A stretch of DNA of 64,000 nt. Source: Gammaproteobacteria bacterium (GTDB lineage: Bacteria; Pseudomonadota; Gammaproteobacteria; Eutrophobiales; Eutrophobiaceae). This document shows positions 1 through 64,000 of the stretch, in pieces (within the stretch, counting starts at the first letter, position 1; each line of letters starts with the position of its first letter). Both the position numbers and the translations under genes were made by a program. The stretch lies in contig OZ244905.1 of assembly GCA_965221695.1 (NCBI GenBank), positions 2,848,001 through 2,912,000 on the forward strand, in the 5' to 3' direction. Under the pieces are notes generated by a model. It saw nothing but the letters and a program-made list of their open reading frames with translations. It had not been told where the DNA came from and ran no database searches.

Positions 1-1053
1 TTGCAGTTTACCGGGGGCACTACCGGCAGAGCCAAAGGCGCTTGTATCAGCCACCATTCCCTGTCCGTCAACCTGAGCCAGCGCGAGGCGATTTTTCCCA
101 CCCGAGACGATGTGGAACGGATGTTGTGCATCATGCCGCTTTTTCATTGTTATGCGGTGTCCATGTGCCTGCATGCCATGGTATATCGGCGCGGCGCCCT
201 GGTAATCCTGCCGCGTTATCATCCCACAGAGGTCGTTGCCGCCCTGGTCAACGAGAAGATCAGCGTGTTCGCCGGCAGCCCCACGGTTTTTACCGGACTG
301 CTGAATTATCCGGACTTTGCCGGAGCCGATTTTTCCAGTTTGTATATCTCCTCTTCCGGGTCGGCGCCTCTGGCGGAAAACATCCTGAACAAATGGGAAA
401 CGATCACCGGCACGCCGATACTCGAGGGTTACGGCCAGTCCGAGGCAGGCCCGGTCATATCTTTCAACCCGCTACATGGGATCAGGAAACCAACCTCGGT
501 GGGTATCCCCGTGCCGCAAACACAAATCCAGATAGTTGATCTTGAGACCGGCGAGAAAGTTCTGGAAGCCGGACAAAAAGGCGAGATCCGGGTGGCCGGT
601 CCCCAGGTTATGCGCGGTTACCGCAACCGTCCGGAAGAGACAGCCCAGGCATTGCGCAACGGTTGGTTGTACACCGGTGATATCGGCGAACTGGACGAGG
701 ATGGCTACCTGTATATCCGCGGCAGGAAAAAAGAAATGCTGCTGGTATCGGGCTATAACGTTTTTCCCCGGGAAATCGAGGAAATCCTGCATCAGAATCC
801 AAGTGTGAAAGAAGCGGCCGTGGTTGGCAGGACGGATACCTACCGCGGTGAGTTGCCCGTTGCGTTTATCGTCCCTGTTGCGGAGAGCAGCGCGGATGCG
901 GAATCGTTGCAGGGATTTTGCAAGAAAAATCTGGCGCCCTACAAGATTCCGGCGGAGTTCCGCCTGTGTGAAACGTTGCCAAAAACCGTGGTAGGCAAGG
1001 TGGACAAAGTCGCCCTGACACAGATGGCAAACGGCGCAACAGGCAACGGGTAA
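1..1053 (+). CDS. Long-chain fatty-acid--CoA ligase / AMP-binding enzyme (5' end outside window)
   Basis: ANL motifs FTGGTTGRAKG, EGYGQSE, WLYTGDIG, LPKTVVGKVDK. Confidence 0.9.
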   Translation: MQFTGGTTGRAKGACISHHSLSVNLSQREAIFPTRDDVERMLCIMPLFHCYAVSMCLHAMVYRRGALVILPRYHPTEVVAALVNEKISVFAGSPTVFTGLLNYPDFAGADFSSLYISSSGSAPLAENILNKWETITGTPILEGYGQSEAGPVISFNPLHGIRKPTSVGIPVPQTQIQIVDLETGEKVLEAGQKGEIRVAGPQVMRGYRNRPEETAQALRNGWLYTGDIGELDEDGYLYIRGRKKEMLLVSGYNVFPREIEEILHQNPSVKEAAVVGRTDTYRGELPVAFIVPVAESSADAESLQGFCKKNLAPYKIPAEFRLCETLPKTVVGKVDKVALTQMANGATGNG

Positions 1054-1070
1054 CAAAACGTGCGGGGCTA

Positions 1071-1315
1071 TGGCCCGGATTTCTCACCAGGCGATGCGAT
1101 GATTGCGCCGGATTTTTTGCGCCTGCAGGCGCCTGCGACCGATAGCATAGCCGTAGCTCTGGTTGAGGGAGCACGTGCCCGCAGGCGCAAAAAAGACAAG
1201 CAAGGGCGCATCGAGCGCAGTATGTAATGTTGAGATCGCGACCATACTAAAATGACTCATTGACAGCACATATGTTTCAGTTAGCAACGAGCGGCCTGGT
1301 GAGAAATCCGGGCTA
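1071..1315. mobile_element. 245-bp MITE-like structured element, copy 1
   Basis: Terminal inverted repeats tggcccggatttctcaccagg / cctggtgagaaatccgggcta; gap-free homologue at 13851-14095. Confidence 0.85.
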
Positions 1316-1349
1316 TAATAATCCCGTGTTGATCCAGGGCGCCCGGGAA

Positions 1350-3389
1350 ATGCCGCGCAGGATCGGCATTGTCGGCGCCGGGACCATCGGCCCGGATATC
1401 GGTTATTACCTGAAAAGCGCCATCCCTGGCTTGAACCTTGTCTTGATAGATATCAGCCGGGACGCCTTGGACCGGGCCGTGGACAGAATCCATGCCTATG
1501 CGGACAAGGGCGTGGCCAGGGGAAAGCTGACTTCCGAGCAGGCAGAGGATGCGCGCCGGCACATCAGCGCTTCTGTGGACTACGACGACCTGACAGGATG
1601 CGATTGGGTCATTGAGGCCGCCACGGAAAATCTCGAACTGAAGAAACAGATATTCTCCACAGCGGAAGCCGTTATCGACAGGGAAAGCCTGATTACTTCC
1701 AACACCAGTTCCATCCCGGCCAACTTATTGTTTTCGCACCTGCGCTACCCCGATAGGACTACCGTTACCCATTTTTTTGCGCCGGCCTTCCGCAACCCGG
1801 TTGTGGAAGTGGTCGACTGGGAAAAAGCCGACCCGGGCCTGCTGCAACTATTACGTTGGCTGTTTTACATGACCGGCAAGACGCCAATCGTCACCCGCGA
1901 TGTGGTCTGTTTCATGCTCGACCGGATCTTTGACAACTGGTGCAACGAAGCCGGATTACTGCTCGGCCGGGCTACTCCGGCGCAGGTGGATAGCGTGGCC
2001 TGCGCTTATGTGCAGGCCGGGCCGTTCTTCGTGCTGAACATGTCCAACGGCAACCCGATCATCATTGAGACAAACTCCCTGCAGGCCGAATTCGAAGGCG
2101 CGCATTATCTGCCGGCAGACATCTTCCGGGAAGCGGAAGACAGAAAACGGGTGGCGCCGAACAACGCCTCGACTCACAGCGCGGAAGAAAAATGGGATGA
2201 ATCCGGAAACTGGTTGACCATCAACCCCGGGGAAACAGCGGACGCGCCGGAGCCGGTGGCGGCGGAAATCCGCGATCGTTTGCTGGGCGTTCTATTCTCC
2301 CAGAGTGTGGACATACTGGACCGGGACATCGGCGTCGCCGCGGATCTGGAACTGGGTTGCCGGCTTGCTTTTGCCTTTAGGAAAGGTCCGTTGGAACTGA
2401 TGCGAGACCTGGGCGAGGATGAAACCCGGCGCGTGCTGACCACATTCACCCGCGCCAGGCCCGGCATGCCCGCGCCGCAACAGCCGCTGCGCGCCTATCA
2501 GAGGTTTCGCCGTTTTATCCTTGTGGATGAGTTGGAAGAGGTAAAGATTATCAGTTTGCGCCGTCCGGAAGCCTTGAACGCGCTGCACGAAGAGATGACC
2601 GACGAGATCCTGGACCTGATCAATGAATACGAGGATGATCCGGGAGTCGCTGGTTTCATCATTACCGGCTACGGCGTCTCGGCTTTTTGCGCGGGCGCGG
2701 ATATCGGCAGGTTTCCTGCCATGCTCGGGGACTCGCAACGCAGCGCCGAGTATGCGCGTGCGTGTTCCCGCTTGCTCGTCTGCCTCGACAACTGCAGCAA
2801 GCCGGTGGTGGCAGCATTGAACGGCATGGCGCTGGGCGGCGGTCTGGAACTGGCCGTGCGTTGCCACGGGATGGTTGCCACGAACAATACCTGGTTGCAG
2901 TTCCCGGAAATCACTCTCGGCATCGCGCCCGGCCTTGGCGCTATGGTCGTTCCCTACCGGCGTTGGCCGGCCGCCGCGCAAGCGTTTCATGGTATGTTGC
3001 TAAAGGCGGAGAAGATGGGCGCGTCTGACGCGCGCCGGCTGGGAATTATCGATGAATTGGCAGGGGATCATTCCGACCTGATTCCGGCCGCAATGCGCCG
3101 GGTGCGGGAACTGGCGCGGCAACGCCACATGCTGCCCGGCAGTCCTGTGAGTATTGCCGAGCCTGCCGCGTCGGATGAGCCGCCTCACAGCGTCGATGGC
3201 GCCGCCCTGAGCCACGCTGTGACGACGATTATTCGCCGCGCGATCATGGATGCCGCCGCCGCTCCCTCGCTTGACGCCGCCCTGGAAACAGGTTACCGCG
3301 CATTCGGCGCCAGCGCTTGCACGGCAGCAGCCAGAGAGGGGATCGGCGCGTTCGTTGAAAAAAGAACGCCCGACTTTACCGGGCTCTGA
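1350..3389 (+). CDS. 3-hydroxyacyl-CoA dehydrogenase / enoyl-CoA hydratase fusion (dehydrogenase N-terminal, hydratase C-terminal)
   Basis: GAGTIG Rossmann motif, VIEAATENLELK, SNTSS, HFFAPA; C-terminal FCAGADI and ALGGGLELA crotonase motifs; start moved to the ATG outside the repeat. Confidence 0.9.
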   Translation: MPRRIGIVGAGTIGPDIGYYLKSAIPGLNLVLIDISRDALDRAVDRIHAYADKGVARGKLTSEQAEDARRHISASVDYDDLTGCDWVIEAATENLELKKQIFSTAEAVIDRESLITSNTSSIPANLLFSHLRYPDRTTVTHFFAPAFRNPVVEVVDWEKADPGLLQLLRWLFYMTGKTPIVTRDVVCFMLDRIFDNWCNEAGLLLGRATPAQVDSVACAYVQAGPFFVLNMSNGNPIIIETNSLQAEFEGAHYLPADIFREAEDRKRVAPNNASTHSAEEKWDESGNWLTINPGETADAPEPVAAEIRDRLLGVLFSQSVDILDRDIGVAADLELGCRLAFAFRKGPLELMRDLGEDETRRVLTTFTRARPGMPAPQQPLRAYQRFRRFILVDELEEVKIISLRRPEALNALHEEMTDEILDLINEYEDDPGVAGFIITGYGVSAFCAGADIGRFPAMLGDSQRSAEYARACSRLLVCLDNCSKPVVAALNGMALGGGLELAVRCHGMVATNNTWLQFPEITLGIAPGLGAMVVPYRRWPAAAQAFHGMLLKAEKMGASDARRLGIIDELAGDHSDLIPAAMRRVRELARQRHMLPGSPVSIAEPAASDEPPHSVDGAALSHAVTTIIRRAIMDAAAAPSLDAALETGYRAFGASACTAAAREGIGAFVEKRTPDFTGL

Positions 3390-3418
3390 TTACAGGGCAA
3401 AACCGTATGGAGAGACAC

Positions 3419-3781
3419 ATGCAAAACAATCAGGAAAATACCAACCCGGAAGTCTATCACCACCAGGCGGACAACCTGCCGGCCCATAGTTCCCATGACG
3501 ACGATATCCTGTCGGAGGAGAAAGTCAATGCCTACTGGAACGCCAATCTTCGTCTGTTGCTGATATTGTTGGCGATCTGGTTCACCGTCTCCTACGGTTT
3601 CGGCATACTGCTGGTCGACTGGTTGAACCGCTTCAGCCTGTTCGGCTTCCGGCTGGGCTTCTGGTGGGCGCAACAAGGGTCGATATATACATTTGTGATC
3701 CTCATTTTCGTCTACGTGGCGCTGATCGGCAGGATCGACCGCAGGTTCGGCGTGGATGACGATGACACCCAGGGAGACTAA
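3419..3781 (+). CDS. DUF4212 small membrane subunit of a sodium:solute symporter
   Basis: AYWNANL and GFRLGFWWAQQGSI signature; directly upstream of an SSS transporter. Confidence 0.85.
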   Translation: MQNNQENTNPEVYHHQADNLPAHSSHDDDILSEEKVNAYWNANLRLLLILLAIWFTVSYGFGILLVDWLNRFSLFGFRLGFWWAQQGSIYTFVILIFVYVALIGRIDRRFGVDDDDTQGD

Positions 3782-3783
3782 CA

Positions 3784-5556
3784 GTGACGCCCCAGATGCT
3801 GATCTATATCGTAGTCGCTTTTACGTTTGCCCTGTATATCGGGATTGCCATCTGGTCGAAAGCCGCGTCAACCAGGGATTTCTACGTCGCCGGCGCAGGG
3901 GTGCATCCGCTGACCAACGGTATGGCGACTGCGGCGGATTGGATGAGCGCCGGTTCGTTCATTTCCATTGCCGGCATGATCGCCTTCTCGGGTTACGACG
4001 GTTCGGTGTACCTGATGGGCTGGACCGGTGGCTATGTCCTGCTTGCGCTGTTGCTGGCTCCGTACCTGCGCAAGTTCGGCCAGTACACCGTGCCGGATTT
4101 CATCGGTGAACGCTATTATTCCAGTTCAGCCCGCGTGGTGGCCGTGATCTGCCTGGTATTCATCTGCTTTACCTATGTTGCCGGCCAGATGCGCGGGGTA
4201 GGGGTGGTGTTCTCCCGTTTTCTGGAAGTGGAGATCACGACCGGCGTGATCATCGGTATGGCGGTGGTCTTCTTCTATGCGGTGTTGGGCGGAATGAAAG
4301 GCATCACCTATACCCAGGTCGCGCAGTATTGCGTGATGATTTTTGCGTACATGGCGCCGGCGATCTTTGTCTCGTTGCTGGTCACCGGCAACCCGGTGCC
4401 GCAACTGGGCCTGTCCTCCGAAGTGCTGGACGGATCCGGCCTCAGGGTGTTGGAAAAACTGGACCAGGTGCTGGTGGAGCTGGGCTTTGCCCCCTACACG
4501 GAGGGCAGCAAAAGCGCCATCGATGTATTTGCGATTACCCTGGTGCTCATGGCCGGCACAGCCGGATTACCCCATGTTATCGTGCGTTTTTTCACCGTAC
4601 CCAAGGTGTCCGATGCGCGCAAGTCCGCGGGTTATGCCCTGGTCTTCATTGCGCTGCTATACACGACCGCGCCGGCTCTCGCGGCGTTCTCGCGACTGAA
4701 CTTCATTGATACGGTGAACAATACAAGCTACCAGGAGGCGCCGTCTTGGGTGAAGACCTGGGAAGATATCGGCCTGGTTGCCTGGCTCGATAAAAACGGG
4801 GACGGCAGGATTCAGTATGCCGCCGGCGATGCTTTCGAGGGCGCGCCGGTGTTTATCGAAGGGCAGGGAGAGCATGGGCAGAAACTGGTGGACAACGCGC
4901 CGCTGGACAATGTCAACGAGGTTTATGTGGACCGCGATATCATCATGCTGGCCAGCCCCGAAATTGCGGCATTGCCGCCCTGGGTGCTGGCGCTGGTCGC
5001 AGCCGGCGCGCTGGCCGCGGCGTTGTCCACCGCGGCCGGCCTGCTGCTGGTGGTGTCGGCATCCGTATCCCATGACCTGCTCAAGAAAACCCTGATGCCG
5101 GCTATCAGCGAAAAACAGGAATTGTTCTATGCCCGTACTGCGGCCGCGCTGGCCATCTGTTGTGCCGGCTACCTGGGCATCAATCCGCCGGGTTTCGTCG
5201 CCCAGGTGATCGCGTTCGCATTCGGACTTGCCGCCGCATCCCTGTTCCCGGCCATTTTCCTCGGCATTTTTGTGCGCAATATGAACCGGGAGGGCGCGAT
5301 TGCCGGTATGTTGAGCGGCCTGCTGTTCACTTCGGCGTACATCGTATACTTCAAGTTCATCAACCCCGCGGCCAGCCATCCGGATAACTGGTGGTTCGGC
5401 ATCTCGCCGGAGGGCATAGGCTGCCTGGGAATGGCGATCAACTTCGCCGTCGCGTTGGCGGTGAGCCGCTTCAGCGCCCCGCCGCCGGAGCAGGTCAAAG
5501 CCCTGGTCGACGATGTGCGTATTCCCAGCGGCGCCGGGGTTGCGCATAAACATTAA
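3784..5556 (+). CDS. Sodium:solute symporter, ActP-like (VC_2705 type)
   Basis: NGMATAADWMSA, GTAGLPHVIVRFFT, AALSTAAGLL motifs; many TM segments. Confidence 0.9.
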   Translation: MTPQMLIYIVVAFTFALYIGIAIWSKAASTRDFYVAGAGVHPLTNGMATAADWMSAGSFISIAGMIAFSGYDGSVYLMGWTGGYVLLALLLAPYLRKFGQYTVPDFIGERYYSSSARVVAVICLVFICFTYVAGQMRGVGVVFSRFLEVEITTGVIIGMAVVFFYAVLGGMKGITYTQVAQYCVMIFAYMAPAIFVSLLVTGNPVPQLGLSSEVLDGSGLRVLEKLDQVLVELGFAPYTEGSKSAIDVFAITLVLMAGTAGLPHVIVRFFTVPKVSDARKSAGYALVFIALLYTTAPALAAFSRLNFIDTVNNTSYQEAPSWVKTWEDIGLVAWLDKNGDGRIQYAAGDAFEGAPVFIEGQGEHGQKLVDNAPLDNVNEVYVDRDIIMLASPEIAALPPWVLALVAAGALAAALSTAAGLLLVVSASVSHDLLKKTLMPAISEKQELFYARTAAALAICCAGYLGINPPGFVAQVIAFAFGLAAASLFPAIFLGIFVRNMNREGAIAGMLSGLLFTSAYIVYFKFINPAASHPDNWWFGISPEGIGCLGMAINFAVALAVSRFSAPPPEQVKALVDDVRIPSGAGVAHKH

Positions 5557-5588
5557 CACGGCATTGTCTCCTTTGTGGAAATAAAATA

Positions 5589-6512
5589 ATGCGCGCATTG
5601 ACGAACAGGTTCACCGTTGCCGCGTTGTATAAGTTCGTGCGCTTGCCGGATTTTCGCGAGTTGAAGCAGCCGTTGCTGGAACGCTGCCGGGCGCTGGAGC
5701 TGAAGGGAACCTTCCTGCTGGCTCCCGAAGGCATCAACGGCGCCGTAGCCGGCAGCAAGGAAGGTATTGCCGGCATCCTGGATTACCTGCGTTCAGATTC
5801 CCGTTTTACCGACCTGACGCATAAGAAGTCGCGCGCTGCCAGGATTCCTTTTCACCGCATGAAGGTCAAGCTCAAGCAGGAAATTGTCTCGCTGGGTATC
5901 GCGGGTGTTGACCCGATACAACGCCAGGGCAGGCATGTGGAACCGGAAGACTGGAATGCGGAGGTCTCCCGTCCTGACACATTGGTTCTCGACGTTCGCA
6001 ACGACTATGAAACCGATATTGGTAGTTTTAAAAATGCGAAAAAACCGAATACCGGGACGTTTCGTGAGTTTCCGGATTACGTCAAAAAAAACCTCGACCC
6101 GGCGCAACACCCCCGTATCGCGATGTACTGCACCGGCGGGATTCGCTGCGAAAAAGCCTCCTCGTACCTGCTCTCGCAGGGGTTTACAGAAGTCGTGCAG
6201 TTACAAGGAGGCATTCTCAACTACCTGGAAAAAGTTGACCACGATAACAGCCGCTGGGAGGGAGAGTGTTTTGTCTTTGACAGCCGGGTTGCGGTCGATC
6301 ATGAGCTTGCGGAAGGGGATTATGAACAGTGTTACGCCTGCCGCCGGCCGCTGAACCAGGATGACATGGCCTCGGAAAAATACCAGCCCGGGGTATCTTG
6401 CCCCCGTTGTTTCGATGCTTTGACGCCGGAACAACGGCAGCGCTTCGGCGAGCGCCGGCGCCAGGTCGAGTTGGCGGAGAGTCGCGGCGAGCAGCATATC
6501 GGCACAGCCTGA
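5589..6512 (+). CDS. trhO: tRNA uridine(34) hydroxylase (YceA-type rhodanese protein)
   Basis: ALYKF, EGINGAV, DVRNDYE, MYCTGGIRCEKA, GECFVFD motifs. Confidence 0.9.
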   Translation: MRALTNRFTVAALYKFVRLPDFRELKQPLLERCRALELKGTFLLAPEGINGAVAGSKEGIAGILDYLRSDSRFTDLTHKKSRAARIPFHRMKVKLKQEIVSLGIAGVDPIQRQGRHVEPEDWNAEVSRPDTLVLDVRNDYETDIGSFKNAKKPNTGTFREFPDYVKKNLDPAQHPRIAMYCTGGIRCEKASSYLLSQGFTEVVQLQGGILNYLEKVDHDNSRWEGECFVFDSRVAVDHELAEGDYEQCYACRRPLNQDDMASEKYQPGVSCPRCFDALTPEQRQRFGERRRQVELAESRGEQHIGTA

Positions 6513-6543
6513 CGGGATCCCCGTCGTTCAACGTGGCGCGCGC

Positions 6544-7605
6544 GTGGTGAACCGAATATCAGCACAGCCCGGCGAAAACCCGCAGATTTTCCCCGCGCGC
6601 CTGGCGCGCCTCTATGACCATGTGAACCATGGCGATTTCTCCGACTGGATTGACGCCATCAATAACCTGCCTGAAATCAGCCCGTCGGCCATCAGCCTTG
6701 ATGCGGATACCGTTCGTATAGGCGCCGCGACCGATTGCAGCGTATCCCAACGGGAAACCATGCGCCGGCAACTGCGGCGCTTGCTGCCCTGGCGCAAAGG
6801 TCCGTTCAACCTGTTTGGCGTGAACATCGACGCAGAATGGCGCGCCGACATGAAATGGCGCCGTTTGCAAGACAGTATTGCCCCATTGTCCGGACGTACC
6901 ATCCTGGATGTGGGCTGCGGCAACGGCTATTACGGCTGGCGTATGCTGGGGGCCGGCGCTAAGCGGGTGGTGGGAACCGACCCGACTCTGCGTTATGTCA
7001 TGCAACAGCGCGCCGTCGCAAAATACCTGCCGGATGCTTCGTTCGATATATTGCCGTTCACGCTGGAGGCGCTGGCAGAGACTGTAAACGGTTCCATCCC
7101 GGCAGGAACAGGCTTGCGCTCCCATGCTGCGCGCGCCTCTCTTCCTGCAAAGCAGGCGCTCGCACCTTACCTGCAACAACTCGGAATCAGACGAGCAGGC
7201 TTCGACACGGTTTTCTCCATGGGTGTGATCTATCATCGGCGCGACCCCGCAGAGCATATCCATGACCTGCTGAGCTTCTTGCGCCCCGGCGGCGAATTGG
7301 TACTGGAATCGTTGATCATCGATGAGAAGCATGGCGATGTGCTGAAACCCCGGGGTCGCTATGCCAGGATGAGGAACATCTGGGCCATCCCTTCCATCGC
7401 CAAGCTCAAAAGCTGGTTGTCCGACGCCGGCCTCAGATCCATCAAGGTCGCGGATGTGTCTGTCACAACACCAACCGAACAACGGGTCACCGACTGGACC
7501 TTCGAGCAATCCCTGTCAGACTTCCTGGACCCGGAAAACCCCCGCCTCACCATTGAAGGCTACCCGGCCCCGCAGCGCGCGATCGTGATTGGCGCAAAAT
7601 CCTGA
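6544..7605 (+). CDS. cmoB: tRNA U34 carboxymethyltransferase, carrying an in-frame insertion
   Basis: PWRKGPF, IDAEWR, DVGCGNGY, FDTVFSMGVIYH, TIEGYPAP. Confidence 0.9.
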   Translation: MVNRISAQPGENPQIFPARLARLYDHVNHGDFSDWIDAINNLPEISPSAISLDADTVRIGAATDCSVSQRETMRRQLRRLLPWRKGPFNLFGVNIDAEWRADMKWRRLQDSIAPLSGRTILDVGCGNGYYGWRMLGAGAKRVVGTDPTLRYVMQQRAVAKYLPDASFDILPFTLEALAETVNGSIPAGTGLRSHAARASLPAKQALAPYLQQLGIRRAGFDTVFSMGVIYHRRDPAEHIHDLLSFLRPGGELVLESLIIDEKHGDVLKPRGRYARMRNIWAIPSIAKLKSWLSDAGLRSIKVADVSVTTPTEQRVTDWTFEQSLSDFLDPENPRLTIEGYPAPQRAIVIGAKS

Positions 7606-7698
7606 TTGAGATAAAGTCTCAAAGGAACTCTGACCAAATCAAGAACTCCGACGATGTGAAACAGTTTGCAATAAGTATCAATAGTGATATTATAAACT

Positions 7699-7953
7699 AT
7701 GGATGGCATTGAAAAAATAGTGGGACTAATGAGAGAGAATCCCAACGGGGTTCGGTTTAGTGAATTGCAGAATGTATGCGTCCACTATTTTGGCAAGCCG
7801 CGACAAAGTAAAGGCAGCCATTGTGTTTATAAAACCCCTTGGCCGGGCGACCCCAGAGTGAACATACAAAATCACAAAGGCAGGGCTAAACCTTACCAGG
7901 TCAGACAAGTGTTACGCGCAATTGAGAAATTGGAGACAAATCGTGAAGTCTGA
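7699..7953 (+). CDS. hicA: HicA-like type II toxin
   Basis: NPNGVRFSEL...GSH...VNIQ...KPYQVRQV pattern; overlaps the antitoxin start. Confidence 0.8.
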   Translation: MDGIEKIVGLMRENPNGVRFSELQNVCVHYFGKPRQSKGSHCVYKTPWPGDPRVNIQNHKGRAKPYQVRQVLRAIEKLETNREV

Positions 7954-8272
7954 AGTCAAGAAGTATACCTATCGAATTATCTGGTCCGAGGAAGATCAGG
8001 AATTTGTCGGCTTATGTGCCGAGTTCCCTGGCCTTAGTTGGTTGGAACCTGATCACGATAATGCCTTAAAAGGTATTCGAGCGCTTGTAAACGAGTGTAT
8101 TGAAGATATGGTTCGTTCCAAAGAGAACATCCCTGTTCCCATTTCTACCCGACAATACAGTGGAAAATTTATTGTTCGCGTTCCGCCGGAAGTGCACCGT
8201 AGTCTTGCGATGGAAGCCGCTGAGTCCGGTGTTAGTTTAAACCGCATAATCAGCGCCAGGCTTGCGCGCTGA
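7943..8272 (+). CDS. hicB: HicB family antitoxin with ribbon-helix-helix domain
   Basis: YRIIWSEED..VGLCAEFPGLSW; YSGKFIVRVPPEVHR...GVSLN. Confidence 0.85.
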   Translation: MKSEVKKYTYRIIWSEEDQEFVGLCAEFPGLSWLEPDHDNALKGIRALVNECIEDMVRSKENIPVPISTRQYSGKFIVRVPPEVHRSLAMEAAESGVSLNRIISARLAR

Positions 8273-8362
8273 CAGGATCAGCGCTGAGAGAATGTTTGAA
8301 GCCCTGCAGTTTTTGATATAATTGCACCGAAATGGCAACAACGTGCCCGCAGGAGGAATAAC

Positions 8363-9022
8363 ATGCCTTTACGAATTGGCGATGAAGCGCCGAACTTCAC
8401 TGTTGACACCACAGAGGGAACGATCAATTTTCATGACTGGATTGGCGACGGTTACGCGATCCTGTTTTCCCATCCGAAGGATTTTACGCCTGTCTGTACC
8501 ACGGAACTGGGATATATGGCCGGGCTCAAGCCGGAATTTGATAAACGCAACTGTAAAATTATCGGTTTGAGTATCGATTCCGTCAATGATCATAACGCCT
8601 GGTTGAACGATATCGAGGAAACCCAGGGCCACGCGGTGAATTACCCGCTGATAGGCGACAGCAATCTTGAGGTGGCAAAGCTCTATGACATGATCCATCC
8701 GAATGCCAGCGGTACCGCAAAGGAGAGGACCCCGGCGGACAATGCCACTATCCGTTCCGTGTTCGTCATCGGTCCGGATAAGCTGATCAAACTGATCATT
8801 ACTTATCCGATGAGCACCGGCAGAAATTTCGACGAGGTGCTGCGGGTACTGGATTCCATCCAGTTGACCGCCAGGCACAAGGTAGCCACGCCCGTCAACT
8901 GGCGCCAGGGCGAGGATGTGATCATCGTGCCCGCAGTATCGGATGAAGCCGCGAAGGAGAAATTCCCCGACGGCTGGAAGGCCCCGAAACCCTACTTGAG
9001 GATCGTGCCACAACCGGAGTAG
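8363..9022 (+). CDS. 1-Cys peroxiredoxin (Prx6 family)
   Basis: FSHPKDFTPVCTTE, YPMSTGRNFDE, VATPVNW. Confidence 0.95.
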   Translation: MPLRIGDEAPNFTVDTTEGTINFHDWIGDGYAILFSHPKDFTPVCTTELGYMAGLKPEFDKRNCKIIGLSIDSVNDHNAWLNDIEETQGHAVNYPLIGDSNLEVAKLYDMIHPNASGTAKERTPADNATIRSVFVIGPDKLIKLIITYPMSTGRNFDEVLRVLDSIQLTARHKVATPVNWRQGEDVIIVPAVSDEAAKEKFPDGWKAPKPYLRIVPQPE

Positions 9023-9087
9023 TCAATATACTTTGGGAAACTCTGAGACTTAATCAGAGGGTCCTTAGGCAAAACGAGGAATAACTT

Positions 9088-9744
9088 ATGAGCAGATTAT
9101 ACGGTGATAACCACCGGGCATTGCAGGAACAGTTTGAAACACGCCGACTGGCCGACGCGATCGAGCATGTTGCGATGGAGACCGAGGTGGTCGGTCCGCA
9201 CAAGGGTTTCATTGAAAGCCGGGATATGTTTTTCCTGAGCACGGTAGACCACAAGGGCAGGCCCACCGTGTCCTATAAAGGCGGCGATCCGGGTTTCGTC
9301 AAGGTGGTTGATGACAACACGGTCGTATTTCCCAGCTATGACGGAAACGGCATGTTCCTGTCCATGGGGAATATCAAGGGCAACAAGCATATCGGCATGT
9401 TGTTCATCAGTTTTGAAGTCCCGCACCGGTTGCGGTTGCAGGGCGAGGCCACGCTGCATGACGATGACCCGGCCATGGACTGGTACAAGGAAGCCGACCT
9501 GATTGTCAGGGTCAACGTATCCGAGATCTTCGTCAACTGCCCGCGCTACGTCCACAAGTACGAGAAGGTCGATCCTTCCAAGTATGTGCCCCGTACCGAA
9601 TGCGCGACACCGCTGGCCGGCTGGAAACACATCGATATGATCCAGGATGTTCTGCCCACCAGGGACCAGGGGCGCGCGCAGAAAGAAGGCGGCATTATCA
9701 CCGAGGATGAGTGGAAGATGAAAGTCGCGCAGGGCGACGGATAG
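9088..9744 (+). CDS. Pyridoxamine 5'-phosphate oxidase-like FMN-binding protein
   Basis: PTVSYKGGDPGFV, YDGNGMFLSMGNI, NCPRYVH. Confidence 0.8.
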   Translation: MSRLYGDNHRALQEQFETRRLADAIEHVAMETEVVGPHKGFIESRDMFFLSTVDHKGRPTVSYKGGDPGFVKVVDDNTVVFPSYDGNGMFLSMGNIKGNKHIGMLFISFEVPHRLRLQGEATLHDDDPAMDWYKEADLIVRVNVSEIFVNCPRYVHKYEKVDPSKYVPRTECATPLAGWKHIDMIQDVLPTRDQGRAQKEGGIITEDEWKMKVAQGDG

Positions 9745-9749
9745 CTGTT

Positions 9750-11135
9750 TTAAAAGCCCTCTGTTGACAGTGTAAGAGCCTGGCGCATCGCCGCGCTTTT
9801 TGACAGCACTTCCTCATGTTCCGTCGCCGGGTCGCTGTCGGCCACGATTCCGGCGCCGGCATGATAGCTATAACCGCCGTTTTCGAAGACGATAGTGCGT
9901 ATCGCGATAGCCTGGTCCATATTGCCGTAATGGTCAAAATACCCCACCGTCCCGCCGTACAGGCCGCGCCGCACCGGTTCGAAACCGTTCAGCAGTTCGA
10001 TCGCGCGGATTTTCGGCGCGCCAACCAGGGTCCCGGCGGGGAAGGATGCCGCAAATAAATCAAACGCATCCTTGTCTGGCCGTGGCGCGCCGCTGACGCC
10101 ACTGACGATGTGCATGACATGGCTGTAACGTTCTATGGACAGGTAAGGTTCAACCCGAACCGAACCGGTCGCCGCGATGCGCCCCAGGTCGTTGCGGGCA
10201 AGGTCCACCAGCATTACATGCTCGGCGGTTTCTTTGGGGTCGTTGAGCAGGTCTTGTTCCAGTTCCCGGTCTTTTTCAGGCGAACTCCCGCGTGCACGGG
10301 TGCCGGCAATAGGCCGCAGCGCGGCCTTGCCGTCCTGTAACTTCACCATGGCTTCGGGCGAGGAACCGGCTATCGTGCGGTCGCCTATCTCGATATAATA
10401 CATGTAAGGTGATGGGTTAATCAGGCGCAGCGCGCGATAAACCGTGAACGGCTCGAGCTCGGATTCACCGTAAAACCGGTTTGCCAGCACAACCTGGAAG
10501 ATATCTCCGTCACGTATTTTGTGCTTGGCATCATAGACCAGTTGCATATAGTCATTCCTGGTCAGACTTGCCTTCGCGATGGAACAGGTGTTGTTCGAGT
10601 TGGACGCAGGGATCGAGCCGCGTAATGCTGTACTGATCTCCTTCTGCAGGGCCAGCCGTTCCGATTCCGGCCCGGCATGAAGCAACGCCACCCGCCGGGT
10701 CAGGTGATCGAACACGAGCAGGGAGCGCGGCGACATGTAACCGGCGCGCGGCTTGAAATCCCTGGCGCTTGTGTTATCGGGAAACTGTTCCAGTTCGTGC
10801 ACCAGGTCAAAATCGGCATAGCCCACCAGGCCGCCCTGGAATGGGATCTCATCCACCTGGGGGAATAATTTCGGCGTAGCTTGTAATGCCTCCCGCAATG
10901 CAGCCAAAACCCCGGCGCGGCCCGAAAGCCGTGATTGCGTCTTGCCGTTAACGGTCAGGGATTGCGGCTCAAGATGCAAGTCCAGCACACTACCCAGCCC
11001 CAGGAAAGAAAAACGCGCAACTTGCTCACCGCGTTCCACGCTTTCCAGCAGGAAGCGCGCATCCAGCGGTTTCAGTTTAAGAAAGGCGGATACCGGCGTA
11101 TCCAGGTCTGCTACTATGTCAAAAGGCGGTTTCAT
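9750..11135 (-). CDS. trpE: Anthranilate synthase component I
   Basis: LLESVE, GDIFQVVL, NPSPYMYY, AEHVMLVDLARNDLG, PAGTLVGAPK; Trp attenuator upstream. Confidence 0.9.
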   Translation of the reverse strand: MKPPFDIVADLDTPVSAFLKLKPLDARFLLESVERGEQVARFSFLGLGSVLDLHLEPQSLTVNGKTQSRLSGRAGVLAALREALQATPKLFPQVDEIPFQGGLVGYADFDLVHELEQFPDNTSARDFKPRAGYMSPRSLLVFDHLTRRVALLHAGPESERLALQKEISTALRGSIPASNSNNTCSIAKASLTRNDYMQLVYDAKHKIRDGDIFQVVLANRFYGESELEPFTVYRALRLINPSPYMYYIEIGDRTIAGSSPEAMVKLQDGKAALRPIAGTRARGSSPEKDRELEQDLLNDPKETAEHVMLVDLARNDLGRIAATGSVRVEPYLSIERYSHVMHIVSGVSGAPRPDKDAFDLFAASFPAGTLVGAPKIRAIELLNGFEPVRRGLYGGTVGYFDHYGNMDQAIAIRTIVFENGGYSYHAGAGIVADSDPATEHEEVLSKSAAMRQALTLSTEGF

Positions 11136-11182
11136 GGGTTCCCCGTGGTTCTTTAATCACCCGTAGCCGGGGACGCGGGCAC

Positions 11183-11215
11183 AAAAAAACCCACCCCTGG
11201 CTCAGAGGTGGGTTT
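11183..11215 (-). terminator. trp attenuator terminator hairpin
   Basis: Minus strand AAACCCACCTCTGAGCCAGGGGTGGGTTTTTTT; its 5' arm can instead pair with GGAGGTGG in the leader (antiterminator). Confidence 0.9.
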
Positions 11216-11236
11216 GAAAACATTAAACAATAGCGA

Positions 11237-11299
11237 TTAAGCCGTAATCCACCTCCGGATGTGCGGCCACCACCATTGTTTGCGGTTAATTTTCATCAT
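11237..11299 (-). CDS. trpL: trp leader peptide MMKINRKQWWWPHIRRWITA
   Basis: 20-codon ORF with three tandem TGG codons immediately before the terminator and trpE. Confidence 0.9.
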   Translation of the reverse strand: MMKINRKQWWWPHIRRWITA

Positions 11300-11441
11300 G
11301 CCCGCATCATAACCGCAGTTCCGAAACAGGTCAAGTTCAAACGAAATCAGCGCACCCTTATCTTAAATCGGATAAAATCGAGACACCCACGTTTCGAATC
11401 AGGATAACCATACACAGCACAGCAAACAGGAGCGCCCCTCC

Positions 11442-12224
11442 ATGCAGGAAACACATAATGATTTACTGAGCCTGAACGGCAAGACCGCCGTGGTAACAGG
11501 CGGCGCCGGCGGCATCGGCGCGGCGATATGCCAGACGCTGGCGCGGGCCGGCGCCCATGTCTTCATTCATTACCACTCCAACGAGGCCGGCGCTGTGGGA
11601 CTGAAAGAGCGGATCAAGCAGTCGGGAGGCGCCGCAACCACCGCCTATGCCGACGTGACCAGCAAGGCGGATGTGGAGAGCCTGTTCGACTCCGTTATCG
11701 CGCAAACCGGCAGGGTAGACCTGTTGATCAACAACGCCGGGGTCTACCCGTTGTCACCCTTTCTTGAGATCAGCGAGGCAGAGTATGAGCAGATGATGGA
11801 CTCTAATGTACGTTCCGTCATGTTGTGCACCCAGGCGTTTGCCGGGCACGTGATAAAGCGAGGAACCGGCGGCGGAGTCGTCAATATCGCGTCGATTGCC
11901 GCCAGCGGCGTGATGGATATGCACAGTCATTATTGCGCGTCCAAGAGCGCGGTCGTGATGTTCAGCCGGGCTTCCGCCAGGGAACTGGGCGCGCATAACA
12001 TCCGTGTCAATACCGTATCCCCCGGCCTCATCTGGCGCGACGGGCTGGATGAGGACTGGCCTGAAGGTGTGGCCCGATACAAACAGGCCGCGGCGCTTAG
12101 CGCGGTGGGCCAGGCGGAAGACGTCGCCAATGCCTGCCTGTTCCTGGTTTCTCCGGCAAGCCAGTGGATAACCGGGATTGACCTGATCGTGGACGGCGGC
12201 GTGATGACAGACAAACTGTTTTAG
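11442..12224 (+). CDS. Short-chain dehydrogenase/reductase
   Basis: TGGAGGIG, NNAG, YCASK, IRVNTVSPG. Confidence 0.9.
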   Translation: MQETHNDLLSLNGKTAVVTGGAGGIGAAICQTLARAGAHVFIHYHSNEAGAVGLKERIKQSGGAATTAYADVTSKADVESLFDSVIAQTGRVDLLINNAGVYPLSPFLEISEAEYEQMMDSNVRSVMLCTQAFAGHVIKRGTGGGVVNIASIAASGVMDMHSHYCASKSAVVMFSRASARELGAHNIRVNTVSPGLIWRDGLDEDWPEGVARYKQAAALSAVGQAEDVANACLFLVSPASQWITGIDLIVDGGVMTDKLF

Positions 12225-12362
12225 TGTTGTATTTCGGAGCCACAGAGAATGCTGAGGTTAAAAGTGTATGAGGCCGGGCTGGCGCCCGCACGCGGGCGAT
12301 ATCAAGGGAGGCACAGTAAACACTGAGTATGGGTTTGCCCCGTAATTTAGCGCAAGTCTGTT

Positions 12363-13022
12363 ATGAAGATTAAAGTAGAAGACATTGCAGCGATTATCGA
12401 TCACACGCTGCTGGCGTCCGACGCGACACCGGATAAGGTAATACGGCTGTGCCGTGAGGCGGATGAACATGGGTTTTATTCCGTTTGCGTGGCGCCGGTG
12501 TACGTCAGACTGGCCCGAGAGAACCTGGCTGAGTCGCCGGTGAAGGTATGCACGGTGGCCGGTTTCCCCAGTGGCATGAGTGAACCGGAAGTGAAGGCGC
12601 TGGAGGCGCAACTGGCAATCCGGCAAGGCGCCGACGAAGTGGACATGGTGATGCATATGGGCGCGGCAAAAGAGGGCAACTGGCAACAGGTGGCTGAAGA
12701 TGTGAAAACCGTGGTCGAGCGCGCCGCGGGATGGCCGATCAAGGTGATCCTGGAGACCTGCTTGTTAACCGACGCGGAAAAGCAACAGGCCTGCGAGGTC
12801 TGCGTTGCCGCAGGCGCCGCTTTTGTCAAGACCTCCACCGGCTTCAGCCATGGCGGCGCCACCGAGGCGGATGTCAGGTTGTTACGCGCCGCAGTAGGAC
12901 CGGACATCGGGGTCAAGGCCAGCGGCGGGATCAGGGATTACGCTACCGCCTGCAGGATGATAGAGGCGGGCGCCACCCGCCTGGGCGCCAGTTCAAGCGT
13001 CAAAATCACGGAGAGACTGTGA
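12363..13022 (+). CDS. deoC: Deoxyribose-phosphate aldolase
   Basis: IDHTLL, GADEVDMV, KVILET, FVKTSTGF, VKASGGIR. Confidence 0.95.
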   Translation: MKIKVEDIAAIIDHTLLASDATPDKVIRLCREADEHGFYSVCVAPVYVRLARENLAESPVKVCTVAGFPSGMSEPEVKALEAQLAIRQGADEVDMVMHMGAAKEGNWQQVAEDVKTVVERAAGWPIKVILETCLLTDAEKQQACEVCVAAGAAFVKTSTGFSHGGATEADVRLLRAAVGPDIGVKASGGIRDYATACRMIEAGATRLGASSSVKITERL

Positions 13023-13125
13023 ATACGCCCATTCCCGTAGCGGGCGCATAATCAGTTCCACGCTACTCAGCGCTGTACAATTTACATCTTCCTGGAGCGA
13101 ACTGCTGGAAGATAATACGAGATAC

Positions 13126-13845
13126 TCAATACTCCCACTCAGCATAAGCAAGCGGCGCGCGCTTGAGCGCTTCTTTATGCAAGCGCCACTGTGGCATGAA
13201 GCTGTCCATCAGTTCCCGAAAGCGCGCATTATGGCGGCGTTCGATCAAGTGCGTGAGTTCGTGAACGAGGACGTATTCAAGACATGAGGTTGGTTTCTTG
13301 ATCAATTCCAGGTTCAACCAGATACGACCGGCCTTGATGTTGCACGAACCCCAGCGGGTTTTCATCTTCTTGATGCGGACCTCGCGCGCACGCACACCGA
13401 TCTCGGTTTCCCACTTCGTCAACAGCGCCGGCAGTCGGGCCTGAAGTTGGCGCCGATACCATCGATCAACCAGCGCCTCCCGCGCCGCTCTATCTGAACC
13501 GTGACGAACCTGTAACGTCATCGTATTGTTATTCGCCAGGCACACACCTGGTCTGCCGGCGCTTTCAAGCACATCCAGCCGATAACGCCGTCCTTCAAAG
13601 TAATGGCTTTCGCCAGTGACAAACTCGCGCTGGGACTGGCGTTCCTGCTCGGCAAGTTCCACTTGCTTTCTGTGAATCCATCCCAAGCGATCAACCACGG
13701 CCAACCTGATGGCATCGTCATCGAAGCGTAACGGCGCCGCCACCCGCACCCGACCGGATGGCGGGTATACCCCTACATACAGGTGTTTGATGTTCTTGCG
13801 GACGACCTCCACAGGTATCCCGCTGATGTCCATGTGCTGGCTCAT
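13126..13845 (-). CDS. YgjP/M48-like zinc metalloprotease (DUF45), a family often found in type I R-M loci
   Basis: MKTRWGSCN, LEYVLVHELTHL (HExxH); original GTG start probably cut off by the repeat insertion. Confidence 0.85.
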   Translation of the reverse strand: MSQHMDISGIPVEVVRKNIKHLYVGVYPPSGRVRVAAPLRFDDDAIRLAVVDRLGWIHRKQVELAEQERQSQREFVTGESHYFEGRRYRLDVLESAGRPGVCLANNNTMTLQVRHGSDRAAREALVDRWYRRQLQARLPALLTKWETEIGVRAREVRIKKMKTRWGSCNIKAGRIWLNLELIKKPTSCLEYVLVHELTHLIERRHNARFRELMDSFMPQWRLHKEALKRAPLAYAEWEY

Positions 13846-13850
13846 TGCTT

Positions 13851-14095
13851 TAGCCCGAAAATCTCACCAATTGATGCGATGATCGCTGAGGATTTTTTGC
13901 GTTAGCGGGTGCTCGCGACCGAAAGCATAGTGGTTCTTCTGGTTGAGGGAGCATGTGCCCGCTAACGCAAAAAAGACCAGCGAGGGCGCATCAAGCGCTG
14001 TGCGTAATGGCAACATACTCGGCAGATTACCATAACTCATTGACAGCAAACATCTATCTGATGCTAACAAGCGAATTGGTGAGATATTCGGGTTA
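13851..14095. mobile_element. 245-bp MITE-like structured element, copy 2
   Basis: Terminal inverted repeats tagcccgaaaatctcaccaatt / aattggtgagatattcgggtta; removing it and keeping one TA restores an in-frame GTG AGT ACT AAA GCA ATG start for the adjacent gene. Confidence 0.85.
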
Positions 14096-14099
14096 GTAC

Positions 14100-14258
14100 T
14101 CACTTTGGGTCTTCACGCTCGCCGGCGGTGGTCATATCCGTGCGCTCCGACTGAGTGTCCGAAAGCGCAGCCCGTCCCTTGTAGGTAAGCTGATACTTCT
14201 GTAGCGGTCGGATCAAGCCCTCCTTGAAGAAAAATTCGCGAATTTCTTCGCGCTTCAT
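14100..14258 (-). pseudogene. Probable internally deleted remnant of an AlbA/ATP-binding-HTH gene (MKREEIREFFFKEGLIRPLQKYQLTYKGR...)
   Basis: 52-codon ORF whose two halves resemble segments I recall lying far apart in AlbA_2-domain proteins; from memory, not searched. Confidence 0.4.
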
Positions 14259-14297
14259 CTGTTGGCTGCTTGCGACTTCTTAAGAGCCATCAGTCTC

Positions 14298-15041
14298 TTA
14301 TGACGGTGGAGAGATCTGCGTCGATGCCGGAGTTTCGCTTATCGCGGTCTCAAGCGCCAGTTCTATCATTTCCGCAAAGCCGGATTGCCGTTCCTCTGCG
14401 CTCAATCTTTTTTCAAGGGTAATATGGTCGCTGACGGTGCAAATGGTCAATGCCCTGGCGCCGAGTTCTGCGGCCAGGCCGTATATGCCGGCAGTCTCCA
14501 TTTCCGCGCCCAGTACGTTGTATTTCTCCATCAGTTCGAAGACTTCAAGCTCAGGCGTGTAGAACAGGTCGGTGGAGAACACATTGCCGACATGAAACGC
14601 AAGTTCTCTTTGTTCGGCAAGGCCTACCGCGGCGCGTAGCATCCGGTAATCTGCGATGGCGGCAAAGTCATGATCTCTGAAGCGGATGCGATTCACCTTT
14701 GAATCGGTGCAGGCGCCCATTGCGATAATGATATCCCGCAGTTGCACCGACTTCATCACGGCGCCGCAACTGCCGACCCGTATCAAGCGCTTTACACCGA
14801 ACTCGTTGATCAGTTCGGCACAGTAAATCGAGCAAGAGGGGATACCGACGCCATGGCCCATCACCGACAGGCGCTGTCCCTTGTAGCTGCCGGTATAGCC
14901 CAGCATGCCCCGGACATCATTCACCAAGCGTGGGTTGTCCAGGTAGTTTTCGGCGATGAATTTTGCCCGGAGCGGGTCGCCCGGCATCAGCACGGTTTCG
15001 GCAAAATCCCCGGGTTCGGCATTAATATGAGGTGTGGCCAT
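14298..15041 (-). CDS. deoD: Purine-nucleoside phosphorylase (hexameric DeoD type)
   Basis: [35 protein letters not shown]. Confidence 0.95.
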
Positions 15042-15080
15042 GTGTTCACCCGTGACGAAATTGAACTGGGTGCATGTTGA

Positions 15081-16307
15081 CTAAACCTGCAGGGAAACGA
15101 ACAGGACTGCCAGCACCGCGCTCATCAGATTGGACAGCGTGCCGGCCAACACCGACATGAAGCCGAGCGCCGCAATGTCCTGGCGCCGTTCCGGGACCAG
15201 GCTGCCCATGCCGCCCAGCAAGATGGCGATGGAGGTGAGGTTGGCGAAACCGCACAGGCCGAACGTGATCAATACCTGGGTCTGCGGGCTTAAGGTATCC
15301 CTGATTTCACTGAAGCTCAGGTAGGCGATGAATTCACTCATGATGAATTTCTGGCCGATTAGGCTGCCGGCCGCGGCGGCCTCGTGCCAGGGCACGCCCA
15401 GCAGCCAGGCCAGCGGCGCCAGCAGTTTGCCGAGAATACCCTGCAGGGTCAGGTCCTCGAGCCCGAACCAGGCGCCGACCCCGCCCAGCAGGCCGTTGAT
15501 CAGAGCGATCATCGCCACGAACGCGATCAGCATCGCACCGACATTGGCCGCAAGTTTAAGTCCGTCCAGGGTACCGTTGCCGATGGCTTCAAAGACATTC
15601 ACCACTTTTGCCGGCCCGCTGAATTGTACATGTTCTATGTCCTGCTCAGCATCTTCGGTCTCGGGCTTGATGATCTTGGCCATCAGCAGGCCGCCGGGCG
15701 CAGCCATGAAACTGGCCGCGATCAGGTAGCCCAGGTTAATACCCATCGCAGCGTAGGCCGCCATGATGGCGCCGGAGATGGCCGCCATGCCGCCGGTCAT
15801 CACCGCGAACAACTCCGATCGGGTCAGGTTCTTCAGGTAGGGCCGGATCACCAGCGGCGATTCGCTGTGACCGATGAAGATGTTGGCGACTGCACACATG
15901 GATTCGGTCTTGCTGGTGCCGAGCAGTTTATGAATGGCGCCGCCCAGTATCGTTACCAGTTTCTGCATGATGCCCAGGTAATACAGCGTGGACATCAGCG
16001 CGGAGAAAAAGATGATCACCGGCAACAGGTGAAAGGCGATGGAAAATCCGCCTTCCTGCTTGGCCAGGTCGCCGAACACGAATTCGCTGCCGACGCGGCC
16101 GTAATCGATAACGTTCTGCACGCCCGCGACCATGGTATTGAGAAATGCCTGGCCCGGCGGGAAATAAAGGATCAGGCAGGCGATCGCGGCCTGGGTCAAG
16201 AATGCGGGGATAACGGTTTTCAACCTGATTGCGCGCCGGTTTTCGGACAGCAGCAAGGCCAGGGAGATTATCACCGCGATCCCAACAAAACTCATCAGAA
16301 ACTGCAT
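15081..16307 (-). CDS. nupC: Concentrative nucleoside transporter (CNT/NupC family)
   Basis: LPVIIFFSAL, ANIFIGHSE, PYL..LTRSELF, TFGLCGFAN. Confidence 0.9.
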   Translation of the reverse strand: MQFLMSFVGIAVIISLALLLSENRRAIRLKTVIPAFLTQAAIACLILYFPPGQAFLNTMVAGVQNVIDYGRVGSEFVFGDLAKQEGGFSIAFHLLPVIIFFSALMSTLYYLGIMQKLVTILGGAIHKLLGTSKTESMCAVANIFIGHSESPLVIRPYLKNLTRSELFAVMTGGMAAISGAIMAAYAAMGINLGYLIAASFMAAPGGLLMAKIIKPETEDAEQDIEHVQFSGPAKVVNVFEAIGNGTLDGLKLAANVGAMLIAFVAMIALINGLLGGVGAWFGLEDLTLQGILGKLLAPLAWLLGVPWHEAAAAGSLIGQKFIMSEFIAYLSFSEIRDTLSPQTQVLITFGLCGFANLTSIAILLGGMGSLVPERRQDIAALGFMSVLAGTLSNLMSAVLAVLFVSLQV

Positions 16308-16368
16308 TTTTATTATTGTCCCCTTTGGTAATTGTTATAAGATACGGGACAATTGGAGGTAAGGCAAA

Positions 16369-17907
16369 ATGAAATCAGCGCAATCCTTAGGTCTCGCAAT
16401 ACTGGTTTGGCTCATTATTGCAGGAAACGGCAACCTATTCGCAGGTGAAATGGACGCCCGACTGTATTTTCAGTCGGTGCGGCGCGACCCGGCTTTGCTG
16501 AGAAATTTCCTGTACGGGTTCCCGAAGGGAGGCGAACTGCACAATCACCTGGACGGCGCCATCTATGCGGAAAACTACATCCGCTGGGCAGCCGAGGACG
16601 GCAAGTGCATAGACCTTCAAACCCACAGGATGACGTTACCGCCCTGTGACGCGGCAGCCGGACGGCCTGCGGTCAGTGAGATCAGCGATAACGCAGACGT
16701 GGTAAACCGGATTATCGACGCGTTCTCAATACGCAACTATGAACGCCGTGAGGTATCCGGCCACAACCAATTTTTTTCAACCTTTGAGCGCTTTGTCCCT
16801 GCGGGCTTCGGCCGCGAAGGGCATATGCTGGCTGAATCCAGCGCCCGGTCCGCGCGCCAGAATGTTATCTACCTGGAGCTGTTGCAGTCATGGGGTATGG
16901 AAAAGGCCCGGCAACTGGGAGCAGACAGCGTGGAATTCGATCCCGGGCGCCCCTTGCAGGAGCTGGCCCGTCACCCGGAGATCGAAAAACTGGCTGCAGA
17001 GACCATTACCAGGCTGGACGCGATTGAGCAGCAGTGGCGCACAGTCCTGGCCTGCGAACAGGAACAAGCGGACCCCGGCTGTGATGTGACCGTCCGCTAC
17101 CTGGCCCAGGTGATCCGCACCTTTCCGCGCTCGCAAGTATTGGCGCAAACGCTACTCGCTTATCATCTCATCGAGAAGGACGCGCGCTACGTCGGACTGA
17201 ATTTCGTGGCGCCGGAAGACGACCCCATCACCCTCAGAGACTACCGCTGGCAGATGGAAATGATCGGCGAACTAGCAGGTTATTTCCCCTCGGCAAAGAA
17301 CGGCATCACGCTGCACGCCGGTGAGCTCGACATCGGGCTGGTCCCCCCCGAACACCTGGGCTGGCACATCCGTGCGGCGCTGGACCTTGCCGGCGCCCGG
17401 CGCATCGGTCACGGCACCGATATCTTCCACGACCCGCAGGCAACGCAACTCATGCAACGAATGGCCGCAGAAGGCATCCTGGTAGAGATCAACCTGACCA
17501 GCAGCGAAGCCATCCTGGGCATAACCGATGAGCGGCATCCGATTCGGGCTTATCTCAAGTATAACGTGCCCGTTGCCCTGTCCACGGACGATGAAGGCGT
17601 CGCCCGCATCGACCTGACCCACGAATACCAGCGAGCGGTGGAAACCTACAAACTCACTTATGACGATCTCAAGTACCTGTCCCGCAACGCGCTGGCCTAC
17701 AGCTTCCTGCCGGGAGAAAGCCTGCTGGAGTCGACCTATACGGGGAAAATCGTTGAGCCGTGCGATTACGGCAACGCCGGGGCCGATGAGAGCATACAGG
17801 AAGACAAGGTGCAGGCCTGCCTTGAATTCATGTTCCGGAACGAAAAAGCCAAGTTACAGGCGGAACTGGAGCGGCGCTTCCGGGTTTTCGAAAGTGGATA
17901 TGATTAA
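16369..17907 (+). CDS. add: Adenosine deaminase family protein with signal peptide
   Basis: ELHNHLDG, LHAGE, RIGHG, STDDEG metal-site motifs; hydrophobic N-terminus. Confidence 0.85.
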   Translation: MKSAQSLGLAILVWLIIAGNGNLFAGEMDARLYFQSVRRDPALLRNFLYGFPKGGELHNHLDGAIYAENYIRWAAEDGKCIDLQTHRMTLPPCDAAAGRPAVSEISDNADVVNRIIDAFSIRNYERREVSGHNQFFSTFERFVPAGFGREGHMLAESSARSARQNVIYLELLQSWGMEKARQLGADSVEFDPGRPLQELARHPEIEKLAAETITRLDAIEQQWRTVLACEQEQADPGCDVTVRYLAQVIRTFPRSQVLAQTLLAYHLIEKDARYVGLNFVAPEDDPITLRDYRWQMEMIGELAGYFPSAKNGITLHAGELDIGLVPPEHLGWHIRAALDLAGARRIGHGTDIFHDPQATQLMQRMAAEGILVEINLTSSEAILGITDERHPIRAYLKYNVPVALSTDDEGVARIDLTHEYQRAVETYKLTYDDLKYLSRNALAYSFLPGESLLESTYTGKIVEPCDYGNAGADESIQEDKVQACLEFMFRNEKAKLQAELERRFRVFESGYD

Positions 17908-17997
17908 GGAAACTCTGATTAACTCTTAGAGCTTCCCTCATGATCAGCGCGCGGCCCGCCCCGATTGCATGTAACTGTAGGTACAGGATATAGGATT

Positions 17998-20040
17998 ATG
18001 AAATTATACTCACTACCGCTTGTACTATGCTTAAGCCTGCTAGCCTCCGGTATTGAACAGGAAGTTCATGCGGCAGGCATTGGCGACGCGACGAGCAAAA
18101 CCATTACGCAATTTGCCCGTCATTTAACGCCAACGCCCAGCGCGGGACCGGCCGGCGCCGCCGCGAGAAGCGCCGCCAGGCCGCCGTCAAGACCGGCGCA
18201 ACGCCGGCGAGCCGCCAAACCTGCGCCAACCCCGGCGCGTAATGCCTATTTTGGCGACCTGCATATCCACACTTCCTGGTCGCTGGACGGCTATATTATC
18301 TTCAACCGGACAACGCCGGATGATGCGTATGCGTTTGCACAGGGCGATGCAATCGAGTTTTACGGTCGCCCACCCGCAAAACTGGCTGTGCCGCTGGATT
18401 TTGCCGCGGTGACTGACCATGCGGAATTTCTCGGCGAGACGCGGCTGTGCTCGGACCCGGCCGCGACGGCCTATCACACGCAGTTATGCGCTGATATCAG
18501 AAACGAACAGCAGGACCCGGCCGTAGAGAACCGGATCTTCGTTAACGTATTACTGAAAATCCTGCGCGCGGAAAAACCGGAACGGCCGGCCTTCTGTGGC
18601 GAGCAGGGCCAGGATTGTGACGCCGCGTCACGCCACCGTTGGCGCGAGCTGCAACAGGTTGCGGATAAACATTATCGGCCCGGCGAGTTCACCACGTTCA
18701 TCGCTTACGAATGGACCGGCGAACAAGGTGGCAATCGGCATCGCAACGTGATCTTCCGCAACAGCACGGTGCCCGAAAAGGCCTGGAGTATGATCGAAAT
18801 CCCCACCGTGGAGGGCTTGTGGAAAAAACTGGATGAGCAATGCGCGCCGCCTTGCGATGTGCTGACGATTTCGCACAGTTCCAATCAAAGCAAAGGGCTG
18901 CGCTTTGCCGGCATGAATACGGACGGCGCGCCGTTAACGCCGGCAGAGGCCGCATACCGGGCCGCGCGTGAACCCCTGGTTGAAATCATGCAATTCGCGG
19001 GCGATTCCGAATGCCGCATCGGCCTGGGCACAGAAGACGAATATTGTGATTTTGAAAAATTCGACCTGCGCCCCGTATGCCCCAACCCGCCGCGTCCCGG
19101 TTCCACGCTGCAATGCGCGCCTGTCTGCGACGAGTCGGGCGGTCCTGAAGGATGCGTATCAGCAGCCAGCTATGTGCGCAACGGCCTCAAGGCAGGCCTT
19201 ACGTTGCAGCAGAAGCTGGGCGCCAATCCGTACAAACTCGGTTTTGTCGGTAGCACGGATGCGCACAATGCCAACCCGGGCGACACCGACGAGGATGACC
19301 ACCAGGGCCACTTCGGTTACCTGGACGCAGAACCGGAGGACCGGCTGTTGCTGGCGTTAAAAACCGGTTTCAAGCAATTGCCGCGTAACCCAGGCGGTTT
19401 GGCCGCGGTCTGGGCTGAAGAAAACACCCGGGACAGCATTTTTGACGCGTTGCGCCGGCGGGAGACCTTCGGCACCAGCGGCAACCGCATTCTTATCCGT
19501 TTCTTCGGCGGCTGGGAGTTCCCGGCTCGGCTCGACCCGAGCACAGACCTGGCGCAGTTGGGTTACCGGGATGGCGTGCCGATGGGCGCCGACCTGCCAA
19601 AAGCCAAAATCGGCGCTGCGCCCCGTTTCCTGGTCTGGGCGATGCAGGCCGTGGATGGAGAGAGGCTGCAGCGCTTGCAGGTGGTCAAGGGTTGGCTGGA
19701 AGACGGCAAGCCGCGGGAGCGGGTCTATGACGTGGCCTGCTCCGATGGCCTGGTCCCGGATCCGGTTACTCACCGTTGCCCCGATAACGGCGCGCGGGTC
19801 AGCCCCAGGGATTGCAGAGTCACCGCAGATACGGGCGCGACGCAGTTGCGGGGCGTGTGGGAAGACCCCGATTTCGACGCATCGGAGCAGGCATTTTACT
19901 ACCTGCGGGCGCTGGAAAACCCGCGCTGTCGCTGGAGTACTTTTGACGCGCTGCGCCTGGCACGCCCGCTACCGCCGAATGCGCCGCCAATCATACAGGA
20001 ACGCGCCTGGTCATCGCCTATCTGGCACATAAGTGATTAG
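17998..20040 (+). CDS. DUF3604 exported PHP-like metallohydrolase, paralogue 1
   Basis: FGDLHIHTSWSLD, DFAAVTDHAE, HRNVIF, GSTDAHN, QERAWSSPIW; signal peptide and Pro/Ala/Arg linker. Confidence 0.85.
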   Translation: MKLYSLPLVLCLSLLASGIEQEVHAAGIGDATSKTITQFARHLTPTPSAGPAGAAARSAARPPSRPAQRRRAAKPAPTPARNAYFGDLHIHTSWSLDGYIIFNRTTPDDAYAFAQGDAIEFYGRPPAKLAVPLDFAAVTDHAEFLGETRLCSDPAATAYHTQLCADIRNEQQDPAVENRIFVNVLLKILRAEKPERPAFCGEQGQDCDAASRHRWRELQQVADKHYRPGEFTTFIAYEWTGEQGGNRHRNVIFRNSTVPEKAWSMIEIPTVEGLWKKLDEQCAPPCDVLTISHSSNQSKGLRFAGMNTDGAPLTPAEAAYRAAREPLVEIMQFAGDSECRIGLGTEDEYCDFEKFDLRPVCPNPPRPGSTLQCAPVCDESGGPEGCVSAASYVRNGLKAGLTLQQKLGANPYKLGFVGSTDAHNANPGDTDEDDHQGHFGYLDAEPEDRLLLALKTGFKQLPRNPGGLAAVWAEENTRDSIFDALRRRETFGTSGNRILIRFFGGWEFPARLDPSTDLAQLGYRDGVPMGADLPKAKIGAAPRFLVWAMQAVDGERLQRLQVVKGWLEDGKPRERVYDVACSDGLVPDPVTHRCPDNGARVSPRDCRVTADTGATQLRGVWEDPDFDASEQAFYYLRALENPRCRWSTFDALRLARPLPPNAPPIIQERAWSSPIWHISD

Positions 20041-20145
20041 CCCTCGAATTTGAACCTGCTGGCTATCTCTGGCACGAAGTCTTTGGCTGTAGTCCAGCGC
20101 TTGCAAGAATCATGTTTCCGATAACGACAAATGGCTGGGTGAGGA

Positions 20146-22023
20146 ATGTGGTTTAGTCGTCATCTGCGAATAGTAGTGTTGCTGTTGCCGGTAGCGCTGG
20201 CGGCGCAGGAGTCCGGACCGCGCTTTCCGTTCTTCGGCGACCTGCATGTACACACTGCCTGGTCGCTGGACAGTTACGTTAACTTCAACCGGGTTGGTCC
20301 CCGGGATGCCTACCGCTTTGCCCTGGGGGAGCCTGTCACGCTGTCAGGCGGCAGGGTGGCGCGCATAGACCGGCCACTGGATTTTGCCGCGGTCACGGAG
20401 CACGCGGAATACCTGGGCGAGTTGCGCATGTGCACGGATGAAACCGATGCCCGCTATGCGTTGGATATCTGCCGGGACATCCGCAACGAGGCCGCGCAGC
20501 AGTCTTTGATAGACCGGATTTACAAGGAATTGATCATACGCGATGTGCTGTCTCCGAACCCACAACGCGAGTCCGACTTGTGTGGGGCGGATGATGCCCG
20601 CTGCCTGGCAAGGGCAAAATCAGTTTGGCGGGAACTGCGCGACATCGCCGCTGAGTTCAATCGCCCCGGCCGGTTCACCACCTTCGTGGGTTACGAGTGG
20701 ACTGGTAACACCAACGGCAACAACCTGCACCGGAACATCATCTACGGTAACGACTGGGTACCGGCGCTGCCGATCAGCTATTTCGAGGCGAACACGCCAG
20801 AGAAATTATGGCGCCAACTGCAGGACACCTGCGCGCCGCCGTGCGAAGTCCTGGCCATTCCGCACAACTCCAACCAGAGCAATGGCCGGCAATTCCCGGC
20901 CATGGAAACAGACGGCAGTCCGTTGCGCGCCGAGTGGGCGGCGCTGCGGGCCAAAACGGAGCCCCTGGTGGAGATCATCCAGGCCAAGGGCGAGTCCGAA
21001 TGCCATACCGGGGTGGGCACGGTGGATGAACTGTGCCGTTACGAGAAGATCGAGCGCCGGCCCCTGTGTGGGGAACAGGGCGTTGGGGAGGACTGCGTAC
21101 CGGTTTGTACCGGTCATAGCAGCGGGCCGGGTTGCGTCGCGTCCAACAACTACCTGCGCAATGCCCTGAAAACGGGACTGGAACTGGAGCAGGAACTGGG
21201 CGTAAATCCTTACCGGCTGGGTTTCATAGGCAGTACCGACACCCATAACGGCGCCCCTGGCGCGGTTGACGAGAGCGATTTCCAGGGCCATCACGGCGTC
21301 GAGGATGGCACGCCTGAACAGCGTGCGCGCATGCCTGAAATAAAGGAGTTTACGGCCAACCGGGTCAAAGGTTCAGGCGGACTGACCGGCCTCTGGGCGG
21401 AGCAGAACACCCGCGCCGCCCTGTTTGACGCGCTACAACGCCGGGAAGCCTTCGCCACCAGTGGCACGCGCATCACGCTGCGCTTTTTTGCCGGCTGGGA
21501 GTTCCCCGACGATATCAATGGCATCGATGATCCGGCTGCGCTGGGCTATGCCTACGGGACACAGATGGGCGGCGAATTGCCACCCGCGCATGAAGCGGCG
21601 CAACCGGGTTTCATCATCTGGGCCATGAAGGACCCGCAAGGGGTTAACCTGCAGCGCGTGCAGGTCATCAAGGGTTGGCTTGAGCAGGGCGGCGGAACTA
21701 AGGAACAGGTCTATGACGTGGTCTGCGCCGGCGACCTGCCCCCTGACCCGGTCACCCACCGCTGCCCGGATAACGGCGCCCGCGTTGACCTGCGCGATTG
21801 CAGTGTGGACATGCGCAAGGGCGCCGTGGAACTGAAAACCCTGTGGCGTGACCCGGAATTCAACCCGCGCCAACCCGCGTTCTATTACCTGAGAGTACTG
21901 GAAAACCCAAGTTGCCGCTGGACTACCTGGGAAGCCCTGCGCGCAGGCAGACAACTGTTCCCGGACATCGCCGCAACCATCCAGGAACGCGCCTGGAGCT
22001 CCCCGATTTGGTACAATCCCTGA
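20146..22023 (+). CDS. DUF3604 exported PHP-like metallohydrolase, paralogue 2
   Basis: FGDLHVHTAWSLD, DFAAVTEHAE, HRNIIY, GSTDTHN, QERAWSSPIW; signal peptide. Confidence 0.85.
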   Translation: MWFSRHLRIVVLLLPVALAAQESGPRFPFFGDLHVHTAWSLDSYVNFNRVGPRDAYRFALGEPVTLSGGRVARIDRPLDFAAVTEHAEYLGELRMCTDETDARYALDICRDIRNEAAQQSLIDRIYKELIIRDVLSPNPQRESDLCGADDARCLARAKSVWRELRDIAAEFNRPGRFTTFVGYEWTGNTNGNNLHRNIIYGNDWVPALPISYFEANTPEKLWRQLQDTCAPPCEVLAIPHNSNQSNGRQFPAMETDGSPLRAEWAALRAKTEPLVEIIQAKGESECHTGVGTVDELCRYEKIERRPLCGEQGVGEDCVPVCTGHSSGPGCVASNNYLRNALKTGLELEQELGVNPYRLGFIGSTDTHNGAPGAVDESDFQGHHGVEDGTPEQRARMPEIKEFTANRVKGSGGLTGLWAEQNTRAALFDALQRREAFATSGTRITLRFFAGWEFPDDINGIDDPAALGYAYGTQMGGELPPAHEAAQPGFIIWAMKDPQGVNLQRVQVIKGWLEQGGGTKEQVYDVVCAGDLPPDPVTHRCPDNGARVDLRDCSVDMRKGAVELKTLWRDPEFNPRQPAFYYLRVLENPSCRWTTWEALRAGRQLFPDIAATIQERAWSSPIWYNP

Positions 22024-22064
22024 CGGCAACAATGCTCGCTATCTTTGCCTTTATCGTTGTAACC

Positions 22065-22124
22065 ACCCTAATCAAGGTCGCGCAAAAGCACCCTGAAGCA
22101 TTGGAAGACATTGCAGCTTGATTG
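22065..22124 (+). pseudogene. Orphan 3' fragment of the higA antitoxin gene (60-bp direct repeat of 25835-25894)
   Basis: Identical sequence encoding TLIKVAQKHPEALEDIAA-stop at both positions. Confidence 0.9.
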
Positions 22125-22203
22125 TGTCAGCAACACTAGATGTTACTGAGTGGAAAACTGAACCTCATACCGCGCCCAGTAGATCATCGTCGCAGAATAT
22201 CCC

Positions 22204-22986
22204 TTATGCTGCGAGCTTTTCTATCTTCCTGCGGAGGTCGTCTTCAGCCTCTAGTGATGAAACCGCCGTGCCGGCGACATTGGTCAGCCGCGCTAGGTCC
22301 AGCCGGGGAATTTCCTGCTGATCCTCAAATACGATAATCGACTCAAACGAAAGATCGTGAAGCAGGAAGTGGGAAAGCATGATTGTCGTCAGCCGCGCCT
22401 TGTCTCGATTGGGAACCCCGTATAAGAATATTGGCGCTCCTTCCCGGCCTTGCAACCTATAATCCACAGGATAATCGTCTCCGTTAGGTACACCCTGCGG
22501 GACGAAATCCGTCTCGATCTTATCCTCGTCGACGATCTCAAACATCAGGGTCTTGAGATCTTCGTAAAACATCGACGTTACTCGTCCTCGACTTAGAAAT
22601 GTCAGGTCATAAATCTTTGTTAACGCCTGACCAAACTTGAATAGACTGTCTCCGATCTGGTCAGGCGGCGTCACAGTTGTAAAGGTCCCGTGTTTCTCAT
22701 CAATGCCGCTCTCACGCACAATTTGTTCACGAAGTACAGCTCGGGCGCCGTCATAGAGGGCGTCAACATCTTGCTCATAGCTCATGTGCATAAGCGTGTG
22801 ACCACGATCGCTTAACATAATGCTACCCGCCTGAGTTTCGGACAGATAAACCGGATAATGATCGCCGTCGGGGAACGTGAACGGCGTTTCCAGCATAAGC
22901 ACGCCATCATCGCGTTCATGCAAGCGGACCTTCGCACAAAGCCTCTCGCATAACGCCTGTTCCAGAAGCGCTCGATCAAGCTCCAT
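22204..22986 (-). CDS. DUF1828-like domain protein
   Basis: ETPFTFPDGD and LSDRGHTL N-terminal motifs, C-terminal YPVDY; start taken at MELDR, overlapping the upstream stop. Confidence 0.7.
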   Translation of the reverse strand: MELDRALLEQALCERLCAKVRLHERDDGVLMLETPFTFPDGDHYPVYLSETQAGSIMLSDRGHTLMHMSYEQDVDALYDGARAVLREQIVRESGIDEKHGTFTTVTPPDQIGDSLFKFGQALTKIYDLTFLSRGRVTSMFYEDLKTLMFEIVDEDKIETDFVPQGVPNGDDYPVDYRLQGREGAPIFLYGVPNRDKARLTTIMLSHFLLHDLSFESIIVFEDQQEIPRLDLARLTNVAGTAVSSLEAEDDLRRKIEKLAA

Positions 22987-23158
22987 CGAACAGATCCGGT
23001 TCATCATGTTGGGCAGTCAGGTTCTGCACACTAGAATCTTCGATAAGACAGGCAAGCGCTCCCTCCAAGGTCTTGTATCGATCCGTCTCTTCGGCATGGC
23101 TATCAATTTTTCTACCCGCAGAAAAGGCCTCCTCAGTTGCATGATGAATATGGCATAG
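22976..23158 (-). pseudogene. 3' remnant of the gene upstream of DUF1828 (CHIHHATEE...TDRYKTLEGALACL...LFDGA-stop)
   Basis: Open frame not in the ORF track; its stop overlaps the DUF1828 start and its 5' part is replaced by the IS5 remnant. Confidence 0.6.
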
Positions 23159-23159
23159 A

Positions 23160-23760
23160 TAGCTGTGGTGTCCACACTCACCCGCTTGAAATCATCGGCT
23201 TTAACCGCCCTGTTCGCCACCCCGGCGCTCACCGTCACCTGGAATATCCTCTCACATCCCGACTCCCCAATCCGTTGACGAAACCGCGTTAAACTGATCG
23301 GGTCTATCGGCGGAACATGCTGAAAGTGCGTCTCACCACAAAAATACTGCCAGTACGGATTCTCCACCCAGCCTGCTACCACTGCCTCGTCCGACAACCC
23401 ATAACAATGCTTCAGATACTGCAACCCCACCATCAACCGCATCGGCTTCCCCGGACTACCGTTGTCCGGGCAGTACAGCGAACCGAATTCCCGGTCAAAC
23501 ACCGACCACGTTATCAGGTCGGCCAGGCGATATAAGGTATGGCGTTGATTGAGCAGGTTGTCTAAGCGTTCGCGGAACAGATCTGAGGAGGAGCGGTTAT
23601 CGGCATCAGCTTGCTTAGGGGTCATGGTTTGCCTCTGCTATTGCAAGGAAATGAAGGTTCATTATACCAAAACCGGCAATAACCGTCCAGGGAAAATGAC
23701 AACTTAGCGCAATATAATCAATAAGTTACAAATGGATTTAGGGTAATTCAGGGGCGACTA
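23160..23760 (-). mobile_element. IS5-family element remnant; transposase (start 23625) truncated just after VDTT
   Basis: DLFRERL, RLMVGLQYLKH, LSDE...WVENPYWQYFCG, SLTRFRQRIG; probable end sequence ttcaggggcgacta at 23747-23760. Confidence 0.85.
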
Positions 23761-23867
23761 AATAACGTATCTATGCACTGTCTTGTTTGATTAACTAACA
23801 TTGCATACGTCTCCTTGGTTGTTATGGCGCTCAGAGTAGCAAGTAAAAGTCCCGCAAGTTTGGCTTG

Positions 23868-24524
23868 TTATGTACTCTCCAGCTTGTCTTTTAGCTGCGA
23901 CAACAGTGATATCAAACTCTGCCGTATAGCAATAGCCGTATCTCTGCCTGCAAAATAAACGTAATTTGGAAGCGCTATTCCGATATTGAGGTCGTAATAA
24001 TATAAAGTTGAAGCGGTGTCCTCAGAACTGCTTAGAGCCAGGCTGTTATATATATTTTCTTCTTCTTCCGTATCTAATTCGTAGTCGCCAAAGCCCCTGA
24101 TAACAAAAGGCTTAAGAGGGGCGGTGGGCTTCACGCTATATTCAATCTCAATCTCTGATTCAGTTCTAAGATATACTAGAGCAGGAACTGGAGCTTCAAA
24201 CCTGACTAAACGAGGCGTGATGACAATGTCATATTCGTTTTCATCAACTGAGCCTGACTTGATATCAACAGTTTCGTACGCTGAGCTCAGACTATCTTTA
24301 ATCGCATAAGAAAGATACTGGCCAATATCATACTGAAATATCGCCATTAGTTGCGATTCATTGTGAACGTGTTTCACAAATTCATCGTCAATCACGACCA
24401 GTACTTTATCCGAAATCAGATCAGGGGACGCTTCAAATGCCGCTTTTGGCACTGGCACAGTTACTTGTACTGCACTACAAGCCACTAAAACCACAGATAA
24501 AAGAATAATTGTTAATTTATTCAC
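23868..24524 (-). CDS. Hypothetical lipoprotein, AT-rich
   Basis: GTG start, signal peptide ending in LVAC lipobox; lies between two IS remnants. Confidence 0.7.
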   Translation of the reverse strand: MNKLTIILLSVVLVACSAVQVTVPVPKAAFEASPDLISDKVLVVIDDEFVKHVHNESQLMAIFQYDIGQYLSYAIKDSLSSAYETVDIKSGSVDENEYDIVITPRLVRFEAPVPALVYLRTESEIEIEYSVKPTAPLKPFVIRGFGDYELDTEEEENIYNSLALSSSEDTASTLYYYDLNIGIALPNYVYFAGRDTAIAIRQSLISLLSQLKDKLEST

Positions 24525-24541
24525 TGTATCTCCCCCCAGTA

Positions 24542-25265
24542 TTTTCCAATACTGGAATGAGCCTGAAGTAGAGAGATTCCGCCCCGGTCTCAAGCCCGTT
24601 TGTATTCCTGTTCATGGATGGTTGTAAAGAGGTCCCGGCGCGCCTGTTGCAGCGCGACCGCGGCCGCGTTGTCGCTGATACCGTAAGCGACCTGGTCCAG
24701 TATCTCAAAGCTTACGTCCGGTTTCAAATAGGTCGCAGCATTGTCCAGGGACTTGAGTTTCTCATAGGGGGTCATGAGGTTCATGTAAGGGTAACGCTTG
24801 CGCTGTTTTCCCTTCTTGTCGGTGACGGTCTCCGGAAACAGGCAGGGCCGGTGGTAGTTCACATACGGGTTGAGATGCTGCCGGTGAAACTCGTTCAGTG
24901 GGCTGGCCCAGCGACGCGGGATATGGGCATGGCCTAAGAGCTTGCGTACCACGTGGCCGTTCTTGCACTCCACCAGGGCATTGTCGTTGCTGTGCCGGGC
25001 GCGGGACTTGGTGAGTTCAATACCTATCAGTACGCCCCGATCCGCCTTGTCGCAGCCCAGGTAATCAAACTTCACCAGGGTGCGCAGTATCCAGTCATAC
25101 CGGCTCTGCTTGTCACCGGCCACCTCGAAGGCCACCTGCTGGGTCCCCGCGAGAAAGGCGCGCACATGGTGAATCGTTGTTAACTCGTTGGCATTCATGA
25201 TCGTTTTCATCCTCGCATCATGAACGGAAACACGGGCCGATTCAGGCTCATTTCATATTGGAAAA
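24542..25265 (-). mobile_element. Internally deleted IS with integrase-core (rve-type) transposase ORF 24590-25210 and both inverted repeats
   Basis: KSRARHSNDNALVECKN and LNPYVNYHRPC motifs; IRs ttttccaatactggaatgagcctgaa / ttcaggctcatttcatattggaaaa. Confidence 0.8.
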
Positions 25266-25308
25266 CTCTAAATTTGCAGATAGTACTGCATAGCCGTATA
25301 ATAGCGTT

Positions 25309-25620
25309 ATGCGTACAGTTGTTGAGACAAGGACGTTCAGTGCACAAGCGGCCAAGGTGTGGGCCGCTGAACAATACCAGGAATTTGTCGCATATATAGC
25401 TAACAACCCTGATGCAGGCGTAGTTATTCCGGGGACTGGTGGCGTAAGAAAAATTCGCTGGAATAAACAAGGATCAGGAAAACGCAGTGGAGTCCGTATA
25501 ATTTACTTCAACAACTCCGATTATGAAACCTGGCTGCTTGCTATTTATGACAAGAGTGAACGTGAAAGTATACCGTCGCATGAATTAAAGAAAATCAGAG
25601 ACACCATCCATGAACAATGA
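25309..25620 (+). CDS. higB: RelE/HigB family toxin
   Basis: NPDAGVVIPGTGGVRKIRW, GKRSGVRIIYF, LLAIYDK. Confidence 0.85.
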   Translation: MRTVVETRTFSAQAAKVWAAEQYQEFVAYIANNPDAGVVIPGTGGVRKIRWNKQGSGKRSGVRIIYFNNSDYETWLLAIYDKSERESIPSHELKKIRDTIHEQ

Positions 25621-25891
25621 AATGAGTAAAGCGGGACGGGCGCTGCTTGATGATGTGATTGCTATCAAGAAAGGCGCGCCCACTAAAATCTGGTCACCGG
25701 AACAGTTACTGGTTATTTCCGTGCGTAAACAACTTAAAATGTCACAGTCGGTCTTTTCAAGATTATTAGGCATTCCTGTATCTACACTCAGGGATTGGGA
25801 ACAAGGGCGCAAACAGCCCGATAGCGCCGCAATTACCCTAATCAAGGTCGCGCAAAAGCACCCTGAAGCATTGGAAGACATTGCAGCTTGA
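25610..25891 (+). CDS. higA: XRE-HTH antitoxin
   Basis: MSQSVFSRLLGIPVSTLRDWEQGRKQP; downstream of and overlapping the toxin. Confidence 0.85.
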   Translation: MNNEMSKAGRALLDDVIAIKKGAPTKIWSPEQLLVISVRKQLKMSQSVFSRLLGIPVSTLRDWEQGRKQPDSAAITLIKVAQKHPEALEDIAA

Positions 25892-25898
25892 TTGCGTT

Positions 25899-26079
25899 GG
25901 CGACATTGGTCAACCGCGCCAGGACCATCCGGGGAATTTCCTGCTGATCCTCAAATACGATAATCGAATCAAACGAAAAACCGTTCCTCGTCGACGTTCT
26001 CAAAATCAGGGGCTTGGGATCTTAGTAAAACATCGACGTTACTTGTCCTCAATTTAGAAATGTCAGATCGTAAACCTTT
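25899..26079 (-). pseudogene. Decayed, deleted second copy of the DUF1828 gene
   Basis: 25899-25978 aligns to about 22273-22352, and 25985-26079 to about 22523-22618, with substitutions. Confidence 0.85.
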
Positions 26080-26180
26080 TCGCGTACGGAGGCGCTCAGT
26101 TGCATTCAGCTAATACTACTAATGATATTTCTTGCCGGATTGGATAATATTCATTAAATTGGTAGTTGTTCAGATTTTCC

Positions 26181-27554
26181 ATGAAGACACTCATCCCCCA
26201 ACTGTTCTCCGTTCTCGCAACAGCCGTTCTTGCCGGGTGTGCTGTTTCTGCGATCTCGCCTGAGGTCAGGGACCCGGATCTGCCCGAAAGCTGGCGCGGG
26301 GTGGATGACTATGTCGCGGTCGAAGACGGTTGGTTGGGGCAACTGGGTGATGCGGAGCTCAGTGGCCTGGTGGATGTTGCCATGCAGCGGAACTACCAGT
26401 TGGCGCAACTGGCCGCGCAGGTCGAGGCGGCGCAGCAGGCTGCGGTCATCAGCGGCGCGGCGCGGCTTCCAGAGTTGTCCCTGGGGTTCGACTCTTCGCG
26501 CCGGCGGGTGATCAGCAACCAGTTCGGGATTACCCGCACCTCCAGTAATTTTGAGTTGGGCCTGGACCTGGCCTGGGAAATCGATGCCTGGGGCAAGCTC
26601 CGGGATGTTGAGAAGCAGGCCAACCTGAAGCTGATGGCGGCGCAGGCGCGCTACACGGACAGCCGCCGCAGGCTGGCGGCACAGGTGGCGCGGGCCTGGT
26701 TCAATGTCGTCGGCGCCCGGGAATTGCTGGCATTGCTGCGCGAACGGCTGACCAACCTGGAGCAAGACCTGGACATCATCGAACGTGCTTATAACCAGGG
26801 TTTGACCGGCGCGTTGGACGTGTACCTGGCCCGCGCCGGCACCGATCAGGAACGCTCCCGCATCGCCGCGCAAGAGCAATTGCTGACGGAATACCGGGTG
26901 GCATTGCAGTTGCTGCTGGGGGATTATCCGGACGGCAGCCTGGAGGCCAGCAATACCCTCCCGGTGTTGGAAGCGCCCATTCCGACGGGTCTGCCGTCTG
27001 AGCTTGTCCGCCGCAGGCCAGACCTGCAGCAGGCCTGGATGAGCCTGCTGGCCAGTGACGCCGCAGTCGCGATTGCCCACAAACAACGCTTTCCGCGCAT
27101 CTCCCTGGTGGCCTCCGGCAATGATGTCTCCGACGACCTGACCAGCTTGCTGGACGGCACTGCGCTGGCCTGGTCGGCGCTGGGCAACCTGACCCAGCCG
27201 CTGTTCAACCGGGGCCGGCTGAAAGCGCAGGAGCAACAGGCCCGGGCACAACTGGTACAGGCCGAAAACCAGTACCTGGATAGCTTGTACCAGGCATTCT
27301 CGGAGGTGGAGACCGCGCTCAGCCGCAACCGGACATTGCAGACCCGCTACCGGGTCACCCTGGCCGCGGAGAAAAACGCGGTGACCGGGCTGACTCTCGC
27401 ATTTGAACAATACCAGCGCGGACTGGTCCCATATACTACGGTACTGGAGGCACAGCGGCGCGCATTTGATATACAATCCGGGGTTATCGACTTGCGCAAA
27501 CAGCTTTTACAGAACAGGGTTACCCTGTACCTGGCCCTGGGTGGCGACTATTGA
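26181..27554 (+). CDS. RND efflux outer-membrane lipoprotein (NodT/OprM family)
   Basis: LAGC lipobox, WEIDAWG, GLPSELVRRRPDL, LYLALGG. Confidence 0.9.
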   Translation: MKTLIPQLFSVLATAVLAGCAVSAISPEVRDPDLPESWRGVDDYVAVEDGWLGQLGDAELSGLVDVAMQRNYQLAQLAAQVEAAQQAAVISGAARLPELSLGFDSSRRRVISNQFGITRTSSNFELGLDLAWEIDAWGKLRDVEKQANLKLMAAQARYTDSRRRLAAQVARAWFNVVGARELLALLRERLTNLEQDLDIIERAYNQGLTGALDVYLARAGTDQERSRIAAQEQLLTEYRVALQLLLGDYPDGSLEASNTLPVLEAPIPTGLPSELVRRRPDLQQAWMSLLASDAAVAIAHKQRFPRISLVASGNDVSDDLTSLLDGTALAWSALGNLTQPLFNRGRLKAQEQQARAQLVQAENQYLDSLYQAFSEVETALSRNRTLQTRYRVTLAAEKNAVTGLTLAFEQYQRGLVPYTTVLEAQRRAFDIQSGVIDLRKQLLQNRVTLYLALGGDY

Positions 27555-27555
27555 T

Positions 27556-28764
27556 ATGAAAAAACTACTGCCTGTGATTATCCTGGTAGCCCTCGTCGGA
27601 TTGACGTTCCTGGTCCTGTTCAATCCGCCGAAGGCGGAGCGCGAGACGGCGCCCGCAGGACCGCAACTCAAGGTCGAGGCGCTGGAATTGGAACGGCGGC
27701 CGTACCAGGTGAACCTGCAAAGTTATGGCACAGTGCAGCCGCGCACCCGGAGCATGCTGGTGGCACAGGTCTTCGGTGAGATTACCTCGATCAACGACAG
27801 CCTGAGAACAGGCGGTTTTTTCGAAAAAGGCGATGTGCTACTCAATATCGACCAGCGCGATTACCTGGCCAATGTAAGGATTGCCGAAGGGTCTTTGCTG
27901 GAGGCAAAACAGGCGTTGGCCCAGGAACAGGCCCGCTCCGTGCAGGCGCTGGAAGACTGGCAGCGCTTGGGCAACCGGGGCGAGGCCTCTGAACTGACAC
28001 TGCGTAAACCGCAACTGGCCGCCGCCGAAGCGCGCGTGTTATCGGCCCAGTCCACGCTGGACAAGGCGCGCCTGGAACTGGAGCGCACCCGCATCGTCGC
28101 GCCTTACGCGGGGCGGGTCATGAACAAGCTGGTCGACCAGGGCCAGGTGGTGAACCGGAACTCGCCGCTGGCGGAGATTTACGCGGTGGATTACGTCGAG
28201 GTGCGCTTGCCGCTGCGCAACCGCGACCTGGCGTTTATCGACCTGCCGGAGAATTACCGGTTCGATGCCGGTGAGCAGGCCGACGGTCCGCGGGTAACAA
28301 TCCGTTCCGAACTGGCGGGCGAGTCAACCTGGCAGGGCAGGGTGGTGCGCACCGAGGGCGCCATCGATGAAAGCGCCAGGCAACTGCACGTGGTGGCGCA
28401 GGTGGACGACCCGTTCGGTATCCATGCGCGCGGGCGCGCGCCCCTGAAGATAGGCCAGTACGTGACCGCCGAAGTGGAGGGCAGGCTGGTTCCGGACGCA
28501 CTGCTGATCCCGGGCAGCGCGATCTACCAGGGGGGGTATGTCTATACCGCGGAAAACGGCATACTGCAGCGGCGTGAAATCGATGTCGTCTGGCAGAACA
28601 GCGCCGAGGCCATGATCGGCAGCGGGCTGGATACCGGCGACCTGCTGGTATTGACGCCGCTCGGACAGGTCACCTCAGGGGTGCGCGTGATAGTGTCGGA
28701 ACAGCCGGCCGGGGCCGAACGCGCGCTGCGCGCGGACATGCCGGCACAAGGTGGTGAGTCATGA
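27556..28764 (+). CDS. RND periplasmic adaptor (membrane fusion protein)
   Basis: N-terminal TM anchor, lipoyl/hairpin segments, LERTRIVAPYAG; between the OMF and RND genes. Confidence 0.9.
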   Translation: MKKLLPVIILVALVGLTFLVLFNPPKAERETAPAGPQLKVEALELERRPYQVNLQSYGTVQPRTRSMLVAQVFGEITSINDSLRTGGFFEKGDVLLNIDQRDYLANVRIAEGSLLEAKQALAQEQARSVQALEDWQRLGNRGEASELTLRKPQLAAAEARVLSAQSTLDKARLELERTRIVAPYAGRVMNKLVDQGQVVNRNSPLAEIYAVDYVEVRLPLRNRDLAFIDLPENYRFDAGEQADGPRVTIRSELAGESTWQGRVVRTEGAIDESARQLHVVAQVDDPFGIHARGRAPLKIGQYVTAEVEGRLVPDALLIPGSAIYQGGYVYTAENGILQRREIDVVWQNSAEAMIGSGLDTGDLLVLTPLGQVTSGVRVIVSEQPAGAERALRADMPAQGGES

Positions 28765-31700
28765 TCGACTGGTTTGCCAGAAACCATGTAGCCGCAAACC
28801 TGCTGCTGTTCTGTATCATCATGGGCGGTCTGTACACACTGGTCTCATCGTTGAAGCTGGACCTGTTCCCGGAAACCGAACCTGACGTGATCAATGTGCT
28901 GGTGCCCTTGCGCGGCGCCACACCGGAAGATATGGAACTGGGTGTGGCCATCCGTATCGAGGAAGCGGTGCAGGACCTCGAGGGCATCGACCAGATAACC
29001 AGCCGCTCCGTCGAAGGCAGCGCCAGCGTCAACATTGAAGTGGATTCCGATTACGACCCCCGGGATTTGCTCAATGACATCAAGAACCGGGTCGATTCCA
29101 TCAATACCTTCCCCGCCGACACGGAGAAGCCGGTGGTAAGCCTGGCTCAACGCACGAGACCGGTCATCTCGCTGGTGGTTGCAGGCGCTTACAGCGAAAA
29201 GGAAATCCGCAGTTTTGCCGAGCAGGTGCGGGACGACCTGCTGCGCACCGGCGACATTACCCAGGTCGCGCTGGACGCGGTAAGGAACTATGAAATCAGC
29301 ATAGAAGCGTCCCAGGACCGGCTGCGTGAGTTCAACCTGACCCTGGCGGATATTGCCCGGGCCGTACAACGCAGCTCGGTGGATGTCTCCGCCGGCAATG
29401 TCCGCACCGAAGGGGGCGATGTACTCATCCGTTCCAAGGGGCAGGCCTACCGGCGCGCGCAATTCGAGGATATCGTGGTAAAGACCAACCCGGACGGCAG
29501 CATCATCCGCGTCACCGATGTGGCCACGGTGAATGACGGCTTCCAGGAAGTGTTGCTGAAAGCGGAATTCAACGGCGAGTTTGCCGCCCTGGTCCAGGTT
29601 TTCCGGGTCGGTGACCAGGACGCGATAGATATTGCCGACAGGGTGAAAGACTATGTCACAAAGAGGCAGGCCACCCTGCCGGTAGGCATGACCCTGGACT
29701 ACTGGAACGACAGGTCCACGGTTCTGAAAGCGCGTCTTGGCACCTTGATCAATAACGGCATACAAGGCAGTATCCTGGTGATCGTGTTGCTGACGATGTT
29801 TCTCAGGCCGGCCGTCGCGTTCTGGGTATTCATCGGTATTCCGGCCAGTTTCCTCGGCGCGTTGATGCTCTTGCCGGTCCTTAACGTCACGATAAACCTG
29901 CTCAGCCTGTTGGGGTTCATCATCGTGCTGGGCATTGTTGTGGACGATGCAATTGTCACCGGGGAGAATATCTACACCCGGCTGCGCGCGGGCGAAGAAC
30001 CGCTCACCGCCTCCATCCTCGGTACCAAACAGGTAGCGGTGCCGGTGACTTTCGGCATCCTGACGACCATTGCGGCCTTCAGCCCCCTGGCCTTTGTCGA
30101 AGGGCGGATGGGAGATTTCATCGGCGCAATACCGGCCGTCGTCATTCCATGCCTGTTGTTTTCCCTGATCGAGTCGAAACTGGTGTTGCCGGCGCACCTC
30201 AAAACGATAAGGGTGCGCGAAAACGGGGCGTCGCTCACGGGTTTCAGCGGCTTTCAACAGCGTTTCGCCGACGGTTTCGAACGCTTTATTCGTGATTATT
30301 TCCGGCCGTTGCTGCGCCATGCGCTGGAATATCGTTACTCGGTCCTTGCCGCGTTTATTGGAGTCCTGCTGTTGACCCTGGCGCTGGTGCTGAGCGGCTG
30401 GGCCAAGTTCGTATTTTTTCCGCGCATAGAAGCGGATACCGCCACCGTTACCCTGAGCATGCCGGTCGGTACGCCGTTCGAGGTAACGGACAGGCACATT
30501 CAACGTATTACCGATACCGCGTTCGAGTTGAAGCGCAAATATCCGAACGGAGAAGGAGGGGAGTCGATTATTCGCAATATCCTCTCCACTACCGGTTCCG
30601 CAAACGTATCGAGCGGGGGGCCGGGCGGTACTATCAGTCGCGGTGATAATAGGGGCCAGGTCATCATTGAGACGTTGCCTTCTGATGATCGTCTGATCGA
30701 TATCACTACCACGGACCTGGTCAGGGAATGGCGCCGCGCCATAGGTATTGTGCCCGGCGCCGAATCGCTGACTTTCCGTTCCGAACTGATCCGCACCGGC
30801 GACCCGTTAAACATCCAGATCAGCGCGCACTCGCTGGAGACTCTGGCAGAGATAGGCGACCAGGTAAAACAGCGACTGGCCACCTATCCCACGGTGTTTG
30901 ACATCGCCGACAGCTTGTCCGACGGCAAGGAAGAGATACGCATCGAACTGACCCCGCAAGGCCATGTGTTGGGCCTGACCCGATCCGCGATCGCAAACCA
31001 GGTCGCCCAGGCGTTTCGCGGGTTTGAAGCACAGCGCATACAACGCGGACGGGACGACATTCGGGTGATAGTGCGTTTGCCGAGGGAGGAACGCAGCGCC
31101 ACCGCAACCCTGGATGAGTACCTGATCAGCACACCGGACGGCCGGGAAGTGCCGCTCTCCCATGTAGCCACCCTGACACCTGACAAGGGACCGGCAACGA
31201 TCAAGCGTATCGACCGCTATCGCACGATGAACGTCACCGCCGATATCGACAAGGACAAAACCAATATGACGGTGCTGCAGGCTGAACTCAATGAATACCT
31301 GCAAGCCCTGCTGGTCAATTATCCCGGCGTCTCATATAGTTTTGAAGGGGAGGCCAAGGAACAACGCCAGTCGTTTGCCAGCATGGAATGGGGGATGATT
31401 GTCGTATTGTTAGCCATTTACGTGTTGCTGGCGCTGCCCCTGAAGTCCTACGTCCAGCCCCTGATCGTTATGTCGGTGATTCCCTTCGGCATTATCGGCG
31501 CGGTCTGGGGGCACTGGATCATGGGGCGCGACCTGACCATGCCGAGCGTTTTCGGCCTGATGGCCCTGGTCGGGGTAGTGGTTAACGACAGCCTGGTGCT
31601 GGTAGATTTCATCAACCAGCAGCGGGCAAAAGGCAAAAGCCTGCTGGATGCGGTATTGAATGCAGGCGTCGCCCGCTTTCGGCCGGTGCTGCTGACCTCG

Positions 31701-31931
31701 CTCACGACCTTCTTCGGCCTGTTGCCGCTGCTGTTCGAAACATCAATACAGGCGCAGTTCCTGATCCCCATGGGTATCTCCCTCGGCTTCGGCATCCTGT
31801 TTGCGACTGCCATCACCCTGATCATGGTGCCGGCAAACGTCATCATCGTCGACGACCTGAGCCGCTTCATAAACACCTTGTTCCGTGACCCGCGCGGACA
31901 AGCTGAAACGATCCAACCGCATACCCCTTGA
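28761..31931 (+). CDS. RND permease (AcrB/AcrD/AcrF family)
   Basis: GIVVDDAIVTGEN, GVVVNDSLVL, RFRPVLLTSLTT; 1056 aa. Confidence 0.95.
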   Translation: MIDWFARNHVAANLLLFCIIMGGLYTLVSSLKLDLFPETEPDVINVLVPLRGATPEDMELGVAIRIEEAVQDLEGIDQITSRSVEGSASVNIEVDSDYDPRDLLNDIKNRVDSINTFPADTEKPVVSLAQRTRPVISLVVAGAYSEKEIRSFAEQVRDDLLRTGDITQVALDAVRNYEISIEASQDRLREFNLTLADIARAVQRSSVDVSAGNVRTEGGDVLIRSKGQAYRRAQFEDIVVKTNPDGSIIRVTDVATVNDGFQEVLLKAEFNGEFAALVQVFRVGDQDAIDIADRVKDYVTKRQATLPVGMTLDYWNDRSTVLKARLGTLINNGIQGSILVIVLLTMFLRPAVAFWVFIGIPASFLGALMLLPVLNVTINLLSLLGFIIVLGIVVDDAIVTGENIYTRLRAGEEPLTASILGTKQVAVPVTFGILTTIAAFSPLAFVEGRMGDFIGAIPAVVIPCLLFSLIESKLVLPAHLKTIRVRENGASLTGFSGFQQRFADGFERFIRDYFRPLLRHALEYRYSVLAAFIGVLLLTLALVLSGWAKFVFFPRIEADTATVTLSMPVGTPFEVTDRHIQRITDTAFELKRKYPNGEGGESIIRNILSTTGSANVSSGGPGGTISRGDNRGQVIIETLPSDDRLIDITTTDLVREWRRAIGIVPGAESLTFRSELIRTGDPLNIQISAHSLETLAEIGDQVKQRLATYPTVFDIADSLSDGKEEIRIELTPQGHVLGLTRSAIANQVAQAFRGFEAQRIQRGRDDIRVIVRLPREERSATATLDEYLISTPDGREVPLSHVATLTPDKGPATIKRIDRYRTMNVTADIDKDKTNMTVLQAELNEYLQALLVNYPGVSYSFEGEAKEQRQSFASMEWGMIVVLLAIYVLLALPLKSYVQPLIVMSVIPFGIIGAVWGHWIMGRDLTMPSVFGLMALVGVVVNDSLVLVDFINQQRAKGKSLLDAVLNAGVARFRPVLLTSLTTFFGLLPLLFETSIQAQFLIPMGISLGFGILFATAITLIMVPANVIIVDDLSRFINTLFRDPRGQAETIQPHTP

Positions 31932-31970
31932 TTCCCGACCTCCCCTGAGATCGCAGGCGTTCACTCAACG

Positions 31971-32128
31971 ACCATCCCATTCCCGCGCAAACGGGCATCC
32001 AGTGAAACAAGGAGTCGCCCTACGGGCGACACAGCATTTGACTGGACTCCCGCTTTTGCGGGAGTGGTACGGTGGCGGTGTTCCCGGTAGCGCCCCCATC
32101 CCATTCCCGCGAAAGCGGGAATCCAGTC
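31971..32128. repeat. Composite REP-like palindrome cluster (ATTCCCGCGAAAGCGGGAATCCAG plus GTCGCCC/GGGCGAC modules)
   Basis: Three hairpins of the first module and one of the second; related clusters recur in the window. Confidence 0.85.
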
Positions 32129-32196
32129 AATCAATATCTTCCTTGTCATAAGATGTATTTTGACTAATATATGCCAGCTATGGAGGTGTCATCGAC

Positions 32197-33801
32197 TTGC
32201 TGAGTGATTTTTCAGACATGCCGGACGGGCAGCAGCTACACGCTGATGTCTGTATCATCGGCGCCGGTCCCGCCGGTGTCACCCTCGCTCGAAAGTTGGC
32301 AAAACACGGGCATACGGTGTGTTTGCTTGAGTCCGGCGGCGAAGACTTCGAGCAGCAAACCCAGTCATTGTATGCGGGTTCCAGCGTCGGCAGGCGCTAT
32401 TATCCGCTGGAAGACTCCCGCCTCAGGTTTTTTGGCGGAACATTGCACATCTGGGGAGGGCGTTGCGCGCGGCTGGACGATATAGACTTTGAACCACGCG
32501 AGTGGGTCGCGCATAGCGGCTGGCCGATAAACGCCAGCGCACTGGCCGACTACTATCACCGCGCCCTCGACATGCTGGGTGTGGGCCGCGATCCCTGTGA
32601 TGAGCGCCTCCTGCGCGAAATTGACCTGCAGAAACCGCCGTTCGACGAAAAACTGCTGACCACCCGTTTCTGGCAGTTTGCTACGCGCGAGGAACCGTTC
32701 GCGCTCAGGCGCTGTGAAGACCTGGTCCGTTCTGAAAACGCGCAAGTCGTCTTGCATGCCAACGCAACACATATCCAGGCCGACCCGAATGCAAGCAGGG
32801 TCAAACATATCCAAATCCGCGCGCTGGATGGCAAACAAGGCCGGGTCAGCGCCGCGTATTTCGTCGTTGCCTGTGGGGGAATTGAAAACCCCCGACTTTT
32901 GCTCAGTTCATTCGATGTGGAGGTGAACGGCATCGGCAATGGTTTCGATCAGGTTGGCCGTTATTTCATGGAACACCCGTGTTGCCGCGTGGGTCGCCTG
33001 GATACCGACCAGGCCTACGCATTATGGGCCGCGCTGCGTAAAAGGTATCCGGCGAACCGCGCGCCCATCGCGCCGGCGCTGGTCCCGACTGCCTCGTTAC
33101 AGCGGGAAAAAGAGATACTCAACGCGGCGCTGACATTCAAGTTGCAAAGAGACCCCGGTCAAGGTGTCGCCGGCATGAACAAGCTCTATCAGCATATGAA
33201 GCACGAATTGGCGCCTGACCGAAAAGGGCGGCGTCTCTACTATGGATACCGTGATCTGCGAAACTGGTTCGACCGCAGCCTGCGGCCCGTTGGCGAGCGT
33301 GTGCGCGCGGCCTTGGGCACGACCAAGCTTTCCCTGATTTTGCGCGCTGAACAAGCGCCAAATCCAGATAGCCGCGTCCGTTTGTCTAACCGTAAAGACA
33401 GCCTGGGCATGCCCTGCGCGGAGTTGGATTGGCGCCTGTCCGCCCAGGACAAGCACACCGTGTCGACGCTCGCCGATACACTGCAGTCGGAGTTTCAACG
33501 TCTCAGCATAGGCGTTTTGCACAAGAGCGACTGGTTGCAGGAACCGGCAGCGGAGTGGCCTGCCGATTTGACCGTGGGCAATCATCCGCTCGGCGGTTAC
33601 CACCATATGGGAACGACGCGTATGAGCACGGATCCGAAAACAGGGGTCGTCGATGGCGATTGCAGAGTGCATAACCATCAGAACCTGTACGTGGCGGGCA
33701 GCTCAGTATTTCCCACCAGTGGTTGGGCGAACCCGACCCTGACGATCATCGCGCTGTCACTGCGCCTGGCAGACCATCTTGATGTCCGGTTGCGAAATTA
33801 G
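32197..33801 (+). CDS. GMC family FAD oxidoreductase
   Basis: IIGAGPAG, GRYFMEHP, HHMGTTRM, GWANPTLTI. Confidence 0.9.
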   Translation: MLSDFSDMPDGQQLHADVCIIGAGPAGVTLARKLAKHGHTVCLLESGGEDFEQQTQSLYAGSSVGRRYYPLEDSRLRFFGGTLHIWGGRCARLDDIDFEPREWVAHSGWPINASALADYYHRALDMLGVGRDPCDERLLREIDLQKPPFDEKLLTTRFWQFATREEPFALRRCEDLVRSENAQVVLHANATHIQADPNASRVKHIQIRALDGKQGRVSAAYFVVACGGIENPRLLLSSFDVEVNGIGNGFDQVGRYFMEHPCCRVGRLDTDQAYALWAALRKRYPANRAPIAPALVPTASLQREKEILNAALTFKLQRDPGQGVAGMNKLYQHMKHELAPDRKGRRLYYGYRDLRNWFDRSLRPVGERVRAALGTTKLSLILRAEQAPNPDSRVRLSNRKDSLGMPCAELDWRLSAQDKHTVSTLADTLQSEFQRLSIGVLHKSDWLQEPAAEWPADLTVGNHPLGGYHHMGTTRMSTDPKTGVVDGDCRVHNHQNLYVAGSSVFPTSGWANPTLTIIALSLRLADHLDVRLRN

Positions 33802-33834
33802 TAATCCTTCAATATGCTCTTGTCTGACAGCGCT

Positions 33835-33865
33835 TACCATTCCCCCGGCAACGGGAGTGGTACGG
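33835..33865. repeat. Single REP-like hairpin of the same family
   Basis: taccattcccccggcaacgggagtggtacgg. Confidence 0.6.
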
Positions 33866-33980
33866 AGGCCTGGACCAACAGTTATATGCCGTCGTGGCGA
33901 GCAGGGCGCTGATCAATGGTTTTACAAGATAAGATGCGCGCCGTTATCCAAGCGGCAGTTGCATGAAAGGAGAGAAGTCA

Positions 33981-35180
33981 ATGACAATTTTTGCTCACGT
34001 CCTGGGTGACACATCCATCAAAATCTGGGGATTAACATCTCGCCAGCGACTGCGCAGGCAGTTCAGGCAGCTAAAAAATGTTACACCGGTAGACGATTTG
34101 AATGCGCTGCCCCGCGCCGGGTCAGTTCTCCTGGCGCGGGCCGGTTATCTCACGGAAACACGCGCGCTGAAGCTGTTGTTGGATCGGCCAGGCGTCATGT
34201 TGCGTTGCCCCGTAGACGAACAACTTGCCGCGGCGTTTGTGCCGTGCTCACAATCTAAGCAGGCCATTGAAGCGCTGAACAATAACGGATCTGACGCGCC
34301 GGCCCATTTCGATATAGTAGAGCCGGAAAATCTGGGCGATTACGACGCTACCCTGCGTCGCGCCGCGCCACCCTTGTTGGAGCCTCTATCCGAAGACAAT
34401 CTGCAAAGCCTTGAAGACAAACTGTATGGAAGTTCCTATAAGGGCATCACCGATCTGGTTACCAAATGGTTGTGGCCGCGCCCGGCCCGGGTGGGCGTAC
34501 GCATCTGCGCAAACGCCGGGATCACGCCGAATATGGTGACCCTGACAGGCGTCGCGCTGATGCTGGCGGCCTGTGTCTTGTTTTATAATGGTTACTTCGC
34601 TGCCGGCTTGGTCATCGGTTGGTTTATGACTTATCTGGATACTGTTGACGGCAAACTTGCTCGGGTAACTGTACAATCAAGCAAGTTGGGACACGCGCTT
34701 GACCACGGCATGGACATCATCCATCCGCCGTTCTGGTATGTGCTATGGGGTATGGCTCTGGTTGAATTGCCGGCGCTGTTCGGTATGGACAGAGTTGATA
34801 TGTATTGGCTGATCTTGCTTGGTTATATTCTGGGACGGATTGCAGAACAGAGCTTTTATTTATTCGGCAATACCAGCATGTTTGCCTGGAGACCATTTGA
34901 CGCGTGGTTTCGATTGATTACCGCGCGCCGAAACCCCTGTCTTATCATCTTGACTCTAGCCTGCCTGTTTGGCCGTCCCGACTGGGGATTTATCGGCATT
35001 ACCCTGTGGACCGTAGTTACCACAGCGGTATTACTGTTGCGCTTGCTCCAGGGCGCCATAACGCGGGCGCGCTACGGACCGCTGCGTTCGTGGCTGGCCG
35101 ATCGGGAGACGGCCGCCGCGCAATACCCCAGGACCTACCATACCTTTGAGACTACGCGCGCCGCTTACAGGTCCGGATAG
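33981..35180 (+). CDS. CDP-alcohol phosphatidyltransferase family protein with N-terminal extension
   Basis: ITPNMVT and DTVDGKLAR...G..LD...D signature. Confidence 0.85.
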   Translation: MTIFAHVLGDTSIKIWGLTSRQRLRRQFRQLKNVTPVDDLNALPRAGSVLLARAGYLTETRALKLLLDRPGVMLRCPVDEQLAAAFVPCSQSKQAIEALNNNGSDAPAHFDIVEPENLGDYDATLRRAAPPLLEPLSEDNLQSLEDKLYGSSYKGITDLVTKWLWPRPARVGVRICANAGITPNMVTLTGVALMLAACVLFYNGYFAAGLVIGWFMTYLDTVDGKLARVTVQSSKLGHALDHGMDIIHPPFWYVLWGMALVELPALFGMDRVDMYWLILLGYILGRIAEQSFYLFGNTSMFAWRPFDAWFRLITARRNPCLIILTLACLFGRPDWGFIGITLWTVVTTAVLLLRLLQGAITRARYGPLRSWLADRETAAAQYPRTYHTFETTRAAYRSG

Positions 35181-35206
35181 CGGGCGTGTTTTGTTAAACT
35201 ACGTTC

Positions 35207-36070
35207 ATGCAAGAGATCATCGCCATCATTTTCGATTTTGACGACACCCTGGCGCCGGAAAGCACCTCCGGTTACCTGGCTCGTTGCGGTATTGACGCGC
35301 CGGGTTTCTGGGACGAAGAGGTGCGCCCACTGATAGAGGCCGGCGATGCGAGCGACGAGTGGGACCCGATACCCGCATATCTCTACAAGATGATTGAGAA
35401 ATCCAACGGCGGGGAGATTGAACCCATTACCCGGGATAGTTTGGCCGATTGGGGCAAGGAGCTGCCTTTGTACCCTGGTGTTGAAACCATATTCGATCGT
35501 TTGCGCAAAGTGGCCGCCGTGGCGAATCCTCGTGTGATGCTGGAGTTCTACCTGATCAGTTCCGGCATCGGCGAGATAGTGCGAAATACCCCCATTGCCC
35601 ACGAATTCAAGGCTATCTGGGCATCGGATTTTGCTTACGATGACGCGGGACGCATTACATTTCCGCGCAAGATGATCAGTTTTACCGACAAGACCCGTTA
35701 TATTTTTCATATTCAGAAGGGCTTTTTCGGCCCAGATTATGTAGGCAAGCCCTTCGAGGTAAACCGCAAGGTGGACTCTGACCGGCTCAGGGTGCCGATG
35801 AAGCAGATGATCTTCGTCGGAGATGGATTTACCGACGTGCCTTGTTTTTCTCTTATACAACAAAACGGTGGCATTGTCTTCGGCGTATTTGGCGACCTGA
35901 AAAACCCCGAGCAGCGTAGCAGGGCCTGGGGCTTCGCAGAGCAGGGACGCGTCTTCAACATGGTGCAAGCCGACTATGCCGAAAACTCTCATCTGACGAA
36001 TTTCCTCACCATGGCAGTGGAGCAACTGGCAAAACGTATTTCGCTTGCCGGTCACACTTTCCAGGGTTGA
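35207..36070 (+). CDS. HAD superfamily hydrolase
   Basis: DFDDTL motif I, ISSG motif II, GDGFTD motif IV. Confidence 0.85.
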   Translation: MQEIIAIIFDFDDTLAPESTSGYLARCGIDAPGFWDEEVRPLIEAGDASDEWDPIPAYLYKMIEKSNGGEIEPITRDSLADWGKELPLYPGVETIFDRLRKVAAVANPRVMLEFYLISSGIGEIVRNTPIAHEFKAIWASDFAYDDAGRITFPRKMISFTDKTRYIFHIQKGFFGPDYVGKPFEVNRKVDSDRLRVPMKQMIFVGDGFTDVPCFSLIQQNGGIVFGVFGDLKNPEQRSRAWGFAEQGRVFNMVQADYAENSHLTNFLTMAVEQLAKRISLAGHTFQG

Positions 36071-36077
36071 AGTGAAA

Positions 36078-36178
36078 GAGTCGCCCTTCGGGCGACACAG
36101 CATTTGACTGGACTCCCGCTTCTCAGCCTGCCCCTGTATGGCGTTGAGCAGGGGCAGGCTGGGAAGCGGGAATCCAGT
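36078..36178. repeat. Composite REP-like element with a nested hairpin
   Basis: ctggactcccgctt [ctcagcctgcccctgtatggcgttgagcaggggcaggctggg] aagcgggaatccag, between convergent genes. Confidence 0.85.
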
Positions 36179-36193
36179 AGACAACAAAACTCC

Positions 36194-38257
36194 TTAATGC
36201 GCGCGCAAAGACTCTTGCAACGCCTCCAGGTCCGAAACCGGTTCCTGGCAGACAAAGCCGGCGCAGACAAATGCCGTAGCGGGCGCGTCGGTCTGCTTCT
36301 CACGGATCAGCGCCGGCAGGTCCGGCGCATCGGCAGGAATGGCAAATACCAGGGAACGCACATCCAGCAACGGGTCGATCTGTTGCCGCCATTCGGTGAT
36401 CACCTCCTCCTCACCGCGCAGGATGATTGTCCGCCCGGGGTTATCGTATTCCATCAGCGCTTGCAGTAGCGCGGCGCAGGTGTGCGGCGCCTGTTGCAGC
36501 AGGCCCCACGCGCATTTCAGGGTCTGTTCCGCAGCGTCCAGGTAGTCTTGGCGCCCGGTCAGGCGCCCCAGCACGAGCAGTGACCGGGCGGCTACGCCGT
36601 TGCCGGAAGGCAGCGAGTCGTCGGTGAAGTCCTTGCGCCGTTGCAGCAGGGTCTCATGGTCGTGGGAAGTAAAAAAGAAACCACCTTCGTCCTGGTCGAA
36701 AAACTGCTCAAGCAGCGTATCAGCCAGTTGCATGGCAAGACCCAGCCACTTACAGGACCAGTTGCAGGCAAGCAGGTGGATAATGGCGTCGATGAGAAAA
36801 GCATAGTCGTCCAGGTACGCATTCAGGTGCGCCCTGCCGTCCTTGTACGTGGCCGCGAGCCGTTTCCCATCCCACAGGTTGGCATGGATGAACGCAAGGC
36901 AGCGCAATGCAGACTGGTAATAGTCGGGTTCCTGCAGGCGCATGGACGCCATGCTCATGCCTTTGATCATCAGCGCGTTCCAGGATGTAAGGACCTTGTC
37001 ATCGCGGCCGGGCCGAACCCGCTGTTCCCGTTCCGCGAACAGTTTCTCCCTGGCGCGGTCCAGGTTTTGCGTTATCTCTTCCAGATCCCGGCCCGACCGG
37101 CGCGCGATCTCCTCCGGGGTTTGCGCCACGTACAGGTGCCAGCGGCCTTCAAAGTTGTCGGGCCGATCCAGGCCGGCGTAGGCCGTGAAGTCATCGAACT
37201 CTGAATCGGTCAGCAGCCGGTGCGCTTCACCGGGCTCCCAGGTGTAGAACTTCCCCTCCTCACCTTCGGAATCGGCGTCCAGGGAAGAGTAGTAGCCGCC
37301 TTCCTCGGATTGCATCTCGCGCATTACCCATGCGGCCGTCCCCCGGGCGACCTGCCGGAACAGCCCGCGCCGGCTGCTGCGCCAGGCATTGGCGTACAGC
37401 CCCAACAGCGGCCCGTTGTCGTACAGCATTTTTTCAAAATGCGGGATACGCCAACGCGCATCGACCGAATAGCGGCAGAAGCCGCCGCCGACCTGGTCGT
37501 AAATACCACCCTGGGCCATCTTCTCCAGGGTGAAATACGCGATGTCCCGGGAACCGCCGTCACCGTTCAGCGCATGCCGGCTGAGCAACAGATCGATATT
37601 GACCGGGTGGGGAAACTTGGGCGCTCCCCCGAACCCGCCGTCGCGCGAGTCGAAGGCGCGCGCCAGCATGTCCACGCACTGTGTCACCGGGCTGCTGTCG
37701 AGACCGGCATCCTCAGCGGACGGTTCATGCTTTTGGGTCTGCTCCAGGGCCTGCATAAATGCGCTGTTCTGCTCGACCAGGGCTTGACGGTCTTCCTGGT
37801 AAGCCTGGTGCACCCTGGCCAGCAGGTATTTGAAGCTCGGCAGACCATGGCGCGATTCCGGCGGGAAGTAGGTGCCGCCGAAGAACGGCGTATGGTCATC
37901 GGGCATCAGGAACATGGTCAGCGGCCAGCCCCCCGTGCGGCCTGACAGCAATTGCTGCGCGGTCTGGTAGATCTTGTCGATATCGGGCCGTTCCTCCCGG
38001 TCCACCTTGATGTTGATGAACCAGCGGTTCATCAGCGCCGCGGTCTCCTCGTCCTCGAAGGACTCGTGCGCCATTACATGGCACCAGTGGCAAGCCGAAT
38101 AGCCGATGGACAGCAGGATGGGTTTTCCCTCTTGCCGCGCAAGCGCCAGGGTTTCCTCGTTCCAGGGATACCAGACAACCGGGTTGTGTGCGTGTTGCAA
38201 CAGGTAAGGACTGGTCTCGCCGGCAAGCGCGTTAGGCGGGGAGGATTGATCGCTCAT
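36194..38257 (-). CDS. YyaL/SSP411 thioredoxin-domain protein (DUF255)
   Basis: [37 protein letters not shown]. Confidence 0.9.
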
Positions 38258-38293
38258 GCAGAGATTATCCGTTATAATGAAACCGTTATCCAG

Positions 38294-38370
38294 GCGCCTG
38301 TAGCTCAGTTGGATAGAGTGCTGCCCTCCGAAGGCAGAAGTCACAGGTTCGAATCCTGTCAGGCGCGCCA
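38294..38370 (+). tRNA. tRNA-Arg(CCG)
   Basis: 77-nt cloverleaf: GCGCCTG/CAGGCGC acceptor stem, CTGCC-CTCCGAA-GGCAG anticodon arm, GGTTCGAATCC, 3' CCA. Confidence 0.97.
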
Positions 38371-38517
38371 GTTCCAGGCCGAGGTCCGGCCATAGGTAAT
38401 ACTATTGAGCGCATATTGGTTATTCCAAAAGACGGCTTCAGGAAAGATAATATATAGGGAAGCTCTGATTTCATCAGAGGTTTCATAGGTAATTGAACTT
38501 TCTGTGCTGCGACTGTC

Positions 38518-39300
38518 ATGCTGACATTCCCGAATATTGATCCCGTTGCCGTCGACCTGGGGTTCCTGCAGATCCGCTGGTACGGGATCAGTTATATCGC
38601 CGGCATCCTGGGGGCCTGGGCGCTGTTGCATTACCGGGCTAAGACCGGGCGTTTTGGGTGGACTGCCGAACAGGTCGGTGACCTGATGTTTTACGGCATC
38701 CTGGGCGTCATCATCGGCGGCCGGCTCGGGTCGGCGCTGTTCTACAACCTGCCCTATTACCTGGACAACCCGCTAGACATAGTCAAAATCTGGCAGGGCG
38801 GCATGTCGTTCCACGGCGGGCTGCTGGGGGTCATCGCGGCCTGCTGGTTGTACGGACGCAAGATCAACAAGACCTTCTTCGAAGTCACTGATTTCCTGGC
38901 GCCGGTCGTCCCCATCGGCCTGTTCACCGGCCGCCTGGGCAATTTTATCAATGCGGAACTGTGGGGCAAACCGTCAGACCTGCCCTGGGCAATGGTGTTC
39001 CCGGGCGCCGGACCGCTGCCGCGCCACCCGACACAACTCTATGAAGCATTCCTGGAAGGGCTGTGCCTGTTCATCATCCTCTGGTGGTTCTCCGCCCGTC
39101 CGCGCCCGCTGATGGCCGTCTCCGGGCTGTTCCTGCTGGGCTACGGCCTGTTTCGTTTTGCGGTGGAATTCCTGCGCGAGCCGGATGCCCACCTGGGTTA
39201 TCTTGGTTTCGGCTGGCTTACGATGGGGCAGGTATTGTCCTTTCCGATGATCCTTATTGGTGTGCTATTGTGTGCCGTGGCGCACGGCAGGTTCAGGTGA
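38518..39300 (+). CDS. lgt: Prolipoprotein diacylglyceryl transferase
   Basis: [33 protein letters not shown]. Confidence 0.97.
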
Positions 39301-39383
39301 GTCTGATTTGATATGTCAGTACAAACTTACCTGTGCCATTGTTGTGCACGCGGAAATTCGCGCTGCGTAGATGACGCACCGGA

Positions 39384-39428
39384 ACCATTCCCGCGTGCAC
39401 GGGAATGGTACGGGGCGCAGGCGACACA
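39384..39428. repeat. REP-like hairpin between lgt and thyA
   Basis: accattcccgcgtgcacgggaatggtacgg...gcgacaca. Confidence 0.7.
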
Positions 39429-39456
39429 TTATCATTGAGTTGAAATAAAGCCCGGC

Positions 39457-40251
39457 ATGAAACAATACCTGGACCTGTTGCGCCATGTACGCGATGAAGG
39501 CGCTCGGAAATCCGACCGCACCGGCACCGGTACACTCAGTGTCTTTGGCTACCAGATGCGCTTCGACCTGAGTCAGTCATTCCCGGCGCTCACTACCAAA
39601 AAACTGCATTTCAAATCCATCATCCACGAACTGTTGTGGTTTTTGCAGGGAGAATCGAACATTCGTTACCTGCGCGAGCACGGCGTCACCATCTGGGATG
39701 AGTGGGCCGATGAACAAGGAGAGTTGGGACCGGTCTACGGCGTGCAGTGGCGCGCTTGGCGCACGGCGGATGGCGCGGTCATAGACCAGGTTGCCGATGT
39801 GGTCGACCAGATCAAGGCCAACCCTGACTCGCGGCGGCTTATTGTCAGCGCCTGGAACCCGGGCCAGATCGGCAAAATGGCCCTGGCGCCCTGCCACGCC
39901 TTTTTCCAGTTCTACGTGAACAACGGCGCGCTGTCCTGCCAGATGTACCAGCGCAGCGCAGACATCTTCCTGGGAGTGCCGTTTAACATCGCCTCCTACT
40001 CACTGCTCACCCTGATGATGGCCCAGGTCACCGGCCTGAAGCCGAGCGAATTCGTCCACACCCTGGGCGACGCCCACCTGTACCTGAACCACCTGGAGCA
40101 GGCAGATGAGCAGTTGACCCGGGAACCCTTACCGCCGCCGCAGATGCGGCTAAACCCCGATGTCAAGGATATTTTCGGCTTCCGCTACGAGGATTTTGAA
40201 CTGGTCGGCTACGAGGCACACCCATCCATCCCGGCGCCTATCGCGGTTTGA
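39457..40251 (+). CDS. thyA: Thymidylate synthase
   Basis: [34 protein letters not shown]. Confidence 0.98.
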
Positions 40252-40296
40252 TCCCTCCACGGAACTCCTTAAATCGTCACCATATTCTGAAGGCTG

Positions 40297-40797
40297 ATGA
40301 TCATCTCACTCATTGTCGCCATGGACCGTCGGGGCGTCATCGGCGCCGACGGCGCCTTGCCCTGGCGCCTGTCCGATGACCTGAAACGGTTCAAGGCCAT
40401 CACTATGGGAAAACCGCTGATCATGGGTCGGAAGACCCACGAATCCATCGGCCGGCCGCTGCCCGAGCGCCGCAACATCATCCTCACCCGGCAACAGGAG
40501 TATACAGCCGAGGGTTGCATCGTGTGCGATAACGCAGAGGAGGCGCTGGCAGCCTGCGCCGGCTATGAAGAGGTGATGGTCATGGGCGGCGCGACATTGT
40601 ACGAATTGTTTCTGCCGCGCGCCGGGCGCATCTACCTGACCCGGGTGCAGGCGGAAGTCGATGGCGATACCTGGTTCCCGCCGTTCGACGAGAGCGCCTG
40701 GAACGTGGTTGAACGCCGGGACTATCCGGCAGACGCAAACAACGAATACGCGTGCAGTTTTCAGGTACTGGAAAAAACCGGGGCTGTTATGTGCTAA
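40297..40797 (+). CDS. folA: Dihydrofolate reductase
   Basis: LPWRLSDDL, IMGRKT, RPLPERRNI, GDTWFP. Confidence 0.95.
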   Translation: MIISLIVAMDRRGVIGADGALPWRLSDDLKRFKAITMGKPLIMGRKTHESIGRPLPERRNIILTRQQEYTAEGCIVCDNAEEALAACAGYEEVMVMGGATLYELFLPRAGRIYLTRVQAEVDGDTWFPPFDESAWNVVERRDYPADANNEYACSFQVLEKTGAVMC

Positions 40798-40911
40798 CTT
40801 GCAAGCGCTCTGTCGGAAAAGCTTTGGCGTAAAGCCCACCAGGCTGGCGCCGCACTCGGCTATATCCAGATGCTTCGTGTTACCGCTTGCCTGCAAGTTC
40901 AAACTCGGTGT

Positions 40912-41733
40912 CTAACCTTGCCTGGACGGCGCCACGAAATAATGCCCGTCCTCCAGACGCATCGCCATCAGTTCACCGCCCCAGACACAGCCCATGTCCA
41001 GCGGAAACACGTTGAAGCGTTTGTAGTCCTGGCGGTAATCCCTGAGTGCGGCCCAGTGCCCGAAAATGATCTTATCCGCCAGGGTCTTCCTGCCGGCGAC
41101 CTCGAACCAGGGTTGTGCGTCTTGGGCGTCGGGTACGCCTTTCTCGCTCAGGTTCAGCACACCGTCCTGACTGCAGAAGCGGATACGGGTCAGGCAATTG
41201 GTGATGTAGCGCAGCCGATCCCAGCCGCTCAGGTCCGCCGACCAGCAATCCGGTTGGTTGCCGTACATATTGGCGAAGTAATCCCGGTAATGCGGTCCCC
41301 GTAACGCTTGTTCCACCTCCGCGGCGTAGTCCAGCGCCTGGTCGAGCCGCCATTGCGGCGGCAGGCCGGCATGCACCATGGTGTAGCCGGTTTGCTCGTC
41401 GTGATGCATCAATGGCAGCCGCCGTAACCAGTGCAGCAGTTCGGCGCAATCATCCGCTCCCAGGATGTCATCGAGGGTATCGCCGGCATGCTGGTACTGG
41501 GGCTGGCCGTTGCCGATCGCCAGCAGGTGCAATTCGTGATTGCCGAGCACGGTAACCGCCGCATCCCCCAGGCTCTTCACGAAACGCAGGCACGCCAGTG
41601 ATTGCGGGCCGCGGTTGACCAGGTCGCCGGTGAACCAGAGCCGATCCTGCGCCGGGTCGAACCGGATCATTTTCAGCAGTTCCTCAAGTTCGTCGAAACA
41701 ACCTTGCAGATCGCCAATGGCAAAAGTAGCCAT
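40912..41733 (-). CDS. apaH: Symmetrical Ap4A hydrolase
   Basis: IGDLQGC, GDLVNRGP, LGNHE, FGHWAAL, GCVWG. Confidence 0.95.
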   Translation of the reverse strand: MATFAIGDLQGCFDELEELLKMIRFDPAQDRLWFTGDLVNRGPQSLACLRFVKSLGDAAVTVLGNHELHLLAIGNGQPQYQHAGDTLDDILGADDCAELLHWLRRLPLMHHDEQTGYTMVHAGLPPQWRLDQALDYAAEVEQALRGPHYRDYFANMYGNQPDCWSADLSGWDRLRYITNCLTRIRFCSQDGVLNLSEKGVPDAQDAQPWFEVAGRKTLADKIIFGHWAALRDYRQDYKRFNVFPLDMGCVWGGELMAMRLEDGHYFVAPSRQG

Positions 41734-41864
41734 GGGTTTACCGTCCGCGCAACGCGAAGTTGCGAAAGGGCATAGTTCTCTTTCCCGTTAATATTGACAT
41801 GTTCAGAGCTTCCTTAACTGGAAAGAGAACCAGCGTGCCCGACAACGAACGAACTGGTTGCAGA

Positions 41865-42251
41865 TCAGTGCAATGTAAGCGGCGTGGACAGGTTGAATAC
41901 CGGAATTGGCGAGGCAAATTCAACGCCGTCTTCGGCCATGATGTCGTAGTTGCCTTGCATGCAGCCCACCGGGGTCTCCAGCACGGCGCCGCTGGTATAT
42001 TCAAAGGACTGGCCGGGCCGCAAGTGAGGTTGTTCCCCGACCACGCCATCCCCGTGAACTTCCTGCACCTTGTTGTTTGCATCGGTGATGATCCAATGCC
42101 GGCGCAGCAGAGTTCCCGGGACGCTGCCTGTGTTAGTGATGGATATAGTGTAGGCAAACACAAACCGATTATCCTCAGGGATGGATTGTTCCTGCAGGTA
42201 GGCGGTCTTTACCTTTACGGAGAATTGGTAACGTTCATTATTTTCCAACAT
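41865..42251 (-). CDS. apaG: ApaG protein
   Basis: FAYTISI, RHWIITD, GDGVVGEQP, FEYTSG. Confidence 0.95.
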   Translation of the reverse strand: MLENNERYQFSVKVKTAYLQEQSIPEDNRFVFAYTISITNTGSVPGTLLRRHWIITDANNKVQEVHGDGVVGEQPHLRPGQSFEYTSGAVLETPVGCMQGNYDIMAEDGVEFASPIPVFNLSTPLTLH

Positions 42252-42341
42252 AGTGGGCTTAACCTTAATTGCTTGACGCCAGTCATGTCAATATTTTTTC
42301 AGTCTGCTATGTAAGTTTTGTTGTATAACCCATGTCCGATG

Positions 42342-42428
42342 CCATACTCCAGGAACCCCCCGTTTTCACGGGTACAGGCTACAGAATCCAGTAAAACAAC
42401 GGGTCGCCTTTCAGGCAACACAGTCTGG
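42342..42428. repeat. Degenerate composite REP-like element
   Basis: gaatccagt...gggtcgcctttcaggcaacacag matches the family modules. Confidence 0.55.
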
Positions 42429-43940
42429 CTAACTGCCAGCAAAACTGCCTCGGTATGACAGCGCCTCGCTCAGATGTTCTGCCTTGATGAGGTCAGATTC
42501 TGCCAGGTCCGCCACGGTCCTTGCCACGCGCAGGACCCGACATGTGCCCCGGATGGATAAGTTAAGCTGTTTGACTGCTTTGCGTAGCAAGTCGGTCAGG
42601 CGCTGGTCCAGGTTGCAGTATCTATCCAACTCCTCATTGTTCAGGAGATGATTTTGCTTGCCGGCGCGCGCTATCTGACGGCGGTAGGCGCGCGTTACCC
42701 GGAGCCGCACTACGGCGCTGGTTTCCCGGGTTTCGTCCCGCAGCGCCTCCAGGTTGTCTGGAGACAGGTTCGGCACCTCGATGCGCAGGTCGATCCGGTC
42801 CAACAACGGGCCGGATACCTTGCCCCGATAGCGTCTGACCTGTTGCGGCGTGCAACAACAACGGCCGCTATGGTCGTCGAGATACCCACAGGGACAGGGA
42901 TTCATTGCTGCGACAAGCTGAAAACAGGCTGGGAATTCGGTTTGACGCGCAGCCCTGGAAATACTGATCCGTCCCGCCTCGAGTGGTTCCCTCAAGGCTT
43001 CCAGGACATTGCGATTGAACTCCGGCAACTCATCCAGGAACAGGACGCCGTTATGTGCCAGAGACACTTCGCCCGGACGGGGCGCGCTGCCGCCTCCCAC
43101 CAGGGCCGCTGACGAAGCCGAATGGTGCGGCGTCCGCACCGGACGCACCTTCCAGTCCTCTATCATGAAGCCCCTGACGCTGACAGATTGAATCGCTGCC
43201 GTGGCGATGGCTTCCTCCTCGCTCATAGGCGGCAGCAGACCCGGCAGACGTTCGGCCAGCATCGTTTTGCCACTGCCGGGTGGTCCTACCATCAACAGGT
43301 TATGACCTCCTGACGCACAGATTTCCAAGGCGCGTTTGGCAAAATGATGTGAGCGGACTTCGGACAGATCACGGTAGACATCGCGCTCGCGGCGCGCAGT
43401 TTTCTTGGCCTGAAAACGCGCCAACGCGCCCGCGCCATTAAGATGATTGCATACGGACAGCAAATTCCGCGCCGGCAATACCGTCAACTGGTTTATCAGC
43501 GCCGCTTCCGCGGCATTCTGCATTGGCAGTATCAGGGACCGTCCGGTTTTGTTGACAGAATTTGCGCAAGGCAACACGCCGTCGACCGGCCTCAATTCGC
43601 CGGTCAGTGACAACTCGCCGATAAGCTCATGGGACTGCAGGATCTCTCGGGAAATCTGGCCGGTGGCTGCCAGGATCCCGATAGCTATAGCCAGGTCATA
43701 CCTGCCGCCCTGTTTTGGCAGGTCCGCAGGAGCCAGATTTACCGTGATCCGGCGTAAGGGAAACTCGAAATGGTTGGTCAGCAGCGCGCTCCTGACCCGT
43801 TCCCGGCTCTCCTTGACCTCGGTTTCAGGCAGGCCCACGATGTAAAATTTTGGCAGGCCGGAGGAGACATGGATATCGACAGTTACTTGTAGCGGCTCTA
43901 TCCCTGCCAGGGAGCGTGAATAAATCCTTGCAATTTCCAT
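42429..43940 (-). CDS. comM: YifB/ComM Mg-chelatase-like AAA+ ATPase
   Basis: ITVNLAPADLPK, GPPGSGKT, SLAHNGVLFLDE, AMNPCPCG. Confidence 0.95.
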   Translation of the reverse strand: MEIARIYSRSLAGIEPLQVTVDIHVSSGLPKFYIVGLPETEVKESRERVRSALLTNHFEFPLRRITVNLAPADLPKQGGRYDLAIAIGILAATGQISREILQSHELIGELSLTGELRPVDGVLPCANSVNKTGRSLILPMQNAAEAALINQLTVLPARNLLSVCNHLNGAGALARFQAKKTARRERDVYRDLSEVRSHHFAKRALEICASGGHNLLMVGPPGSGKTMLAERLPGLLPPMSEEEAIATAAIQSVSVRGFMIEDWKVRPVRTPHHSASSAALVGGGSAPRPGEVSLAHNGVLFLDELPEFNRNVLEALREPLEAGRISISRAARQTEFPACFQLVAAMNPCPCGYLDDHSGRCCCTPQQVRRYRGKVSGPLLDRIDLRIEVPNLSPDNLEALRDETRETSAVVRLRVTRAYRRQIARAGKQNHLLNNEELDRYCNLDQRLTDLLRKAVKQLNLSIRGTCRVLRVARTVADLAESDLIKAEHLSEALSYRGSFAGS

Positions 43941-43982
43941 TTGCTTTTCTCCTTGTCGATAGTGTGCCGGGCCGAAGCTATT

Positions 43983-44252
43983 TTAACCTGATCTTTGTTG
44001 TTCCGAAAGCGCTTGTTCCAACTCGGCGACTTGTCTTTGCAGATCATCGAGCGTCGCGCGGGTATTGGCGAGCAACTGCGACTGCACATCAAACTCTTCA
44101 CGAGTGACCAGATTCATCCTGGAAAAGGTAGCGTTCATGGAAGCGCGCGCAATCTTCTCCAAATCCTTGCGCGATCGGGCCAGATCCCTGGGCAGCAAAC
44201 GCAGGAACTGCTGGATGAACTCTTCAAACTCCCGCGCTCTGCTCATATTCAT
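43983..44252 (-). CDS. ubiK: Ubiquinone biosynthesis accessory factor (YqiC/BMFP)
   Basis: LVTREEFDVQ motif plus coiled coil; conserved position upstream of comM. Confidence 0.9.
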   Translation of the reverse strand: MNMSRAREFEEFIQQFLRLLPRDLARSRKDLEKIARASMNATFSRMNLVTREEFDVQSQLLANTRATLDDLQRQVAELEQALSEQQRSG

Positions 44253-44312
44253 ATAGTATCCATTTCAGACAAGCCGCAATAATAACCGCTTCCCTGCAGC
44301 GGCACAACCTCC

Positions 44313-44357
44313 GCGCTATTATTGTGCAACTACCCCTCTCAAGCACGCCCCTGGTGC
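44313..44357 (+). promoter_or_regulatory. Two NtrC-type binding boxes
   Basis: GCGC-N7-GTGC at 44313-44327 and GCAC-N7-GTGC at 44343-44357, 30 bp apart, upstream of a sigma-54 site. Confidence 0.7.
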
Positions 44358-44468
44358 AATCACTCCCCATAAATCAGGACATCCATAAAAATTTGATGGG
44401 TGTCTTGGCGTTATTGCCGTGTGCGTTAGAAGGATCAATTTTTAGTAGGTGTAGCTTATCAACAACTT

Positions 44469-44484
44469 TGGCACGATACATGCA
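44469..44484 (+). promoter_or_regulatory. Sigma-54 (-24/-12) promoter
   Basis: TGGCACGATACATGCA with GG-N10-GC spacing, upstream of porin-amtB-glnK. Confidence 0.8.
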
Positions 44485-44527
44485 TACATAACAGCGATGT
44501 AATAATTGCAACAACTTGGAGTAAAAA

Positions 44528-45241
44528 ATGAGAAGTACTATCTTAAGACTGACAACACTTATCCTGATAATGGGGTCTACATCTTTATCGGCAGAAGATT
44601 CGCCACACCAGTTCAGCGGAAACATAGGGTTATTTACTGACTACCTTTACCGCGGCATTTCCCAGACCAGCGAAAAGCCGGCGGTGCAAGGCGGTATGGA
44701 CTATGCCCACGCGCCTTCAGGTATTTACGTGGGAACCTGGGCTTCTAACGTTGATTTTGCCGAAGATTTGGAAATTGATGTCTATGGCGGCATATCAGGA
44801 GAGCTGGATAACGGCATAAGCTGGGATGTAGGTGGCCTGTATTATATCTATCCCAGTTCCGATGCAAAGCCGGAGGAAAACTTTGTTGAGATGTATGCGA
44901 GCGCCGGCTATACCTTCTCCGGCGTACTGGAGCCAAGTGTCAGCGCCGGGATTGCCTGGTCGCCGGACTTCTTCGGTGAAGATGGCGATGGCATCTACCT
45001 GAACGGCAGCCTGGACCTGTCGCTGCCGCACGGCTTTGGCCTGTCGTTTTACGTCGGTTGGCAGGATGTGGAAGGTGACAAGACCTCGGGACCGGATGGT
45101 TTCAACTACACCCATTACAGCATCGGCATCAGCAAAAGCGTAGGCGCGCTTGATCTAAGCGCCTCCTGGAATGACGCGGACAATGATTGCGGTGGCGAGA
45201 TCTGCGAGGCGCTCGTGGGCAGTATTTCCATGAGCTTCTAA
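44528..45241 (+). CDS. TorF family putative outer-membrane porin (TIGR02001-like)
   Basis: Signal peptide, DYLYRGISQT, PAVQGG, YVGTWASNV, terminal Phe. Confidence 0.85.
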   Translation: MRSTILRLTTLILIMGSTSLSAEDSPHQFSGNIGLFTDYLYRGISQTSEKPAVQGGMDYAHAPSGIYVGTWASNVDFAEDLEIDVYGGISGELDNGISWDVGGLYYIYPSSDAKPEENFVEMYASAGYTFSGVLEPSVSAGIAWSPDFFGEDGDGIYLNGSLDLSLPHGFGLSFYVGWQDVEGDKTSGPDGFNYTHYSIGISKSVGALDLSASWNDADNDCGGEICEALVGSISMSF

Positions 45242-45301
45242 GTATAGCCATCTTAGTACTAGAACCTGGAAAAGAAATCCGAATATTTGGAGAAACTGAC
45301 G

Positions 45302-47016
<1,715 letters not shown>

Positions 47017-47128
47017 CGCCGCTTGAATGGATCTCCCGGTCCTCCTTGGCGCCGGGAATGCCTGGGAACCTCTGACTTTACTTTGTCAGAGGTTCCTTTG
47101 GCACATAGAGTTCCCCTCCTATTCTCGC

Positions 47129-47308
47129 GTAAGCGCCCCCACCCATTCCCCCGGCAAGCTCTCCCTTCCCAGCCTGCCCCTGTATGGCGTTGAGCAGGGG
47201 CGGGAGTGGTTTTGTGGCTGGGCGACACAGTATTCGACTTGCCTCTCGCTTTTGCGGGAGTGGTATGGTCGATGGTGACAAAGTGTTAAACTGGACTCCC
47301 ATCGGGAG
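47129..47308. repeat. Composite REP-like cluster including the nested cagcctgcccctgtatggcgttgagcagggg module
   Basis: Shares exact stretches with 36078-36178 and 53750-54000. Confidence 0.8.
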
Positions 47309-47316
47309 ACAAAATC

Positions 47317-49335
47317 ATGTTTCAAGTCAGAGAAAAACAATCCATGGATGCGCCGGCGAGCGCGCAAACCCAGTACCATCTTTTTGTTGGCGGCAGCTTC
47401 AGTGGCACATTCAGCAATAATCTCGATCAGGATTGGATCAGGGTCGATCTGGTTGCCGGTAAAACATACCTGATCAGCCTGTCCGGAAGCGGGGATAACA
47501 GCGGCGCCGATACCATCCTCAGGGTTTACAACTCGTCAGGAGAGCAAGTCGCCCTCAACGATGACACGGACTTGAGCGCCGGGCAACTGAATTCCACCCT
47601 AAGCTTTACCCCCGAGAGCAGTGGCGTTTACTACCTCAGCGCCGGCGTTTATGCCGGCAACCCTGCTAAGGACTATTCCGGGAGCTACATGCTGACACTG
47701 ACTGATCCGGAGGCTGCTGACGGCATCGGCGACCTGGCGCTGCAAGGCGGCGACGGCGACGACATCCTGGGCGGCGCCGATGGCGCCGATGAACTGCGGG
47801 GCGGCGCCGGCAACGACGAGTTGTATGGCTTCGGTGGGGAGGACTACCTGGTGGGAGAGGCTGGCGATGACCTGCTGGAAGGCGGCGATGATGCCGATCT
47901 GCTGCTGGGAGACAGCGACTCGGGCTTCTTTGCCAGGTCGCTGATCCCGGGCTATTACGCCAGCGACAACGCCAACGACGATTCATCTCCCGATGATCGG
48001 GGACCTGCGGATGTTGATAGTGGGGACCGTGAGGGCCCAACCGCGCTCGCCGAGGATGTCGCTGTCCCGATCTCTGAAGACCCGTTGGCTGATCTGTTCC
48101 CCGACCTGACCCGCGCCGGCACGCTGGATTTCCTTGAGCGCCAGTTGCGCGCCGGAAACGATGTCCTGCATGGCGGCGCCGGCGCAGACTGGCTCGAAGG
48201 CGGCGCCGGGAACGATGAGTTATTCGGCGGAGATGATGATGACAATCTGTTTGGCGACACCTCGCTGGAGCTGTTCTTTGGCTCGTTGCCGGCGATTGTG
48301 GTGAATGATGCCTCGGAACCCAACTCTGCTTTTGTCTTGGCATCGCCTGCGCAGGGCGAACAGGCTGACGCCGGCGCGACCACATCGGAACCGGACGAAA
48401 ACCAGGATGCGCTCGACAACCTGTTATTGATGCTGCTCATCGACCAGTTGACGGCCGGCGATGACAGGCTGGACGGCGGCGCCGGAAACGACTACCTCAG
48501 AGGTGGTTTTGGCAATGATGTGCTGCTCGGTGGCGCCGGCATTGATTGGCTCGAAGGCGGCGCCGGCAATGATGAGCTGGATGCCGGAACAGGGGACGAT
48601 TACCTGCGTGGTGACGCCGGAGATGATCTGTTGGCCGGTGGTTCCGGCGCAGATTGGCTTGAAGGCGGCAGTGGCAACGATACACTGGATGGCGGCGCCG
48701 GCGACGATGTGCTGACCGGCGACGATTATCCTTACTTCCTGTTTCTTGAATCCAACATCGGCAGACAGGCCGACAACCCCGACGCCGGCGACACTGACAC
48801 CGGCGTGTCAATAATGCTCTATGACCCGGATGCAGAACCGGATGACAGTGACGGCCCCGCCATCACCAGCGTCGACGAAGATGACAATGGGATGACCACG
48901 GGGAACAATCCGGGCGTAGTTATTGGCGTAGGTAGTAGTGACGCTAACACTGACTTGAGATTACTGACTACCTTCTTGGCGCCAGGCGGCGACGACACGT
49001 TATCCGGCGGCATGGGAGATGATTTGCTGGATGGAGGTCCCGGCAACGACCTGCTCACCGGTGGTACCGGCGCCGATGTCTTCATCTTCATACCCGCGGG
49101 TGGCTACGATGTTGTCGCGGATTTTCACGCAAACGAGGATCAGATCGACCTCAAGGCCTTTGCCGATATCAGTTCGATAGACGACCTGGCGCTGCAACAA
49201 CAGGGGGACGACCTGATCATCGACTTGTCCGCGCACGCTGGTGGAGAAGTCACACTGCAAGGTGTCGAACAGGCTGACCTGAACGACGCTAACTTCATTT
49301 TCTCCACTGGGGAAGCTTCTGCGATAATTGCCTGA
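47317..49335 (+). CDS. RTX-type calcium-binding protein with N-terminal PPC-like domain
   Basis: Many GGxGxDxLx nonapeptides; DWIRVDLVAGKTY...DTILRVY...NDD domain; no Sec signal. Confidence 0.85.
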   Translation: MFQVREKQSMDAPASAQTQYHLFVGGSFSGTFSNNLDQDWIRVDLVAGKTYLISLSGSGDNSGADTILRVYNSSGEQVALNDDTDLSAGQLNSTLSFTPESSGVYYLSAGVYAGNPAKDYSGSYMLTLTDPEAADGIGDLALQGGDGDDILGGADGADELRGGAGNDELYGFGGEDYLVGEAGDDLLEGGDDADLLLGDSDSGFFARSLIPGYYASDNANDDSSPDDRGPADVDSGDREGPTALAEDVAVPISEDPLADLFPDLTRAGTLDFLERQLRAGNDVLHGGAGADWLEGGAGNDELFGGDDDDNLFGDTSLELFFGSLPAIVVNDASEPNSAFVLASPAQGEQADAGATTSEPDENQDALDNLLLMLLIDQLTAGDDRLDGGAGNDYLRGGFGNDVLLGGAGIDWLEGGAGNDELDAGTGDDYLRGDAGDDLLAGGSGADWLEGGSGNDTLDGGAGDDVLTGDDYPYFLFLESNIGRQADNPDAGDTDTGVSIMLYDPDAEPDDSDGPAITSVDEDDNGMTTGNNPGVVIGVGSSDANTDLRLLTTFLAPGGDDTLSGGMGDDLLDGGPGNDLLTGGTGADVFIFIPAGGYDVVADFHANEDQIDLKAFADISSIDDLALQQQGDDLIIDLSAHAGGEVTLQGVEQADLNDANFIFSTGEASAIIA

Positions 49336-49431
49336 CCAGCCAGCGAGAGTGAGTATTGAAGCCTTGCCCCCCATCATATATACTCCGGGGAAAGGCGCAT
49401 CGCGCCTGGCTTTAAAATTGGGGAGAGCTTT

Positions 49432-50730
49432 ATGAAACAATCTGTGAAAGCTGCAGTTTGCCTGCTGCTTATCGGCGTGCTTGCTCCAACGCTTGCGCTG
49501 GCCCAGGATGCGCCTGAGTTGAATGGCGCCAATACCGCCTGGATACTCGTATCGACCGCCCTGGTGTTGTTCATGACCCTGCCGGGACTGGCGCTGTTCT
49601 ATGCCGGCCTGGTACGCGCCAAGAACGTCCTGTCCGTATTGATGCAATGTTTTTCCATTGCCTGCCTGATGTCCATCCTGTGGCTCATCGCGGGCTACGG
49701 GTTGGCGTTCGGCGATGGCGGCGGTTTGAACCAGTTCGTCGGCTTGGGCAAGTTTTTTCTTGACGGGGTCGGTTGGGACAGCATGAGTGGCGACATTCCG
49801 GAGACCGTATTTTTCATGTTCCAGATGACGTTTGCCATCATCACCCCTGCGCTGATAGTGGGCGGCTTTGCCGAACGCATGAAATTCTCCGCAGTGTTGT
49901 GGTTTTCTGCCCTATGGCTGTTGCTGGTGTACGCCCCTGTGTGCCACTGGGTCTGGGGCGGCGGCTGGTTGGGCGACATGGGATTCATGGACTTTGCAGG
50001 TGGCGCGGTAGTCCATGTTAACGCCGGTGTGGCCGCGATCGTCGCGGCGATAGTCCTCGGCAACCGCAAGGGCTTTCCGGGCACGGCAATGCCTCCGCAT
50101 AACATGACTCTCTCCGTGGCTGGCGCTTCGATGTTGTGGGTGGGCTGGTTCGGGTTTAACGCCGGCAGCGCCCTGGCCGCAGACGGCAGCGCCGGTATGG
50201 CCATGCTGGTCACGCATATCTCCGCGGCGGCAGGCTCTCTGGCCTGGGTTGCCTGCGAGTGGATTAAACACGGCAAGCCCAGCGTGCTGGGCATTGTTAC
50301 CGGTATGGTCGCGGGCCTGGGCACGATTACCCCTGCCTCGGGTTTCGTCGGCCCTCTCGGCGGGTTGCTGATCGGAATTTCAGCCGGTGTTGTCTGCTAC
50401 TTTGCCACCCAGTACATCAAACGGAGCCTGAAGATCGACGATTCCCTGGATGTCTTCCCGGTGCATGGCGTCGGCGGCGCGCTGGGTTGCCTACTGGCAG
50501 CCGTCTTTTTTGCCGCAAGCCTGGGCGGCCCGGCAGATGCAGGCTATGCAATGGGTTCGCAGTTCCTGGTACAGGTGGTCGGCGTAATCGCTACAATCCT
50601 CTGGTGCGGCATCGTCAGCTTCATCATCCTCAAGGTTCTGGACGGCATCCTCGGCCTGCGCGTCACTGCGGATGAAGAAACCGAGGGCCTGGACCTGGTG
50701 TCCCACGACGAGCGCGGTTACACCTTCTAA
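49432..50730 (+). CDS. amtB: Ammonium transporter, paralogue 2
   Basis: Signal peptide, DFAGGAVVH, WFGFNAGS, DDSLDVFPVH. Confidence 0.95.
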   Translation: MKQSVKAAVCLLLIGVLAPTLALAQDAPELNGANTAWILVSTALVLFMTLPGLALFYAGLVRAKNVLSVLMQCFSIACLMSILWLIAGYGLAFGDGGGLNQFVGLGKFFLDGVGWDSMSGDIPETVFFMFQMTFAIITPALIVGGFAERMKFSAVLWFSALWLLLVYAPVCHWVWGGGWLGDMGFMDFAGGAVVHVNAGVAAIVAAIVLGNRKGFPGTAMPPHNMTLSVAGASMLWVGWFGFNAGSALAADGSAGMAMLVTHISAAAGSLAWVACEWIKHGKPSVLGIVTGMVAGLGTITPASGFVGPLGGLLIGISAGVVCYFATQYIKRSLKIDDSLDVFPVHGVGGALGCLLAAVFFAASLGGPADAGYAMGSQFLVQVVGVIATILWCGIVSFIILKVLDGILGLRVTADEETEGLDLVSHDERGYTF

Positions 50731-50740
50731 TGAGTTAGAC

Positions 50741-50775
50741 CCCGGGAGCGCGGGCGAGACGCCCGCGCTCCCGGG
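50741..50775. repeat. Perfect 16-bp-stem palindrome after amtB2 (REP-like or mRNA 3' hairpin)
   Basis: cccgggagcgcgggcg-aga-cgcccgcgctcccggg; no U-tract. Confidence 0.75.
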
Positions 50776-50789
50776 AGAAGCGGTGGTTG

Positions 50790-50878
50790 CCCCGCCACCA
50801 TCCCACTCCTGCGAAAGCAGGAGTCCAGTCAAATTCTGTGTCGCCTGAAAGGCGACTCTTTACTCCACTGGATTCCTA
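50790..50878. repeat. Composite REP-like element, reverse orientation
   Basis: ccactcctgcgaaagcaggagtccagt...ctgtgtcgcctgaaaggcgactc...ctggattcc. Confidence 0.8.
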
Positions 50879-50928
50879 TTTCACAGCAAAATTATATAGG
50901 TGTCCTGTCTTTGCTTTACAATGTCGTC

Positions 50929-51738
50929 ATGGACAGCTACGCCGTCATCGGCAACCCCATAGCACACAGCCTTTCGCCCCGAATCCACGGACTGTTCGCC
51001 GCGCAGACCGGCGCAGACATCACCTACCGTGCGATGCTCTCTCACGCTGACAAATTCACCGCCGATCTCGATGAATTCCGCCGCGCAGGCGGCCACGGAC
51101 TGAATGTCACCCTGCCGTTCAAGGAACAGGCCTGGGAATACGCGACCCACCGTAGCGCCAGGGCTAACCGGGCGCGGGCCGCCAACCTGATCCGTTTCGA
51201 TACTAATGGACAAATCTACGCCGATTCCACGGACGGCGTGGGACTGGTGCGCGACCTCAGCGCCAACGGTATGCAGGTTCGGGACAAGCGCGTCCTGCTG
51301 GTGGGCGCGGGCGGGGCTGTCAGGAGCGTGCTGGGGAACCTCTTAGATGAGCAACCGGCGGGTGTAACGATTATCAACCGCACCCCTGCACGGGCGCATG
51401 CGCTGCTGGAACTGTTTCCCGAGTCTGCTGGCCTCCTTAACGCGCAAGGCTTGGACGAACCCGTATCCGGTCCTTATGACCTCGTGATCAACGGCGCATC
51501 GGCGGGCCTGGCGGGGCAGACACTGCCCTTGCAAGACAGAATTCTCGCGCAAGACGCCTGCTGTTATGACCTGGTCTACGGCAAGGCAGCCCAGGCATTC
51601 TTGGGCTGGGCGGTAGACAACGGCGCGGCAATCCTGTGTGACGGCCTGGGAATGCTGGTGCAGCAGGCCGCCGAATCATTCTACATCTGGCGCGGCATCC
51701 TTCCGGAGACGCAACCGGTCATCGACGCCTTACGCTGA
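50929..51738 (+). CDS. aroE: Shikimate dehydrogenase
   Basis: GNPIAHSLSPRIH, NVTLPFK, GAGGA, DGLGMLVQQA. Confidence 0.95.
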   Translation: MDSYAVIGNPIAHSLSPRIHGLFAAQTGADITYRAMLSHADKFTADLDEFRRAGGHGLNVTLPFKEQAWEYATHRSARANRARAANLIRFDTNGQIYADSTDGVGLVRDLSANGMQVRDKRVLLVGAGGAVRSVLGNLLDEQPAGVTIINRTPARAHALLELFPESAGLLNAQGLDEPVSGPYDLVINGASAGLAGQTLPLQDRILAQDACCYDLVYGKAAQAFLGWAVDNGAAILCDGLGMLVQQAAESFYIWRGILPETQPVIDALR

Positions 51739-51852
51739 GCTGGCTATTGCAGCCTAAGGAACCTCTGAGATTAAGTCAGAGGTTCGTGCGACACAGGGAT
51801 GCGCGCTCTGACAAGTTTGGAATGGAATTGTTTAGGGCTTCTAAAGTATCAC

Positions 51853-53169
51853 TCACAACCCCTGCAGCCTGTCCATCAGGTCGGGGAGCCAGGTGACCAG
51901 GATGGGGAACAGGCACAGCAGTATAATCGCGCCGACCTGTATCGAGATGAACGGAATAATCCCACGGTATATATGCTGTATACGGATATCCTTCGGGGCC
52001 ACCGCCTTCAGGTAAAACAGGGAAAAACCGAAGGGCGGGGTCAGGAAAGAGGTCTGCAGGTTGATCGCAATCAGCACGGCAAGCCACAGCAGATCCACGC
52101 CCATGCCGGCGGCGATGGGCGCCAGGATGGGAACCACGATAAAGCAGATCTGCAGAAAATCCAGGAAGAAGCCAAGCAAGAATATCAGCAGCATGCTGGC
52201 TACCAGGAAACCCAGTGTGCCGCCGGGCAGGTTGGTCATGACATCGAGCACCAGGTGGTCACCACCCATACCCCGGAACACCAGCCCGAAGGCCGTGGCG
52301 CCGATCAGGATCAGGAACACCATGCTGGTCAAACGGGTGGTCAGTTGCATCGCTTCACGCAATTTGTCCAGGGTGAGTTGACCGTGCAAGGCTGCCAGCA
52401 AAAGAGCGCCCAGCGCGCCCACTGCCGCGGATTCCGTGGGCGAGGCAATGCCGAAGAAGATCGACCCCAGCACTCCCACCACCAGGATCAGCGGCGGCAA
52501 CAGGGTCAGGAACACCTTGCGTATCAAAGGTCCGTCAGCCTCCGGCGTGATCGCAGGGGCAACCTCCGGCCTGAGCCATGCATGCAGGCTGATATACACC
52601 AGGAACAGCGCCACCAGCAATACCCCCGGCACGACGGCTCCGATGAACAGGCGGCCGACGGGCACGCCCATTACGTCACCCAGCAGGATCAGGACAATAC
52701 TCGGCGGGATAATCTGGCCCAGGGTTCCTGCCGCGGCAATCGTGCCGGTTGCCAGTTGCCGGGAATAATTTCGCCGCAGCATGGTTGGCAGCGCAATAAT
52801 GCCCATGGTAACCACCGTTGCGCCCACGACCCCCGTGGTGGCCGCCAGCAATGCCCCGACGAGTACCACGGAAACGGCCAGCCCGCCGCGCAAGCGCCCG
52901 AACAGCAGACCCATTGTTTCCAGCAGGTCCTCCGCGAGCCCGGATTTATCCAGCACAATCCCCATGAAGATGAACAGCGGCACTGCCAGCAGGGTAAAAT
53001 TGGTCATCACCCCCCAGATCCTCAGAGGTAGCAGGTGGAAGAAATCGAATCCCAGGAACACCCCGCCGAACAGCATCGCGATCGCCCCGAGCGTAAAGGC
53101 TACCGGATAGCCCAGCATCAACATGAGCATCAGGCTCAGGAACATCAGGACGATCCAGAAAGTCATCAC
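51853..53169 (-). CDS. dctM: TRAP transporter large permease
   Basis: LAVPLFIFMG, GTLGQIIPPS, SPTESAAVG, SFLTPPFG. Confidence 0.9.
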   Translation of the reverse strand: MMTFWIVLMFLSLMLMLMLGYPVAFTLGAIAMLFGGVFLGFDFFHLLPLRIWGVMTNFTLLAVPLFIFMGIVLDKSGLAEDLLETMGLLFGRLRGGLAVSVVLVGALLAATTGVVGATVVTMGIIALPTMLRRNYSRQLATGTIAAAGTLGQIIPPSIVLILLGDVMGVPVGRLFIGAVVPGVLLVALFLVYISLHAWLRPEVAPAITPEADGPLIRKVFLTLLPPLILVVGVLGSIFFGIASPTESAAVGALGALLLAALHGQLTLDKLREAMQLTTRLTSMVFLILIGATAFGLVFRGMGGDHLVLDVMTNLPGGTLGFLVASMLLIFLLGFFLDFLQICFIVVPILAPIAAGMGVDLLWLAVLIAINLQTSFLTPPFGFSLFYLKAVAPKDIRIQHIYRGIIPFISIQVGAIILLCLFPILVTWLPDLMDRLQGL

Positions 53170-53699
53170 TTGTTCCGGCCAGATTTGTGATCCAGGATAA
53201 AGGATAAGCTCTTCAGACTCTCACCGATACCCTGGATGATCAGCAGGAAAAAGCCCAGTGGAATCGCCGCTTTCAACACCCAGCGGTACGGCAGCCCGCC
53301 CGGGTCGGGCGAGCCTTCGGCAAACTGATAGGCCTGGGACACGAACGGCCAGGAGCTGATGATAATAATGACACAGAACGGGATCAGGAATAACAGCGAG
53401 CATACCAGGTTGACCCATGCGCGCCGGTAGTCTGACATGAACCGGCTGCGGTAGACCAGGTCCAGGCGCACATGGTCATCATGTTTCAGGGTATAAGCGG
53501 CGCCCAGCAGGAAAATAAGAGAAAAAAGGTGCCACTCCAACTCCTGTATCGCAATAGAACCGCTCAAAAAGAAATACCGCATCATGACGTCATAGGCAAC
53601 CAGTAACACCAGCGCCAGTACCAGCCATGACAACCCCCGCCCGCAAATCTCACTGGACCATTCAATACACCTGCATAATTTGCCAATTACTTCACGCAT
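53166..53699 (-). CDS. dctQ: TRAP transporter small permease
   Basis: QELEWHLF, HVRLD, EGSPDPGGLP; overlaps the dctM start. Confidence 0.9.
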   Translation of the reverse strand: MREVIGKLCRCIEWSSEICGRGLSWLVLALVLLVAYDVMMRYFFLSGSIAIQELEWHLFSLIFLLGAAYTLKHDDHVRLDLVYRSRFMSDYRRAWVNLVCSLLFLIPFCVIIIISSWPFVSQAYQFAEGSPDPGGLPYRWVLKAAIPLGFFLLIIQGIGESLKSLSFILDHKSGRNK

Positions 53700-53749
53700 T
53701 CCCCCATTGTAACGCTTCTTAAATCAGGACACCCATGTCTTTTTTTTCA

Positions 53750-54000
53750 AGAGTCGCCCTGCGGGCGACAGAGTATTAGACTGGACTCCCGCTTTCGCGG
53801 GAGTGGTACGGTGGTGGTGTTAACGTAAGCGCCCCCCTCCCATTCCCGCGCAAGCGGGAATCCAGTGAGGCAAAGCGTCGCCCGCAGGGTGACACAGTAT
53901 TTGATTGGACTCCCGCTTCCGCGGGAGTGGTTATGCTGGCGGGGTGCGCATGAGTGGTTATGGTGACGGGGTTCGCGGGAGTGGTACGGTGGCGTCGTTG
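53750..54000. repeat. Large composite REP-like cluster
   Basis: Two GTCGCCC/GGGYGAC modules alternating with CTGGAYTCCCGCnnnnGCGGGART hairpins and gggagtggtacggtgg tails. Confidence 0.85.
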
Positions 54001-54005
54001 AAGCA

Positions 54006-54764
54006 TCAGGAATTGGCCAGAGTGATGTAGTCCTCGACGCTCAATTCTGCCGGTCTTGCGTTGGGCGGGATCTTCAATTCTTCCAGTTGCGACGGATTGA
54101 ACCATGGTTTTAATCCATTGCTGATCTGCTTGCGCCGGGCGGAGAACGCGGTTCGCACCAACTCCGTGAACAGGTCGAAATCCCTGATTCGGTCCACTGC
54201 TCCCGGCATAACTCTCAAGCTGACTACGGCTGAGTCGACTGCCGGCCTGGGGCTGAAGGCGGCGGGCATAACATCAAACAGTTTTACCGCGCGGCAGCGC
54301 GCCTGTACCATCACGCTGAGCCTGCCGTATTCGGGCGTGCCCGCGGCGGCGCAAATGCGGTCAACCACTTCTTTCTGCAACATGAACAGCATCCGCTTCA
54401 CCTCGTCAAAGCCAAGCAGGTGGAACAGGAGCGGCGTCGAGATGTTATACGGCAGGTTGCCGACCACTTTCAGCGGCGCCGGCGCAAACGTCCCAAAATC
54501 CACTTTCAGGACATCCTGCCGAACCAGGTTTAAGCGCCCGATGTTCTTGCATCGTTCAACCAGTTCCGCGGCCAGGTCGCGGTCCACCTCAACCACATCA
54601 AGCGTACCGGTTTTGCGTAGCAACGGGAGGGTCAGCGCGCCCTTGCCGGGACCTATCTCGACAATACGCTCGCCCGGGTGCGGGTCAATGGCCTGGATTA
54701 ACCTCTCAACAATATGCGCGTCCCTGAGAAAATGCTGGCCGAAGCGCCGGCGCGCAGGAGGCAT
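54006..54764 (-). CDS. rsmA: 16S rRNA m6,6A1518/1519 dimethyltransferase
   Basis: FGQHFL, EIGPGKG, GNLPYNISTPL; alternative TTG start at 54776. Confidence 0.97.
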   Translation of the reverse strand: MPPARRRFGQHFLRDAHIVERLIQAIDPHPGERIVEIGPGKGALTLPLLRKTGTLDVVEVDRDLAAELVERCKNIGRLNLVRQDVLKVDFGTFAPAPLKVVGNLPYNISTPLLFHLLGFDEVKRMLFMLQKEVVDRICAAAGTPEYGRLSVMVQARCRAVKLFDVMPAAFSPRPAVDSAVVSLRVMPGAVDRIRDFDLFTELVRTAFSARRKQISNGLKPWFNPSQLEELKIPPNARPAELSVEDYITLANS

Positions 54765-54772
54765 GAACCGTG

Positions 54773-55753
54773 TCAACCCCGGGCCAGATCAATGGCTAAA
54801 TCGATGGCTGCGCACAGGCTGCTTGCATCAGCCTGTCCAGTTCCAGCCAAGTGGTAGGCAGTGCCGTGGTCAACCGAGGTCCGGATAAATGGCAGCCCCA
54901 GGGTGATATTAACGATTTTGCCAAAACCATGAGATTTAAGAACCGGCAGACCTTGATCATGATACATGCTAACCACCGCATCCACTCCCTCCAGGGAAGC
55001 AGCGGTAAAAGCGGTGTCCGCTGAAACCGGCCCTGTCAGCTTCAGACCCTCCGAATTCAATTCATTGATAACCGGAGTTATGATCTCATCCTCTTCCTTA
55101 CCTAGCAGGCCACGCTCTCCGGCATGCGGGTTGAGACCACAAATCAGCAGGCGCGGGTCGTCAATGTTGAACTTTGCCCGCATTTCGTCCGCCAAGACCG
55201 TGAGAACATCGCGCAGACGCTGGCGGGTGATGCGACTGGCGACCTGGCGCAAGGGCATATGTGTCGTGACCAGCGCCACCCGGGCAAAGTCATTGGTCAG
55301 CATCATCACCGGCGATGGACTGTTGCAGAGACTGGCTATGTACTCAGTATGTCCTTTAAATTTGTGGCCGGCCGCGGCAATGATGGCCTTGTCTACAGGG
55401 CAGGTAACCATAGCATCAAATTCACCTGACATGCAGCCTTCCACCGCGCGCTCAATGGCCGATACCACACAGTCGGCGTTGCGCTGCGTTGCTTTTCCGG
55501 GGTCTACCGCGGCTGCCAACGGTTGGTGCAGGTAGAACAGTTGCCCTAATTTGTGCGGCCTGGCTGCTTCATCGGGGTCGTACTGGATCAACTCAATATC
55601 GAGGCCCAGCATACGCGCCCGATCATGCAGAGTTTCGGGATCGCCAATCACAACTTTCTGCGCCCAGACATGATGGCGGGCGCTGGCAAGCAGGATATCA
55701 GGGCCGATACCCGCAGGATCTCCCATGGTCAAGGCCAACCGCGGACAGATCAT
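54773..55753 (-). CDS. pdxA: 4-hydroxythreonine-4-phosphate dehydrogenase
   Basis: GDPAGIGPD, GHTEY, GLNPHAGE, MYHDQGL, RTSVDHGTA. Confidence 0.97.
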   Translation of the reverse strand: MICPRLALTMGDPAGIGPDILLASARHHVWAQKVVIGDPETLHDRARMLGLDIELIQYDPDEAARPHKLGQLFYLHQPLAAAVDPGKATQRNADCVVSAIERAVEGCMSGEFDAMVTCPVDKAIIAAAGHKFKGHTEYIASLCNSPSPVMMLTNDFARVALVTTHMPLRQVASRITRQRLRDVLTVLADEMRAKFNIDDPRLLICGLNPHAGERGLLGKEEDEIITPVINELNSEGLKLTGPVSADTAFTAASLEGVDAVVSMYHDQGLPVLKSHGFGKIVNITLGLPFIRTSVDHGTAYHLAGTGQADASSLCAAIDLAIDLARG

Positions 55754-57039
55754 GATCCCAGCCGGTACTCCACATAGGCCTCGTCTCGCATTTGCCGCAA
55801 CCAATCGGTGCGCGCCTCTTCCAGTTTACGCCGGCGGATCGCCTCCCTGGCTCGCGCCCGCTTGATATCCTCGGTACTGTCGTGCTCGCGCCGGTCCAGC
55901 ACCTGGACGATATGAAATCCGAATTGCGACTGAAACGGCTGACTGGTAGCGCCGGGCTCGAGAGAATTCATGACATTCTCAAATTCCGGAACCAGATCGC
56001 CAGGATTCACCCAGCCCAGGCTCCCACCGTCGGCGGCGCTCACGGTGTCGGCGGAATGTGCCTTGGCCAGCTCGGCAAAATCATCCCCGCCCTCAATGCG
56101 CATCCGCAGTTGTTGCAATCGGCGCAGGGCATCCTCGGGCGTAGTCAGTTCATCGGGACGGATCAGGATATGTCTGGCCTGGGTCTGAGTGACAACCACC
56201 TGTTCGCTACTACGTTTGTCCAGCAGCTTGATGATGTGGTAGCCGCTGGGGCTCTTGATAATGTCGCTCAGATCGCCAATCTCCATATCAGAAATGAAAT
56301 CGGCAAATAATGTCGGGACCTGACCGGCCTTGCGCCAGCCCAGGTCGCCCCCGTCCAACGCCTGCTGGCCGTCGGAGTATGTGGCTGCCATATTGGCAAA
56401 ATCTGCGCCGTCCTGAAGTTCGCCCAACGCCTTCTCTGCGGTTTCCCGAGCACGCGTCACCTGGTTCGTGGAAGCCCCTTCAGGAATTGCGATAAGGATA
56501 TGGGCAATATGGAACTCGATGTCCGTTTCCCCTTGATGTTCCTGGTTTGACAGGTAGTTATTGATCTCTCGGTCGGTGACCATGACCCGGTTGTCGACCT
56601 GGCGTTGCTGTAGCCGGGAGATGAGAATCTCGTCGCGGATTTCCTTACGGAAGGCCTCGTAGCCGAAACCGTCTTGCTCCAGAATCTCCCTGAACTGGTT
56701 CAGGCTCAACTCGTTTTCCCTGGCAATATTGTTGATGGTGCGGTTCAGAGTCTCATCATCGACCCGGATCCCCGTATTCTGCGCCATCTGGATCTGCAAC
56801 TTAGTCATGATCAACCTGTCCAGCACCTGTTTTTCCAAGATGGGCTGTGGCGGCAATGGAATGTTTTGTTCCTGCATCTGAGCGGTCACCGCGCTGATCT
56901 TTCCGACCAATTCGCTGCGCATGATCACGTCATCGTTGATGACCGCAACAATTCGGTCCAAGTCCAGCGCTGCCGCAGCGCTGGTCAGTAGCGTCCCGGT
57001 GAGCGCCAACAGCGCAAGATGTCTCATTGCTCGTCTCAT
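55750..57039 (-). CDS. surA: Periplasmic chaperone/PPIase
   Basis: LDRIVAVIN N-domain, two parvulin domains (HILI, GGDLGW). Confidence 0.95.
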   Translation of the reverse strand: MRRAMRHLALLALTGTLLTSAAAALDLDRIVAVINDDVIMRSELVGKISAVTAQMQEQNIPLPPQPILEKQVLDRLIMTKLQIQMAQNTGIRVDDETLNRTINNIARENELSLNQFREILEQDGFGYEAFRKEIRDEILISRLQQRQVDNRVMVTDREINNYLSNQEHQGETDIEFHIAHILIAIPEGASTNQVTRARETAEKALGELQDGADFANMAATYSDGQQALDGGDLGWRKAGQVPTLFADFISDMEIGDLSDIIKSPSGYHIIKLLDKRSSEQVVVTQTQARHILIRPDELTTPEDALRRLQQLRMRIEGGDDFAELAKAHSADTVSAADGGSLGWVNPGDLVPEFENVMNSLEPGATSQPFQSQFGFHIVQVLDRREHDSTEDIKRARAREAIRRRKLEEARTDWLRQMRDEAYVEYRLGS

Positions 57040-59348
57040 CGCAGCGGCGCTCTCTCACCGTAGCCCGGTATCGCCTGGTTTAGGAGTTCTGCAGTTCTCT
57101 GACCAATGCTTCCCAGTCCTTTCAACTGCAACTGCAGGAAGAAACCGGTGCTGAAATCGCCGTCCAGGTTGGACAGGAAGCGGCGGCTGACTGCTTTTAT
57201 GGCGAAACAGCAACCCTCGTATTCCACCCCGAAGAACAAGTCCAGAGAACGCCCTTCGGATACCGCGTAGTTCCAGCGGCCTACGGCATTCAGCCTGTCA
57301 GTCAGGGGCCAACTGAACGACACATCGGATTGTTCAATGTCCGTGGGTATGCGCCGTATCTGGCCGGTTTCAGCTCGCCTCACCCGGTAAGCCAGGTTGA
57401 TCACCTTGCTGTCTGCCGGGTTGTATTGCGCGGTAAGCGCCATTTTCCGGGTGAGTTTATCGTTGATGTCCCAACTTATCTCCGCGCCCAGTCTCAGGTC
57501 GTCGGTCAGGTTGGCGTCGGCTTCGACGATTATCGGCGAGAGCAGATCGTTTTCCAGTATCCCAATATCCACCAGTTCTCCCTGTGCGCCCAGGATCTGC
57601 CTGATGACATTCTGATCTTCCAGGTAAAACGATTGCGCCACCTGCAACGAGGCAACTTGTTTGCCGGTATCCCGGTTGAGCAGCCGGCTGCCCAAGGCCA
57701 GCGTGATCTGGTTCGTGTCACCGATCCGGTCGTAACCGCTGAAGCGGTTTTCCCGGAACAGGGCGTTATAGTCCAGGTTATAGACCGACGAGTCGAATAC
57801 CGGCAGCTTGTTCTGGTCCTCGTGCGGCACGTACAGGTAGAACAGCCGGGGTTCCAGCGTGTGCAGGAAGTTGCTGTTCCGCCACTGGCCCTCGCGCTCC
57901 AGGAACACACCGCTGTCTACACTGACGATGGGCAAGGTCCTGCTGGGACTTTTTGTAAAAGGCCCTTGCCGATCCAGGTTGTACTGGGTGAAGCGCACGC
58001 CGATCTTGGGAACGAGGAAAGCCGCCTGGGTGCGGATCGGATAGCTTATGGACGGGTACAGATCGGCGCGGAAGCCGGTCACGTCCACCGTAACCCCGGT
58101 TTCGCCGGTCCGGTCGAAATAGGTGAAGTCCGTCAGCAGATTGAGGTTGATTTTTTTGTTGCCGCGTAGGGGAGAGTACCTGAATTGCAGACGCGGCAGA
58201 TTTTTGTAGGGCCTGGATGTCACCGCGATACTCTGGTCGACGATCTGGTAACTGTGCAAGCGCCCCAAAAAGCTCCAGTTGCTGCCGCGGTAGGTCAAGT
58301 CCGCTCGACGGGGCAGATAGCGGGTGCTGGAAATCGCCAGTTCCGTGCCAAAATCCTCCAGGTATTCCGGGTCCGAAGCCCGGTTGTAGACCACATAAAG
58401 CTGTCCCCGATCGAGGAAGCGTTGGTTAAGCTCAATGTTGATCATGCTCCGGTCGCGATCGTCAAACCCGACATCGCCCGGCAGGTATTCCAGGTTTATC
58501 TCGCCCTCGCCCCCGTCGACCAGGTAGCGGTACTCCAGCATGCCCATCACGCCGCTGTTGGTCAGCGCCCGGGGCGTGATGGTCGCGTCCATATTAGGCG
58601 AAATATTCCAGTAATAGGGCAACCGGGTTTCAACCCCGCCATGGCTGTTTTTGCCGATGCCAGGCGCGAGAAAACCGGATTTGCGAGTTCTGCTCAAGGG
58701 AAAAGTGAAGTAGGGTGAATAGAACACAGGTATATCCTTGATCCTCAGGACAATATCTCTGCCGGAACCGCGATCCGTATCATGATTAAGCGTTAGCGAA
58801 CGCGCGTCGATACGCCAGAAATTCTCCTCGATGTCGCCGCCGTTTGCCGGCGCGCAGGTACTGAAACTCATGCCTTCCCCGGAAGTCAGGGCGCCGGGGT
58901 CGATGAACAGTTTGTCGGCCCTGCCCCGGGCATCGCTGTCCGGCAGGTAGTAGTCGGCGCCGGACACGGTTGCCGTGCCCTCGCCCACATCGATCTGCGC
59001 GCTCTCACCGGCCAGGAACAGCGATTCCTCCCAGAACTTCACGTTGCCGGACAAGTCGACGGAATCTTGCGAGTCATCGTAGACCGCGGCATCCGCGCGT
59101 GCCTGCCATGTGTCCGTGGACATCTCGACGGAACCCGACAGGTTTGAGATGCCTTCCTCAGTCAGGTCGATACTATCGGCATCCAGGTAGGTATCGCCTT
59201 CCTCCAGGTTCACGTCCACCAGCGGCCGTTCCGGCACCTGGAACACGATGGGGCAGAACGGCCCGCCGGCAGCCGGCGTGTCTTGCGCCGCGGCGGCGCC
59301 GGACAAGAGCAGGCTTAACAGAATAATATTTTTAATCCCGCTGATCAT
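57036..59348 (-). CDS. lptD: LPS-assembly outer-membrane protein
   Basis: [42 protein letters not shown]. Confidence 0.95.
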
Positions 59349-59911
59349 GTCTTCGGCAAAGTGACCCCTGTCTGGCCCTGGTACTTTCCTTTTCTGTCTT
59401 TGTACGAGGTTTCACAGGACTCATCGGATTGCAGGAAGATCACCTGGGCGACCCCCTCGTTGGCATAAATCTTCGCCGGCAGCGGCGAAGTATTGGAAAA
59501 CTCCAGGGTAATGTGACCCTCCCATTCCGGCTCCAGCGGCGTCACGTTGACAATGATGCCGCAGCGGGCATAGGTGGATTTGCCCAGGCATATCGTCAGC
59601 ACATCCCTGGGAATGCGGAAATACTCGACGGTGCTCGCCAGCGCGAATGAATTGGGCGGGATGATGCAGACGTTCCCCTTGAAATCCACGAAGCTGTCCT
59701 CGTCAAAGCCCTTCGGATCGACGATCGCGGAATTGATATTGGTGAAGATTTTGAATTCATCCGAGCAGCGCACATCATAGCCGTAACTGGACGTACCGTA
59801 GGACACCAGCGGCATGGAACCATTTTGTTTGACCTGCTGCGGTGAAAACGGTTCAATCAGGCCGCAGGCACTGGCCATCTCGCGAATCCATTTATCGCTC
59901 TTTACCGGCAT
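59345..59911 (-). CDS. dcd: dCTP deaminase
   Basis: [31 protein letters not shown]. Confidence 0.97.
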
Positions 59912-61003
59912 TCAGGCGTTCTCGACCACAATCTTCGGGAACCGGGCGCTGTAGTCCTTCGCCCGCAGCGACAATCTTGCCGCAGCCTTGCGGGAGATGG
60001 CCCGGTAGGTCTCGGCAATGGGCGAGTCCGGGTCCATCGCCACGGTCGGCCGGCCGTTGTCCGCGCCTTCGCGGATGCTGATGTCCAGCGGCAAGGAACC
60101 GAGCAGGTCAACATCATACTGCTCCGCCATCTGCTGCCCGCCGCCACTGCCGAAGATATGTTCTTCGTGGCCGCATTGGCTGCAAATGTGTGTGCTCATG
60201 TTCTCGACGATGCCCAGCACCGGCACCTCGACCTTTTCGAACATCTTCAGGCCCTTGCGCGCGTCCAGCAGCGCGATGTCCTGCGGCGTGGTCACAATGA
60301 TCGCGCCGGAAACCGGGATCTTCTGGCACAGCGTGAGTTGGATATCGCCAGTGCCCGGCGGCAGGTCGATGATCAGGTAATCCAGGTCCGACCAGTTGGT
60401 GTCGCCCAGCAACTGCTCCAGCGCCGAGGTGACCATGGGGCCGCGCCAGATCATCGGCGTCTCCTCGTTCACCAGGTAGCCGATGGACATGGACTGCAAG
60501 TGGTAGCTGATGTTCGGTTCGATGGACTTGCCGTCATGGCTGTCCGGCTTGGCGCGGCAGCCAAGCATGCGCGGCTGGCTCGGCCCGTAAATGTCCGCAT
60601 CCAGGATGCCGGTCTTCGCCCCTTCCGCGTGCAAGGCCAGGGCCAGGTTCACGGCCGTCGTCGATTTGCCGACGCCGCCCTTGCCGGAGGCAACCGCGAT
60701 CGTGTTCTTGATGCTGTCAACAGTTTTCACGCCGCGCTGCACCGCATGAGACCTGATGTCAGTATCGATGTCCAGGTCTATGCCGCCCACGCCGGGGATC
60801 TGCTGTAACGCCGTGCGCACCGCGTCCCGCAGCGCGTCCAGGTAGCCCTGCGCCGGGTAACCCATTTGCAGGGAAATTCTGATATTATCTCCACTGATTT
60901 GAATATCCTTGACCATTTCAGCGGAGACGAGGTCTTTTTCCAGGTTAATGTCCTGAACCCCGGCCAGGACCGATTTGATTGCTTCAGGGTTTGTATTCAG
61001 CAT
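59912..61003 (-). CDS. apbC: Mrp/ApbC Fe-S cluster carrier ATPase
   Basis: SGKGGVGKST, DADIYGPS, DLPPGTGD, ENMS..ICSQC. Confidence 0.97.
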   Translation of the reverse strand: MLNTNPEAIKSVLAGVQDINLEKDLVSAEMVKDIQISGDNIRISLQMGYPAQGYLDALRDAVRTALQQIPGVGGIDLDIDTDIRSHAVQRGVKTVDSIKNTIAVASGKGGVGKSTTAVNLALALHAEGAKTGILDADIYGPSQPRMLGCRAKPDSHDGKSIEPNISYHLQSMSIGYLVNEETPMIWRGPMVTSALEQLLGDTNWSDLDYLIIDLPPGTGDIQLTLCQKIPVSGAIIVTTPQDIALLDARKGLKMFEKVEVPVLGIVENMSTHICSQCGHEEHIFGSGGGQQMAEQYDVDLLGSLPLDISIREGADNGRPTVAMDPDSPIAETYRAISRKAAARLSLRAKDYSARFPKIVVENA

Positions 61004-61076
61004 AAGCGTTTGCCGTCTCGTATTCGCTCTGTCGGTAAACAAACAGGCATTTTACATCAATTTTACTGTATAACCT

Positions 61077-63353
61077 ATGCGCGGTGGCATATTAAAATTG
61101 ACAGACCAAAAACGTAAAATCTTCGTTACCAGCGCATTGCCGTATGCGAACGGATCGATCCACATTGGCCACCTGCTGGAGGCGATCCAGACGGATATCT
61201 GGGTGCGTTTTCAGAAACTGCGCGGCCACGACTGCTTGTATATCTGCGCCGACGATGCGCATGGCACGCCGATCATGCTCAGCGCGGACAGCCAGGGCAT
61301 TACCCCGGAACAGTTGATCGAGCGCATCCACGCCGAACACGAGCGCGATTACGCCGGCTTCGGCATCGGATTCGACAACTTCTACACCACCCATTCTGAA
61401 GAAAACAGGGAGGTGGCCGAGGCCATTTATGCGCGCCTCGACGCCGCCGGCCACATCAAGCGCCGTACCATCCGCCAATTCTACGACCCGGTGAAAGAGA
61501 TGTTCCTGCCGGACCGCTTCATCCGTGGCGAATGCCCGTTCTGCCATGCCCCGGACCAGTACGGCGACAGTTGCGAGTCCTGCAACCGCACGTACACGCC
61601 CACGGACCTGATCAACCCGGTCTCCTCCATCTCCGGGGCGACGCCGGTGGAAAAGGAGTCCGAGCATTATTTCTTCGACCTGCCCGCGTTCGAGACCGTG
61701 TTGCGCGACTGGGTCGGCGCCGGGCGCCTGCAACCGGAAGTGGTGAACAAGCTGGACGAGTGGTTCAGCGCCGGCCTGAAGGAGTGGGACATCTCCCGCG
61801 ACGAGCCGTATTTCGGCTTCGAGATACCGGGCGCGCCGGGCAAGTATTTCTACGTGTGGGTAGACGCCCCGATGGGTTACTTCGCCAGCCTGAAGAACCT
61901 GCTGGAACGGCAGGGCAGGGACGTCGAGGAGTATATCGGCGCCGGCAGCAACGCCGAGATGTACCACTTCATCGGCAAGGACATCATGTATTTCCATACG
62001 CTGTTCTGGCCGGCCCTGTTGCACGGCAGCGGTCACCGCCTGCCCAACAACGTCTTCGTACACGGCTTCCTCACCGTGAACGGCCAGAAAATGTCCAAGT
62101 CGCGCGGCACTTTCATCAACGCCAGCGCCTACCTGGAACGGCTGGACCCGGAGTACCTGCGCTATTACTTCGCCGCCAAGTCAGGCAGCGGTGTGGACGA
62201 CATCGACCTCAACCTTGAGGACTTCCGCCAGCGCGTGAATGCCGACCTGGTGGGCAAGGTAGTCAACGTCGCCAGTCGCTGCGCCGGGTTCATCCGCAAG
62301 CGCTTCGGCGGGAAGCTGGGCCCGGCCGTCCATGACGCGGCGTTGTTGCAGGAATTTATCGATGCCGGCGAGGCCGCCGCCGCGGACTATGATGCCCGGG
62401 AATTCGCCCGCGCGATGCGCCGCATCATGGCCTTGGCCGACCGCGCGAACCAGTATATCGACCGGCACAAACCCTGGGAGATGGCCCGGCAGGACTCCGA
62501 ATCGGAACAACTGCAACAGGTCTGCTCCCTGGGCCTGAACCTGTTCCGCATTCTTGTCCTCTACCTGAAACCGGCGCTGCCCGACCTGGCACTGCGCGCC
62601 GAGGAATTCCTCAATGTGGAACCGCTGACCTGGGACGACCTGGCAACGCCACTGCTGGACCACCCGGTACGGAAGTTCAAGCCGCTGCTCACCCGGGTGG
62701 AACAAGCCCACATCGAAGCCGTGGTTGATGCCAGCAAGGGGAGCCTCGGGGGAGGTAATGGTGGAGCAAAGGACAAGAGCAACGGGTCAGAGGACGCCAG
62801 GAACAAGAGCGGTGTGGACGAGAGCAGCGGTGACGCGAGCGGCGGGACAGGGGGCAGTAAGAACAAGAGCGGCAAGCACGCGAACAGCAAGGCAGGAAGT
62901 GGTAGGAACAAGAGCAGTGGCCCCGAAAAAGGCATGGTAGGGGACGCCGGTGGCGGAACAAAGTCAGACACTGGCGCCGAAAAAACCGGAACCGGCAACA
63001 AGCATCTGCAAGATAACCCGATCGCAGCACAGATCACGATAGAAGATTTCGCCAGGATCGACCTGCGCGTGGCAACAATTTCCCACGCCGACTATGTGGA
63101 AGGCGCAGACAAGCTGCTGCAACTGACCCTGGACCTGGACGGAGAAACCAGAAACGTATTCGCCGGCATCCGAAGCGCGTACCGGCCGGAAGACCTGGTC
63201 GGCAGACAAACACTGATGGTAGCCAATCTAGCCCCCAGGAAGATGCGCTTCGGCGTCTCCGAAGGCATGGTGCTGGCCGCCGGCCCCGGCGGTGAGGACA
63301 TCTACCTGCTAAGCCCTGACCAGGGCGCCCAACCAGGCATGAAAGTCAAATAA
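61077..63353 (+). CDS. metG: Methionyl-tRNA synthetase with an expanded linker before the tRNA-binding domain
   Basis: ALPYANG.IHIGH, KMSKS, Zn knuckle, C-terminal OB fold; alternative TTG start at 61098. Confidence 0.97.
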
Positions 63354-63399
63354 ATTACAGGACAACCAAATCCTCATGATCAGGGCGACTCATTAAATC

Positions 63400-63966
63400 A
63401 TGTCTGAATTAATCCTGATTCTCTTCGCGGCAACCCTGGTCAACAACCTGGTGACCGACCACCTGCTGGGCACAAGCCCAATGCTGGCGGCCGCGCAGCG
63501 GCTTGATGTGGCAACAGACATGGCCATGGCCGTGACGGGCATCACCACCGTGGTCGTCATCACCACCTGGCTGCTGGACAACCTGGTCATCATGCCGCTG
63601 AACCTGGAAAACTACCGGCTGCTGATACTGGTGATGACCGTCATCAGCGTCAGCCAGGCAGTGCGGATAATGCCGGGCAGGTATTGTCCGCGGCTGTTCG
63701 ACAGGGACGGCAGGTTCTACCCGCTGTTGCTGCTGAACTGTACGCTGCTGGGCGTGATGCTGCTGAGCACACAACTGGATACCGGCCTGCTTGGCGCGCT
63801 GGCGTATGGCGCCGGCGCCGGCCTGGGATACTCACTGGTACTGCTGGGCTTCACCGCGATTAACCTGCGCTTGGCCGTTACTGATCTCCCGGCGCCGGTC
63901 AAAGGCTTGCCCTTACAGATGATCACCCTGGGCCTGATCTCCCTCGCGTTCTCCGCGATCACCTGA
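63400..63966 (+). CDS. rnfA: RnfA/RsxA-like membrane subunit (divergent)
   Basis: LVNN..., PL...NC..LG, LP.P.KG.P...IT.GL.SLAF pattern; position after metG. Confidence 0.75.
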   Translation: MSELILILFAATLVNNLVTDHLLGTSPMLAAAQRLDVATDMAMAVTGITTVVVITTWLLDNLVIMPLNLENYRLLILVMTVISVSQAVRIMPGRYCPRLFDRDGRFYPLLLLNCTLLGVMLLSTQLDTGLLGALAYGAGAGLGYSLVLLGFTAINLRLAVTDLPAPVKGLPLQMITLGLISLAFSAIT

Positions 63967-63974
63967 TTTCTCCA

Positions 63975-64000
63975 ATGCTGGAATTGATTCTTGCAACCTC
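63975..64000 (+). CDS. Start of the next gene, possibly rnfB (truncated by the window)
   Basis: ATG followed by hydrophobic MLELILAT, 8 bp after the rnfA stop; identity by synteny only. Confidence 0.3.

Follow-up and report, generated by a model that had tools for sequence, protein, structure and literature searches.

Two structured repeats in a gammaproteobacterial genome are probably miniature elements of an IS1380-family insertion sequence with a hairpin constrained on one strand

Hairpin-forming MITEs are well known in bacteria, and several families of small repeats can be compared with the element described here. Both the Correia and the ERIC repeats are TA-duplicating, and ERIC repeats vary in length through inserts at internal sites. 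REPINs move in single-stranded form through the action of RAYT proteins, which are HUH tyrosine transposases, and produce no target duplication. The IS1380 family of insertion sequences (ISs), of which IS1380 and ISEcp1 are examples, generates duplications of 4-5 bp.

Published accounts add structural detail for some of these systems. The bcr1 repeat of Bacillus is presented, in the passages of PMC3184786 that concern it, as mobile, ~155 bp long and flanked by duplications of 5 bp, its double-stranded RNA fold being maintained by compensatory changes. For REPINs too, such changes between the two sides of the hairpin are given as common in the corresponding part of Bertels and Rainey 2011 (PMC3116915). 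MITEPye1 of Paracoccus yeei, as outlined in a section of PMC11578231, is a MITE derived from the IS1182 family that has a predicted long stem-loop and occurs in 1-3 copies per chromosome. Finally, a portion of PMC10813416 uses IS1380 transposases as the prokaryotic outgroup to piggyBac, in whose elements a TTAA tetranucleotide is conserved.

The DNA analysed here (the window) is a stretch of 64,000 nucleotides from a gammaproteobacterial genome (G000) that comprises one contig of 3.54 Mb with 55% G+C. It contains two copies of a repeat, copy A at 1071-1315 and copy B at 13851-14095. A first-pass annotation, made from the sequence alone, had described two repeats of equal length that align without gaps and match at about 180/245 positions; both copies are 245 bases long, their alignment is gapless and the identity is exactly 180/245. 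The paired stem differences that it reported are all present in the sequence of both copies: from copy A to copy B, GGC/GCC becomes ATT/AAT, TTGC/GCAA becomes TCGC/GCGA and, in the inner stem, TTTTTTGCGCCTGC/GCAGGCGCAAAAAA becomes TTTTTTGCGTTAGC/GCTAACGCAAAAAA. Its interval of 245 bases stands as a measured length, but the outermost 3 bases at each end belong to a 4-bp target-site duplication and not to the element, which is 239 bp long (CCCG...CGGG) and occupies 1074-1312 in copy A and 13854-14092 in copy B. The predicted folds reach -122.7 kcal/mol for copy A (z -9.2) and -108.4 kcal/mol for copy B (z -7.9), with 0/200 shuffles as good in either case. The same annotation had offered an undescribed MITE family, a structured RNA or a scaffold with a guide-like loop as explanations, and our analyses support the MITE option: both copies are probably non-autonomous MITEs of an IS1380-family IS that carry a selected one-strand fold. 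The parts of the two copies are as follows.

1068-1071, + strand: left direct repeat CTAT of copy A, the same CTAT as at 1313-1316
1074-1312, + strand: element proper of copy A, 239 bp, CCCGG...CCGGG, A-type subfamily
1074-1092, + strand: left terminal inverted repeat of copy A, which pairs with 1294-1312 and whose first 14-17 nt are those of the ends of the IS1380-family parent
1093-1213, + strand: covarying hairpin domain of copy A (family positions 23-143), 38 pairs
1214-1293, + strand: 3' domain of copy A without conserved fold (alifold consensus empty), which contains the 'variable loop'
1253-1263, + strand: TGACTCATTGA, the copy A version of the conserved block TAACTTATTGA, right border of the 'variable loop'
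1294-1312, + strand: right terminal inverted repeat of copy A
1313-1316, + strand: right direct repeat CTAT of copy A
13850-13853, + strand: left target-site duplication TTAG of copy B
13854-14092, + strand: element proper of copy B, 239 bp, young B-type subfamily, with an ortholog at the same site in the relative G008
13854-13872, + strand: left terminal inverted repeat of copy B, which pairs with 14074-14092
13873-13993, + strand: covarying hairpin domain of copy B
13994-14073, + strand: 3' domain of copy B without conserved fold, including the block TAACTCATTGA at 14033-14043
14074-14092, + strand: right terminal inverted repeat of copy B
14093-14096, + strand: right target-site duplication TTAG of copy B

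The element shares features with each of the described systems and matches none of them entirely. Its parent scores as an IS1380 equivalog, with ends that begin CC and with 4-bp duplications common to parent and MITE, whereas the MITE carries no transposase and has an interior unrelated to the IS save for the 14-17-nt ends and an 11-nt block. With bcr1 of the Bacillus cereus group it has in common a small size (~155-245 bp across the two), short flanking direct repeats and a long compensated fold; bcr1 differs in its 5-bp duplications, in its known transcription and in that no parent IS is named in those passages of PMC3184786, whereas the element described here is known from DNA and has an identified parent. 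Correia (Neisseria) and ERIC (enterobacteria) repeats are also hairpin-forming MITEs, of 100-250 bp, for which the same passages give proposed effects at the transcript level and, for ERIC-type repeats, a TA motif at both termini (PMC3184786). Our element duplicates a 4-bp YTAR instead, its parent is of IS1380 type while those of Correia and ERIC are other or unknown, and its covariation and strand asymmetry have been quantified. REPINs differ in that our element has DDE-type ends and a 4-bp duplication, and an identity as a REPIN was rejected on that duplication. MITEPye1 resembles it in being a MITE whose terminal repeats served to assign the parent IS and in its predicted long stem-loop; its parent belongs to the IS1182 family, its copy number is low and the part of that report concerned with it gives no covariation analysis (PMC11578231). 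A full-text literature search returned no description of an IS1380-derived MITE in the text portions that it covers; ISfinder and supplementary files lie outside that scope and a named entry may exist there. A search on the lineage name gave nothing on repeats by title or abstract among the papers listed. What is unusual about this MITE is the clear, strand-specific constraint on its structure.

The boundaries of the element are fixed by its target sites. We collected 97 unique full-length copies, 80 of them exactly 245 bases long. TA is present at both ends in 74 of the 97, and 48 of those 74 are flanked by identical 4-mers (TTAA 18, TTAG 16, CTAG 12 and CTAA 2). Among the 74 TA-ended copies, the nucleotides that precede the left and right TA agree in 57, and those that follow the two TAs agree in 64. 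These matched 4-mers indicate a duplication of 4 bp at YTAR and hence the element length of 239 bp. An empty site in G008 confirms the 4-bp duplication, because ...cgataa CTAG tactc..., with its single CTAG, corresponds cleanly to ...cgataa CTAG (element) CTAG tactc... in the window's genome. The orientation of insertion relative to the asymmetric target is non-random, as intact duplications read TTAG 8 times as often as the reverse complement, CTAA (16 versus 2). G008 has copy B too, at the orthologous position. The intergenic site orthologous to that of copy A is empty in three other relatives (G004, G006 and G007), which are too diverged for the junction to be read. Copy A has an atypical left junction, with two extra G (1072-1073) between CTAT and the start of the element, and its CTAT target is not a canonical YTAR.

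The remaining characters are those of a MITE: a length of 239 bp (below ~600 bp), dispersed copies, terminal inverted repeats, the duplication with its empty site, and a non-coding interior together with an autonomous element in relatives that has the same ends. Seventeen terminal pairs are conserved across the 97 copies. The best reading frame is open in only 17/80 of the 245-bp copies, a count that excludes the 17 copies of other lengths.

Both insertions matter for annotation, since copy A displaces one gene start and a distance of 8 nt separates copy B from another. The gene affected by copy A encodes a 3-hydroxyacyl-CoA dehydrogenase/enoyl-CoA hydratase fusion (assigned by Pfam; window 1260-3389, + strand); copy A lies on its 5' end, with the junction at 1313-1325. 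In relatives this gene begins ATG CAA (GAT/CAG) TA(T/C) AA(T/C) AA(T/C) CC..., and these first codons are displaced in the window's genome. The frame is open into copy A, with an in-frame TTG at 1260, ATG at 1272 and GTG at 1299, and copy A may now provide the start codon of the fusion gene. The close relative G008 is without a 3-kb segment (window 323-3369) that takes in the end of a gene for an AMP-binding enzyme, copy A and the greater part of the gene downstream, and the flanks join there with an overlap of ~13 bases. The element proper of copy B begins 8 nt upstream of the start codon (ATG) of a YgjP-like metallopeptidase gene (- strand, ORF 13126-13845); a ribosome-binding site for this start, if any, would fall within the end of copy B.

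The parent was found by searching the genus for DDE_Tnp_1 transposases and then for the ends of the element. A transposase gene bounded by the same ends, which the first-pass annotation had named as evidence to look for, is indeed present in relatives, within an IS1380-type IS of 1736-1769 bp (1.74-1.77 kb) bounded by inverted CCCG(C/G)AT(A/T)TCTCAC.... The terminal inverted repeats of the MITE measure 19-25 nt, and their outer 14-17 nt equal the ends of this IS. Its 474-aa transposase matches NF033539 (IS1380) with E 1.3e-118 and 396 bits, against a cut-off of 180, and PF13701 with E 8.5e-151 and 502 bits. Both matching ends lie 1736-1769 bp apart in 12/17 IS1380-type loci examined, and 9 of those 12 ISs have identical 4-bp duplications (CTAG, TTAG, TTAA or CTAT), such that MITE and parent alike insert at YTAR and duplicate 4 bp. 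The conserved TTAA of piggyBac elements fits this target. A 4-bp YTAR target fits IS5 too; the only ISs found with the ends of the MITE are of IS1380 type, among the 30 of >290 PF01609 matches that were searched for ends, one of which was scored to family and proved to be IS1380-type. Against this parentage, the end variant of the B type, CCCGAA(A/T)ATC, occurs on none of the ISs examined.

A further link lies inside the ends. The block TAACT(T/C)ATTGA (TAACTTATTGA, with at most 2 changes), which is ~49 nt from the right end of the MITE, recurs 60-61 nt from the transposase-proximal end in 10/10 parent ISs, where it directly follows a TATAAT-like hexamer. The sense of the transposase corresponds to the - strand of the MITE. 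The remainder of the 3' domain aligns with the IS end no better than shuffled sequence does (37.5 versus 36.4 +/- 4.8). Two full IS1380-type copies were also seen in tandem, with one CTAG in common (L329, G004:C1:2866191-2870549).

Full-length matches to the transposase (>470 bits) occur in 9/23 genomes, with 10 in G004 and 6 in G003. The window's genome has 0 hits to PF01609, and its solo ends belong to copies that are truncated or miniature and have no transposase alongside. The sole trace of an IS1380-type transposase there is a 30-bit N-terminal fragment of PF13701 with a TAG stop (L336, G000:C1:880794-880961). Because only this relic is left, the copies in the window's genome are probably fossils. 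The MITE would be moved in trans by the IS1380-type transposase of its parent, and the window's genome would have become a resting place for such copies when it lost that enzyme.

The fold of the family divides into three parts. The terminal repeats consist of family positions 4-22 paired with 224-242, a long branched inner hairpin of ~120 nt occupies positions 23-143, and positions 144-223, the 3' domain, give an empty alifold consensus and single-sequence folds that are weak and mutually different. RNAalifold proposes 64 pairs, of which 29 have two-sided changes. Covariation was evaluated by counting standard pairs over the copies and by parsimony on a FastTree tree. Over the inner hairpin (38 pairs), a standard pair is present in 99.0% of 3686 cells, compared with 90.9% in shuffled controls and 30-49% when the partner is slid; two-sided changes affect 21/38 pairs (12.1 +/- 1.4 shuffled) and 269 cells (65.9 shuffled). 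Each of these values was reached in 0/500 shuffles, a control that overstates significance because the copies are related and that does not yield probabilities, though the margin is large.

The kinds of change reveal a strand preference. Parsimony assigns to the inner stems 85 pair-to-pair changes, 46 from a pair to G-U, 16 from a pair to A-C and 12 to other mismatches, and to the terminal repeats 27 to G-U and 4 to A-C. Over all stems G-U exceeds A-C by 73:20. The equivalent transitions in unpaired columns stand at 254:209 (Fisher p 1.7e-5), and the stem excess is therefore no mutation bias. For the inner stems alone the asymmetry has p 0.004. Cell counts agree, with 69 G-U versus 25 A-C in the inner stems and 34 versus 4 in the terminal repeats. 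Two neighbouring inner pairs are G-U in 79 and 90 of the 97 copies, with nothing but G-C or A-U in the others. The predicted fold is more stable for the + strand than for the - strand in 96/97 copies, with means of -120.8 and -107.8 kcal/mol. Pairing that is kept through G-U and rarely through A-C points to a constraint on one strand, written + here; the constraint on the inner hairpin acts on a single strand of fixed polarity. The asymmetric bulges and the apex are conserved, and unpaired apical bases are at least 90% conserved.

Selection on a multi-stem single-stranded fold, as initially proposed for the whole repeat, is thus supported for the inner stems, which show both covariation and the G-U excess, and not for the terminal stem or the 3' domain. 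The parent IS has matched end variants (GGATTT with AAATCC, GCATAT with ATATGC) despite their separation by 1.7 kb. Since ends co-vary over that distance, compensation in the terminal stem needs no fold, and what had been read there as evidence for one is ordinary co-variation of terminal inverted repeats. The accompanying argument, that recognition of ends by a DDE transposase would not by itself require such a fold, is sustained by the inner covariation and the strand-specific G-U excess, which go beyond end recognition. Private changes per site in the young subfamily, counted over 20 copies from the window's genome and G008 and therefore small in number, are 0.185 in the 3' domain (15 on 81), 0.147 in the terminal repeats (5 on 34), 0.125 in the 5' loops and 0.026 in the inner stems (2 on 76). 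Their scarcity in the inner stems hints at constraint or correction after insertion, which a model of pure need for transposition does not predict.

These observations bear on two other accounts of the hairpin. The inner domain might be a structured RNA (the product of a small RNA gene, or a cis-acting part of an mRNA) that is carried by transposon ends and functions for the host or against the transposase. The 73:20 asymmetry, the two adjacent G-U positions that are never mismatched, the conserved apical bases, the scarce private changes in the inner stems and the fact that the + strand is the complement of the block at the start of the transposase leader in 10/10 parent ISs would all suit an RNA. 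We nevertheless consider this unlikely: the copies have no Rfam match at gathering score over the whole window, or at E up to 1 over four loci with copies, neither copy A nor copy B contains a sigma-70-like promoter or an intrinsic terminator, and presence or absence varies among genomes in the manner typical of selfish insertions. Orientation relative to neighbouring genes is unbiased as well (upstream 32 same and 35 opposite, downstream 29 versus 37; 101 copies), which argues against a cis-regulatory role for the host. Somewhat less probable still is that the two-sided changes are unselected and that template switching, or mismatch repair in an extruded hairpin, copies one arm to the other. 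Such correction would accord with the 49/85 pair-to-pair events of the inner stems that fall on terminal branches, with one private two-sided change within a 95%-identical subfamily (copy L317) and with the short form of 165 bp, which is palindromic throughout. However, correction between arms is symmetric between strands and so is unable to explain the excess of G-U (73) over A-C (20); nor does it predict the greater + strand stability in 96/97 copies or the conserved asymmetric bulges and apex.

Two more proposals concern the ends and the loop. A scaffold with a programmable guide loop, of the type of the IS110 bridge RNA or the omega/reRNA of IscB/TnpB, would use a variable segment of 25 nt to name target or donor. 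The observation behind this idea was borne out, in that the segment enclosed by GTAATG...CATTGAC is nearly unrelated between copies A and B, nearly fixed in length and bordered by conserved blocks. The relation of the loop to its surroundings that such a guide entails was not recovered: the longest word shared by the loop with its own 40-nt flanks comes to 5.57, compared with 5.55 +/- 0.10 for the flanks of other copies (86/200 shuffles at least as high; 84 of 97 copies), and 5.54 versus 5.57 when 19 copies that adjoin other elements are removed. A second variable stretch gave 5.86 versus 5.46 (0/200 shuffles), a signal lost on dropping those 19 copies (25/200). The absence of a loop-flank relation and the fixed YTAR motif leave the guide idea without support; in addition, the 3' domain lacks a conserved fold and the partner is an IS1380-type DDE transposase, not IS110, IscB or TnpB, so that we regard a guide function as very improbable. 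A MITE of IS630/Tc1-mariner type that duplicates TA has an even smaller chance of being correct. Nearly all copies start and end with TA, tandem copies overlap and IS630-type transposases are present in 14/23 genomes of the genus, but the duplication is 4 bp and not 2, the empty site refutes this reading and the ends match IS1380-type ISs. As for an IS630 parent, 0/20 IS630 loci of the genus own these ends, the one hit (L067) being a MITE inserted beside an IS with unrelated ends, and PF13358, the IS630-type transposase family, has no hit in the window's genome.

The IS1380-type MITE family is widespread within its genus. The window's genome holds ~23 full or nested copies and many fragments, which fall into an older A type that includes copy A, with members 81-94% alike, and the young B-type subfamily that includes copy B, with members 93-97% alike and copies in both G000 and G008. 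Matches were found in 20/22 other genomes of the genus, in 0/2 genomes of other genera of the family and in 0/16 genomes of other families of the class. A 22-base pattern from the apex matched at least 116 stretches in a collection of species-representative genomes; among the 80 matches listed, 79 lie in records of uncultured Gammaproteobacteria (labelled Gammaproteobacteria, Pseudomonadales, Halieaceae or Candidatus Azotimanducaceae) and 1 in a record labelled uncultured Enterobacteriaceae. A plasmid collection gave no match to the element. The sole Rfam match in the window is a tRNA gene at 38294-38367.

Several variants were encountered. A short form of ~165 bp at four loci is without the 3' domain and is a palindrome from end to end, whereas in longer forms (317-465 bp) two other small hairpin repeats are nested within the element. 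These two families are ~72 nt each (G000:C1:2919444-2919524 and 2919571-2919642), and solo copies of such repeats occur elsewhere in the same genome, for example at 382646, 1137733, 1771111 and 2740877. At G000:C1:1539593-1539783 and near 3227000, a repeat of the form ...CCGTACCACT(T/C)CC...GGGAGTCCAGTCA(A/G)ATAC... has taken the place of most of a MITE copy whose counterpart in G008 is intact. At the site L099, the element in G000 is replaced by another repeat. Head-to-tail arrays with shared intervening bases comprise two copies at L140 (G010:C3:784978-785786) and three at L147 (G010:C3:104454-105264), an arrangement that would follow from insertion of new copies into the YTAR duplication of earlier ones.

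What the fold is for is far less certain than the identity of the MITE. We tentatively prefer, from the analyses above and at somewhat less than even confidence, that the lineages still transposing would be those whose + strand folds back. Folding could bring together the two ends that the transposase binds, or it could make a transcribed element a compact and harmless hairpin, as in Correia, ERIC and bcr1. The fold would then serve the spread and persistence of the element itself and not a host gene. The 3' third would be free to drift, save for the one block conserved in the parent IS, and it is this freedom that would make the 'loop' look variable. A role tied to replication finds little encouragement: the + strand is on the leading strand for 20/29 elements in the window's genome (p 0.06), and local GC skew over 176 elements does not repeat this lean (85 versus 91).

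RNA-OUT acts as an antisense brake on IS10, and a comparable arrangement can be imagined here. The + strand might itself be active, either as a transcript that brakes the parent IS in antisense or as a folded single strand that serves as substrate or cofactor of a piggyBac-like DDE transposase, and we hold this joint proposal to be improbable. In the antisense version, the covarying hairpin would be the stabilising scaffold of a + strand transcript, and the unstructured 3' domain would present the complement of the conserved block in the leader of the IS1380 transposase. If true, an antisense brake or a single-strand substrate or cofactor would be new for the piggyBac-like transposase superfamily.

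What had been an odd structured repeat thus becomes an annotated mobile element with a named parent, and the family may be the first MITE to be described for the IS1380/piggyBac-like family. Its one-strand pairing is not explained by a simple model of DNA-end recognition for a DDE transposon, and its 97 copies provide a clean data set on why many bacterial MITEs keep long hairpins.
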